In this document: piece after piece, positions 1 to 64,000 of the stretch
Position numbering within the stretch: position 1 is the stretch's first letter
Layout: each line of letters begins with the position of its first letter
Source: Dictyostelium discoideum
Lineage: Eukaryota
NCBI GenBank assembly: GCA_000004695.1
Contig: CM000151.3
Location: 6,848,001-6,912,000, forward strand
Direction of reading: 5' to 3'
DNA length: 64,000 nucleotides
Notes under the pieces: generated by a model
What the model was told of the DNA's origin: nothing
The model's input: the letters and a program-made list of their open reading frames with translations, nothing else
The model's database searches: none
Translations under genes and position numbers: made by a program

Positions 1-1048
1 GATTTAATAAAACTTTTGCTTCAGGTCTATTTTCTACATCTTTATCTAAACATTTCTTTACAAAATCTTTAAAGTCATCTGACCATTTGTTTTGATCTTT
101 TAAGTCGGGTATACCTTTGGTGGTAATTAAAAAGAGAGCACGAAGTGGTGGGAATGACATATATGGTGGTTCAGATTCTGCCATTTCCATAGCCATAATA
201 CCCAAACTCCAAATATCAACTTTTCTATCATAGTTTTGACCTCTAATTAACTCTGGTGCCATCCAATATGGTGTACCTACGATTGTAACTCTCTTTTGTT
301 TGGATTTTGTTAATTGCGCAGCATAACCAAAATCTGCCAATTTAACACTACCATCTGAACCTAATAAAATATTATCACTCTTAATATCTCTATGAATTCT
401 ATGTTGACTATGAATATATGCAAGACCTTTTAATGTCTAAAATTTTAAAAAAATATTAAAAAATAATAATAAAAAAATTAGTATTTATATAAGTATATAT
501 TTTTTGAAAAAAATAATCTTTTTTTTTTTTTTTTTTTTTTTACATACTTCAGCACAAACATAAGCAATTTGAGCTTCAACTAATTTGACAGAATTAAATT
601 GTTCTAAAATTTCAGTTAAACAACCACCACCCATAAATTCCATAGCGACCCAAAGTGAGTCACCAACTAAATAACTGTCGATATAATCAATGATATTTTG
701 ATGTCTACAAGATTTCATAATACCAATTTCAGTGACTATCAATTTCATATTTTGTTGATTCAATGGCATCTTTTTGATGGCAACCTTGTTGTTTGTCTTT
801 AATTGAGTGACAACAAATACTTCACCAGCTGCACCTTCACCAATTTTAGTGGAACCTTCACCAAATAATTTGGTTGGATCCTCTTGGCTTACTAAATCGT
901 ATAATGATACATTGGTTTCATCTGGTAATGGTTGATTGTTCAAGTCGTATTGTTCATCATCATAGGCACCACCACACATCATTTCTTCGAGTTGTTGTTC
1001 TTGTTGTTGTGATAAAATACCTGCTGATTGTTGTTGTGCTGATTGTTG

Positions 1049-1098
<50 letters not shown>

Positions 1099-1743
1099 GT
1101 TGTTGTTGTTGTTGTTGATGATGATGTTGTTGTGGTGGTTGTTGTTGATGGTGGTGTTGTGGTGGTTGATGTGGAGTTGGTTGAAGTTGATTATGTGGTT
1201 GTTTATTTGCATCACGAATTGGTATAGTTGGTGGTTTTGGATTATTTAACATATGTGCAGGTATACCAGATTGTTGCATTTGTTTTTGCATTAATGCTTG
1301 TTGTTCTTGTTGAGCTTGTTGTTGTTGTTGTTGCATATGGAAATCTAAAACATCAATAACTACCTCTGAATGTTCAACAACATCCTCTCTGGTAATACCA
1401 GATGATTGTAATATAACTTCCCATTCTTTTGGTAAACCTTCAAAACCAGTAACACTATGATAATTTACATGAATATTATGTTTAACATTAAATGGTGATC
1501 CAACTGAAAATTCTTTCTTTTCTATAAATTTTTAAAAAATAAAAAGAATAAAAATTGTTAATAATAATAATAAAAAATAAAATAAAAAAAAAAGAAAAGA
1601 AAATTTCTAAAAAATTATAAACATACTATCTTTGTTCTTTTTCTTATTAGTGAAAATTGATAGAAATCCTTTTTTCTCTTCATCTTGTTTATTACCAACG
1701 TTGCTAACAGGTGGGGATGGTGGTGATGTAGTTGCATTTGAAC

Positions 1744-1788
<45 letters not shown>

Positions 1789-2674
1789 TACTATTTGAAA
1801 TACTATCTTTATGTGAATTATTTGGTGAGGTTGCTAATGGAACAGAAATTGGTGGGGTTGGTGTAATTGGTGTGGATGTAGTTGAAATTGGTATGTTACC
1901 ATTTGATGAACCAAGTGATGGTGAGGTTGATCCAGGACTGATAGCTGGAGTTTTTGGACCACCAATGATACTGCCAAGTCCTGCTGGGACAGCTGTTGGT
2001 GCTAATTTCTTTGGTTTATTATTTGGTAATGGTGGTGGTGATGGTATATTGTGTTGTGTATTATTATGTGAAGCTGATGATGGTGATTGTTGTGGTTGTT
2101 GTGATGGTGTTGGTTGTGGTGGTGGTGGTGGTGTTGTACCATTTGCTATATTTATTGGTGAACTAACTTTTCTCATTGGTACTGGATTTGAACTTCCACC
2201 ATTTAATCCATTTGAATGATTTCCATTCATATTTATTGAACTATTGCTATTGCTATTATTATTATTACTACTACTATATCCACTATTTCCACTGCTGCTG
2301 CTAAACCCACTACCACCACTTGTTCCATTGCTATTTATTAAATTTGGTGGTGTACGAGTTGGTGTTGTTGGTCTAACTGGTATTTCTGGTTGTTGTTGTT
2401 GTGGTCTTGGTTGTGTTGGTAATGCTGGTGGGGCTTGTTTATTTACACCTGGTGATGGTAATGGTCTTTTGACTGGTTGTTGTGGTGATGGTGATGGTGA
2501 TGGTGATGGTGATACAAATGAACTTCCTGATGAATTTAATGAACTGGTACCATTGGTTTGTACCCTTTTATTTGGTGGTGGTGGTTTTCTATTTGGTGGG
2601 GGCGATGATTCTGCTTCATTTGATTGTGCTTCAAACTTTTCCCTCATCATGGAAACTCTTTTTGATTGCTCCAT
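1..2674 (-). CDS. p21-activated kinase (PAK/STE20 family), partial. Three exons: 1627..2674, 548..1521, 1..436 (continues past the window start). Size and the Pro-rich N-terminus resemble Dictyostelium PakB/MIHCK, but this is not verified.
   Basis: Minus-strand translation starts [17 protein letters not shown] with a Pro/Ser-rich N-terminus. Exon 2 opens with a CRIB/PBD motif ([39 protein letters not shown]), then poly-Q/poly-N encoded by (ATT)n at 1048..1097. Kinase subdomains follow: [38 protein letters not shown]. Introns are GTATGT...TAG with consistent phase. Confidence 0.85.
1048..1097 (-). repeat. In-frame (AAT)17 microsatellite encoding poly-Asn inside the PAK gene, flanked by CAA/CAG poly-Gln codons.
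   Basis: Uninterrupted ATT repeats on the plus strand, translated as N17 in the minus-strand reading frame. Confidence 0.9.
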
Positions 2675-2984
2675 ATTTTAGTTTTTTTTATTTATTTATG
2701 TGTATATGTGTGTGTATGTGTTTGTAATATGTAAAAGAAACTATTGTGGAGTTTTTTTTTTTTTTTTTTCTTTTTTTTTGTTTTTCTTTTTTTCTTTGTT
2801 TATGAGTTTTGGTGTTGAAATAATCTACAATTATAAGTACAATGGAAGAAAATTATATAATTTCTATTTCTTCTAGTTTTTTGATTTGTTTTGTTTTGTT
2901 TTTCTTTTTTTTTTGTCGTTCTTTATATTTTTAAGACACAAAGTAAATAAAAAAAAATAAAAAAAAACAAAAATAAAATTTTTT

Positions 2985-3019
<35 letters not shown>

Positions 3020-3127
3020 TTTTTGAAAAAAAAAAAAAAAAAGTTGGTTAATAACGCAATAATAAAAAAAAAGAAAAGATAGAAGAAAAAAAAAAACAAA
3101 ATAAAATAATAAGAATAATAATAATAG

Positions 3128-3270
<143 letters not shown>

Positions 3271-3987
3271 ATTGCTATGTATATTTCAATAAATACATCT
3301 ATGTGTGTGTTGAAATTGCAAATTATGAAGGAATTTTAAAATAATTATATATAAAAAAAATAATAATAAAAAAAAATAAAAAGAAAAAAACAATAAATAA
3401 ATAAAATTATAAAAAAAAAAAAAAAAAATAATAAAAAAAAAAAAAAAAAAAAAAAAACACACACACGTACTAATAAACACAATGTGAGGCTATTATTTGA
3501 TTAAACTTTTTGAGTGGTGATATATTTGGATGTGTGGTTGAATTTTTAAAATATAAAAAAATAAAGAAAAAAAGATATTAGATTATTGATTGTCACAAAA
3601 AATCAACATCACTTTCTATACATACTTTTTTTTTTTTTTTTGTTTTTTTTTTATTTTTAAAAATTTTATCTCATAAAAAATAAAAAAAATTAAAAATAAA
3701 AACTTTACTGTTTCTCAATGATAATTTTGTTTATTTTCTATTTTTATTTTTTTTTTATTTTTGTTTTTTTTTTTTTTTCACACAAATCTAGATTTGTGGT
3801 TAAAATTTCTGTTAATTTTTTTTTTTTTTTTTTTTTTTTTTATCTTTATTATTTTAAAAAGTGATGATTTGTTTTGTGAATTTAATTTTTTTCGTTGTTT
3901 AACTATTTTAGAATTTTGATCATTATATTTTTTATTTTTTGCTATTTTTTTTTTTTTGTTATTTTTTTTTTTATTGGAAACAAAACC

Positions 3988-4050
<63 letters not shown>

Positions 4051-4229
4051 TGACAGAAAAAAATAAATAAAAAATAAATAAAAAAAAAAAAAATAAAAAA
4101 AAATAAAGAAAAATAATAAACAAAAAAAAGAAAAAAAGAAATAATGATTATAAATGAAAATAAAATAAAAAAAAACAATGAAAAATAAAAAATTAAATTA
4201 TATAGAATTTTCTAAAATAAATAAACTTA

Positions 4230-4262
<33 letters not shown>

Positions 4263-4514
4263 GTACAAAAAAAAAATATAATTTCTTTTTATATTTGATG
4301 ATTGATATTTAGTAAAATAGTAAATAGATAACTTTTGATAATGATTTCACCTTTGGTCGATTTGTTCTAATCAAATATTGATGTTGGTTGTTGGGGGTGA
4401 TGGTTGAATTGTTACTTTTTGATAATTTATAAAATTTTATTATTACTATCGTTGTTACTTTCGCTGTTTTGATTTATAGTTATTTCTAACCTATTGTGTG
4501 TAATAAATATGTTC

Positions 4515-4547
<33 letters not shown>

Positions 4548-4620
4548 AAAATTTGTGTATATATAAAATATAAAAAAAAAAAAAAAAATATAGAGGGCAA
4601 GTGGTTTAAAAAAAAATTTA

Positions 4621-4665
<45 letters not shown>

Positions 4666-5484
4666 AAAAAATTTTTATTTTAATTTTTTTTTTTTTTTTT
4701 TTTTTTAAAAGTGTTTTTTTGGATTCACATCAGATAATCATTGATTGTCATTGATTCAGATCTTTATTTATTAATTAAAAATTGCCACGTCGTTTGGAAT
4801 TTTTTTTATTTTTTATTTTTTTTTTTTACTAATTTTTCCTATTTTACTACTTTTACTATTTTATTATATTTTTTAAAGTGATCAAAAAAAAAAAAAAAAA
4901 AAAAAAATTTCCTTTCCAGAAATCGAAAATCAATCTAGATTAAAATGCAAAGATTATATGATGATTAAATTTCCAAATTTTAATCGGACATTAAGATATT
5001 TTTTTTTTTTTTTTTTTTTTTTTTTGAACATAAACTAAAACTAATTATGGAAAATCAAATTTTTTGTTTAGGAAGGTTGTTTTTTTTTTTTTTTTTTTTA
5101 TATAAAAAAAAAAAAGGTATTTTTATTATCCAAATTTAGAAACCAAAAATTTATTATAATGCAAAGATTATGCCAAAATCAAAATTTTTCAAATAACACA
5201 TAAAAAAAAAAAAAAAAAAAAAATGAAGTAAAAGGTTACAACAAAAAAAAAAATAAAATAAAAAAATAAAACAAAAAAAATAATAAATGAAAAAAATAAA
5301 AAAAAAAATAAAAAATAAAAAAAGAATAATAGAAATCTTCTTTTATAATTATTGCATTCAAATATTAGAAGAGGTTTTTTATTATTTTTTATTTTTAATT
5401 TTAGTTTTTTTTTTTTTTTATTTCCTTGATTTTGTTTTTATTTTATTTTTATTATTATTATAGTTTTTTTTTTTTTTTTTTAAT

Positions 5485-6741
5485 TTATTGCCCATTATTG
5501 GGGATTTTTTGATCATTTAAAGTTTCTTCGTTGATAGCACCATTGCCACCATTATTATCATTATTAATATTAATATTATTATTATTATTATTATTATCAC
5601 CCACTATATTATCATTTGAGTCAGAGTTTGAACCCATTTTTGAAATTAAAATTAAAAATACAATTATAGCAACCGTTATCATTATTAAATATTTTGGTTT
5701 TGTTTCCTTTATATTACTATTTTTATAAAATAAAATAAATAATAATTAGTTATATTTTTTAAAAATAAATAATAAAAAAGTTATATATATATATATATAT
5801 ATATATATTTAAAAATATTACTTTATAATCTTTGAAATAGGATTTACTGGCCTTTTGTTATATTTATCATAATCATCATCATATATTTTATTATTTCCAT
5901 GAATGTTATTACTTATATTACTATTGGTACCACTGTTTAATTGAATTACAGTATCTTCATGTTCATGTTTTCTACTTGCTAAACCATATGGATTAGAATT
6001 TAAATGTGAAAGTGGTGGTGTTTCTTCTAAAAGTGAAGGATTAATTATATTATTATTATTACTATTATTACTATGATGATGATGATGATGAATGCCATTA
6101 CTCTTTATTGAATCTAAATTTGTATAAAATTCAGGTGATGTTGCATTATTTATATGTGTACCATTAATTCCATTTGTAATTCCATTACTCTTTGGATTAT
6201 TATTATCATTATTATTATTATTACTATTACTATTTTGTTTTTTAAATGATTTTAAATAATCACCAGCCCATGAAGAAACTGAAAATCTATCTCTTATTGA
6301 ATTTGCTAATAGTGATTGTTTATCATTTGATGGTAATATTGGTTCTGGACATTTTGGACATGGGTATGATTCAACTGATGAATTCTGTGGTAATGCTGCT
6401 ACATAAACATCAATACATTCTGGATGATATAAATGATAACATAATAATCTAACTGAATCATCGTTATCGTCAACATCAAATTTACCTTTACAAACACCAC
6501 ATACTGAATCTTCAAATTCACAATCTGTTAACCAACTTACATATGATTTAATATAACACTAAAAATTATTATTTTTTTTTTTTATTTTTTTTTTTTTTAT
6601 AATAATAAATAAAAAAAAATAAAGTTAGTATGTTATAATTTTAAAAATAAAAATAAAAATAAAAATAAAAATAAAAATAAAAATAAAAATAAAAAATAAA
6701 AAATAAATATAAAAGGATGTGTATATATGAAATTTGGTTTT

Positions 6742-6779
<38 letters not shown>

Positions 6780-6897
6780 AATTATTTAAAAAGGATATTA
6801 CAATTGAATGGTCAGCAACAACACATGAATCGCATATAAACTTTTTATGGTTGAAACAAAAATCTTCACTTCTCTTTTTACATTTACAAATGCCCAT
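5485..6897 (-). CDS. Zinc finger protein-like 1 (ZFPL1, Golgi integrity protein) homolog. Three exons: 6802..6897, 5822..6558, 5485..5716.
   Basis: Exon 1 is MGICKCKKRSEDFCFNHKKFICDSCVVADHSI, matching the ZFPL1 N-terminus (MGLCKCPKR...CFEH...C..C.VANH). Exon 2 carries the RING-like CGVC...RLLCYHLYHPEC...YPCPKCPEPILP. Exon 3 encodes a C-terminal hydrophobic anchor, YLIMITVAIIVFLILI, as in ZFPL1. Donors are GTAATAT and acceptors (A/T)nAG, with consistent phase. Confidence 0.78.
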
Positions 6898-7071
6898 TAT
6901 CTATATTTTATATATAAAAAATATATATATATGTGTATATGTATAATTTTTTTTTTTTTTTTCAATATTAAATTAGAAATATATTTTTGGGTGTATGAAA
7001 AATTTTTCGTGTGGATTTGGTGATGTTGCAGAAAATAAAAAATAATAAAAATTAAAAAAAATTTTAATTTT

Positions 7072-7115
<44 letters not shown>

Positions 7116-7519
7116 GTCCTTTATCAGCATTAAAGAAGTGAAATAAATTTTTAAGTACTGAGTTGACTCAAAAAAAAAAAAAAAAAAAAAAACAAAAAAA
7201 CAAACATCGCACTACGTATAATTTAACACTTTGCTCATTTCTCAATTTAAATTCTTTTAAAAAATTTTTTTTTATTTTTATTTGTTTATTATTTTTATTT
7301 GTTTTTTAATTTTTTAATTTTTTTGGGATATTTTTAGTTTTCTAAAAAAAGAAAAAAAAAAAAAAAAAAAACCAAATATTTAAATTTTTTTTTTTTTTTT
7401 TTAACGACATTTTTTTTTTAAAAATGAAAAATGAAAAATAAAAAAAAAAAAAAAAAAAAAAAGTCGAAATTAAATTTTTTTTTTTTTTTTTTATAAAATC
7501 CTAAGAAATAAAACAAAAG

Positions 7520-8461
7520 ATGGTCTATCAAAAACAAGAACCAAAAAAAAAGAAGGCAATTAAGCCATATCATAGAATTAAAGCACATGCAAATCCAGCA
7601 TCAGATTATAACTTTTATTAGTAAGTAGTTTTTTTATTTTTTTTATATATAATGTTCATAGTTTTACTAATCTTTTTATTTTATTTTATTTTATTTTATT
7701 TTATTTTTTTTTTTAAAAAAAAAAGTCCAACTGGACCAGAATCATATGATTGGACAAAGAATTATCCACAACAAGCAATGAATGAAAAAAAAGTTGAAAT
7801 TGCAGATGTTGGATGCGGATATGGTGGATTATTAATTAGTTTATCATCATTATTTCCAGAAAGATTAAGTGTTGGTATGGAACTTAGAGACAAGGTTGTA
7901 CAATATGTTGAGGAACGTATTGATAAATTACGTGAGAAACATGTTGGTCAATTTCAAAATATCAGTGTCATTAGAACCAATGCAATGAAATATTTACCAA
8001 ACTATTTTGAAAAAGGTCAATTACAAAAGATATTTTTCCTTTTTCCAGACCCACATTTTAAAAAAGCAACACATAAACGTCGTATCATTTCACCAACATT
8101 ACTCTCTGAATATGCATACATTTTGGCACCAGGTGCCTATGCATACTTTATTAGTGACGTTGAAGAACTTTATCTCTGGATGTTTGAACATTTCAAAAAT
8201 CATCCACTCTTTGAACAAGTTGAAAGAGATATCGCTGAAAATGATTCTTGTATTCCTTTAATTGTAAATTCAACTGAAGAAGGTAGAAAAGTCAATCGTA
8301 TCGATGGTAAAAAATGGTTTGCCGTTTTTAGACGTATAACCGATCCTTCAAAAAAAGATTTAACTTTTAAAAATTATACTTTAACTTCACCAAAAGAAAT
8401 TGATTCAACTACAACAACTACAACTTCAACTGCCACTATTACTGAAGTAGAATCAAAATAA
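7520..8461 (+). CDS. tRNA (guanine-N7)-methyltransferase (Trm8/METTL1 family). Two exons: 7520..7620, 7726..8461.
   Basis: Translation matches the METTL1 motifs, in order: YHRIKAHANPASD, ADVGCGYGGLL, FQNISVIRTNAMKYLPNYF, FFLFPDPHFKK.KH..RIISPTLL.EYAY. Donor is GTAAGT at 7621, acceptor AG at 7724..7725. Confidence 0.9.
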
Positions 8462-8600
8462 ATAAAAATAAAAAAAATAAATAAATAAAATAAAAAAAAA
8501 AAAAAAACATAGTAAAATTTAAATTTTCAGTTTAAATATTAGTAGTAGTACTTAAGTTAAATTCTAATATCTTTATATATATATATATATAGGGTATTGG

Positions 8601-8632
<32 letters not shown>

Positions 8633-8690
8633 TTATATGTTTTTTTTTTTATTTTTTTATTTTTTTTTTTTTTATTATTTTTTTTTTTAT

Positions 8691-9573
8691 TTATACATTA
8701 TCAACAATTGAATTTCTAATATTATTAATAATGTTTGATGGTTTAGAGCCTTGAAGAGCAAAGATAGATTCAATGACAGAGATTTCAGTGGCAGTGGTAT
8801 CAGCACCAACGATGGCAGTCCAATCATTAACTACACAACCAGCGGCAACACATTCATTACCACGATTGACGGTACCAGCGACTAAAGGAACTTGAAGGAG
8901 TGATGATAACTCATCTTGATCGGCGATTGAGGTCATTGGATGAACGAGAGCACCTTGATTTGTGAGAGCACAATAGGTACCAACTAAAACATTACCAGAG
9001 ACGGTTTGTCTGAAAACTTCAACACCTAAAACATCTGCAATGATCTCTTCGGTCTCTCTATCGATATCTGGGTGTACCAATGCAACATAATCATTTGTGG
9101 CGATACAGTTACCCAATGCTGAGAATTTCTCTTCAATTCTTTGTACTACGACATCATCTGGTAATGAGTTTCTAATTTGTTGTAATTCTTGATCGGTACA
9201 TGTATTTGGTAATAATAAACCATTCTTATTTCCTGCTGATAAACGACCAACAATACGTGTACCTGCAATACTTGTCTCTACAACTGGAATATGATCTGCT
9301 AATCTATTCTCTACTGTATGTAAAAATTGTTTACTTCCACATTGTCCAACAAGACAATATTTATTTGTTAATTTTAAAAAAACACCAACATCGCAACTGT
9401 TTTCATATTGTAATCCTATATAAAAAATAATAATAATAAATTAAAAAAAAAAAAATTTATTATATTAATTTTTTATTTTTTATTTTTTATTTTTTATTTT
9501 TTTATTTTTTTACTTGTATTATTATTTTTATTTTTTTATATAAAAGAAGAAAAAAAAACATACTTGTAGCCAT
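8691..9573 (-). CDS. eif6: Eukaryotic translation initiation factor 6 (eIF6). Two exons: 9564..9573 (MAT plus one base) and 8691..9415.
   Basis: Spliced product is [73 protein letters not shown]...[32 protein letters not shown]...[30 protein letters not shown]. It is collinear with eIF6 along the whole length. The 10-nt first exon is followed by a GTATGT donor. Confidence 0.92.
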
Positions 9574-10135
9574 TATTATTTATATATATTTATTTTAGAA
9601 GGGGTGGGTTTTTGACTTTGTTTTTTTTGTAAAAGAAGATGGGTGTGGGGTGAGTTATTTGTTTTTGGTTGGGAGATATTTAAAACCTAAATGTTTTTTT
9701 TTTTTTTATATAGATAGGTCTTTTCAAAATGTTTACAATTCAATTTTTAAAAAATTTAAATGAAAAAAAAAAAAAAAAAAAAATAAAACTAAAAAAAAAA
9801 AAGAATAAAAAAACGATAAAAAAAAAATTTATTTTTTTTTTATTTTTTTTTCATTTTTTTTTTTTTATGTGCGAGGACTAAAACGAAAGTTGAGAAAATT
9901 ATGAAAAAAAATATTTTTATCATTTTTTTCTTTTTTTTTTTTTTTTTATAATTATTAAAAAATACCATAAATTTATTAATTAATTATTGTTAAAGCTTTA
10001 TACTTTATTTTTTTAAATAATTAATTGGAGTTGGGCCGCTCTTATCATAATAATTATGGACACAAATGATTCTATCATTACCTTGACATCTTAGGTATAT
10101 TAAAATAATCAATCTGATAAGTTGCTAATTACCCT

Positions 10136-10196
<61 letters not shown>

Positions 10197-10276
10197 CAAT
10201 TTTTTGTTTATCAAAAATTTAAAAATATCCAAAACTAAAAAGACTATCCTCCCTCAAACCGGCAATAATATTTTAA

Positions 10277-10309
<33 letters not shown>

Positions 10310-10405
10310 TAATAAGAATAATAAATAATAATAAAATTAATAATAAAAATAATAATAATAAGAATTTCAAAAAATAAAAAATTAAAAAAAAAAAATAGTT
10401 AAAAT

Positions 10406-10438
<33 letters not shown>

Positions 10439-10702
10439 GTTTAGACTAATAATAAATATTGTTATTGTTTTTGTTATTTGTGAATTTGTTTTTTATGATG
10501 TTTAAGTATTTGGCAAATATTAATTTATTTGTTATTTATTAATTTATTTGTTTTTTTTTTTTTTTTTTTGTTTATTAAAATAAGATTATTTATGTATAGA
10601 AAAAAAAAAAAAAAAAAAAAATCTTAAGATTTATTTATTTTTTTTGATTTAGATTAAAAAAAAATATAGAATATTAATTCTTTATGATATAAATTTAATA
10701 CT

Positions 10703-10736
<34 letters not shown>

Positions 10737-11168
10737 TATTAAAAAAAAAAAAAAAATTTAAATATTTCCTTAATCAAACTCAATTTAATAGTTAATGATA
10801 ATTAAAAAATAAATAAATAAAAAGTTATTTTTAAATAACATCAACAAAAATAAAAAAATTTACCATATTTTAAATATATAATTATATTTTGTAAAATCAG
10901 TACATCCAAAAATTTTCATAGTTTTACATCTTTTTTTTAAAAGAGGCCCCTGGATTTTAGATTAATTGGTTAAATTTTATTTGCTTTTAAAAAATTATTT
11001 ACAAATCCTTTTTTTTTTTTTTTTGTCAAAATATATTTTAAAATATTTTTTTTTTTTTTTTGTTTTTGTTATAATACGAAAATAAGATAAAAATAAAATA
11101 AAAAAAACAATAGTACGTCCTTTAAACAAGTACAAGTAAAATAAAATTTTTAATTTTTTTATGGTTTG

Positions 11169-11199
<31 letters not shown>

Positions 11200-11752
11200 A
11201 ATATTAATTTATTAAATTTATATGTAAATAAATTAAATTTTATTATGTTTTTTTTTTTTTTTTAAAAAATTTTAAATAAAAAACTTAAAATAAAAATGAA
11301 AAGCAGTTAACAACAAGCATAATTTACCATTTTATTTTATAATGATAATTTTTTAAAAAATCTTTAATTTTATTTATTATTGTTATTTTAAACCAAGTGT
11401 ACCTAATCTTTTAAAATTAAAAAAAAAAAACACAAAAATAGCAAATTTAACTCTACAAATAATATACTTGATTTTAGAATAAAAATGTATTGGATCATCG
11501 ACTTATCTTTATTTTTAAATATATTTTTTTTTTTTAAATTTGAAAATAATTTTATGGTATGTATTTTGGTTTTAAAATTTAATGTGTTGGAGTGGGTGTT
11601 TACCTTTTTCACGAGTTTTAAAATGGTAGTTTTTATACACACACACACATATAAAATAGGGTCTTAATAAATATTTACTATTTTGATTTGATCAAAATTT
11701 TATTATATACAATTATTATTTTATTTTTTTAATTGTTTTTTTTAATTGTTTG

Positions 11753-11787
<35 letters not shown>

Positions 11788-11908
11788 CTATAAATAAAAA
11801 AAAAATTTGATGTTTTAAATTAATTAAAAATAAATAAAATTCAAAACAACTAAAAAAAAAAAAAAATCGACTTTAATAAATAAAAAAAAAAAAATCAAAA
11901 TTTATAAA

Positions 11909-12224
11909 ATGTTATCAAGTATGAATCATGAAATTTTAAAAAAAAAATGTGATAATTTCAAATATAGTTATTAATTATCCAATTTTATTATTATTTTTTT
12001 TTTTTTTCCATTTCTTTTTTTTCCACCTTTTTTTTTTCTTTTCCCTTCTTTTTCTTATTTTTCTTTTTTTTGTAGAATCATTATCATCATTTTTCTCAAT
12101 TAAATCCAATCCATCAGTTTCTAATACAATTATTAGTAAATGCAATGAAACTAATACTCATTCTTTTAGTATTAATTCCATTTCTATGAAACAAAGCTTT
12201 TTTTCAAGACCTTTATACTTCTAA
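11909..12224 (+). CDS. Candidate micro-gene A, a 52-aa peptide (MLSK SLSSFFSIKSNPSVSNTIISKCNETNTHSFSINSISMKQSFFSRPLYF). Exons 11909..11918 and 12076..12224.
   Basis: A 10-nt first exon (ATGTTATCAA) followed by GTATGA, then a (T)nGTAG acceptor and an open frame to TAA. A paralogous structure sits at 14336..14576. Confidence 0.25.
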
Positions 12225-12534
12225 TTTTCTTTATTATCACAATTTTTTAATGTCCAAAAAGATTTTGTTTTTCCCCCAAATCCTTTATCATTTGCCTCAT
12301 TTTCTCAAATTTTCTTATTTATAATTCTGATTCTTTATTCCTAATATTTTAATTTAATAAACAAACCGATCATTTTTTCCAAACCTTTTTTATTTATTTT
12401 TCTAATTTTTTTTTTTTTTAATTATTTTTCTTACTTTTTATAATATTGTATTTTATATTTAAGTTTATTTGTATAATAAATTTTATTAGTATTATTTAAA
12501 TATAACTTACTTAAAGTTAGTCGTTTTTAAAATT

Positions 12535-12600
12535 TATTTTTATTATTTTTTTGGTATATTTTTTGGTATATTTTTTGGTATGTTTTTGGTAAATTTTTGG
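12535..12600. repeat. Minisatellite (TTTTGGTATAT)n, about 5 units.
   Basis: Direct tandem repeats visible in the sequence. Confidence 0.8.
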
Positions 12601-12823
12601 TTTATTTTAAGTATATTTTTAGTTTATTATTTTAAAGAATCAAGAACTTTAATATAATAATAATTCAATTTTATAATTTATTAAAATTAACTTTATAAAA
12701 AAGTTTGCAATTAACTTTTAGAAAAAAAGAAAAAAACAACTACATACCTTTGAAAAATAAAATTTGGCAATCAAAAAATTAATAATTTAAAATACCTACA
12801 GAATTAGTTTTATAAAAAAAACT

Positions 12824-12854
<31 letters not shown>

Positions 12855-12861
12855 ATGGCAG

Positions 12862-12913
<52 letters not shown>

Positions 12914-14335
12914 AAAAGAAGAAAAAAAGAAAATTAAAATTGAAAAATAGAAAGAATATGTTAAAGCATATTAAATGCTATTGGAATAATTTTTTAAGAT
13001 GTTATCATAAAATATAAACTGGGAAGACTTAGAAATTAAAATTAGGTTTAAAGGAAACCCAAAAAATAATAAAAAAAAAAATTAAAAATGAAATAAAAAA
13101 AAAAAAAAAAAAAAAAAGAGAAAGAGAAAGAAAGGGAGAGAGCTGTTTTTAGGGAGGTTTCCCCATTAATTAATTTTTTTTTAAAAAAATTATAAAAATA
13201 TGATTAAAGAGTTATAGTTAAAGAAATATTAAAAAAATATAATTTAAAAAGTGATCAGAATCAAAAATAAAAATTATTTATACTCCAAAAAAAAAAAATA
13301 AAAAAAAAAAAAATAAAAAATAAAAATAAATTAAATATTCACTCTACAAATATTATAACCACTATTTTTTTTTTAAATAATATTTCAATACCTTTTTATA
13401 ACAAGTATTAATATATTCAAACTTTTTTTTAAAAATGGAGATAAATCTTTTATCATTTATCAAAAAATAATTAATGGGTTTTTTTTTTTTTTTTTAATTT
13501 TCACTTCTTTTAGAGTGGTTTTAATATTGTTTTGGTCATTAATTTTAAATAATTTTTTTATAAAAATTTTTTATTTATCTAATTTTTGATTTTTTTTTTT
13601 TTTTTTTTTTTTTAACCTACTTTTTTATTAGTATATTTTTTTTTTTTTTTTCTAACTTTTTTAATTTTAACTACTTGTAGTTTTATTATCAAATAATAAT
13701 AATAATAAAATAATTATAGTTAGAGGTTTTAAATAAAAAATAAAATAGAATTAAATAAAAAATATTATTTTTAAAAATAAGCTTTTTAATTTTAAAAAAA
13801 AAAATTTTTAAGTTTGTATTAAATAAAATCGAAATTTTAAATTCAATGTTTTCCACCATTTTTAAAATTATTATTTTTTATTTGGTATATTAAAACAATA
13901 AATAACTGATTTTTTATACTCTTTTATTAAGTTTATAATTTAAAGTTTATTCATTTCTACCTTAAAAATTAAATTTCTTTAAAATTCTTTTTATTTTTTG
14001 CAAAAAAAGTAATAATTAATATTGAAACCTAGAACATTGACAAAAAAAAATAATTAAAAGGATTAATGAAAATTAAATCAAATTTATAGTTATCTTGAAG
14101 CATCTATACGAAATACATTAGATATTTGCACGTGGCCTATTGTTTTGTTATTGTCTTTTTCTTTTTTTTTTTTTTTTTTGATTAAAATGAAATAAATAAA
14201 TAATGAAATTGGGTAATAAAATGAGGAAAATGAAATAACTTAATTTATATTTTCACAATAATTATTTTTTGTTAAAAAAAAAAATTAATTAATTAAATCA
14301 ATTAACTTATATATATATTTATATATAAATATATT

Positions 14336-14576
14336 ATGATTTCAAGTATGTACATTTTTTATAAATTATTTAATATTCTTTAAATATTAATTTTATTTTA
14401 CCATAGACTCTTTAATAATTATGGCTAATAATAACCCAATTTCTCCCAAATCAATTTTGGTTTCATGTAAAGATGAAAATAATTTTAACACTAATAATTT
14501 TTTTTCTATTGAACAAATAACGTTGTTTAGTAGAACAAGAATATTTTTTTCAAGACCTAATTTCTTTTCTTTCTAA
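14336..14576 (+). CDS. Candidate micro-gene B, a 59-aa peptide (MISN SLIIMANNNPISPKSILVSCKDENNFNTNNFFSIEQITLFSRTRIFFSRPNFFSF). Exons 14336..14345 and 14407..14576.
   Basis: Same architecture as micro-gene A: a 10-nt first exon (ATGATTTCAA) plus a GTATGT donor, with an intron in the same phase. The peptides share NP.S, S.C.EN, FSI and FFSRP motifs. Confidence 0.25.
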
Positions 14577-15204
14577 AAAAAAAAAAAAAAAAAAAAAAAG
14601 GTTAGAAATTCTAACCCACTAATATCAAGAATAAAAAAAATATATTTATGTATACAAAAATTTGATTTATTTTTTTTTTAATATTTTTTTTATATATTTT
14701 TTTTTTTTAATTATTAGGTTATACCTTTTGATTAGTGAATTACTGGTTTTTATAGTGGTCGGTTGGTTTTTGGTTTTGAATGTTTATGGGAGGTTTGATT
14801 GGTTTTCAGTTTTACTTTTTTTTGGGTTATTATTTGATTTTTTTTTTTCAAATGTTGTGGTTTGATTAGTTTGTTTGGTTGATGTGGGGTGATAATTGAA
14901 AACTGACCCTATGATTTTTTTGCTTTTTAGTTGATAGGGGTGAATGATGCTCTTTTTAGGGTGAGATGTGGGGTCATATTAATTCATTACTTTGACCAAG
15001 TTTCAATTTTTTTTTTTTTAAAAATAAAGAAAAAAAAATAAATCAAATAAAAAAAACTGTAATTATTTAGGTAAATTAGTCAAAGAAGACTGTTTTTGGA
15101 AGTTCTGATTCTACAATCCAAGCTTAATGTAAATTTTCTTATTTAATTACAATTTGTAAAATTAAATTAAGAATTTTCGTTATATTTTAATAAAGAGCCA
15201 GTTG

Positions 15205-15217
15205 GGGATTCGAACCT
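15205..15217 (-). promoter_or_regulatory. Extra B box (ex-B, GGTTCGAATCCCC) about 30-40 nt downstream of the tRNA-Lys gene.
   Basis: The minus strand reads GGTTCGAATCCCC, matching the RNA pol III B-box consensus GGTTCGANTCC. Dictyostelium tRNA genes commonly carry such ex-B boxes downstream. Confidence 0.5.
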
Positions 15218-15247
15218 TTGATCCACTTGTCATGATCTAAAAAATTT

Positions 15248-15320
15248 CGCCCAAAGGGGGGCTCGAACCCCCGACCACAAGGTTAAAAGCCTTGCGCTCT
15301 ACCGACTGAGCTATCTGGGC
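15248..15320 (-). tRNA. tRNA-Lys (anticodon UUU), 73 nt.
   Basis: Minus strand reads GCCCAGATAGCTCAGTCGGTAGAGCGCAAGGCTTTTAACCTTGTGGTCGGGGGTTCGAGCCCCCCTTTGGGCG. It folds as a cloverleaf: a 7-bp acceptor stem with one G-U pair, a D-arm (GCTC/GAGC), an anticodon loop CTTTTAA, and a T-arm (GGGGG TTCGAGC CCCCC). The A box (TAGCTCAGTCGG) and B box (GGTTCGAGCCC) are present. Confidence 0.9.
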
Positions 15321-15368
15321 TTTTTTGAAAATTTCATCTTTAGTACAAAATAAGGTAGATTTAATAAG

Positions 15369-16213
15369 TGGGAAGAGGAACTCAAAAACAACAACAACAA
15401 CAAAACAACAACAACAAAACAAAATCAACTACAACTACACTGGCAATGCGAGCAAGCATGGACCCAATTAAAAACTCCACAAAATAAACAAACACACTAC
15501 GAACACCTCCCAAAATTAAAAAAAATATACGAGGATATGATGACAACCCAATCTCCAGAACACAACAAATTCATACCAACTCCTGGCCAAAAAGAAATAA
15601 TGACCAAAATTAATAGCAAACACCTTCTATTTAAAGAAATCAAAAAAATAATAAACATGAAAGGTAGAGATCTATTATGGAGATACACACTGAAAGCACT
15701 ACCAAAAATATACAACATGCCATGCCAACAGTGTGGGGAAGATGAGACTTCAGAACATATATTCTTCAACTGCAAAGCCCACATCAAAAACACACAAGAA
15801 ATCTTCAACTACACCCTAACTAAGTGTGGACACACCACTCACACCTGGAATGTGAAGATTTTAAACCATCTACAAATCGCACTAGTAGCCAATTTAATAG
15901 CTATTATATTCGAAAAAATCTGGCACAAAAGAAATAAACTCATTCACGATGAAAAAGAAATAATAATTCACAGACAACAAGTCATACGTGAACTAATTAA
16001 AACACAAAGAGCTGCATGGGACAGGACACAAGCGGTTATAAACAAAACATTAAGAATCAAATCAAAGCAACGGCCAGAAGAACAAAATAAATTAGACTCA
16101 CTAATCTCGCTAAAGCTATTACAATTTAGCAGACAATGGAACTCACCTCTTCACGCAATAGAACTTCCTAAACATCTCAAAAAATACAATAATTCACTCA
16201 GTACCTTCTCTAA

Positions 16214-16268
<55 letters not shown>
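15369..16268 (+). mobile_element. 5'-truncated TRE5-type (tRNA-gene-targeted) non-LTR retrotransposon fragment. It carries the C-terminal part of ORF2 and a poly(A) tail, and starts about 48 bp upstream of the tRNA-Lys 5' end.
   Basis: ORF 15537..16217 encodes a Cys/His-rich tail (CQQCGEDETSEHIFFNCKAHIKNTQ ... CGHTTHTWNVKILNHL) typical of LINE ORF2 C-termini. It is followed directly by A50 at 16218..16268. The position relative to the tRNA 5' end fits the known TRE5 targeting distance. The exact 5' boundary is inferred. Confidence 0.55.
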
Positions 16269-16272
<4 letters not shown>

Positions 16273-16594
16273 GGAACCCAAGTTAATCAGAAAATTTCCA
16301 GATTTTTAACTTTTTAAAGAAAAATACAAAAAATAGAAAGAAAATAAAATGAAAATCACAAACAACACCACAAATATTAAGCAACACAAATGCCTACAAA
16401 AAATAAGCGAAATTGTGGATAAAACTCAATTAAAAAAAAAACAATTCAAATACGTCATAAACATCAATCACGAACCAGACGATAAAATAAAAAAAGATTT
16501 AGAAAAAAGTTTGGACAAAAAAGATGTTTTAATCAAAAGTAATAATAGAAGTTGCTTAATATTAAAATTAAATCTACCTTATTTTGTATAGAAA

Positions 16595-16632
<38 letters not shown>
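16269..16632 (+). mobile_element. Second retroelement 3'-end fragment: a short ORF (MKITNNTTNIKQHKCLQK...) ending in a second poly(A) tract at 16593..16632.
   Basis: An independent A40 tail 360 bp after the first, giving a nested or tandem arrangement. Identity with a named family is not established. Confidence 0.35.
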
Positions 16633-16634
<2 letters not shown>

Positions 16635-17100
16635 TAAACCAACCCCTCTTTTAGAGACCCTGTAAAAAAAAAAATAAAATAAAATGAGATCTAGCATCTC
16701 AAGGAGAAGCAAATAATAATTGCGTTATCCAATTCAAAAAAAAAAAAGTTGATTTAATTTTATGAAAAAACCTAAAGTATTATTAAAAATTGTTTAATCC
16801 GTTATTCCATTCAAAAAAAAAAATTAAAAATTGTTTAAAATAAATTCTAAAAAAAACCTCCACTAACCTTCTAATTTTAGGCCATGTAAAAATCCAATAA
16901 ATAAGATGATTTTTTTTGAATAGGATGAAGAAATTGATATAAATTAAATGAGAACAAGTATCTTAAGTAGAAGCAAACTGCTTTTGCGATATCTAATTCA
17001 AAAAAAGTTGAAAACTTAATTCTAAAGGGATAAAAGGTATATCTATTTGAATAGTTTAAGGTGTAAAAAATCACTTTTCGAAATAATATTAAAATTAATT
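16633..17100. repeat. Block of imperfect direct repeats (units resembling GAGA.C.AG.ATCT.AAG.AGAAGCAAA...TGCG.TATCCAATTCAAAAAAA), probably a further transposon-end fragment.
   Basis: At least three copies of a roughly 60-bp motif within 450 bp, seen by eye. Confidence 0.35.
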
Positions 17101-17511
17101 TTATTTATTTATTATTTAAATTTTATATTAAATTTTGGAGTATATAAACAATAGTATATTCTATTTGAAGACTTATTTAATAAATGAAAAAGAAGGAAGT
17201 ACCTGTAATTAGGTAATGGATGATCTATATAATAGGTTTTTCTTTTCTTTTCTTTGCATTTACTAAAATTGGTATAATTGTTATATTTCTGTAGAATCTT
17301 GGAGATAATTGATGATTGTAATAAATATTATCAAAATTACATTTTTTTTTTCATTATCCAGAATTTTTTAGAATATATTATTAAATAACCCTTTGAAATG
17401 AGGTATATATATTTTTTCATTTTCATAATCTTGATTATTATTATTACAATTATTATTTATTATTATTATCATTTTAGGTTGTTGTTATTTTATTTATGTT
17501 GTTGAAGTTGG

Positions 17512-17566
<55 letters not shown>

Positions 17567-17569
<3 letters not shown>

Positions 17570-18037
17570 ATCCATCGAAAATAATTTAAAACCGGTCCAA
17601 ATTAGAGTTGGAACAAGAAAAATGAAAATTGTAATAAATTCACTATTTAAATTTTTTTTGAAAATAAAATGTTCAGAACCATGATAACAACAACCAATAA
17701 TATTTAAAACAAAAGTAATTTGTACCATTGGTTTTAAATGTGTGTTATATGAAGTTAAGACTGTAATGTAAGATCCAAAAATAACCCAATATAATAAAAT
17801 TCTTTTATAAAGACTTTGAGCTGGAAAAAAAAAAAAAAAAAAAAAATTAGTTGATTTTTTTATATGTTACTTTTTTAGGAAAAAAAAAAAAAAAAATCAC
17901 ATACCCTCTTTTTCACCATTAAAATGAATTTTATGGATCAAGTAATCATTCCTAAAGAAAATCATGATGAACAACATAAATCTGCAAATTCCAGATAAAA
18001 ATAAATAATAAGAGTAATAATCTATTTCTGGCTCCAT
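17567..18037 (-). CDS. Small multipass membrane protein, 128 aa, hypothetical. Exons 17905..18037 and 17567..17820.
   Basis: Spliced product is MEPEIDYYSYYLFLSGICRFMLFIMIFFRNDYLIHKIHFNGEKE|AQSLYKRILLYWVIFGSYITVLTSYNTHLKPMVQITFVLNIIGCCYHGSEHFIFKKNLNSEFITIFIFLVPTLIWTGFKLFSMD. It has 3-4 hydrophobic helices. Donor GTATGT, acceptor CCAG, phase consistent. I cannot assign a family. Confidence 0.5.
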
Positions 18038-18801
18038 TTTATTAATTCTTATTACAAATTTTTAATAAACAAAAAATAAAAATTAAAAAAAAAAAAAAAG
18101 GAAAAAAAAAAATTAAAAAATAAAAATTAAAATAAAAAAAAATAGAATAAAAATTTCGGAGGACATAAATCTTCTTTTTACAAACCTCCACTTTAAATTT
18201 TCCATTTATAGATTTTTTCCTCAGATTATACTTTATTTGTTGATGTAAAATTTATTTATTTTTTATTTTTTTATTTTTTATTTTTATTTTTATTTCCAAA
18301 AATTATTTTAATTTTTTTTTTTTTTTCAAATTCTAATCGTCCAGATCTCATAAAAAAAAAAATGAAAAAATGCACTGTTTTTTTTGCTTGGCATTAATGA
18401 GGAAAAAAAAAAAATAAAAAAAAATAAAAATAAAAAAAAGGAAAAAAAAAAAAACTGAAAAAAAAAATAAAAAAAAATAAAAAATAAAAAATAAAAAAAA
18501 TAAAAAAGAAAACAAATCCCGATCTCAAATCGTAAAAGATATTTATTATCAGTGATTCTCATTATTTATTATTAGGCAAAACAAATAAAACTAAAAAAAA
18601 AGTGAAAAAATTAAAAAAAAAAAAAAAAATACAAACACAAAAAGTGTATGAAAAAGATTTTTTTTTTTTTATTTTTTTTTTTATTAACTTTATTTTTTAA
18701 AAAAAAAGACATAACGAAGAATCAAAAGTTTTTTTACTTTTGATTCTTCTATTTTTTATTTTTATTTTTAATTTTTTTTATTTTGTCAAAAAAATAATCT
18801 G

Positions 18802-18852
<51 letters not shown>

Positions 18853-19296
18853 TAAAAAAAGGCTGAAAAAAAAAAAAATAATAGAATCATTCCCACACAA
18901 AAACCAAACACACATAAATAGAAATTTTTCTATTTATAACATTCTGTTGTCATTATTATTATTAATAAGTAATAATTAAACTTGTATTTATGTAATTTAA
19001 ATAATAAAAAAAATCAAAAAAAATAAAATAAAAATAAATATCAAAAAAATAAAATAAAAAAAAAAAATAAAAAAAATAAAAATAAAAAATAAAAATAAAA
19101 AAAATCAAAAAATAAAAATTAAAAATAGAAACAAAAAAAAAAAAAAAAATAATAATAATAAACAATAATTTTTACACATATAAAAATATATAGTCTTACA
19201 AAAGTAGATAGATAAATAAATAGATTAAGTAAATTTAATATAATAAAATAAAAATATAAAATAAAAATAAAAATAAAAAATAAATATATATAATTT

Positions 19297-19327
<31 letters not shown>

Positions 19328-19380
19328 TTATATATAAAAAAATAAATATAAAATCTATAAAAGTACACATAAAGAAATGG

Positions 19381-22420
<3,040 letters not shown>

Positions 22421-22806
22421 ATAAGATTATAATAAATAATAAATAATAAATAATAATAATTAATAATAATATGATATAGTATAATAATTAAAATTTTTAA
22501 AAAAAAAAAAAAGAAAAAAAAAGAAATAATTAAATAATATATATTTGAATACATATGTACATTCAAATATAAATAAATATAAATAGTTTAATTTAAAAAT
22601 GAAAAAAAAAAAAAAAAAAAAAAAAAACAAATTAAACTCATCATTTTTAGTTTCGTGGATTAGTTTTTTTTTTTTTTAAATTTACATAACAATGAAATAA
22701 AACATTTTTGTGACGCAATGTTTGGAAACATCCAATTCCCAACACCATGATTGGTTTAAATTTTGTTTTAATTTTATTTTTATTAGAAATTTTTAAATAA
22801 TTTTAT

Positions 22807-22844
<38 letters not shown>

Positions 22845-23012
22845 AGAATTTTAGAATGACTGAATCCAAGGATACCAATACCACCATCGTTTCAAATAGG
22901 TGGTTTTATCATTATTAAATTTTTTTTTTTTTTTTTTGTATTTTATAAAGGTTTCGTGGAATTATATTTTAATACAAACTATTATTATTATTTGAATAGA
23001 ATTTTGGATTGG

Positions 23013-23507
23013 TTAAAGTTTTGAATAAAATTTTGGTGGTACTTTATAAATGATTTGAGCTGTTGAGATTAAAGAGGAATCATCAGCTTTTTCAATTGTA
23101 ACTTTAGTGAAACATAAAGTTTTTGTTAATTTTTCAACTTGAGCTTTAATAATAATTTTATCACCAATTGTTGCACCAGTGATATAATTTATATTCATAT
23201 TTACTGTAACACCAAAAGTTAATTCCTTTTGATTCTCTTGTGTACATAAATAAGAAAATGCTCCAATTCCATCCATTAAAGTTGCCGATGCACCACCATG
23301 TAATCCATCTAGTGTATTTGTATGTTCTTTAGCTACTGTTACTTCAAATTCAATGAAACCATACCCAATTTTATTCAATTTTAATAATTTTAACAAATTT
23401 ACACTAAATCCTTTATGGTCTAACACTCCTTTGAATGCATTATGAATCTTTTCATTTAATGTATCACTGATTTTATTAATATTATTATTATCGTTATTGC
23501 CAGTCAT
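23013..23507 (-). CDS. Hotdog-fold acyl-CoA thioesterase (PaaI/THEM2, Acot13-like), 164 aa, single exon.
   Basis: HGGASATLMDGIGAFSY ... FGVTVNMNINYI ... GDKIIIKAQVEKLTKTLCF matches the PaaI/4HBT thioesterase signature (HGG...D). Confidence 0.82.
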   Translation of the reverse strand: MTGNNDNNNINKISDTLNEKIHNAFKGVLDHKGFSVNLLKLLKLNKIGYGFIEFEVTVAKEHTNTLDGLHGGASATLMDGIGAFSYLCTQENQKELTFGVTVNMNINYITGATIGDKIIIKAQVEKLTKTLCFTKVTIEKADDSSLISTAQIIYKVPPKFYSKL

Positions 23508-24094
23508 TTCTCATACAAAAAAAAAAAAAAAAAAAAAAAAAATGAAATGAAATGTCGTTTTTAGAGAAAAAAAAAAAAAAAAAAAAACCTAAAATAAAAT
23601 TAATGAAAATTAAACCACAAAAAAAAAAAAACAATGTAAATATAAAAAAAAAAATAAAAAATAAACTATCAGGTAGTACAAAGAAAGTATTAGTTGGTCC
23701 TTAAAAAAAAAAAAATTTATTGGGAACCGCAAAAGAATAAAAAAAACAGCAAAAGAATAAAAAAACAAATTATTAATAAATATTAAATCCAAATCAATTT
23801 AGATCGAGATTAATTACTTAATAAAAAAAAAAAAAATTTTAAAAATATAATTCAATTTGTACACCCCTATATATGGAATTTCATTTCAATCTGGTATTTC
23901 CAGCTTAATTCTAAAAAAAAAAAAAAACAAAATTATTTGAAAATTGAAAGCCCTCATTATTTTGGGAAATTTGTTTTTTTTTTTTTTTCTTTTTTTATAG
24001 TGACTATTTTTTTTTTTTTTTTATTTTTTAAATTTCACAACCAACTCACAAAAAAAAAAATTATACATCCTTTATTTTAACCCATCATCACCAT

Positions 24095-24130
<36 letters not shown>

Positions 24131-24281
24131 AATGTTTTTAGGTAATTATTATTTAAATATTTTCAAGATATTACTTTATGACCAAAATTAATTTTATTTT
24201 TATTTTTCTTATTCAAATAAAAAAAAAAAAAAAGAAAAAGAAAAAGAAAAAGAGAGTTTAAGTGATTCCTCATTTGAAACT

Positions 24282-26346
24282 ATGAATAAAGAAGTAGACA
24301 ATGAAAATATAGAAAATATTAAAAAAGAAGAAAATGAAAAAGAGAATAATAATAATAATAGTAATAATGAAAATTATGAAGATGAGAATAATGAAGATAA
24401 TGATGATAATAATAATGATGAAGATAATGATAATAATGATGATGATGATATAAATATATTATTAATTGGACCAAGTGGAAGTGGTAAATCACTTTTAATT
24501 AATTCAATTATAACCTATATGAGATATGATAGTTTAGAAGGTGCATTGATAGAATCTTCAAATGCATCATTAGCAACAATACCCACAATAGTATCAATGA
24601 GTGATAGTGATGATAATCAATTTAATATTAAAATTGGTACAATTGAAGATTCAGAAGAGGAAAAAAGAATTGTACAATGTAAATCAGTTACAAAAAAGAC
24701 AAAAAAGTATAGAATTAAAAATTCATCAATTCAAGGTAGTAAAACACTATGTTTTATCGACACACCAGGTGTATTAGATAGCGAAGGTATTAGAAAGGAT
24801 GAAGAGAATTTCCATCATATACTAAACGAGATTTCAAAACTTAAACAATTGCATGCAGTTTGTATCATTATGAAACCAAATGAAAATAGAGCTAGCCAAG
24901 TATTCAAATTTTGTATCAATGAATTATTATGCCATTTACATGTGTCTGCTAAAGATAATATATTCTTTTGTCTCTCATCAACTAGATCCATTCATTATAG
25001 AGCTGGTGGTAGTGAGACAAAGAAACTCTTGGCATTGCAATTGGCAAATCTTAAAGAAACACGTAATATTCATATTGAACTAGAGAAAAGAACCTACTGT
25101 TTTGATAATGAATCTTTTAATTATTTAGTTTGTAAAAAGAATGGTGGTAACTTTTCAGAATTTGAAGAATCACTTTATAATCTAAGTTGGACAACATCAG
25201 TACAAGAATTAACAAGACTACTAAAAGATATCATATCTTGTAAACCACATGATATTGAAAAAACATTATCAATTAATTTAGCAAGAACAATGATTAATCA
25301 ACTAATTCAACCAATTACAATTTGTGTTTTTAATATTAATGAAAACTTAAAAGCAATCAATGAAAAGAAAATTGAAATTGAAAATTTAAATCCAGATTTA
25401 GAAATTGATCAATTGAAAAAGAGATTATATACACCATTTGTAAATATAAAATCATTAGAACTCGATAAAAGGGCAACCATTTGTACAAATTTAAAATGTA
25501 TTTCGACAACTGAAAAATTAGTTACAACAAAAGATGGCCAAATTAAAAAACTTGGTTATTGTTGTAATACTTGTAATGCTTCAAGTGGAAAGAGTGTATA
25601 CTCTTGTAAATCAATTGGGTTATTAGGATTTTGTAAAGTTTGTTCATGTTATTTCACTAAACATATTAATATTGATACTATTGAAATTAGAGAAGAAATT
25701 CAATTACCTTTATTTAATGATGATGATGATGATGGCGGTGGTGATTCAAATGAAGAAGGAATAAAATTATCAATTAAATCAAAAGAAGAACAATCAAGAA
25801 TTTCAAAAGATTTTTTAAAATCTTTACAAGATAGAGTTGAACAATATCAAAATGAATTAAATATTTTAACTTGTTCATCAGTTCAATTCTCAAGTTTTCT
25901 TTGTAAAAACTCTTTACTTGAATATAATGATGAAATTGAAAGTTATATTCAAATTTTAATTTCAAATGAAAAATCAAATGGTACTAATGGAATTCAATCT
26001 ATTAAAGATTTAGAAAATTATTTAGAATCTCATAAACAACAAATTGATCAATTTAAAAATAATCTTGAAAAACAAAAAATTCAAAGAGATAAAAAACAAA
26101 AAGAAAAAGAAATTGAAAGAGGTATTTTCTATCAACCATCTGATCAAGAGTTACAAAATGATGAAAATGAATTCAATGATAATGAATCTTTTAAAAGTGT
26201 CACTGAAATTAAATTAAAAATTAATGAAATTTTAAATTTAAAATATTCTGGTAATTTCATTAAATCAAAATTATCTCAATTTGAATCTTTAAATAAATTT
26301 TATAATAATAATAATAATATTAATATTGATAATAATAGTAATAGTA

Positions 26347-26377
<31 letters not shown>

Positions 26378-26474
26378 TGATAATAATAATAATTTTATTT
26401 TAAGTGTAAAGAAAAGTAAAAGAAGTAGTGGAATGTTAAGTAGAATATTTAATAGTTTTAAAAACCCAAAATAA
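24282..26474 (+). CDS. AIG1/GIMAP-like (TRAFAC class) P-loop GTPase with a C-terminal Cys-rich module and coiled coil, 730 aa, single exon.
   Basis: G1 is ILLIGPSGSGKSLLINSI and G3 is FIDTPGVLDSEG. The AIG1-type conserved box follows (HAVCIIMKPNENRASQVFKFCINELLCHLHVSAKDNIFFCLSSTRS, compare GIMAP HAFLLVVQLGRYTEEE...ILFTRKEEL). The N-terminus is acidic and low-complexity. A Cys cluster (CTNLKCIST...YCCNTCN...YSCKS...FCKVCSC) is followed by a heptad-rich C-terminus. Confidence 0.8.
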
Positions 26475-26628
26475 TAAAGATATTTTTATTTAATTAAATT
26501 TTTTCCCATTATTTTAAATTAAATAATTAAATGTTTTTTTTTTTTTTTTTTTTTTTTTTTTCATTAACTTTGGTAAAAAAAAAAAAAAATAAAAAGGGTT
26601 TGGCATGAGGTGTCATTACCACATTTAC

Positions 26629-26672
<44 letters not shown>

Positions 26673-27003
26673 ATTATTCAATAGTTTAAAAAATTAAAAA
26701 TAATATTTAATTATTTTTTTTTCCAATTATTTTACTTTATTAAATCATTTTGTTTTGTTTTATTTTGTTTTTTTTTTCTTTAAAAATAAAAATTAATTTT
26801 TAAAAATAAATATTTGCAGAAAAAAAAAAATTCAAAAGGGTATGTTTGCACAAAAAAAATAAAAAATTTAAAAAAAAAAATAAAAAAAAAAGAAATCATT
26901 GAGTGGATTATTTGAAAATGAGATATTTACAATTTCGTAAAATTTTAATTTTTTTTTTTAAAAAAAAAAAAAATAAAAATAAAAAAAAAAATTTTAACTG
27001 CAT

Positions 27004-27037
<34 letters not shown>

Positions 27038-27275
27038 AAAAAAAACTAATACTATTCCTTTCGTGTTTTGTTAATTAAAAAAAAAAAAAAAAAAAGTTTT
27101 TTTGTCAAATCGATCAAGATTCCAAAGTCCAAAGATTTACCACTTTTTTTTTTAACAACCCAACCAAGAAACCATTATAAAAAAAAAACAAACCATTTTT
27201 TGCCTTTGGTTTTTTTTTTTTTTATTTTTATATTTTTTTTTTTTTTAACTTTTGCTTGTCTTTTTTTCATATTTT

Positions 27276-27325
<50 letters not shown>

Positions 27326-27532
27326 AACCATAATAAAGCGTAAATTTGTACAATATTTGTAATTGTAAACAATAAAAATCAAAAAAAATAATAAATCATA
27401 ATCAATAAATAAAAAATAAAAAAATTAATAATAAATTATCACAAATAAAAATTTTCCAAAAAAAAAAAAAAAAAAAAATTAATAATAAATTATCCCAAAT
27501 AAAAAAAAATTAATATAAAAAAAAAAAAAAAA

Positions 27533-27673
27533 ATGAAAATTGGAGGAACCAGATTTAAATTCCTATCAAAATTACCAGACGCACCACCATCACCATCAGG
27601 TAGTAATACAACATCACCAAATTGTTCACCAAATACATCAACATCATCATTACCAATATCACCAAAAACTACA

Positions 27674-27729
<56 letters not shown>

Positions 27730-30320
27730 AAATAAACAAAAATCATCAAAATCATCAATTAATTTAGTATATTCAGATAATCAATCAACACTTAATAGAG
27801 AAATTTCAACATTAATGGAAACTTCACCACTACCATCATCATCATCAACTTCATCATCAACTTCAGCATCATCGTCAACAGTATCATCACCAACCAATTC
27901 ATCAATAAAAATAATAGGATCACAATCTAAATCATCAAATTCATTATTAAAGAAACAAAAATGGGAATCAGATACACCAGAGGATATTTATCAATTATTG
28001 GCGGAACAAAAATTAACAGAACAAATGATTTGGTGTGGTCATCCAGATTTATTCCCAATTATACATCAATATTCAGATATATTAAATGCAAAAGAGAATC
28101 CAAATGGTAGTAATATTCTATCGATTAACCTACCGGCATCAAGTGGTGAATTTGGTGATGTTAAAAAAAAGAGTTATAAAATCGCTAAAAAGTTAACGGT
28201 TGCACAAACTATAAATTTAATATGTAAGAAACAAAATGTTAAAGAACCACGTAAATATTGGTTATCAACATTGTATGGTTGTATTTTAAATGATGAAATG
28301 TTATTATCATCCTATGGATTTGGTACATTTTTCGATTCTTGGGAGTTATCATTAGTGTTGAAACAAGTTTTCACTGATAAAATTCAAACTGATATACCAT
28401 TGGATAGTTGTTATGGTGAATTTGTTGTAGATTTCCTATTACCACCATTGAAACAATTTGGTGGTTTAAAGAAAAAAAGAATTAAAGTCGATTCAAATCT
28501 ATCAATCTCTCAAATATTGAAACAAATTTGTACAAAATATAAAATTGAAGGTTCTGAAAGATTCTCTATTATAACCACTGAAGAATTTCCATTGATTCTT
28601 AATGAAAATTCAACATTGGGTCATTATGGTTTAGGTAATAAATTTCAAACTTTAGAATTATCAATCGTTTTCACTGAACTCATTCCACCCTATTCCCTAA
28701 AGAATAATAATGTCCCAACATTTGGTGCTTTTCAAGTTGGTAGTGTTGATCCAGTACAATCGAAAGCGGTTATCATCGATTTAGAGAATAAACTTCAAGA
28801 TCATTTGAAATTGGGTGAAGAAATGGTTTTACAAATTAAAAATTTAGCTTCAGATTTAAAAGATAAAGAAAGAGAAATTAAAGATAAAGAAGCACAACAT
28901 TTTACAATTATGAATCATATCGAGGAGAAATTAACAAAAATTAGACAAAATGTCACAAATGAACGTGAAGTTCATATTAAACAAATCACTGATATGAAAC
29001 TTGAAAAAGAATCATTACAAGATTCAATTAAACAATTGAAACAACAATTGGAAGATTTAAATTCATTACTTTATCAAGAAAGAGCAATTAATACTGAATC
29101 TACAATCGCTAATAATTTTAAAATTTCAACTCTTGAACAAGATATTCAACAATTGAATGATCAAAATAATGATTTATCAACAACACTTAAAGATACTGAA
29201 AATCAATTAGAATTAACAATAATTCAAAAACAACAAGAATTTCAACAACAAGAAAAAGAGAAATTTGATTTAATTCAAAAATATGAATTAATTATAAAAA
29301 ATTTACAAAGAGAAAATGATGAAAAAATTAAATCAATTTTAGAAAAACATCAAGAAGAATATAATCAACAAGAAAAAGAACAAAAAGAAATTACTGATAG
29401 ACTATTTAATAATTTAGATAATAATATTAATAATAATAATAATAATAATAATGAATTAATTTTAAGTAATAATAATAATTTAGATATTGGATTTAGTTCA
29501 ATTGAAAGAGAACAACTTTTATCATCAATTCAAAGATTAACTAGAGATATTAATGATCGTGATGTGGTGATTAAACAAGTTTATCCAAAGAAAATTCAAA
29601 ATTTAGAATCAAATATAAAGAAACTTGAAGAGAAATTAAAAGAATCTGAAAATATAAATCAACAATCAAAACAAACAATAGCTTTGAAATCTTTGGAAAT
29701 TACAGAACTTAACCGTCAAATTTATTCACTCTCCAAAAATAACTCTGATATTCAATCATCATTGGATCATACTAATGAATTATTGAAAAAAGAAGAAACT
29801 AAATCTAGAAATTTATCACAAGATCTTTCAAATCTAAAGAATCAATATGATTCACAATTACTTTTAATTGAACAAAAATCGCAAACTATTCAACAAATGG
29901 AAATCACAAGAATAGAATTGGATGCCAAGTTTAAAGAACGTGAAACTTATTTACTCTTTGAAATTGAAGAATTGAAAAAACCAAAACCACCTCCACTTCC
30001 AACTTATAAAGTTAATACTCCAAAATCTCCTGATACTGCAAAACATGGTGATATTACTGATGTTAAAAAGTATGTTATTTTTTATTAAAAAAAAAAAATA
30101 TACTTTAAATTTTTATATTTTACTAATTGTATTTATTATTGTTATTATTTTTAGATTATTAAAACCTGTACCAAATTTACCACCGCCACCAAGAGAACAT
30201 ACAATTGCTACAGTTGCCGATTTATTATTTGTTTCAATGCAAAAAAGATTCCAAAGTATTCAAGGTCCTGATATAGAAGATTTGGATGATGACGAAGATA
30301 GTGGTGGTGAATTCATTTAA
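27533..30320 (+). CDS. Coiled-coil protein with two tandem ubiquitin-like (RA/RBD-like) folds, a Pro-rich segment and a short C-terminal exon, about 900 aa. Exons 27533..30069 and 30155..30320.
   Basis: The two ubiquitin-like-looking segments are KKKSYKIAKKLTVAQTINLICKKQNV...YGFGTFFDSWELSLVLK and KKKRIKVDSNLSISQILKQICTKYKIEG...LGHYGLGNKFQTLELSIVFTE. A roughly 400-aa heptad-rich region follows, then PPPLPTYKV...PNLPPPP. The terminal intron is GTATGT...TTTTAG, in phase. The domain call is by pattern only. Confidence 0.72.
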
Positions 30321-30487
30321 AAAAATTAATTATAAATTATTTTTAAACTATAAAAAATAGGTTAGCCATTAAAGGCAATAAACAATAATTAATAGTTTAT
30401 TTATGAATTTTAATTTTAAAATACATTCCAATTATTATTATTATTTTTGACTTAAAATATTCAACATTGGATATTTAATTTTAAAAT

Positions 30488-30495
30488 TGTTATTA

Positions 30496-30560
<65 letters not shown>
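30488..30560. repeat. (ATT)n intergenic microsatellite.
   Basis: Visible trinucleotide run. Confidence 0.95.
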
Positions 30561-30752
30561 GCTAAACTTTTCACTAAAATTCATGAAGCAATAATTCACT
30601 ACTATAGAGAAATATTAGATCGTTTAGACGTAACCATTCATGACTAATGAAAAATAATATTTTTAAATAAAAAAAAGTGTTTTTTACTTTTAATTTTAGT
30701 TTTTTTTTTTTTTTTTTTCATCTAATAATGTGAAAATTAAAATGGCCCCAAT

Positions 30753-31364
30753 TTAACAACAAGTATTTTTCTTATTGTTTGGAGTAATGCATATGGTATG
30801 ATCAGGATCATTTGGTGTATCAATCATACGTTTTTTAATATCTTTTGCTAAACCAATAAAGGCTTCCTCTACATTTACACTGTTTTTGGCAGAAGTTTCT
30901 AAAAATTTAATACCATATTCGTCTGCAAGTGATTTACCTCTTGAGCTATCAACAACTTTCTTTTCGGTCATATCACATTTATTACCGATTAACATTTTAT
31001 TAACTGAGTCTGAAGCATGTTGCTCGATATTTCTAATCCAATTTCTAATGCTACCAAAAGATTTTTCATCAGTGACATCATAAACCAATAGGATACCCAT
31101 AGCACCGCGATAGTATGCTGTAGTGATAGTTCTGAATCTTTCTTGACCTGCAGTGTCCCAAATTTGTAATTTAATTCTTTTACCCTCTAATTCAATTGTA
31201 CGAATTTTGAAATCGATACCAATAGTAGCGATGAAACTTGGTGTGAAAGAACCATCAGAAAAACGTAATAAAAGACATGACTTTCCTACACCACTATCCC
31301 CAATTAAAAGTAATTTAACTAAAAAATCGTAGGCTGCTGGTTTATTTGTTGCTGGAGAAGTCAT
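30753..31364 (-). CDS. Rab8-like small GTPase (Rab8/Sec4/Sas subfamily), 203 aa, single exon, with a C-terminal CC prenylation motif.
   Basis: [113 protein letters not shown]...GNKCD...ETSAK...CC. This is near-identical to the Rab8 core, including the effector loop TIGIDF. Confidence 0.92.
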
Positions 31365-31888
31365 TATTTTGAAAAAAATATCTATATTACCAATTATGTT
31401 TTTAAATGTTTTTATTGAGATGAGAAAATAAATAAATTTTTATAAAAAATTAGAGTTTTGATTTTAATTGTTTTAGTTTGGATAGTTGTGTTGTGTTGTG
31501 TTTAATATTCTATTTATAATTTTTGATGAAGTGAAAACGTTAAAATTATTGAATTGCTGAATTGAAATTTAATTCAAAAAAAATAAAATTTATTTTAATT
31601 TTTGTTTTTTTAAGAAAACATTTCAACCATTCGATTTAAATTTTTATTTTTTTATTTTTTTTATTTTTTTGGGTTGAAATGTTTTCTTAAAAAAAATAAT
31701 TCTTCGAAAAAGTTAAATTGAACCGATTAAATAATTTTTTTTTTTTTTTTTTTTTTTTATTAAATAAACAATAATTAAATTAAACCTATTGATATACTTC
31801 AATATTTTTATAATGGTTTTATTTATGAATTTTAATTTTAAAATGTAAAGCTATTTCTTTTTTTTTTAATTTGAATTTTCAAATAAGG

Positions 31889-32019
<131 letters not shown>

Positions 32020-32039
32020 TTTTCTTTCTGGTTTTTAAG

Positions 32040-32520
32040 ATTTTAGTATTAAAATTGGATAAATCGGTCGATGAGATAATGTTTGCATGCACCCAGTTTA
32101 AATAAAATAAACTTTGCACTTAAATTCGTGGGCAGACCAAGACTCCAAGGTCATGTGATTATTTGATTTATTAAAAAAAAAAAAAAAAAAAAAGGAGTCT
32201 TAGGTATCGGATCGGGTTTATGATTTGTAGTTTTTTAGTCCCTACTAACTAGATGGATTTTGAACCTCTCATCTATCGGTTTGAATGTTTTATTTATTGC
32301 TGTTACTTCTCAGCAATTCCACCACCTTCGATAGAGGTTTTTCAACCTTTCTCTCTAATAATGCTGATGTAGTGCAGAGTGAAAGGAACGTTGCCGCTCA
32401 ATTCAAATTGTATTCTGGTGTCTGAATAGGTTTTAAACCTGATGTCCTAATAATTCCCAACAACATAAGTTTAAAATTTATAATTTAAGGGCAATTGATT
32501 AACATTTTTTGTTTTTTATG
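32040..32520. other. GC-richer (about 40% G+C) non-coding island, a candidate structured ncRNA or snoRNA locus.
   Basis: No ORF longer than 30 codons. There is a local 8-bp stem (AAGACTCC ... A20 ... GGAGTCTT) and box C/D-like elements (TGATGT ... CTGA, CGATGAG ... TGA). Composition is strongly atypical for the surrounding intergenic DNA. Confidence 0.3.
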
Positions 32521-33530
32521 GGTCTTTTCGAAAAAAAAAAAAAAAATCAATTTTTTTGCAAACAAAAATGAAAATTTTTAAGAAAAAAAACTAAATTTTT
32601 AAATTTTTATATGTATTATCATTTTAATAACAAACAAACATTAATTTTTTTTAAAAAAAAAAATATATTAGTTTGAAAATTTTTAATAAAAAAAGAATTT
32701 TTGTGGGGATGATAAAATTGATTAATAAGATTCACAAATTCTTTTTTTATTTTCATTTTTAATAATTGAGATTAGAGGGAAAAAAAAAAAAAAAAAAATT
32801 CGCTGAAATCGTGCAAATCAACACAAAGAGATTTTTTTTTTAAAAAAGTAATCAAAGTTTTTAATTTTTTTTTGTAATGCACAAAAACTTTGTAAATGGT
32901 ATGAAAAATAATTAAACTTTTTTTTTTTTTTATATTTTTCACAAATTTTTTCTTTTTTTATCAATCAAATCTTTTTTTTTTTTTTTTTTATCATTTTATT
33001 ATTTTATTTAAAAAAAAACAATTAATAACAAAAAAAAAAAAATGGAGAACCAAAGAAGAGGTATTTTACAAGGATTAAATCGTAGTAGAACAAGTAAGTT
33101 TTTTGAATATTATTAATTTATTTCAAAAAATAAAATTAATGATTGGATTTTATACTAATAATTATTTCAGTATCAACCCAAACAAACAATACTACTGGTC
33201 AATTAAATTCAACTACAACACCAACAATTACTGGTAAAAGTGTTTTCATGGCATAAAATAAACCCAATAAATTCACTCTATTCTTTTTTTTTTTTTTTTA
33301 AACAAAAAAAAATTTATAAATTCTTCTTAAATTCTTTATTTTAAGATTTTTAAAATTTATTATTACTTTTTTTTTTTTTTTTTTATTTTTTTTTTTTTTT
33401 TTTTTAATAAACAATAAAAGAAATATTTTGAAAAAATTAAAAAAAATTATTTTTAGTTTAGTTTATTTTATTATTTTTCTACATCTTTATTTTTTTAATT
33501 TTTTTTTTTTTTTAATCATATTAAAAATTT

Positions 33531-36500
33531 TTATTTATTTAATAAAGTATCAAATGGATCAACTAAAATATTTTTAGAGAAAGCATTTAAAGATTCTTTA
33601 AATTGACCAACCATTCTTTGTAAAGTTCTATTTCCAGCCATAATCGGTAAGATTTCTTTTAATAGAGATCTTTTTGAGAGACCTAAAATAGTTGATTCCC
33701 AAGGTATTGATAAACTATTATTTGAGAATGGATTACTTTCCATACTCATACCAGTAGTATGATTATGATGGTGATGATGATGATGATGATCATTTAAAGT
33801 TGAAGAAGGACCTAACAAATCAGTACAAAGATCTGTGAGTTTTACAATATTACAACAATTTGTTAAATATTTCGTATAAATTAATAACCAATGTTTATAT
33901 TCCAATGAACTCTCTAATACTTGAGCTAACCAAAGTTGTTTCTCTAAAAATAATGATGTTGAAAGTTGTTGTTGTTGTTGTGATTCACTATTACTTAATG
34001 ATAGTAAATTTGATACTGATGGTTGTTGTTGCTGCTGCTGCTGATTACTAATATTATTAGTTATATTTGAATTTATAATAGAATTAATCCTATTATTATT
34101 TTGAAGTGTTGATAAAATACCTGTATTAGTTGTATCATTACTGTTATATTCTGACAAAGCACCCAATCTATCGGTAATTTTAACCCATTCACCAACATCA
34201 CTAGAATAAACAAAACTATCACCATTTGAAAATGTAATGATTGGTTTACCACTCTCTTCTGTTACCATTGCATGTTTAATTGTTAAACTATCTCTATTCT
34301 TTAAGAATGGTAATTCTCTATTTGATAATTCTACCTTTTTCTTTAAAACATTCCAAACACAAACAAATCCATCACATGTTATCGCTAACAAATGATTAGT
34401 TTTATTACTTTCTAAAAATGATAATTGATTTCTTGGTACAATATTTGACATTATCTATTTAAAAATTAAATTATTAATATTTTAAATAATAATAATAATA
34501 ATAATTGTTTTTTTTTTTACTAAATTTTACTTACAATTGTACCATTTTTATTAAAAATATATAAAAGTGAATCTAAAGTTGTAGCAGCGCACCAATTTTT
34601 ATTACCAGTAATTAAAGTTATACGACCTGCTATTCTATTTTCCCAAAGTTGAGTTTCAAATGATAAATATCTAATGACAGAGAAATATTCTACAGTATTA
34701 TCTTGAAGTTCTTGTTCAGTTATATTTACATCGATTATAATTGAACCACCAACGCCAGATGTAGTTGTAGTATTTGGTGTCATTGTTGGGAATAATCTAT
34801 TATTTAGTGCAGAGGCTTGAATTGGTTGATCAATTAATTTCTTTGAGATTTTATTTGTTAATGTTGGTAATGGTATTGAAAATCCTGTTGGAATAACTGT
34901 TGATATAATCATATTATTATTGTTGTTGTTGTTACTAAATTGTGAATTTTGATTTTGATCAGTTTGTTGTTGTTGTTGCTGCTGTTGTTGTTGTTTATTA
35001 CTACCACTACTCGATTTCTTTTTTTTAGATATTGATATTGTTGGTTCTGGTTCTGCTGATCTTCGTTTACTACTATTATTACTATTACTATTACTACCGC
35101 CAATATTAGGAGTAGTATGTTTTGTTGATTGATCATCTCTATCACTTTTATCTCTATCACTTTTATCATGATGACTTGATTTATGAGTATCTCTATGATG
35201 AATGTGATGATTATGATTATTATTATTATCTTTTATTCTTGGATGTGAAAATCTATCATTACTACCATCGATTGTACCATTTAATTTATTTAATCCAAAT
35301 GGTACCATTGGTGTCATTTTAGTTGGTGTTGCTGTTTTTTCTGTTATTGTTGTCGCTGTTGTTGTCGATGATGATGATGATGATGGTGATGAGGTTTTAG
35401 TTGATGAATCAGTTTCCATTGGTTCATTACCAGTTGGTTTTAATGAAGAGGATGAATGTTGTAATTGTTGAAGATGTAATGGTATTGCAACTGGTTGAGG
35501 TTTTGTAATATTTTGAGAACTACTACCAATGAAAATTGGAGTAATTCTTCTCTTTCCTCCAGGCATTATGGTTTGTTTTTGATTTTGCATTGCCAATTGA
35601 GTTGGTTGTAATGTTGATGTACTATTTGTTTTTGAATGATTTTCTCCACCATTTTGATTGTTTATACCACTACCGCTACCACCACCACCACTAACACCAC
35701 CACCACTAACACCACTACCAACTCCATTTGCATTTGATTCTTCCATTGCCAATTGATCAGGATTCTCTGGTAAAATTGCATGACTACCACTATTGGCAGC
35801 TGATGATAAATTACCACCAGCTGCACCATAAATAACATTACCTTCTTTATCGATTGTGACAGCATCACCATAATAATTTTTAAAGAATATTTGTTTCTCC
35901 TCTGGTCCAATTGGTGAACCACCAATCTCTTCAGGATCCAATGAAATGTAACCAACTGTACCATCAGTTGAACATGCAACAAATGAATAACCATCTGAAC
36001 ACCATGAAATATCTTGAATACATTGATCAAACAATGATCTAGTGACCATTAATGAACGTGGTGATGATGATGACCATAATGATAATGTTGAATCTTGACC
36101 ACCCAATAAAATTAAACAAAACTTTTGATCCCTAGATTTAAAATCCTTATAAATCTTTGATGAACATCTTGATACAACCACCGCTTTTCTATGTCCAACT
36201 AAATCTAATCCAATATCCCAATCTGTTCTACTAACTAATACACCTGTATGTGTTGCATTATTAATACCATGTGTTGCAACTATAAATTGTCCATCTGGTG
36301 TCCAACTTTTAAAATAATAAATAAATAATAATAATAAATTATATTATTTAATGAAAATTAAAGTTAGTAAAAAATTATTTTTTTTTTTTTTTTTTTTTTT
36401 TTGGTTTTTTTGTTTTTTTTTTTTTTGTTTTTTTTTTTTTTGTTTGTTTGATATTCTTTCCGTACCTTGGTCTTAAAAAGAAAGAATTACCAGAATGTTT

Positions 36501-37324
36501 AAATGGTTCTGTTACTATTGTTTCTACAACCCAATCTGATGTTCTCCATATTATTAAACTTTTATCTTCTGATTGTGATGCCAAATATCTACCTAATGGG
36601 TCCCATGTTAAACCTTTAACAAATCCTTTATGTTCCTCCAATTTTGACACCATTTCTATTATAAAAATTTAAAAAAAAAAATTTTATTAAGTTAATACAT
36701 AGTATGTTGAATCTTTAAGATTAATATTAAAATAAAAATACTTACGAAACTTATTAGTTTCCCAAATTATTATTGATTTATCAAAACTACATGTTGCAAT
36801 ATATTTATTATCTGGAGACCAACTAACTTCAGAGATATCTGAAGCATGACCTCTCAATGTTGCAACGCAAACCCAATTTTCTGTTGTATTTTTGAGTAGT
36901 GAATTATTGTTTGATAAACCCCAAATCATACATAATTTATCATCAGAACCTGATGCTAAATATTTACCATCCTTTGACCATTTAACTGAATTGACTGAAT
37001 GGAAATGTGCGTTCTCTATTGAACATAATAATTTGGGTATTCCCGCATCTTCTTCAGCCTCCAATAATGATATTGGTGCCATGCTCCATATTTTTATCTT
37101 TGCATCACCACCACCAGTTGCAACTCTTGTGCCATCTGGATGTATATCAATTGAGTATATAGATAATCCTAAAAAAATTATTCAATTTATTTATTTATTT
37201 ATTATTAATTTTTTATTTTTTTAATTTTTTTATTTTATTTTTAAATTTTATATAGCCAAATAATAATAATATTATTATTATCTTACCTCCATGCGATACC
37301 CATTGTGGTTTGAGGATTTTCATT
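33531..37324 (-). CDS. hira: HIRA histone chaperone (WD-repeat histone cell cycle regulator) homolog. Five exons: 37288..37324, 36746..37168, 36466..36655, 34535..36305, 33531..34454.
   Basis: The N-terminus MKILKPQWVSHGG|LSIYSIDIHPDGTRVATGGGDAKIKIWSM...DGKYLASGSDDKLCMIWG...WSPDNKYIATCSFDKSIIIWETNKF|QMVSKLEEHKGFVKGLTWDPLGRYLASQSEDKSLIIWRTSDWVVET matches HIRA WD repeats 1-5 residue for residue. The C-terminus ...SSLEYKHWLLIYTKYLTNC..IVKLTDLCTDLLGP...PWESTILGLSKRSLLKEILPIMAGNRTLQRMVGQF matches the HIRA C-terminal domain. Introns are GTAAG/GTACG...(A/T)AG with consistent phases. Confidence 0.9.
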
Positions 37325-37339
37325 TATTATTATTTGTTT

Positions 37340-37390
<51 letters not shown>

Positions 37391-37615
37391 TTTAAAAATG
37401 AAATAATAATATAAAAATTATTTTTGAAAAAAAAAAAAAATTTTTAAAAAAAAAAAAAACAAATATCAATGAGAAACAAATACACAAAGTGTGTGCGTGT
37501 GTATATGTATAAAAGTTTGATGGGATTATTATTTAATTAAAAAAAAAAAAAAAATTTCAACAAATTATTTTTTTTTTCACTTTTTTTTATTTTTATTTAA
37601 AAAAATGTAGCGCAT

Positions 37616-37660
<45 letters not shown>

Positions 37661-37787
37661 CTACCGTAGTTCAGAAAGATTTCATAAAAAAAAAAAAAAA
37701 AGAAAAAAAAAAAAAACCAATTTTGTGTGTGTTTCCAATTATAGATTTTTGTTTTTTAAAAAATTTTTAAAAATAAACAAAAAAAAA

Positions 37788-38475
37788 ATGGAAAATACAG
37801 ACCATTCTTATAATCAACAACCTGTAAATAATAATGATGTTAGGGATTTATTATTTGAAAATTCACCACTCGACCAATATCTTCAATGTAAATTATTATC
37901 AATCATTAATTAATTACACTATTTAATGATAAATTAAAAAAAAAATAAAAAAATAAAAAAATAAAAAAAAATACAACTTATTAATAAAGTTTTATATTTA
38001 TACTTAAATAGCATTAAATTTAAAAGAAAATGAAGATAATAGAGGTGAAGTTTTATCATTTGAAATGTTTAGTCAAGAGAATATTGAAAATAATGAAGAA
38101 TATAATCAAATAAAATATGATAATAACAATAATAATGAAAAAAATAACGATAATAATAATACTTTTAAAAATAAAAATAATAAAAATAACAACATCAAAC
38201 TAAATAAAATTCAAATATTCTTCATGTCATTATACCAATCTATATCATCAATTATAATTGAATCAGATATTCTATTAGTACAAGAGTCACCATTTATCCA
38301 AAATCCTAATTTATCATTAAAAGATAATGATGATAATGATGATGATGAATCACCATTACCACCAATATATCCATTATCATTATACACCTTAGATAATGAT
38401 AACATATCAAATAATAATAATAATAATAAAGAATTATCATTAAATATTATTGAATTAATATCAATATTATATAAC

Positions 38476-38511
<36 letters not shown>

Positions 38512-40462
38512 TATATAATTATATTGATATCAATTTTAATTTTAATAATATCAATATTTTTAAATTTTAAATTAATAATTTTTATATTTTCAATATCATT
38601 AATAGTGATTATATTAATATTGAAAATTATAAATTCAAAGATTAAAGAGATTCAAAGAAATATTAAATCATTAGAAAAAGTTAATTTAGAATTAATTGAT
38701 GCTTGTAAGAATCATTATAATCAAATTAGTAAAACTATACAATTAATTAGAGAAGTTGAATTAATATCAAGAGGTTATAGATTATCAACACCAATAACTC
38801 CAATTGAAAGAATTGAACAATCCAATAATAGTGGTAATGGTACTAGCAATAGTTATAAATCTGAAAAATCATTTATTTTAAGAGCAAGTGTTTCAAAATC
38901 ATTAAAAACATTTATAATTTTATTTAAAAATTTAATTGAAAATCAAGCAATTTCTTTAAATTTACTTGAAAATCAAAAACAATTTATTAAATGTCAATTA
39001 TCAGAACTTTTCAATTCAAATAATAATAATAATAATATTGATGATGATGATGATGATGATGATATTAACACAAAAGAAAATCAAGAAGAAATAGAATTAG
39101 ATCAATTAGAAAATGATTCACAATTACCAATTGTAACATTAAAATTAATGTTACATCAATATGAATTCATGGTTTCAAATTTCTTTACTTTATTTATTAT
39201 ATCATTTTCAAATTTATTAAATAATAATAATAATTTTAATAGAAGTGATGGTATTATTACTACTAGTAACCTCTTTAATTTTTCAAATATAAATAATAAC
39301 ATTTGCCAATTTCAATCAATTCTATTAAAAATTTCAAATAGATTAACGATTGAAAATAATTCAATTAAATCTTTAATTTCAAAAGAATTATGGGAAAATA
39401 GTATAATATCATCATCATTATTGTTATTTCATTCCCCTAGTACAAAAAAAAAAAAAAAAAAAAAAAAAATACCTTTTACTAACTATTATCATTATTTTTT
39501 CATTTTTTAATTTAGAAATTCCAAAAAGAGTTATATTATCAAAACCAAAGAAAACAACTATTGAATCATTTATATATAATACTAATCAAATAGCAGAATC
39601 ATTAAATAGCATTAGTCCATTATTTACAAGTTTACTTGAAAAAATAGTTCCCTTAAAACAAAATAATAATCAAAATAATAATCAAAATAATAATAATAAT
39701 AACAACAATAATAATAGTGATTATGAATCATCATCATCATCATCATCTATAACAATACTTGATATTTTAAAATTAGATGAAGTTGTAAATGACTTTTTAT
39801 TAATTAAAAATGAATTAACAAACTCATTAAAGAATTGGGATAATGCAAATAGATCTTTAGTAAAGATGGTTAGAACTATACCAACAACAAATCCAAATTT
39901 ACAAAAAGAATGGACTGAACAAGAAGCAACTGAAAAATTAAAAAAACTATTAGAAAAATTAAGATCCAATCATTTTAATAATAATGATGATCATGATGAT
40001 CATGACGATGATGATCCTAATAATCAAAGACGACAAAAACAAAATGAATTAAATAAATTAATGACTTCAACTACAACAATCAATGAAAATCAATGGTTAA
40101 TTTATGAAGATACTGGTGACCTTGATCCAACATATATTGAAAGACCTCTAATTCAAATTAATGAAAATACAAATAGTGAACTATCAAATACAAATAATGA
40201 AACAACAACAATAATAATAACAAAACCACCCCCACCTCCACCACCAATGGGATTACCAAGAAGAACCAAACCTCCAAAAAGGACAATGTATGATCCTGAT
40301 TTTGATCCAATAACTCAAAAAATGAAAATATCTTCTGAAACTAGTACTCAAAATAATAATAAAAATAGTATTGCTGCTTCAATAATTCCACAAAAGAAAT
40401 TAATGAATGAACTTAAAACTGTTTTAGATATTCATGTCCTAAAAAAGAATATGCCAACTTAA
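37788..40462 (+). CDS. Hypothetical transmembrane, low-complexity protein, about 820 aa. Exons 37788..37887, 38012..39439, 39516..40462.
   Basis: A long open frame with poly-N/D tracts, a roughly 60-aa hydrophobic stretch (IIILISILILIISIFLNFKLIIFIFSISLIVIILILKII) and a heptad-like segment. The C-terminal exon has PPPPPPPMGLPRRTKPPKR. The exon 2/3 junction uses an atypical GTACAA donor across an A25 tract, so the join is uncertain. Exon 1 (MENTDHSYNQQPVNNNDVRDLLFENSPLDQYLQ) is also provisional. Confidence 0.5.
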
Positions 40463-40600
40463 TACCAAAAAATAATAATAAATTCAATCTTGGGTCTTTT
40501 TATTTTGTTTTAAAATTTTTTTTTTTTTTTATTTTTTCTTTATCATTATTTCTTTTTTTTCGTGAGAAAAAATTAATTCAAGACTTTTTTTTTTTTAAAT

Positions 40601-41363
40601 TTATTTATTTCTTTGAGTAACTCTTTTAGCAGCATTGACAATGTTTTGAGTTTGGACCATACTATATATTCGAAAAAAAAAAAAAAAAAATTAATAAATG
40701 TGAACCAAATGAATAATTAAAAAAAAAAAAAACAAATTAATACTTACGCAGCATTTTCCAAGTTTGAAGCATATGGCATTGGAACATCAGCACCACAAAT
40801 TCTTTCAATTGGGGCATCTAAATAATCAAAAGCATGTTCCATCATTAATGCAGAGATTTCAGCACCAATACCAGATTGTGCCCAACCTTCTTCAACGGTA
40901 ACTAATTTATTTGTTTTTTTGAGTGAATTTACAATGGTTTCAGCATCAATTGGACGAATGGTACGTAAATTGATAACTTCAGCAGAGATACCTTCTTTGG
41001 CAAGTATTTCAGCAGCTTCCATACAGTTACTAACGATTCTAGAGAAACCAACAATTGTAACATCTTTACCTTCTCTTTCAACTTTTGCTTTACCAATTGG
41101 AACAAGGTATTCTTTATCTTGTTCTTGATCTGATAAATCAAATTTATAATTGTAAAGTAATTCACTCTCTAAATAAACAACTGGATTATCATCACGAATT
41201 GCTGATTTTAATAAACCTCTATGATCAGCAGCACTCCATGGTGCAACAACTTTAAGACCTGGAACACTACCATACCATGCAGCAAAACACTAAATTAATA
41301 ATAATTATAATTATTAATTATTAGTATTTTTAATTTGAAAGAAGGAGGGGGAGAGAGAGAGAG

Positions 41364-41394
<31 letters not shown>

Positions 41395-42166
41395 TACTTG
41401 ACTGTGTTGAGCACCAACAGCAGTTGGTGGACCATTTGGACCTCTCCAAACGATTGGATTGAAAACTTTACCACCAGACATATAATGAGTTTTAGCAGAT
41501 GAATTGATGATGTGATCAATTGCTTGCATAGCAAAGTTGAAAGTCATAAATTCAATGATTGGTCTAGTACCTGCCATAGCAGCACCAACACCAATACCAG
41601 CAAAACCAGCTTCTGTAATTGGAGTATCAATAATTCTATCACCACCATATTTATCGAATAATCCTTTAGTGATCTTGTATGCACCATTATATTGAGCTAC
41701 TTCTTCACCCATAATAAAAACTTTTTCATCTCTTGCTAATTCTTCATCCAATGCACTATTAATTGCATCACGAACTGTAACCTATATATAAAATAAAATA
41801 ATTTATTAATTATTTTAATTTAACAATAATAATAATAATATAATAAATATAATAAAAATAATAAAAATAATAAAAATAATATAGTTTTTTATTTTATTTT
41901 ATTTTATTTTATTTTATTTTATTTTTTGACACTATGGTGGGGTTCATTGTGGATTTTATTTTTTATTTTATTTTATTTTATTTATTTTTTTTTTTTTTTT
42001 GTTTTTTATTTTTTTTTTATTTTTTTTTTTTTTATAAAATAAATAAATAAATTGAATACATATAAAAAAAAATTCAACGTACCTCTTTAGTAGCATAAGT
42101 TCTAGTGATAATTCTAAAGTTAACTAATAATGATGGTTGAATTTTTTTTAAAATTGAAGACAACAT
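40601..42166 (-). CDS. pdhB: Pyruvate dehydrogenase E1 component beta subunit, mitochondrial (PDHB). Four exons: 42083..42166, 41398..41781, 40748..41289, 40601..40661.
   Basis: Exon 1 is a mitochondrial presequence ([28 protein letters not shown]). The rest reads [93 protein letters not shown]...PIVWRGPNG...VGAQHSQ|[41 protein letters not shown]...[31 protein letters not shown]...PMPYA..LENAA|[16 protein letters not shown]. It is collinear with PDHB throughout. Confidence 0.9.
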
Positions 42167-42199
42167 TTTTGAATGATGATAAGTTAAAATTGTGATTTG

Positions 42200-42246
<47 letters not shown>

Positions 42247-43140
42247 AAGTCGCTGAAAAAATTGAAAAAAAAAAAAAAAAAAATTAATTTAAAATAAAAA
42301 AAATTAAAAAAAAATAAAAAAAAAAAACAATGTTAATTATTCATTCTTTTTTTGTTTTTTTGAATTGTTTTTCCCGATTGGATATTTAATAAACGAATTA
42401 ATTTCTTTTATAAGAGATATTATCTTTAAAGTTATAATAAATAAATTTTAATTTTTGTAAATTAATTAATTTTTATAAATTAATTATTTTTTTTTTTGTT
42501 TCTAAAAAAAAAAAGTTAATAGGATATTAATTTTAAAAGTGTTTAGAAAACAAAAAAAAAACAATAAAAAAGTCTTTAATGTAAAATTACTACCACCTAA
42601 TAAATAAATTTTGACATTTTATCATAAAAACATCAATGAAAATCGATCATATAAATAAAAATTAATTATTGGACAAGTTTGATAAATTCCAGATAAAATT
42701 AATACGACTTTACAAAAAATAAAAATAAAAGAATTATATTCAACTTTTATTTATTTAAAATAAAAGAAAAGAAAATAAACTTAAATTGTGTTTTTTATCC
42801 AATTCAATCAAAAGAACAAAAAATACACCCACTCCCCAATTACATTTTTATTTTTCCCAATTTTAATTTTATTTTTATTTTTTATTTTTTTATTTTTTAT
42901 TTTTTTATTATTTTTTTTTTTAAAAAATTTATTTATTATATTATTATATTATAATATTAAATTTTTTAGGTAATTAATTTAATATTAAATTTTAACTCTA
43001 CCCCAAAAATGTAACGTGTGCGCATAAATTTTCGTTTTTCATAAAAAAAAAAAAAAAAATCAAAAAAAAAAAAAATTTCAGGGTGACAAAAAATTTTTTG
43101 AAAAATTTTCTCATTCTTTCAGTTTAACATTTCCCCAAAC

Positions 43141-43920
43141 ATGTCATCCGTACGTATTTGCCGTCACATATTTTATAGATAGTGAAAGTAGAGGAGAAGA
43201 GAGAAAAGATTGAAACAATATGGTGACCATGTTGTTTATATAGTTGGATTGAAATAGATTGATACTATTTCATAATAGATTGAAGATAATATAGAATAGA
43301 GATTATGGTCCTCCATAGATACACATATACTAATCAAATCCAACAACAACAAATAAATATATTATTTATAGTCATTAGTTTTCCAAGGAGAATTCCAACA
43401 CATCATTCGTATTTACAATACCAATGTTGACGGTAGAAGAAAGATTCAATACGCTCTTACCTGTGTTAAAGGTGTTGGTCGTAGATTTGCCAATTTAGTC
43501 TGCAAAAAGGCTGATATTGATACCTCAAAAAGAGCTGGTGAACTTTCAAAAGATGAAGTCGAAAGATTAACCACCATCATGAATCACCCAAGACAATACA
43601 ATATCCCAACTTGGTTCCTTAACAGACAAAAGGATATTAAAGACGGTAAATACTCTCATTGTCTTGCCAATCAAATCGATGTCAAATTCAGAGAAGATTT
43701 AGAAAGATTAAAGAAAATCAGAGCACACAGAGGTGTCAGACATCACTTTGGTCTCCGTGTTAGAGGTCAAAAGACCAAAACCACCGGTATGTAACAAATA
43801 ACAAACAACAAAGCATAATAAATATAATCATAAACCAATAATAACATATACTAATATAATTAATTTTTAAAATTTATAGGTAGAAGAGGTCGTACTGTTG
43901 GTGTTGCTGGTCGTAGATAA
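43141..43920 (+). CDS. rps18: 40S ribosomal protein S18 (uS13). Exons 43141..43149 (ATG TCA TCC), 43372..43786, 43880..43920.
   Basis: [130 protein letters not shown]|[12 protein letters not shown] is collinear with eukaryotic RPS18. The 9-nt first exon is followed by GTACGT, and the last intron is GTATGT...TATAG. Confidence 0.9.
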
Positions 43921-45904
43921 ATTCGTTAAACCCATCATAATAAACTATTTTTTAGTAATATAGCATTAAGTGCGTTTTATTTATTTTAGTATTTTTTATT
44001 GAGTTAGAGGAATCAAAAATTATTATTATATTACTATTATTATTTTAAGTCAATAGTTTTTTAATTTAATTTTATTATAAATCTACAAATCTATATTTCA
44101 TCAATTAATTGGACATTATTCAATACAAATAAAAAAAATAAATGACAACATATATGAACTAAAAATAGAATTTTTTTTTTATATAAACACACCGATCCAA
44201 AAAAAGTGTGGTTAAAATTTAATAACAATATCTAGATTTAAATTTTTTTTTTTTTTTTTTTTTTTATATGTATACTAAAATAAATAAAAAACAAATATAT
44301 ATAAAAGAAATAATTATTTTTATAAATGACGATCATTTATTTTTTATTTGTTATTTATGTCAGTAAAAAATGTTTTGAGAGAAATTTTTTTTTTTTTTTT
44401 TTTATACATACTAACCAAACTTTAAATCAGATTCTACATAAACTAATGTTATAAAAAAAAAAAAAAAAAACAAAAATGAAAAGATATTGGATTTAAATAA
44501 CTGCGAAATAGATTTAAATCAATGAAGTTTTAATAATATCCAAGACCAAACATATGCATAAAAAAAAAATTAAAAAAAAAAAAAAAAAAAAAAAAATTAT
44601 TAAAAATTTATTATTATTTTATTCCAGCTTGTATTTAATTTCCAAGGCAAGAGAATAAAATTTCTATTAATATTCATTAATTTTTTTTTATTTTTTTAAA
44701 GATTTATTAAGAAATACTAAATACTTTATAATGGTTTAATTATTATTTTATTTTTTTTTTTTTTTTTGATTTCATTTTTGATCATGTGATCCAATGAATC
44801 AATATAAAAAAAAATAAAAAAAAAAAAAAATAAAATATTTTAATAAAAATAAAATATTTTGGTTAGTGGTGGGTGTTGATATCAACATTTTACTTTTTAA
44901 AAATCAAAAACCTATTTTTAATGTCAATTGCAACATTAACTAATTACAAATTCTTTCATTAATTCCGAATATTATTAAATATTTTCTTTGAAAACAAAAA
45001 AAAAAAAAGAATAAAAAAACAAAGAGTATTTTATAAAATTGTTTTACATATTTTATATTTTAGTTTTTTTTTTTTTATTTAATTTTTTTTTTTTTTTATT
45101 TTATTTTTATATAGTTTTATTTAATAATTTACGAAAACATATTCTCTTCATTTTAAAATATAAATAATGATATATAGTAAGTTGTAGAAAAAAAAAAAAA
45201 AAAAAAATGAAATTAATAAAAAATATTTTGTTATTTATTTATTAACAATTATTTAATTTAAATTATTTCAGAATCAATGGTTTTTAAATATTATAAATGT
45301 GAATCATGTAATTCAAATCATATAGAATCAGGTTCATCTCATTCAATAAATTATTGTTTGGATTTAAATTCAAGTAAAATTTATAGAAATCTAACATGTA
45401 CATCATTTTTTACTCGCCCAATTTTCCAATCTTTTTAAATATTAGGTCAACACTGAATTTCTTGAAAAAAAAAAAACAAATAAAATAAAAAATCCATCAA
45501 ATGAAAAAACAATTGAACATATATTCCGAAATCAAAATAAGATTAAAAAATTTCAAATTGTTAGATTTTATTTATATTTTTTAAAAAATATTAAAACAAA
45601 CAATTAATAAATTATTTTCATTTTATTTTGCTATTAAAAAAATCATTTATTTCTAAAATTGTTTTTTGAGAAATTAGAATTAAAAAAAAAAAAAGAAAAA
45701 CCCCACAAACAAAAATAATAAAATTAATTCTGGTTAGTCGACACATAATGAAAATAAAACTAATTCTGGTGAGTCAACATTTTGAAAATAAAATTAATTT
45801 ATTTTTAATAAAAAAAAGATTTTTCAATTCTTTTTTTTCTTCATTATTCAAGACGAAAATTGACCATCTTCATCAAAAAAAAAAAATTTAATTTAATTTT
45901 TTTT

Positions 45905-46440
45905 TTGGTAGTGAATGGGGCATAAGATCAGTGAATTTATTTGATTTTCATTTAAAATATCATCCTGAAAGAATACAAACCTATATTAGAGCAGCATTTG
46001 GCTCAATCTTCCTATATTATCATCCAAAATTTATTATTAAGGTTTTAAAATTTTTAGAAGAGTCTATCAATCATAATAAACCATTTACTTTAACTATAAG
46101 TGAAAGAAATTATTTCATTATTAAATATTTAGATAGTTATAAATATAATGAAGAATTGTTTTAAAATGATATTGAATAATCCGATATCACCAACTTCAAT
46201 ATTTCGAAATATCCAAATTTTTAAGAAATTTTCAAGTGTAGATACAAGAATGGGTGTATATAGTTATTTAACTTATAAAAAATTACTCCCTTTTGGATTT
46301 AATAGTATTCGAACATCATTTTATTACCGTAATGAAAGTTCATACGAACCTAAATTAACTTTCTAAAAACAATAATAAAGTATAAAAATAAAACAATAAA
46401 TTATATACACAAATATTAAAAAATTCTTTTGGTAATAAAA
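45905..46440 (+). pseudogene. Truncated, frame-disrupted copy of the 5' part of the 1615-aa gene at 49934..54781 (equivalent to about residues 90-245), fused directly to a copy of that gene's 3' flank.
   Basis: It splits into two frame-shifted ORFs: 45931..46164 (LFDFHLKYHPE.IQT...HPK.IIKVL.F..ESINHNKP.TLT..ERNYFI) and 46148..46366 (NPISPTSIF.N.....LPFGFN.I.TSF). These are about 80% identical at nucleotide level to 50270..50720. The end at 46350..46440 (CTAAATTAACTTTCTAAAAA.AATAA..TATAAAAATAAAACAATA) matches 54850..54905 downstream of the intact gene. Confidence 0.6.
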
Positions 46441-46914
46441 AGGTTATTTAATAATTTTTTTTATTTTTTTTTATTTATTATTTTTATCATTTTATTATTT
46501 AATTAAATGGATGTGAATTGAATGTTTTTTTTTTTTTTTTATTGGTGCATGAGAGAAAAAAAAAAAAAAAAATTAAAATAAAAAAATAAAAATAAAAACA
46601 TGGGTGTTTTGAGATATTATTAAATTTGATTTTTTTTTTTTTTTTTTTTTAATTTTTTTATTTTTTTTATTTTTAATAAATAAACTTTGTTTTTAAATGG
46701 TTGAATAATAGAAATAGAAATTGATTTAAAAAAACTAATTAAAATCATATCTTTTTTGTATTTATTTATATTTTTTTTTTTTTTTTTTAATTTCCAAGGA
46801 TTTAATTATTAATTTATTTTAATTTCCATTTAGTATGGATAAACAGAAAACTCAAAAATATACAAAATGATATAGAATTTTAAAAAAATAAAAATAATCA
46901 TTCTTTTTTATAAT

Positions 46915-46954
<40 letters not shown>

Positions 46955-47351
46955 ATAAAAAAGTTTATTTTTAGAATTTAATTATTTATCATTCAATTTT
47001 TTGTAAAAATATTTAGTGTGTTGGTTTTAACATTTTTTATAATTTTATATTATTTTGTTATATTTCTGTTTTATATTATATTATTTTTATTTTTTAATTA
47101 GCTATTTATGAAACAAATTCTTCATTTCAATTATTCAAATTTTAAATATAATTATATTTATATATTATAAGCATATTGAAATTAATAGATATGAAAAAAA
47201 TTATTGTGAATAACATATATTTTTTTCTTTTACTATTTTTTTAAAATAAAATATATCACGAATCGTGTAATCCATCATAAAATCAGATTCATCTCATTCA
47301 ATAAATATTTTTTGAATCTAAATTCAATTAAAATCATAGAAATCAAACATA

Positions 47352-47387
<36 letters not shown>

Positions 47388-48050
47388 AAATTAAATAAAA
47401 TAATAAAATATATAATCAATCTATTATTCATTTTTAAAATTTCAAATGGTTATAAATTATTAAAAATATTTTTTAAATAAACTCTAGCAACCAATCTTTT
47501 AAATATTTAATTAAATTATTTTCAACCAGTGTTTAAATTTTTTTTTTTATAATTTATTTCTCATCCCATAGGAATCTAATCTATTACTATTTTTACTATT
47601 TTTATTTGATCCATTTATTAAAACACATATATTATATATATATAAATTATTTTTTATTTTTTATTTTAATTTTTTAACTATAAAATGTAATCAAAAAAAA
47701 AATTAATTAAAATAAAAACCAAAAACTGTCTTAAACAAAGCTATAAAAAATGATATTTAGTAAGGTTTTTTTTTTTATAAAATTGTTTTTTTTAATAGGT
47801 TTATTAACAAACTATTTTTCTTTTAGAAAATTTAATTTCAATATCATTAAAATCAAATTCGTCTCAAAATGGAATTAATAAAAAAGAAATGTCTTCAACA
47901 TCTCAGTCTCAAAATTTATCATTAAAATCAAATGGAATTTTATATTATAGACCACATTTTAATAATTATTAAGTTATAAAAAATTAATTCCATGATTTGT
48001 TTACCAACTATCTCAAGGGAGAATTAAATGAAATTTAATTTGTTCAGAAG

Positions 48051-48083
<33 letters not shown>

Positions 48084-48152
48084 AAAAAAAAATCCAATCG
48101 ATCAATTTTACATTTTAGTTTAAGATAAATTTAATTTTATTTAAAATTTAAG

Positions 48153-48195
<43 letters not shown>

Positions 48196-48343
48196 ATTAA
48201 AAAAACGTTTTTGTTTAATAAAAATAAAATTTAAAAACTGATTAACAAAAAATTTTTTTTTTTTTTAAATTTTAATTTTTTTTAATTTTTTTTAATCCGA
48301 TTTTTTCAGATATTTTTTTTTTTTTATTTTTATTTTTTTTTTT

Positions 48344-48374
<31 letters not shown>

Positions 48375-48380
48375 GAAAGA

Positions 48381-49085
48381 ATGGAGACTAAATTAAATTT
48401 TGATGAAGCTATAAATAAAATTGACAAGATATTGAAACTTGGTCAACTTTTTAATGTAGTCGGAGGAGATATCTTTTTCTGTATTTGTAGTACTAGTAAT
48501 TCCGATGTAAATAATATTGATAAACAAGAAAATAATGATAACGGTAATAGTGATAATAAATTTGATGAGCAAGTATGCAAACGTTTTGAAAATAATTTTA
48601 ATACCAGATTTACAAATATGGTAATCAATATAAAAACTAAACCAGTTAGAGTTGAATTTATTGGTAATTGTGATTCAAAATCAACCGAATTAGAAATAAT
48701 TAAATATTATCGTTCAAATCCAAATTTTATTAATTTAGTAGATTATGAAAATAATAGTTCAACCTCTTCAAATGAAAATAATAGATATATTCATATTCGT
48801 CTTTATTCATTACCAAAAGAATGGTCAATGACATATGTTTGTGAAAAATCTTTTGAACATTCCCATACCCACACTCATGAACAAGGTCATGGTCATCATC
48901 ACAATCACCATCATAATCAGAATGATCATCACCATCACCACCATAATGATCTTGACCCTTCCCATCACCATCACCACCACCATGAGGATGATCATTCTCA
49001 TGAACATGGACATTCCCACTCTCATACTCACACCCATACTCACCCAGGCTCAGAAGAAACCTATCAATGTATGAATTTCCATTGA
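48381..49085 (+). CDS. Histidine-rich protein, 234 aa, single exon, a candidate metal-binding protein.
   Basis: A roughly 165-aa N-terminal domain (METKLNFDEAINKIDKILKLGQLFNVVGGDIFFCICSTS...YVCEKSFEHSH) is followed by a 65-aa tail that is over 50% His (HTHTHEQGHGHHHNHHHNQNDHHHHHHNDLDPSHHHHHHHEDDHSHEHGHSHSHTHTHTH). Confidence 0.7.
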   Translation: METKLNFDEAINKIDKILKLGQLFNVVGGDIFFCICSTSNSDVNNIDKQENNDNGNSDNKFDEQVCKRFENNFNTRFTNMVINIKTKPVRVEFIGNCDSKSTELEIIKYYRSNPNFINLVDYENNSSTSSNENNRYIHIRLYSLPKEWSMTYVCEKSFEHSHTHTHEQGHGHHHNHHHNQNDHHHHHHNDLDPSHHHHHHHEDDHSHEHGHSHSHTHTHTHPGSEETYQCMNFH

Positions 49086-49247
49086 TAATAATTAGTGTTT
49101 AACTTTATCAAGAAATTTTTTTTTTTCCAAGGATATTGGAAAATAAAAGAATAAAAAATTAAAAAATAAAGATTGAAGGGTTATTATTATTTCGTATTTT
49201 ATTTATTTGTATTTATTAATTTTTCACCTCAATTACATAAATTGAAC

Positions 49248-49283
<36 letters not shown>

Positions 49284-49369
49284 CTAAAAATAGAAAAAAA
49301 AAAAAAAATCTGTATAATAATGTTCATGATATCAAATATTTTTCATTGAAATTTAATTCTTATTAATTT

Positions 49370-49640
49370 GAAGATTGAAAGAAAAAAAGACTATTTCTTG
49401 GATGTCCAAAACAAAAATTCATTTTATTTTTTTTATTTTTTTATTTTAATTTTTTTAATTTTTCTTTTTTCATTTTTTTTTTTTTTTAAAACAAAACTTA
49501 AATAAAAATAATAAATAATCAAAGAATTGGATGAGTACTTCAAACCATTATCACTTCAAATTGTTATTTGTAAGAAAATAATAATAAATAATCAAAGAAT
49601 TGGATGGGTACTTCAAACCATTATCACATTTAAATCTTTG
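49370..49640 (+). repeat. Duplicated copy of the promoter and 5'-leader of the 1615-aa gene (compare 49790..49933). In the copy the ATG region is replaced by two tandem copies of a body-derived segment (GGATGRGTACTTCAAACCATTATCAC, compare 54634..54660 and 52898..52920).
   Basis: Direct repeats seen by eye. GATTTCTTGGAT(G/A)TCCAAAACAAAAATT...AAATAAAAATAATAAATAAT occurs at both 49385..49530 and 49800..49935. Confidence 0.55.
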
Positions 49641-49746
49641 TTATCTGTCCCAAAATTACCATAATAATTTCAGCCTAAAAACGGGTTGTTTATGCATGCT
49701 TAAATTGATATGGTAATTTTGGGACAGATAACAAAGATTTAAATGT
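49626..49746. repeat. Perfect 38-bp inverted repeat (ACATTTAAATCTTTGTTATCTGTCCCAAAATTACCATA / TATGGTAATTTTGGGACAGATAACAAAGATTTAAATGT) with a 45-bp GC-containing spacer. It could be a foldback or MITE-like element, or a hairpin RNA.
   Basis: Arms at 49626..49663 and 49709..49746 are exact reverse complements. The spacer is ATAATTTCAGCCTAAAAACGGGTTGTTTATGCATGCTTAAATTGA. Confidence 0.8.
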
Positions 49747-49933
49747 AGAGCTTTTATTTTTTTCTATTTCTAAATAAGTTGGTATGAATTTTGAAAATCA
49801 AAAGAAAAAAACACGATTTCTTGGATATCCAAAACAAAAATTTTTTTTTTTTTAATTTTTTTATTTTTTCATTTTTTTTTTATTTTTTTTTTTCTTTTAA
49901 ACAAAATATAAATAAAAATAATAAATAATTATA

Positions 49934-52900
49934 ATGAATAATGAATATAATGAATTATTATTTTGGAAAGTTTTTAAAAATAATTATTTATTAAATTGTA
50001 TATTAAAAAATAAATGTTGTTATAAAAGTAAAAAATTTAAAACTATTACATCAATAGATTCAATGTTAAAACATAAACAATATCAACTGTTGATATGTAA
50101 ATTAAAAGCAGATGAAAATTTGTATTTTAAAGGAAAATATGGAAATGATGAGATCATTAATAGAATAGAAGATATAGAAGTATTCAAAGAGATATATTCA
50201 TTATTACTCTTTAAAGGTTATCAAGATACTAGGGATCATCGTATTTTATTCGATAGTATTTGGGGTATAAAATCAGTAGATTTATTTGATTTTCATTTAA
50301 AATATCATCCAGAAGAATTACAAACCCATATTACAACATCCATATACTCAATCTTGGTATATAATCATCCAAAATTAATAATAAAGGTTTTAAATTTTTT
50401 TAAAGAGTCCATCAATCATAATAAACCAATAACTTTAACCAAAAATGAAAGAAATTATTTCATTATGGAATATTTATATTATTGTAGATATGGAAGAAAT
50501 ATTGAAGAATTGAAAGAAAAGATGAAAATGATATGGAATATTCCAATATCGTCAACCTCAATATTTCATAATTCAGAAAAAAGAGTTCCAAGTGCGAATG
50601 TAGGTTGTTTTCTAAAATATCAAAAATTATTACCTTTTGGATTTAATAATATTCAAACATCATTTGATTGCTCTAAAGAAAATCCAAGGAGTTATTCTTC
50701 TATTGGTGATAGGCGGGGAGATGAAAATAATCAACGTTCTGTTTATAGCATAAATCATTTAAATATGTTTTCAAGTTTTTGTTATGACTTTGATGATAGT
50801 ATTTGCGAGTACATAAAAGATGTTAAAGGAAATTTTGAGTGTATCTCTTCATCTATCAAATCAGTTTTATTATATTTTAAATTGTATTATTGCAACTATG
50901 ATTATAAAAGTAAATCAAAAAGTATACCAACATCGATTCAAACTCAAATTGATATAATAATTGAAAATAGTAAACATAGACGTTGTACTGTATATCAATC
51001 AATTAAACAATTATTTCAACTATTAGCCATTGAATCAAAATCAATTGTTTTATATGCATTTTATTTAAAAGAATATAATGAACCAATTGATACCATTGAA
51101 CTTAGTGAAGAAATTCAATTATTGTTAATATATTACATGATAAAAACCTATAACACCAATATATTAAAGTTTCTATTGAAAAAACATTTAAAAATCAAAT
51201 TAACAAAATTAGATTTGGACTATATTGGTGAATCATATCTCAAATTTTTATTTAAAAGTAAACAAATTAATAAAAACAATATTATTATGTTCTACAAAAA
51301 CTACACATCACAAAAATCAATCATTATAGAAGATTTAGATGAAAAACCACTAGATGATGCAATATCAACAAAGGAACTTATTGATTTGGACAATAAACGA
51401 TTACATTCAATTCTAGGTAATGAATCATCATCGAAATGGAAAGAAATTACATCAAATATAATTGATAATGATATGATTGTTACAATTAAAGATAAAGAAA
51501 CAATCGATTGGTTATCAGATATAGAAACAGGTGGTGGTTGTAGTATTTTAAAAATAAGAGATGCTTTAAATTCAAAATTAAAACAAATGAAACTTGATTT
51601 TAGTACATTGGAATTATTAGAATATGCAAGAATCAAATTTAAACAAGTAATTCCAATTTTAGATTTAAATAAAGAGTTGTGTAATATCCACATTTTACGT
51701 ACTCATGATGATATTGAATCATTAATCAATCGTTTAAACCAATCAAACTTTAATAACAATGAAAATTTATTTAAATATTATATGATTCAAATAATTCAAT
51801 TTGGTTCAAGAAATTCAATGAAATACCTAAGATTAATTTGTGATTCTATTGACGAGTTATTAATGGACTATGAAGGTTGGGTAATTTTAGATGACACTTT
51901 AAGAAGGTTTTATATTAACTCATACCTAATAGAAGGAGAGATATGGGACAATTCAGTAGGTTATCATGAAAATAAAAAGTTCAAAGAATACAAAATACCA
52001 ACTCAACAAACATGTCAAATAATCAATCTCACCAAAATTAAAGTCAATTTCAATCACTTTCCAAATGTAACTTCTTATTTATTACAAACATTTATCGAAC
52101 TTTTAAATTTTGAAGGTGTTCAGTTTATTCTTGATAATTTAAATGGTAAAAATTTAAAATTAAATGAAAAAGCATTTAAAGATCGTTTTCATGATAGAAT
52201 CTATACATGCAAATATTTATATAAAGATTTGATTGAAATGATTCAATTTTTAATTAATAAATTCAAAGATGGTCAATTATCATTATCAAATTTATCATTG
52301 ATATTAAATTTCTTATTTTCAATGTTAATTAGAGTCAATGATTTAACAAATGATCAAATCAAAACAGCTTATCAATCAATATCAAACTATATTGAAATAG
52401 ATAGTTCAGAACTCAATTCATACTATTATTTAAAAACATTATCACCCATTATTTCATCATGTATTATCATTTTTAGAGATAATGGTGGTGGTGATGTTAG
52501 ACCATTACTTGAATATCATATAGATACATCAGTATATACATTCGAACATATATTTACAAATAGAAATAATAACGATCTGAACCAATTTATCGATTCAACA
52601 ATCATGGATATTGTAAAAGATCGTTTTTATTCTAATTTAAACAAAATGTTAGATAACAATAATCCAAGAATTAATTTATTTTTACATTATTTCGAAATTC
52701 AATTAAAATACAAAAATGAAAATGATTTCAAAGGACCATTTTTAAATTATAAACTATTGAAATTAATAATTAAAACATTTGATTTAGAATCATTTATTAA
52801 ATTAGATAGTTTATTAGAGAACCATAATGGTAATTGTGAGCAAGAGGGTTCAAATAACAGGATTTTAAGCGAATTAGAGAAATTTTATTTTAATTGGAAA

Positions 52901-54781
52901 AAACCATTATCATCTAATATGGTTGAATGGTTTGGTATAATTGTATACAAAGATTATTCAGATTATCAAGATATTATAAATTACTTATTTAATAAATATA
53001 AACACCAATTGGAACCATATATAATTTACTATAAATTAAAAATAAATAATAAATCAATAACTAATAATCAGTTACATTCAATTTTATGTAATAAATCATC
53101 ATCGAAATGGAAAGAAATTACATCGAATCTAATTGGTAAGGCCGCTGCTACAATTAAAGATAAAGAAACAATCGATTGGTTATCAGATATAGAAACAGGT
53201 GGTTGTAGTAATTTAAAAATAAGAGATGCTTTACATTCAAGATTAAATCATATGGAACTTGATTTTAGTTCATTGGAATTATTAGAGTATGCAAGAATCA
53301 AATTTAAACAAATCATTTCAATTTTCGATTTATGTGATGAGTTTTTCGAAATTCATATTTTACATACTCATGATGAAATTGAATCATTAATCAATCGTTT
53401 AAACCAATCAAACTTTAATGAAAATGAAGATTTATTTAAAAATTATATGATTCAAATAATTGAATTTGGTTCAAGACTTTCAGCTAAACACATAAGATCA
53501 ATCTTTAAATCATTGGAATATGGCGTTGACAAGTCATCATTGGGAAATGATAATTATAAAGAGTGGAAGTATTTAATAAACAAAGTTTTCAAATACGAGT
53601 ATAGAAGGTTTTTTGATAACCCCTCATACATCCATGAAGAATATTTTTTGGGCCAAATACTACGTGATCATAAAAACGAAGAATACAAAGAATACAATAT
53701 ACCAACTCGACAAGAATCTCAAATAATCAATCTTTCTAAAATTAAAGTCAATTTCAATCACTTTGCAAATGTAACTTCTTATTTATTTCAAGGATCCATC
53801 GAACTTTTAAATTTTGAAGGTGTTCAATTTATTCTTGATAATTTAAATGGTAAAGATTTAAAATTAAATGAAAAAGCATTTAAAGATCATTTTCATGATA
53901 GAATCTATTCATGCGAATATGTTTCTAAAGATTTATATGATACCATTCAATTTTTAATTGAAAAATTCGAAGATGGTCAATTATCACTATCAAATCTATC
54001 ATTGATATTAAATTACTTATTTTCCAAGTTAATTAGAGTCAATGATTTAACAATTGATCAAATCAACATATCTCATCAATTAATATCAAACTATATTGAA
54101 ATAGATAGTTCAAAATACAATTCATACTATTATTTAAAAATATTATCACCAATTATTGAATCATGTATTACCGTTATCGAAGGTCCTACAAGTGATGATG
54201 AAGATGGTAATGGAAAACCAAGACCATTCTGTCATTATGATATAGATACATCAGTATATACATTCGAACACATATTTACAAATAGAAATAATAACGATCA
54301 GAACCAATTTATCGATTCAACAATCATGGATATTGTAAAAGATAATTTTACAATTGAAATATTTTCCAAAATGTTAGATAATAATAATCCAAGAATTAAT
54401 TTATTTTTACATTATTTCGAAATGGAATTAAAAAAAAGAAAAACAAGTAATGATTTCGAAAATGTATTTTTAGAATTTGAACAATTGAAATTAATAATTA
54501 AAACATTTGATTTAGAATCATTTATTAAATTTGAATATTTATTACAACAATATCAATTCTACTTATCACCTGATATCGATGAATGGTCAGATATAAACAA
54601 AGAGTATGCAAATGATCAAGAGGATATAAATGATGGGTACGTCAAACCATTATCATCTAATTTGGTTGAATGGTTTGGTAAAATTTCATTCATATATTAT
54701 CCAGATTATCCAGATATTCTTAATTACTTATTTGATAAATATAAAAACCAATTCGAACCATATACTAATTATATAAATTAA
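49934..54781 (+). CDS. Large hypothetical protein, 1615 aa, single exon. It has a roughly 480-aa N-terminal region followed by two tandem copies, each about 560 aa, of a repeat unit.
   Basis: An uninterrupted ORF. Residues about 488-1050 and 1050-1615 are about 75% identical. Examples: HSILGNESSSKWKEITSNII...KDKETIDWLSDIETGGGCSILKIRDALNSKL vs HSILCNKSSSKWKEITSNLI...KDKETIDWLSDIETGGCSNLKIRDALHSRL. Both units end KPLSSN.VEWFG...DY.DI.NYLF.KYK.Q.EPY. I recognise no known domain. Confidence 0.8.
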   Translation: MNNEYNELLFWKVFKNNYLLNCILKNKCCYKSKKFKTITSIDSMLKHKQYQLLICKLKADENLYFKGKYGNDEIINRIEDIEVFKEIYSLLLFKGYQDTRDHRILFDSIWGIKSVDLFDFHLKYHPEELQTHITTSIYSILVYNHPKLIIKVLNFFKESINHNKPITLTKNERNYFIMEYLYYCRYGRNIEELKEKMKMIWNIPISSTSIFHNSEKRVPSANVGCFLKYQKLLPFGFNNIQTSFDCSKENPRSYSSIGDRRGDENNQRSVYSINHLNMFSSFCYDFDDSICEYIKDVKGNFECISSSIKSVLLYFKLYYCNYDYKSKSKSIPTSIQTQIDIIIENSKHRRCTVYQSIKQLFQLLAIESKSIVLYAFYLKEYNEPIDTIELSEEIQLLLIYYMIKTYNTNILKFLLKKHLKIKLTKLDLDYIGESYLKFLFKSKQINKNNIIMFYKNYTSQKSIIIEDLDEKPLDDAISTKELIDLDNKRLHSILGNESSSKWKEITSNIIDNDMIVTIKDKETIDWLSDIETGGGCSILKIRDALNSKLKQMKLDFSTLELLEYARIKFKQVIPILDLNKELCNIHILRTHDDIESLINRLNQSNFNNNENLFKYYMIQIIQFGSRNSMKYLRLICDSIDELLMDYEGWVILDDTLRRFYINSYLIEGEIWDNSVGYHENKKFKEYKIPTQQTCQIINLTKIKVNFNHFPNVTSYLLQTFIELLNFEGVQFILDNLNGKNLKLNEKAFKDRFHDRIYTCKYLYKDLIEMIQFLINKFKDGQLSLSNLSLILNFLFSMLIRVNDLTNDQIKTAYQSISNYIEIDSSELNSYYYLKTLSPIISSCIIIFRDNGGGDVRPLLEYHIDTSVYTFEHIFTNRNNNDLNQFIDSTIMDIVKDRFYSNLNKMLDNNNPRINLFLHYFEIQLKYKNENDFKGPFLNYKLLKLIIKTFDLESFIKLDSLLENHNGNCEQEGSNNRILSELEKFYFNWKKPLSSNMVEWFGIIVYKDYSDYQDIINYLFNKYKHQLEPYIIYYKLKINNKSITNNQLHSILCNKSSSKWKEITSNLIGKAAATIKDKETIDWLSDIETGGCSNLKIRDALHSRLNHMELDFSSLELLEYARIKFKQIISIFDLCDEFFEIHILHTHDEIESLINRLNQSNFNENEDLFKNYMIQIIEFGSRLSAKHIRSIFKSLEYGVDKSSLGNDNYKEWKYLINKVFKYEYRRFFDNPSYIHEEYFLGQILRDHKNEEYKEYNIPTRQESQIINLSKIKVNFNHFANVTSYLFQGSIELLNFEGVQFILDNLNGKDLKLNEKAFKDHFHDRIYSCEYVSKDLYDTIQFLIEKFEDGQLSLSNLSLILNYLFSKLIRVNDLTIDQINISHQLISNYIEIDSSKYNSYYYLKILSPIIESCITVIEGPTSDDEDGNGKPRPFCHYDIDTSVYTFEHIFTNRNNNDQNQFIDSTIMDIVKDNFTIEIFSKMLDNNNPRINLFLHYFEMELKKRKTSNDFENVFLEFEQLKLIIKTFDLESFIKFEYLLQQYQFYLSPDIDEWSDINKEYANDQEDINDGYVKPLSSNLVEWFGKISFIYYPDYPDILNYLFDKYKNQFEPYTNYIN

Positions 54782-54980
54782 AACTTTCAATTCAAAAATT
54801 CAATTACTGCTATTAGTTAAAATCTTTTCACATAAAATCAATATTGTTCTAAATTAACTTTCTAAAAAAATAAAATTATAAAAATAAAACAATATATTTA
54901 CACAAAAAAAAAAACCAAAAAAAAAAAAAAAAAATTATTACTCTTTGTTCCAATTACTTGTGGTAGTTGTTGTTTGATTT

Positions 54981-55014
<34 letters not shown>

Positions 55015-55065
55015 TGTTTTTTGGAACCAATAGACAGAGATAAAAGATCTCCTCAAAAAAATGGG

Positions 55066-55100
<35 letters not shown>

Positions 55101-55294
55101 CATTTCCTTATTTTTTACATTTATTTGAGAAATACAATTTTTTTTTGCTGGATGTTCATCACAAGGTGGCGAAAAAAAAAAAAAATAAAATAAAATAAAC
55201 AAAAAAAAAAAAAAATTCGAAAAATACAAAAAAATTTTTTTTTTTTTTTTTTTTTTATTTTCATCATCATTTTTTAAAACTCAACATACAAAAC

Positions 55295-55895
55295 ATGCAA
55301 TCAGTAGACCCACAAGTTGTCGGCGTAGGAAAACAATTCGTTGAGCATTATTATGGTATTTTTGACTCAAATCGTGCAGGTTTAACCCAAATCTATGTAG
55401 GTTTTTTTTTTTTTTTTTTTTTTAATTCCTATTTTTCTATTTTTATTTTTTCCCAAAATATTTACTAATTCTTTTATTTTATAAAACCCACCCAAACTAA
55501 AAATAAATAAAAATAATAAAAAATAAAAAAATAAAGCAACAACAAACAACTTTAACATGGGAAGGTAAATTTTTATCAGGTGCTGACGCAATTGTTAAGC
55601 ATATTGTTGAATTACCATTCCAACAAACCAATAGAAAAATCAATAGTATTGATTGTCAACAAACTTATCAACCAGGTATTATGATCACCGTCACTGGTAC
55701 TCTTATTGTAGGTTTTATTTATTTTCACAATATTTGTTATTAAAAGTAATAAATTATTAATACTATTATTATTATAAAATATAGATTGATGGTGAAGCTA
55801 AAAATCAATTAAAATTCGTTCAAGTCTTCAATCTTGCTTCAAATAATGGTTCATTCTTATTAATTAATGACTTTTTCCGTTTGGTTTTAGATTAA
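55295..55895 (+). CDS. Nuclear transport factor 2 (NTF2), 127 aa. Exons 55295..55396, 55537..55707, 55785..55895.
   Basis: MQSVDPQVVGVGKQFVEHYYGIFDSNRAGLTQIY|QQQTTLTWEGKFLSGADAIVKHIVELPFQQTNRKINSIDCQQTYQPGIMITVTGTLI|IDGEAKNQLKFVQVFNLASNNGSFLLINDFFRLVLD is collinear with NTF2 (F.QHYY..FD..R..L..IY...S.LTWEG....G...I...L..LPFQ........D.Q....), including the DMFRL-like C-terminus. Both introns start GTAGGT. Confidence 0.88.
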
Positions 55896-56330
55896 TCTAA
55901 ATAGGAATTTGTAAAAATATAATAAAAAAAAAAAAAAAAAAATATATATATAAAAAAAAAAAAACAAAACCAACTTATAAATTAGATAATAAAAAAAAAA
56001 AAAAAAAAAGAAATTATATGAATTTAAAAATTTTTTTTTTTTTTTTTTAACGGAATTATTGCTTTTTTATTCTTTAAAGGAATTTAATCAAAGTTTTTAT
56101 ATATAGAATTATAATTGTGGATCAGTTTTTCTTGTTTTTTTTTTTTTTTTTTCCCACAAAATTAAACAACAAATTTAATATAATCATTAATATAAATAAA
56201 ATAAAAACATGGAAAAAAAATGTAATAAAACATTGGAACCATATGAATTTTTGTATTTTTTATTCTTTTACATTTTTTTTATTTTTTATTTTGTATCATT
56301 TTCTTAATTTATGTTTTTTTATTCATTGTT

Positions 56331-57289
56331 TCAAAGGATACCAAAGTCGAATACTTTTGAATTATTATTATTATTATTACTATTATTATTATTGTTATAA
56401 TTATTATTATTATAATTATTTGTCATTGAAGTTGTTTGATTTAAATTAACATTGTAATTTGGTTTTGAGAAATGTGTTGTGTTTAAGCTTGATGATGAAG
56501 ATGGTTGAACAAATGAACCAAAATCATTATTATTACTGGTATTTGGTGAGCTGAAATCAAAGCTATAATCTCTTGATGAATTGGTATTATTGGCGAATCT
56601 ATTATTATTATTATTGTTGTTATTGTTGTTGTTGTTTAAAGGCTTTAAATTTCCAGTGGAGTTTTTATTTGATTGTGAAGGTGTTAATGTTACATTCCAA
56701 GAATTATCACTATTATTACTAACACCACCTGAAGAAGAGATTGATGCTGATGAAGATGTAGATATATTTAAGTTATTAAAAGATGATGTTAAATTATTAT
56801 AACTGCCGCTATTTGTACTACTATTAAATTGTTGTTGTTGTTGTTGTGGTGTTGAATTAAAACTTGATTGTCTTGATTGTGGCAAACTACCACTACTATT
56901 ATTCATTAGACGAGTTCCACTATTATTGATACTACTACCAACACTAACACTACTATTATTAGTGTTATTATTATTACTACTATTATTGAATGAAGAGGAT
57001 GAATGTGTTGATGAATTTAATGATACATTGGTGTTGGTAGTGTTTACTTCAAAATTTGTGGAACCATTAGTTGTTGGTGAAACAAAACCTTCAAATTCAA
57101 AATCATTATCAAAAAAGTTACCATTTCCACTATTTGATTTATTTTGATTATTCTTACCACTACTATTTGTATTATTTATTATTACATTTGAGTTTGAATT
57201 TGATGGCGATGGATGTTGAAGTGGTGTATTACCCCAAGATTCGAATTCATCAAATTTATTATTATTATTATTATAATTATTATTATTAC

Positions 57290-57382
<93 letters not shown>

Positions 57383-58829
57383 AATTATTACTATTGTTGT
57401 TGATATTATTTCTAGAAACTGAAGGTGAATTATTTGAGTTTGATGTTGAAGAAGTAGTATCATCACCTAAAATATCAAAGATATTTTTCTTTGCATTTGG
57501 TGGTGTTGAGTTTGGTGTATTTCCATAATTTTTACTATTATTATTATTATTGTTGTAATTGTTGTTATTGGTATTTGGAGAATTAAAATTTGGAGTTGAA
57601 TTTGAAGATGAACTAGTTCTAATTGGTCTATTAATACTGTTACTACTATTATTAACACTATTATTATTACTATTATTATTACTATTATTATTACTATTAT
57701 TATTACTATTATTATTATTTGAAGAAAAAGTTTGTAAACCTCTTCTTGAAGAACCTCTAATCTCATTTAAATAATTTAAAAGATCATTAATTGATGGACG
57801 TTGAGTTGGATCAGCAACCAAGATGAATTGAATTAATTTGTGGAAATTATTTGAATACTTTGAATTGTCAGGAATTTTATAGTTATTGTTAATGATTTGA
57901 AGTGAACCACCATCGAAAGGGTCTACATAGAAAGCCATTTTGAAGAGTAAACAACCTAATGCCCAAACGTCAACTTTCTCATCGATGATTTGGCCACGAT
58001 ACAAATCCACCATTTCAGGTGCCCTATAGAATAGTGTGGTAAACATATTGATATCGTCCTCTGCTTTACCTCTCTCAGTGGCGGTGTTGAATGTTTTGAT
58101 AGTGCTACTACCGAAATCACACAACTTGTATCGATTCGAATGCTCACAATATAAAACATTTTCAATCTTTAAATCTCTATGAGCTATGGGTGGTTGTTGT
58201 TGGTGCATTGCCAAAACACCATTACAAACATCGGAAAATATAGCTAAAATCTCTCTCTCCTCCAATCTTGTAAACTCTCCTCTTGCATTCATTATATCCA
58301 ATACACTACCACCACTACAATATTCCATTAACATTAAAACTTCAGTTTCTCTTGTATTTCTATTTTCATTAATTTTAAAACCTTCTAATTTTACAATATT
58401 TGGATTATTTCTTAATTTTTGCTATTTTAAAATTAAATAAGAAATGTTAGGTTTTATTTTATTTTATTTTATTTTATTTTTCTATTTTTTATTTTTTATT
58501 TTTATATATATATATATATTTACCATAACATCAATTTCATTTTTCATTGCTTCTAATCTTTCTCTTTCTTGAATGAACATTCTTTTTAAAGCATACATAT
58601 TATTATAGTCATCACGTACTAAATAAACGAAACCAAAGCCACCTTCTGCTACTAATTTAACTTCTGTTACTCTTCTACCATTGATATCATAGACTTGTCC
58701 AACACGTCCACCTGTAATGTTACCCCAAACATTACCAACATTATCTGTTATTGATTTACTTGAAATATTATTAATTGTATTTCCTGCAACTTCTAAAAAG
58801 TTGTTACTAAATTCTAAAAATCTATTCAT
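56331..58829 (-). CDS. NAK/Ark-Prk (AAK1/BMP2K-like) serine/threonine protein kinase, about 798 aa. Exons 58524..58829 and 56331..58421. The C-terminal ~500 aa is extreme N/S/T-rich low complexity.
   Basis: VAEGGFGFVYLV, YALKRM, EI.VM|QKL..NPNIVKL, MEYCSGGSVLDIM, PPIAHRDLKIENVL (NAK-family catalytic loop), CDFGS, DVWALGCLLFKMAF. Intron is GTAAAT...AAAATAG, phase 0. Confidence 0.88.
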
Positions 58830-59335
58830 TTTTTTTTTTTTTTTATATTTTTTTTTTTTAATTGCTTCTCTTTATTAAAAATAGAAAATTATTTAAAAAT
58901 TAAAAATAAAAATAAAAAAAATATATATTTAGAAAAAAAAAAAAACACACACAAACAAACAACACAAAAACAAGTACTATGTTTTTTGTTTTTGTTTTTT
59001 TTTTTTTTTTTTTTTCAAAAAAGTTTTTTCCTTTTTTTTTTTATTTTTTTAATTTTTTTTTTTTTTTTTTATTTTTCACCAACTGATATCATATGCATCT
59101 GTGGCAGGAAAAAAAAAAAAAAAAAAAAAAAAAAATGGAAAATATCTAATCAACGACTTTGAAAATTAAGACACTTTTTATTTTATTTTTATTTTTTTTT
59201 TTTATAAAATTTATTTATTTAAATAAATAAACAATATTTTGAATTTATAATTTCATTCCTCGATCACTTTTATTTTTATTTTTATTATTAATTTTTTTAT
59301 TTTTTATTTTTTATTTTTTATTTTTATTTTTTTCA

Positions 59336-59371
<36 letters not shown>

Positions 59372-59429
59372 TTTCATTTTGGCAAATTAAAAAATTGTGA
59401 AGAAACAAGAATAAAAAAAGTAAAAAGAT

Positions 59430-60248
59430 ATGACAAATTTCAAAAATAGTGGAGAATCGAATACATATAGCAGAAAATGGACATTAGATATATCTGAATC
59501 CTCTTCATCATCATCTTCATCATCACAACAACATTTAAAAGATAAAAATAATTTACCATTACCATTAACAAGTGGGGGATCAGAATCACCAATATCCACA
59601 TCATCACAACCACAAGTTTCATCACAGCCACAACAATTATCAACAAAACAACAAATGGAATTAAAAGCTAAAAAAGGTTGGGAATTAGCAAAATCACCAG
59701 CTAAAAATATATTTATGACAGGTTTCTTTTTATGGATGATTGGTAATGGTATTAATATTTTCACAATGCCTGTTATTATATATGCTGTAATTAATCCTGT
59801 TAAAGCAATTTTTCAAACAAATACAAGTAACTATATTTTTTTCATTTTCATTTTCATTTTTAATATATATATTTAATACTAATTTACCAAAAAAAAAAAA
59901 AAAAAAAAAAAGTGTTTTCAAGATTTAATGATTGTAAAGGTGATATAATTCAAATGAAATTAACATTTGTAGTAATTCAATTAGCTTTATTAAGTGTAAC
60001 ACTTTATAAATGTAGTAGTATGGGTCTATTACCCATTACACCTTCAGATTGGATTTCATCTTTACCAATTAAAAAGGTAATATTTTCATTTATTATTCAC
60101 AACAATATAAATATTTAAATAACACTATTTACTAATAATATCAACAATAATAATAATAATCATTTTTTATTTTTTATTTTTTATTTTTTATTTTTTTTTT
60201 TAATTATAATTATAGGCAATTGAATATTCAAGTGGATCAAGTTTATAA
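59430..60248 (+). CDS. ER membrane protein complex subunit 4 (EMC4/TMEM85) homolog. Exons 59430..59826, 59913..60076, 60216..60248.
   Basis: KNIFMTGFFLWMIGNGINIFTMPVIIYAVINPVKAIFQT ... LYKCSSMGLLPITPSDWISS ... |AIEYSSGSSL parallels EMC4 (PMNLFIMYMAGNTISIFP.MMVCMMAWRPIQAL ... [20 protein letters not shown] ... MEFSGGG). Exon 2 begins at the AG after an A-tract, so the exact acceptor is provisional. Confidence 0.75.
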
Positions 60249-60593
60249 ATATTTAAAATAATAATAATTCTTTATTTTTTATTTTTTATTTTTTTTTTTT
60301 ATTATTTTTATTTTTTTTTTTTCTTACACATTTAAAAAACAAACAAAATAATTATAATTATAAATAAAAAAAAAAAAAAAAACAGAAAAAAAAAAAAAAC
60401 ACTTTGTATAAAAATCTTTGTCGTTCGTTTATTAATTTTTTTTTTTTTATTTTTTTTTTTTTATTTTTTATTTTTTTCATTTTTTAATTGTTTTCACCCG
60501 ATTTGAGTTTTTTTGAAAAAAAAAAAAAATTCATTCTTGTTTTATTTTTTTTTTTAATTAAAAGAAAAAAAAGAAAAAGAAAAAAAAAAAAAA

Positions 60594-61048
60594 ATGCTTT
60601 CTTTCAAAACAACAGCAACTAAATTTAATATATACTCAAAATTTTTAAAAACACCAAACAATTTATATAAATCACAATTTATAATTGGAAATAATTTTAA
60701 AAGAACTTTTTCAACTGAACCACAAAAACCAATTGACAATGATTTAAATAATCAAAAAAATAATAATCAACATAATTATAATAATAATAATAATAATAAT
60801 AACAACAGTAATAAAGATAATAGTAATAGTAATAATAATAATAATAATAATAAAAAAAATAAGTTAGTACCAGCTTTAATATTTACAGGAGTAACTGTAG
60901 CTGCTATATATGTCACTCTTGATGCACTTGGATATAACAAGGTAAGTTTATTTTTTTTTTACTTTCTTTTTTCTTTTTTTCTTTTCTTTTTCTTTTCCTT
61001 TTCTTTTCTAATTAATTTTACACACTTTATATTCTTTTCTTTTTCTAT

Positions 61049-61079
<31 letters not shown>

Positions 61080-62052
61080 TAGTGAAATATATTATTATAA
61101 TAATAATAAAAATAAAAATGAAATTATAATTTGTAAAATAATAACAAGTTTTTTAATAATTTTAATAATAATTTATTTTATAAATCGATATTTTATAAAG
61201 GTTGATTTATTTAAGAGAATACCATTTCGTGTTACATCAAATTTATGGGGTAAACTAGCATCAATTGAAATACCAAAATCAATGAGATCACCAATTTATA
61301 AGAGTTATGCAAAACTTTTTGGTGTTATAATCGATGAAGCAGAGAAACCAATCGAAGAATACCCAACAATGGGTGATTTCTTTGCAAGAAGATTAAAACC
61401 AACAGCAAGACCAATTGATGAGAAAGCCGATATGGTGTCACCAGTGGATGGCACTGTAATTTATCATGGTAAGGTTGATATCAATAATACACTGGAACAA
61501 GTTAAAGGTTTAACCTACACATTGGATCAATTCTTAGGTCCTGATGAAATTGCAAAATTAAAAGGAAAGAATCTCTATCACATTGGTTTATATTTATCAC
61601 CTGGCGATTACCATGGTATTCATTCACCAATCGATTGGAAAATTGAAAATCGTTATCATTTCCCTGGTTACCTATTCCCTGTCGCTAAAGTTGCCGTAGA
61701 TAATATTCCTGGATTATTCGCAATGAATGAACGTGTTGTACTCACTGGTAATTGGAAGTATGGCTTCTATTCATTAACACCAGTTGGCGCTTCAAATGTT
61801 GGTACCATCGTTATGGATTTCGATAAAGAACTCTCAACAAATGATCAATCTCATAAATATCATAAAAATGAATTCTTTAAAAAACAATACCCTTCATCAA
61901 TCAACTCTTCAAAAGGTAGTGAATTAGCTTTCTTTAGAATGGGTTCAACTGTTATCATGATTTTTGAAGTACCACAAAATAAAAAATTCGATTTCAATAT
62001 TAATCCTGGTCAACATGTTAAATTAGGTCAATCAATGGGTAAATTGAATTAA
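60594..62052 (+). CDS. Phosphatidylserine decarboxylase proenzyme (PSD), 399 aa. Exons 60594..60941 and 61201..62052.
   Basis: The N-terminus has a presequence-like start plus a TM segment (LVPALIFTGVTVAAIYVTL). The body reads KSYAKLFGVIIDEAEKPIEEY.T.GDFFARRLKP.ARPID....VSP.DG.V...G.V......QVKG.TY.L..FLG...........LY...YLSPGDYH..HSP.DW.......FPG.LF.V........LF..NERVVL.G.W..GF.S...VGA.NVG.I. The autocatalytic LGST-type site appears as FRMGSTV. Intron is GTAAGT...ATAAAG, phase 0. Confidence 0.9.
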
Positions 62053-62189
62053 ATTTATAAAAAAATAAATAAATAAATAAATTAATAAATACAATTCTTT
62101 AATATAAACTATATTTGTTTATTTGTAAAAATTTTTTATTTTTTTTTATAAAATTAATATTTTTATTTGATTTTATTTTTTTAAAAAAT

Positions 62190-64000
62190 TTAAAATAAAT
62201 AATTTGAAACTAAAATATTATCATAACCAATAAACATTATTTCAGGTAATCCATATTGAATTACTAATGTAGTTGATCCAAAAGGTAATGAGTTTGGTAA
62301 GAATTTATAATAAGTGAAACATTTATCATTGTCATTTTGAGTGCGTATTCCTTGTTTAGCACATGAAGTTGAATCAGTTTTTTTACAAGTATCTCTATAC
62401 AATTGACAACCAACTATTTTAACACCAAAATTATTATCACTATCCCAATAACCTAAATATTGTTTTGATGGACATTGAATTATACCATTAATTGAAGTTG
62501 GAATTAAAACAGATGAATATGAAAATGGATATAATAATTCACCAGTAATTAAATTTTTAAATTCTAAAACACCATCAGAACGTAATCCAAAATTTAAAAC
62601 ATCTGAATATAAGAGTTTACTTGAATTTAATGTACTCTTGAGACCACCATTTAAAAAATTATTTGATCCACTAATTATTGTAGGTTGAGAATTAAAATGA
62701 CCATATATAATCTTTAATCCTTTATTTTGAATTACCCAGCCCCAATTATCCATATCATTTTGATTTAAAATTGGTAAATGAATGAATCTACTACCTTTAA
62801 TTGGTGCTCGAGTTATCCATATTGGAACATCTACCCAATTTGATTGACCTTCTAAAAAATATTGTGTAGTAACAAGTGCACTATCATTTTTAATCTTTAA
62901 CGTTAATGGAAAACCATATTTTTGAAACATTGTATTTACACTTGTTTGTGAACTCCAAACTAATTTTCTACTATTAATAGTTGGATTACCAATATAATAA
63001 GATAAACCTGTGTTATAATCTAAAGTTAAATAATCTCTATATAAAATTATTAAACAAAACAGAGTTAGAATTTAATTAATTGAATTAAACTTTTTATAAT
63101 GAAAATTTATATATTACCTTCCATTTGTAATAAATTCTAAACCTCCAGTAATTCTATTATTCGAATCTAATTTTTCATCAATAAAACTACCAGGAATTAA
63201 ATTATAATTTGCATCTGGATAAATTGATTCACCCCATTTTCCCCATACCATTTTTCCTTGTTCTGATTGTATAATTAATCCCCATTCTTTTTTTTATAAT
63301 TAATATTTATTTTTTATAATTAAAAAAAAATTATTATTTTTTTACTTACTCTTTCCATAAGATCCATATGGCAATATATTAAAATAACGACCTTTTAATC
63401 CTTGTGTCATTGAACACCAATTTGCATTTGGATTATTTTCATGAATATAGGTACATAAATTACCATCTATTTGCATTTTTAAAACTGCAGAAGGTGAACA
63501 ACCAATTGGTGAACTTTCAACATTTTTCCAAACAACTGAATTACCCTCAGAAATGGTTAAAGTGCAATCAGTATTAAACTTTACTATTAAACCTGGTAAC
63601 TCTCTTTCCCAACCTCTGTAAACACCAGATTGAGAATTTACGTCATTACTGTCAAGGAAATAATTCACATTTGACAATGACATTGTTAATGGAATTTTAT
63701 TTTGATTATAAACTGGTGCTGTTTTTTTTATAAATTTAAAAAAGTAAAAATAAAATAAAAATAAACAAATATTAATAAATCAATATTACATAAAAAAAAA
63801 ATAAAAAATTAATTAGATTATATTTACAAAATTCTTTAAAAGTTAAATCAATAAAAAACTTTTGATTTTCATCACCATCACAATTATTGGTGAAAAAAGG
63901 TGATTCCCCAATTTTAAAAGAACTTTGTAAACACGATTGAGATTTTATAGATTTAATTAAGAATGCACCATCAATGTAACGAGCAGAAAAGAATGAATTT
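62190..64000 (-). CDS. Bulb-type (GNA-like, B-lectin) mannose-binding lectin domain protein, partial (the N-terminus lies beyond the window end). Exons in window: 63828..64000+, 63350..63718, 63118..63286, 62190..63036.
   Basis: It carries the B-lectin motif QIDGNLCTY (Q.D.N.V.Y) and related LEFKNLITGELLY / KLVWSSQT repeats. Four exons are joined by GTAAAT, GTAAGT and GTAATA donors with consistent phases. The product ends ...IQYGLPEIMFIGYDNILVSNYLF. Confidence 0.72.

Follow-up and report, generated by a model that had tools for sequence, protein, structure and literature searches.

DDB_G0276559, a multi-module member of an unnamed Dictyostelium-restricted gene family with variable module number

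How does a long open reading frame (ORF) come to carry two tandem copies of a large module, and is that frame held open by selection? The question is raised by a window of 64,000 nucleotides from the Dictyostelium discoideum AX4 genome (contig CM000151.3, positions 6,848,001 to 6,912,000), in which positions 49934..54781 of the forward strand form a single-exon ORF of 1,615 codons plus a stop, with no internal stops. The ORF is DDB_G0276559 (P0001; 100% identity over 100% coverage), annotated as a hypothetical protein. It is an annotated but unstudied gene, and a literature search found no paper naming any member of its family. An earlier note, made from the letters alone, described an orphan protein built by a recent intragenic tandem duplication, and that description was examined here.

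Results

Layout of the protein. The complete ORF (49934..54781, + strand, as are all coding segments below) consists of an N-region, a first module copy (R1), an 8-residue junction, and a second module copy (R2). The N-region (amino acids 1 to 486; 49934..51391) is single copy in every family member and unrelated to the repeated module (BLASTP E > 0.9; hhalign probability, 0.6%). Its first 65 residues (49934..50128; LFWKVFKNxYLLNxI...KFKTITSxxSMLKHKQYQLLICKLK) form a conserved N-terminal module, in which the invariant columns of the family alignment are most densely packed. Nucleotide and protein self-comparison delimited R1 (amino acids 487 to 1035; 51392..53038) and R2 (amino acids 1044 to 1615 plus the stop; 53063..54781). 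Between them, the junction KINNKSIT (amino acids 1036 to 1043; 53039..53062) is a former C-terminal tail and stop region that reads in frame into the second module, and R1 retains nearly all of the C-terminal tail that is native to single-module paralogs (…KYKHQLEPYIIYYKL).

Self-alignment, which the earlier note had named as the test that could refute its repeat, recovered the tandem copies with E = 0. At the nucleotide level, 51392-53041 and 53063-54783 are 80.4% identical over 1732 columns and 82.6% identical over ungapped columns. The proteins are 64% identical with 75% positives, and therefore the repeat is real but the "about 75% identical" first reported is a similarity value. Both copies carry the KWKEITSNLID…TIKDKETIDWLS block and, as described, end with the KPLSSN.VEWFG...NYLF.KYK motif, once in each (amino acids 990 to 1023 and 1571 to 1604). 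The quoted identical 47-mer was likewise confirmed, with exactly two occurrences (51488 and 53156; 0 expected by chance). At 1.5% Cys the protein is not Cys-rich, as it had been called; its aromatic content (F+Y+W) of 13.9% is high against the 8 to 9% or so of typical proteins.

Family and relatives. We found 29 full-length relatives plus 14 fragments, and every full-length relative comes from D. discoideum or D. cf. discoideum. Most are 1009 to 1101 amino acids long, with the N-region and one module, and amino acids 1 to 486 align end to end with 28 of 28 relatives at 48 to 76% identity. The D. discoideum paralogs DDB_G0271218, DDB_G0276409, DDB_G0276403, and DDB_G0276401 (with fragments DDB_G0276487 and DDB_G0276517) are colinear with DDB_G0276559 at 53 to 77% identity. 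They share its N-region, N-terminal module, 550-amino-acid module, C-terminal KPLSSN..EWFG…NYLF.KYK motif, and occurrence in tandem clusters, but have one module (1009 to 1101 amino acids) where DDB_G0276559 has two.

More remote homologs exist in D. purpureum, at L003 5896-9357 (1153 amino acids, annotated only as the 76-amino-acid DICPUDRAFT_23830), L004 (DICPUDRAFT_23422), DICPUDRAFT_83255, and DICPUDRAFT_100004. These ORFs are of comparable length, about 900 to 1180 amino acids, and have the N-terminal module in common with the D. discoideum family (hhalign probability, 98.3%; E = 1.5e-14). Amino acids 1 to 65 are the sole part clearly alignable to them, although one of the ORFs also has a colinear block at profile positions 780 to 838 (i-Evalue, 1.7e-6). 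Beyond those blocks identity is ~21% and barely alignable, and the D. purpureum ORFs are only about 20 to 37% identical among themselves; none has a Pfam domain, and no multi-module member was seen among them. Short gene models of both species (P0045 to P0048) match only the N-terminal module. Some gene models of the family are plainly poor: in P0002 an in-frame intron is predicted, and D. purpureum genes appear as 76-amino-acid "partial" models; because the D. purpureum relatives are cut to such models, the family is hidden from protein-level searches. Outside Dictyostelium, no homolog was found among 1.84e9 representative proteins. Thus, "orphan" fails as a description of a singleton, while the claim of a fast-evolving, lineage-restricted gene family holds.

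Variation among strains and upstream of the gene. Module number differs at the syntenic locus: the AX4 gene has two modules, strain W2 has an unbroken 2013-codon ORF with three, and strain W3 has a 1558-codon ORF in which the third module is mostly deleted (about 2.2 modules). A cryptic species (D. cf. discoideum) has a putatively syntenic counterpart, P0005, whose protein sequence shows an N-region and two modules. A second family cluster contains four tandem genes in W2 and two in W1, and two of the clusters in W2 share a contig, with some 60 kb between them.

The upstream "pseudogene" of the earlier note is a genuine paralog fragment in AX4, but the gene itself is intact (1100 to 1107 amino acids) in wild strains W2 and W3. 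The remnant (45899..46352, +) is equivalent to about amino acids 105 to 255 (tblastn, 68% and 51% amino acid identity) and has 75% nucleotide identity with 50244-50681. It is 93% identical to L002 3798-4250 and L005 3829-4281, inside intact ORFs, and is partly covered by a 72-amino-acid gene model (P0044). Next to it, 46351..46610 (+) is the 3' flank of the lost paralog, 89.6% identical to L002 6848-7108 just past the intact paralog's stop, and is the far side of a deletion of ~2.6 kb in AX4. The promoter duplication noted earlier is also present: a 150-bp segment immediately 5' of the ATG (49790..49929, +) has a distal copy at 49367..49519 (+) with 82% identity. The segment is single copy in W2, and the duplication is AX4 specific. 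Within the ~270 bp between the two copies lies a perfect 26-nt inverted repeat forming a hairpin of ~100 nt (49638..49734, unstranded), beside a 73-nt tandem repeat (49504-49668). The strain-variable module number, the gain and loss of paralogs, and the remnant that is intact elsewhere are signs of the unequal crossing-over that had been proposed.

Recombination is also visible within modules. Identity varies along the module, between 58% and 91%, and different analysis windows have different nearest relatives. Blocks low in pN are also low in pS, and the strong conservation of the N-terminal module across the family extends equally to synonymous sites.

Selection on the reading frame. Between AX4 and W2 orthologs, dN/dS was 1.42 for the N-region, 1.21 for R1-u1, and 0.88 for R2-u3, within a family-wide range of 0.46 to 1.4; these are NG86 estimates, which are crude for AT-rich, recombining paralogs. 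Neighbouring genes treated by the same method, with similar dS, gave dN/dS values of 0.0 to 0.5 and dN values of <= 0.04. In DDB_G0276559, dN/dS was about 1 in nearly every window and clearly above 1 in none, and such uniformity is the pattern that relaxed constraint would give. Single-module orthologs of the second cluster had lower values (0.36 to 0.57, versus 0.9 to 1.4 for DDB_G0276559), and therefore the gene with several modules might just be the family member under the weakest constraint.

Carried further, these values would fit a functionless fusion product drifting to a pseudogene, its open frame a transient accident, as would the truncated third module of W3 and the many family fragments and remnants, one of them 3.6 kb upstream of DDB_G0276559. 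The frame itself argues otherwise. A neutral simulation of the AX4 lineage alone gave ~18 expected stops, and none was observed (Poisson P about 1e-8). All 19 of the AX4-W2 ortholog indels are multiples of 3, and three independently sampled alleles hold ORFs of 1558 to 2013 codons in DNA that is ~78% A+T. R2, in addition, keeps most of the family-invariant residues. Given this record, we consider drift to a pseudogene unlikely. DDB_G0276559 is probably a functional gene with several modules, in an unnamed Dictyostelium-restricted multigene family, its frame selected and its modules turned over by recombination.

Domains and predicted fold. As the earlier note had it, there is no domain to name. 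No Pfam family reached its cut-off for the whole protein, its parts, or its relatives, including the HEAT, ARM, TPR, PPR, ankyrin, and FNIP repeat families, and PDB sequences gave no named-domain match; the match to a known domain family that might have overturned the note was not found. The N-terminal module had no Pfam match (hmmscan of five modules, E <= 10) and no PDB match in a profile search; specifically, no F-box (PF00646 or related) was detected in the five modules at E <= 10 or among PDB F-box proteins. No 19-residue window reached a Kyte-Doolittle mean of 1.6, and therefore no transmembrane segment is apparent, in agreement with the earlier reading. A transposable-element protein was considered and set aside: no reverse transcriptase, integrase, or transposase Pfam domain was found, and what the paralog copies have in common is limited to the coding region and short flanks, in syntenic host-gene contexts.

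AlphaFold2 (AF2) models were all-alpha, with pLDDT of 70 to 89 in amino acids 100 to 210, 330 to 420, and 700 to 840 and in R2 residues 220 to 500, although overall confidence was low (mean pLDDT, 58 to 60; pTM, 0.39 to 0.51). The nearest solved folds were generic helical repeats and solenoids, among them scaffolds of the HEAT, ARM, TOG, TPR, and PPR types and Tel2, CRM1, and CAND1; given those pLDDT and pTM values, "solenoid" denotes the class of fold, short of a demonstrated structure. The N-region and module are both predicted to be alpha-helical throughout and cytosolic.

The missing enzymatic domain bears on another possibility, that of a selfish or addiction-type family (toxin-antidote or drive elements) whose clusters turn over without host benefit. 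Species restriction, tandem clusters, polymorphism in presence and copy number, very fast protein evolution, and the absence of a conserved enzymatic domain would all suit such elements. However, the loci examined have no consistently linked partner gene, and Pfam searches found no toxin-like or nuclease-like domain; the idea is speculation by analogy, and we regard it as very unlikely.

Age of the duplication. A further claim that did not survive is that the duplication is recent. A tandem duplication in the AX4 lineage that has only started to diverge would account for two adjacent, in-frame copies with exact shared runs of 41 to 49 nt. The module phylogeny refutes it, leaving it scarcely any probability. 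More than 20 paralogs have modules nearer to R1 (78 to 80% identity) than R2 is (64 to 67%), and R1 and R2 were sisters in 0 of 200 bootstrap trees. R2 instead belongs to a "downstream module" clade common to other strains, grouping with P0002_u3 and P0005_u2, the final modules in other strains and in the cryptic species, at 100% bootstrap. Wild-strain alleles have the equivalent R1/R2 junction (…EPYIIYYKL then D/N-x-QLHSIL…). At 0.19, the dS separating R1 from R2 is roughly double that of AX4-W2 positional orthologs (0.09 to 0.13). Nor is the 47-mer private to the two copies: it is exact in nine further modules of other paralogs, 11 modules in all, and is a block conserved family-wide. The R1/R2 duplication is thus old, in frame, and copy-number variable. 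The 1.7-kb tandem copies, and clearly poor gene models elsewhere in the family, might point to an assembly or annotation artefact of the AX4 reference, in which two adjacent paralogs, or a repeat that had been collapsed or expanded, were wrongly joined into one ORF. Such an artefact is effectively refuted: about one base in five is different between R1 and R2, which makes assembly confusion unlikely, the ORF runs unbroken through the raw sequence of the window, and independent W2 and W3 assemblies show the same multi-module single ORF with the same junction.

Discussion

DDB_G0276559 is best read as a selected, fast-diversifying cytosolic helical scaffold shaped by birth and death, unequal crossing-over, and gene conversion. 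Its history would have begun from the standard family layout, a 486-residue N-region headed by the ~65-residue conserved module and followed by one C-terminal module of ~550 residues. The in-frame junction between the end of the coding region and the beginning of a second module would predate the split among the cryptic sister species, the wild strains, and AX4, and would have come from either tandem module duplication or a deletion fusing two neighbouring paralogs. Later in-register unequal crossing-over and gene conversion among modules and paralogs would have set the module number at two in AX4, three in W2, and ~2.2 in W3; the same recombination would have produced mosaic copies and created and destroyed neighbouring paralogs. 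Selection would hold the reading frame open while amino acids change roughly as fast as under neutrality, or faster. As to the protein's role, we infer a helical binding scaffold in which the N-terminal module might, purely conjecturally, couple to a common partner. The variable modules may bind rapidly changing targets, and added modules would therefore be added binding surface. Genes engaged in a genetic conflict, whether the opponent is a pathogen, a symbiont, or another amoeba, would be expected to show such a pattern.

Two known systems invite comparison. The tgr (tgrB1/tgrC1) kin-recognition proteins of D. discoideum are cell-surface proteins that span the membrane and have immunoglobulin-like (IPT/TIG) folds, whereas the DDB_G0276559 family is predicted to be all-alpha with no apparent transmembrane segment, and no TIG or other Pfam match was found in DDB_G0276559. 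The tgr genes show clustered birth and death, structural variation among strains, pseudogene/intact polymorphism, and elevated dN/dS (bioRxiv 10.1101/2025.10.22.684067). The family described here is likewise clustered, subject to birth and death, and strain variable. From general knowledge, its layout is also formally similar to that of the F-box expansions of nematodes and plants, adaptor families whose N-terminal module is conserved and whose C terminus varies. Here, too, a short N-terminal module precedes a long, fast-evolving, copy-number-variable region, but that module matches neither the F-box nor any other Pfam family.

A bolder reading, conceivable although doubtful, is that the family is an unrecognised intracellular recognition or conflict system of social amoebae, in which a conserved N-terminal signalling or adaptor module is joined to hypervariable, expandable, gene-converted helical modules. 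These modules would be under diversifying selection toward pathogen or symbiont effectors or factors of rival amoebae, and module number (1, 2, or 3) would widen specificity.

Taken together, DDB_G0276559 illustrates how a lineage-restricted family can grow, with modules of 550 residues gained and lost in frame by unequal crossing-over and a frame that stays open despite approximately neutral sequence change. If diversifying selection were true of it, the family would be a second hypervariable, clustered social-amoeba family beside tgr, an intracellular one, and a candidate for a part in immunity or social conflict.

The internal repeat of DDB_G0276559

The open reading frame (ORF) at 49934-54781 (+) lies in a window of ~20% G+C whose intergenic stretches are 13-16% G+C. 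It exactly matches "hypothetical protein DDB_G0276559" of D. discoideum AX4 on the 8.48-Mb chromosome 2, the annotation of which is a single exon identical to the ORF. Because of this exact match, the ORF is a eukaryotic nuclear gene. Self-comparison gave a single strong off-diagonal match, 51392-53041 versus 53063-54783, with 80.4% nucleotide identity over 1732 columns (82.6% counting ungapped columns). An earlier note on this DNA had described tandem repeats that were "about 75% identical." The repeats are real, and 75% is the similarity between R1 (amino acids 487-1035) and R2 (amino acids 1044-1615), their amino acid identity being 64%. Both the 47-mer cited in that note and the C-terminal motif were found twice in the gene. 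The first 486 amino acids (the N-region) showed no relationship to the repeated module in protein self-comparison or hhalign, and the N-region was rejected as an older copy of the module (hhalign probability of 0.6%). Aromatic residues (F+Y+W) make up 13.9% of the protein; it is not Cys-rich, as had been proposed, because Cys makes up only 1.5%. In agreement with the earlier impression that no transmembrane segment was evident, no hydrophobic 19-mer reached the usual transmembrane threshold.

On the opposite strand, a 130-codon antisense ORF (51301-51693, -) is contained in the gene and covers the block of highest conservation, including the 47-mer, and comparable 113-codon antisense ORFs occur in two paralogs (L001 6637-6978 and 11386-11727). 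It had no counterpart over R2 or in the ortholog from another D. discoideum strain, W2, and probably arises as a side effect of the low divergence of the conserved block.

Domain searches and predicted fold

No Pfam model scored above the cutoff for the complete protein, its parts (the N-region, R1, and R2), its relatives, or the N-terminal modules (the first 65 amino acids of the N-region), which bears out the earlier reading of a protein with no nameable domain. The only weak matches, to RuvB_C, Sec8_N, and Nmad2, fell below the gathering score (E ≥ 2e-4). Profile searches of the family and of the N-terminal module against PDB sequences returned no match; as neither these nor the Pfam scans of N-terminal modules gave a match, the N-terminal module was rejected as an F-box. 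Using a shallow family alignment, AlphaFold2 produced all-alpha models of low overall confidence (pLDDT 58 and pTM 0.39 for the N-region plus R1; pLDDT 60 and pTM 0.51 for R2), with pLDDT values of 70-89 at amino acids 100-210, 330-420, and 700-840 and at R2 residues 220-500. Foldseek found nothing in the PDB at E ≤ 1e-3, its top matches being large solenoids, among them FANCI, Ski3, CRM1, and CAND1 (TM of ~0.1). DDB_G0276559 is best described as a large protein of an undescribed family, predicted to be cytosolic and all-alpha and probably a helical-repeat scaffold.

A divergent family in Dictyostelium

The gene had been called an orphan, yet a word-indexed search found 29 relatives, each belonging to D. 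discoideum or "D. cf. discoideum," and it is therefore not a singleton. Most relatives are 1009-1101 amino acids long and consist of the N-region and one module; those in AX4 are DDB_G0271218, DDB_G0276409, DDB_G0276403, and DDB_G0276401, together with fragments (for example, DDB_G0276487 and DDB_G0276517). An HMM profile built from 23 single-module members and run exhaustively against 1.84e9 representative proteins gave only 21 hits, which were the family or its fragments, except for three gene models of 76-102 amino acids, all from Dictyostelium, that have only the first ~65 residues in common with the family. A word-indexed search with the N-terminal module profile returned four short proteins.

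Two of the three short models come from D. purpureum and are "partial" genes whose DNA leads into long ORFs. The 76-amino-acid DICPUDRAFT_23830 is really the start of a 1153-codon ORF (L003 5896-9357; GL870942.1), and the 76-amino-acid DICPUDRAFT_23422 is the start of an ORF of up to 1126 codons (L004 5338-8718; GL871065.1); both ORFs are family homologs. Two more D. purpureum proteins have 1134 and 1180 amino acids. The N-terminal module is common to the D. purpureum ORFs and proteins and the D. discoideum family (hhalign probability of 98%, E = 1.5e-14), one D. purpureum ORF also matches the profile colinearly at positions 780-838 (i-Evalue of 1.7e-6), and a permissive alignment between the two species spans 885 columns at 21% identity. 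On these comparisons, the family is restricted to Dictyostelium, very divergent between species, and masked by truncated annotation, with the 76-amino-acid D. purpureum models concealing it from protein-database searches.

In one D. cf. discoideum gene model of 2046 amino acids (P0003; ACTFIZ_010125), two complete family genes are read as one protein in the order N-module-N-module, the second N-region being without its first ~63 residues. Tandem paralogs may genuinely have been fused by read-through here, or else their annotations were merged; the arrangement illustrates a possible route to multi-module genes.

Rate of evolution and maintenance of the reading frame

By the Nei-Gojobori method, dN/dS between AX4 and the W2 ortholog was 1.42 for the N-region, 1.21 for R1 and the first W2 module (u1), and 0.88 for R2 and the third (u3); it was 1.16 between R1 and R2 and 0.46-1.4 family-wide. 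Neighboring genes, compared between the same strains by the same method, had similar dS values (0.01-0.12) with a dN of 0.00-0.04 and therefore a dN/dS of 0.0-0.5, and ADK and ADH, which adjoin a second cluster of family genes, showed the same pattern of similar dS and low dN/dS. Because the neighbors' dN is so low at similar dS, we estimate that DDB_G0276559 accumulates nonsynonymous changes roughly 3 to 30 times faster than they do. Single-module orthologs in the second cluster had lower dN/dS values (0.36-0.57), and thus the multi-module gene is the fastest-evolving member examined. A windowed scan detected a dN/dS clearly above 1 in no window. Either strong diversifying selection or very weak constraint may underlie this fast evolution.

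Decay of the gene under relaxed constraint is improbable, because each of the 19 indels that distinguish the AX4 allele from that of W2 has a length divisible by three and no new stop codon is present where ~18 are expected in one lineage (simulation with the observed substitution spectrum; P of ~1e-8). Three alleles keep an open frame of 1558-2013 codons, their DNA being ~78% A+T. By these measures, DDB_G0276559 does not appear to be decaying. That it is a selfish element we consider less likely still.

Age of the module duplication

The tandem duplication had been read as recent. Many single-module paralogs carry modules that match R1 at 78-80% identity; R2 matches it at only 64-67%. In a neighbor-joining tree of 35 modules (200 bootstrap replicates), R2 formed a clade with the third module of the W2 protein P0002 and the second module of P0005, a protein from a cryptic sister species (100% bootstrap; 97.5% once second modules join), and in none of the 200 replicates were R1 and R2 sisters. 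Two further assemblies yielded the syntenic locus: that of W2 (L002), which has an unbroken 2013-codon ORF in the order N-u1-u2-u3, and that of strain W3 (L005), which has a 1558-codon ORF with the third module mostly deleted. The P0005 protein has the N-region and two modules; the locus of another relative, P0009, is not syntenic with the gene. The module-to-module junction (…EPYIIYYKL and then D/N-x-QLHSIL…) is the same in these multi-module alleles, which places a single origin of the in-frame join before their divergence. Between R1 and R2, dS is 0.19; for the positional orthologs, it is 0.096 (R1-u1) and 0.130 (R2-u3). Given the module tree, this dS, and the common junction, the module duplication is old and a recent one is very unlikely; an artefact is the least probable reading of all. 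Thus, the observation in the earlier note was correct and its "recent orphan" interpretation was not.

The long identical run, which had suggested recency, is a conserved nucleotide block found family-wide; it recurs exactly in nine additional modules belonging to other paralogs. This 47-nt block (51488-51534 and 53156-53202; L001, L002, L005, and L007) encodes KDKETIDWLSDIETGG. It is identical in 11 modules, synonymous sites included, at an overall dS of 0.1-0.3 for these modules, and suggests a gene-conversion hotspot or nucleotide-level constraint.

Gain, loss, and possible homogenization of modules and genes

The W2 allele exceeds that of AX4 by roughly the length of one module, an in-register insertion at L002 11904-13239. 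Identity between R1 and R2 is a mosaic of 58% to 91% per 150 nt, and in one window the nearest relative of R2 changes from u3 to the second W2 module, u2. Blocks of low nonsynonymous divergence are also low in synonymous divergence, which points to gene-conversion homogenization or nucleotide-level constraint rather than protein-level constraint. Whole genes vary as well. The fragment upstream (45899-46352), reported as a pseudogene, is indeed a fragment in AX4, where it is without its 5' end and ~2.6 kb of interior; its counterpart in W2 and W3 is an intact paralog of 1100-1107 amino acids. In W2, the second cluster lies ~60 kb from the gene and comprises four tandem genes; the AX4-like strain W1 has two there.

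Neighborhood and strain divergence

The duplication noted before the ATG was confirmed (49367-49519 and 49790-49929; 150 bp) and is specific to AX4, W2 having one copy. It is part of an AX4-specific rearrangement of ~420 bp directly upstream of the ATG (49367-49929), in which the proximal 150 bp is doubled at 82% identity. The sequence between the copies contains a tandem repeat of 73 nt (49504-49668) as well as a perfect inverted repeat of 26 nt (49638-49663 and 49709-49734), and a short ATG…GTAAG segment resembling a mini-exon with a splice donor follows the first copy. Just downstream of the gene (~55053-55071), AX4 is without ~1.46 kb that is present at L002 16305-17764 and L005 ~15300-16530 and that in W2 and W3 holds a short gene model (160-187 amino acids) resembling a Cpn60/TCP1 fragment. 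Between the paralog remnant and DDB_G0276559 is a His-rich ORF of 234 amino acids (48381-49085, +), with HxH and HHHH runs in its C-terminal half; it has 97.5% amino acid identity in W2 (dN/dS of 0.07) and no exact gene model on record. The only tRNA in the window is tRNA-Lys(UUU) (15248-15320, -).

Ordinary genes that flank DDB_G0276559 over at least 21 kb (window positions 42600-63500) have a dS of 0.06-0.12 between AX4 and W2 or W3; exact-protein look-ups for three neighbors in the window matched no record. At the second cluster, ADK and ADH have a dS of 0.07-0.11 between W1 and W2. A hyperdivergent haplotype around the gene was dropped as unsupported, since W1 and W2 show the same dS at a distance of ~60 kb. 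A preprint reports that D. discoideum strains diverge by ~0.3% on average. A flanking dS of ~0.1 is most simply explained by general divergence of the W2 and W3 lineages; the alternative is old haplotypes in the region.

Discussion

We show that DDB_G0276559 is a multi-module gene under selection, belonging to a clustered family that evolves by birth-and-death; the module was added in frame long ago, and its copy number is still variable owing to unequal crossing-over. In the account we favor, these features serve binding. The conserved 65-amino-acid N-terminal module may provide a common function, e.g., docking or signaling, and the variable helical modules may be binding surfaces for fast-changing partners, in which case extra modules would add or diversify binding capacity. 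Such a pattern of a conserved module plus variable binding is typical of conflict-related genes. We hold the evolutionary and structural part of this account to be very probable and the binding or conflict role to be a tentative and rather doubtful proposal; the combined statement we judge somewhat better than even.

The tgr kin-recognition family, the subject of a preprint (bioRxiv 10.1101/2025.10.22.684067) and the sole relevant find in a general literature search, is alike in evolutionary behavior, but none of its defining protein features is present in the DDB_G0276559 family. Expanded adaptor families such as F-box proteins have a similar layout, but the F-box test failed. The family belongs to no named family, and a literature search by 11 family gene and UniProt identifiers found no mention of its members. 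DDB_G0276559 was already annotated as a hypothetical gene, and domain duplication accompanied by changes in copy number is familiar from other lineage-specific families that evolve fast; the family itself is undescribed, with an evolutionary rate high enough to merit specialist attention.
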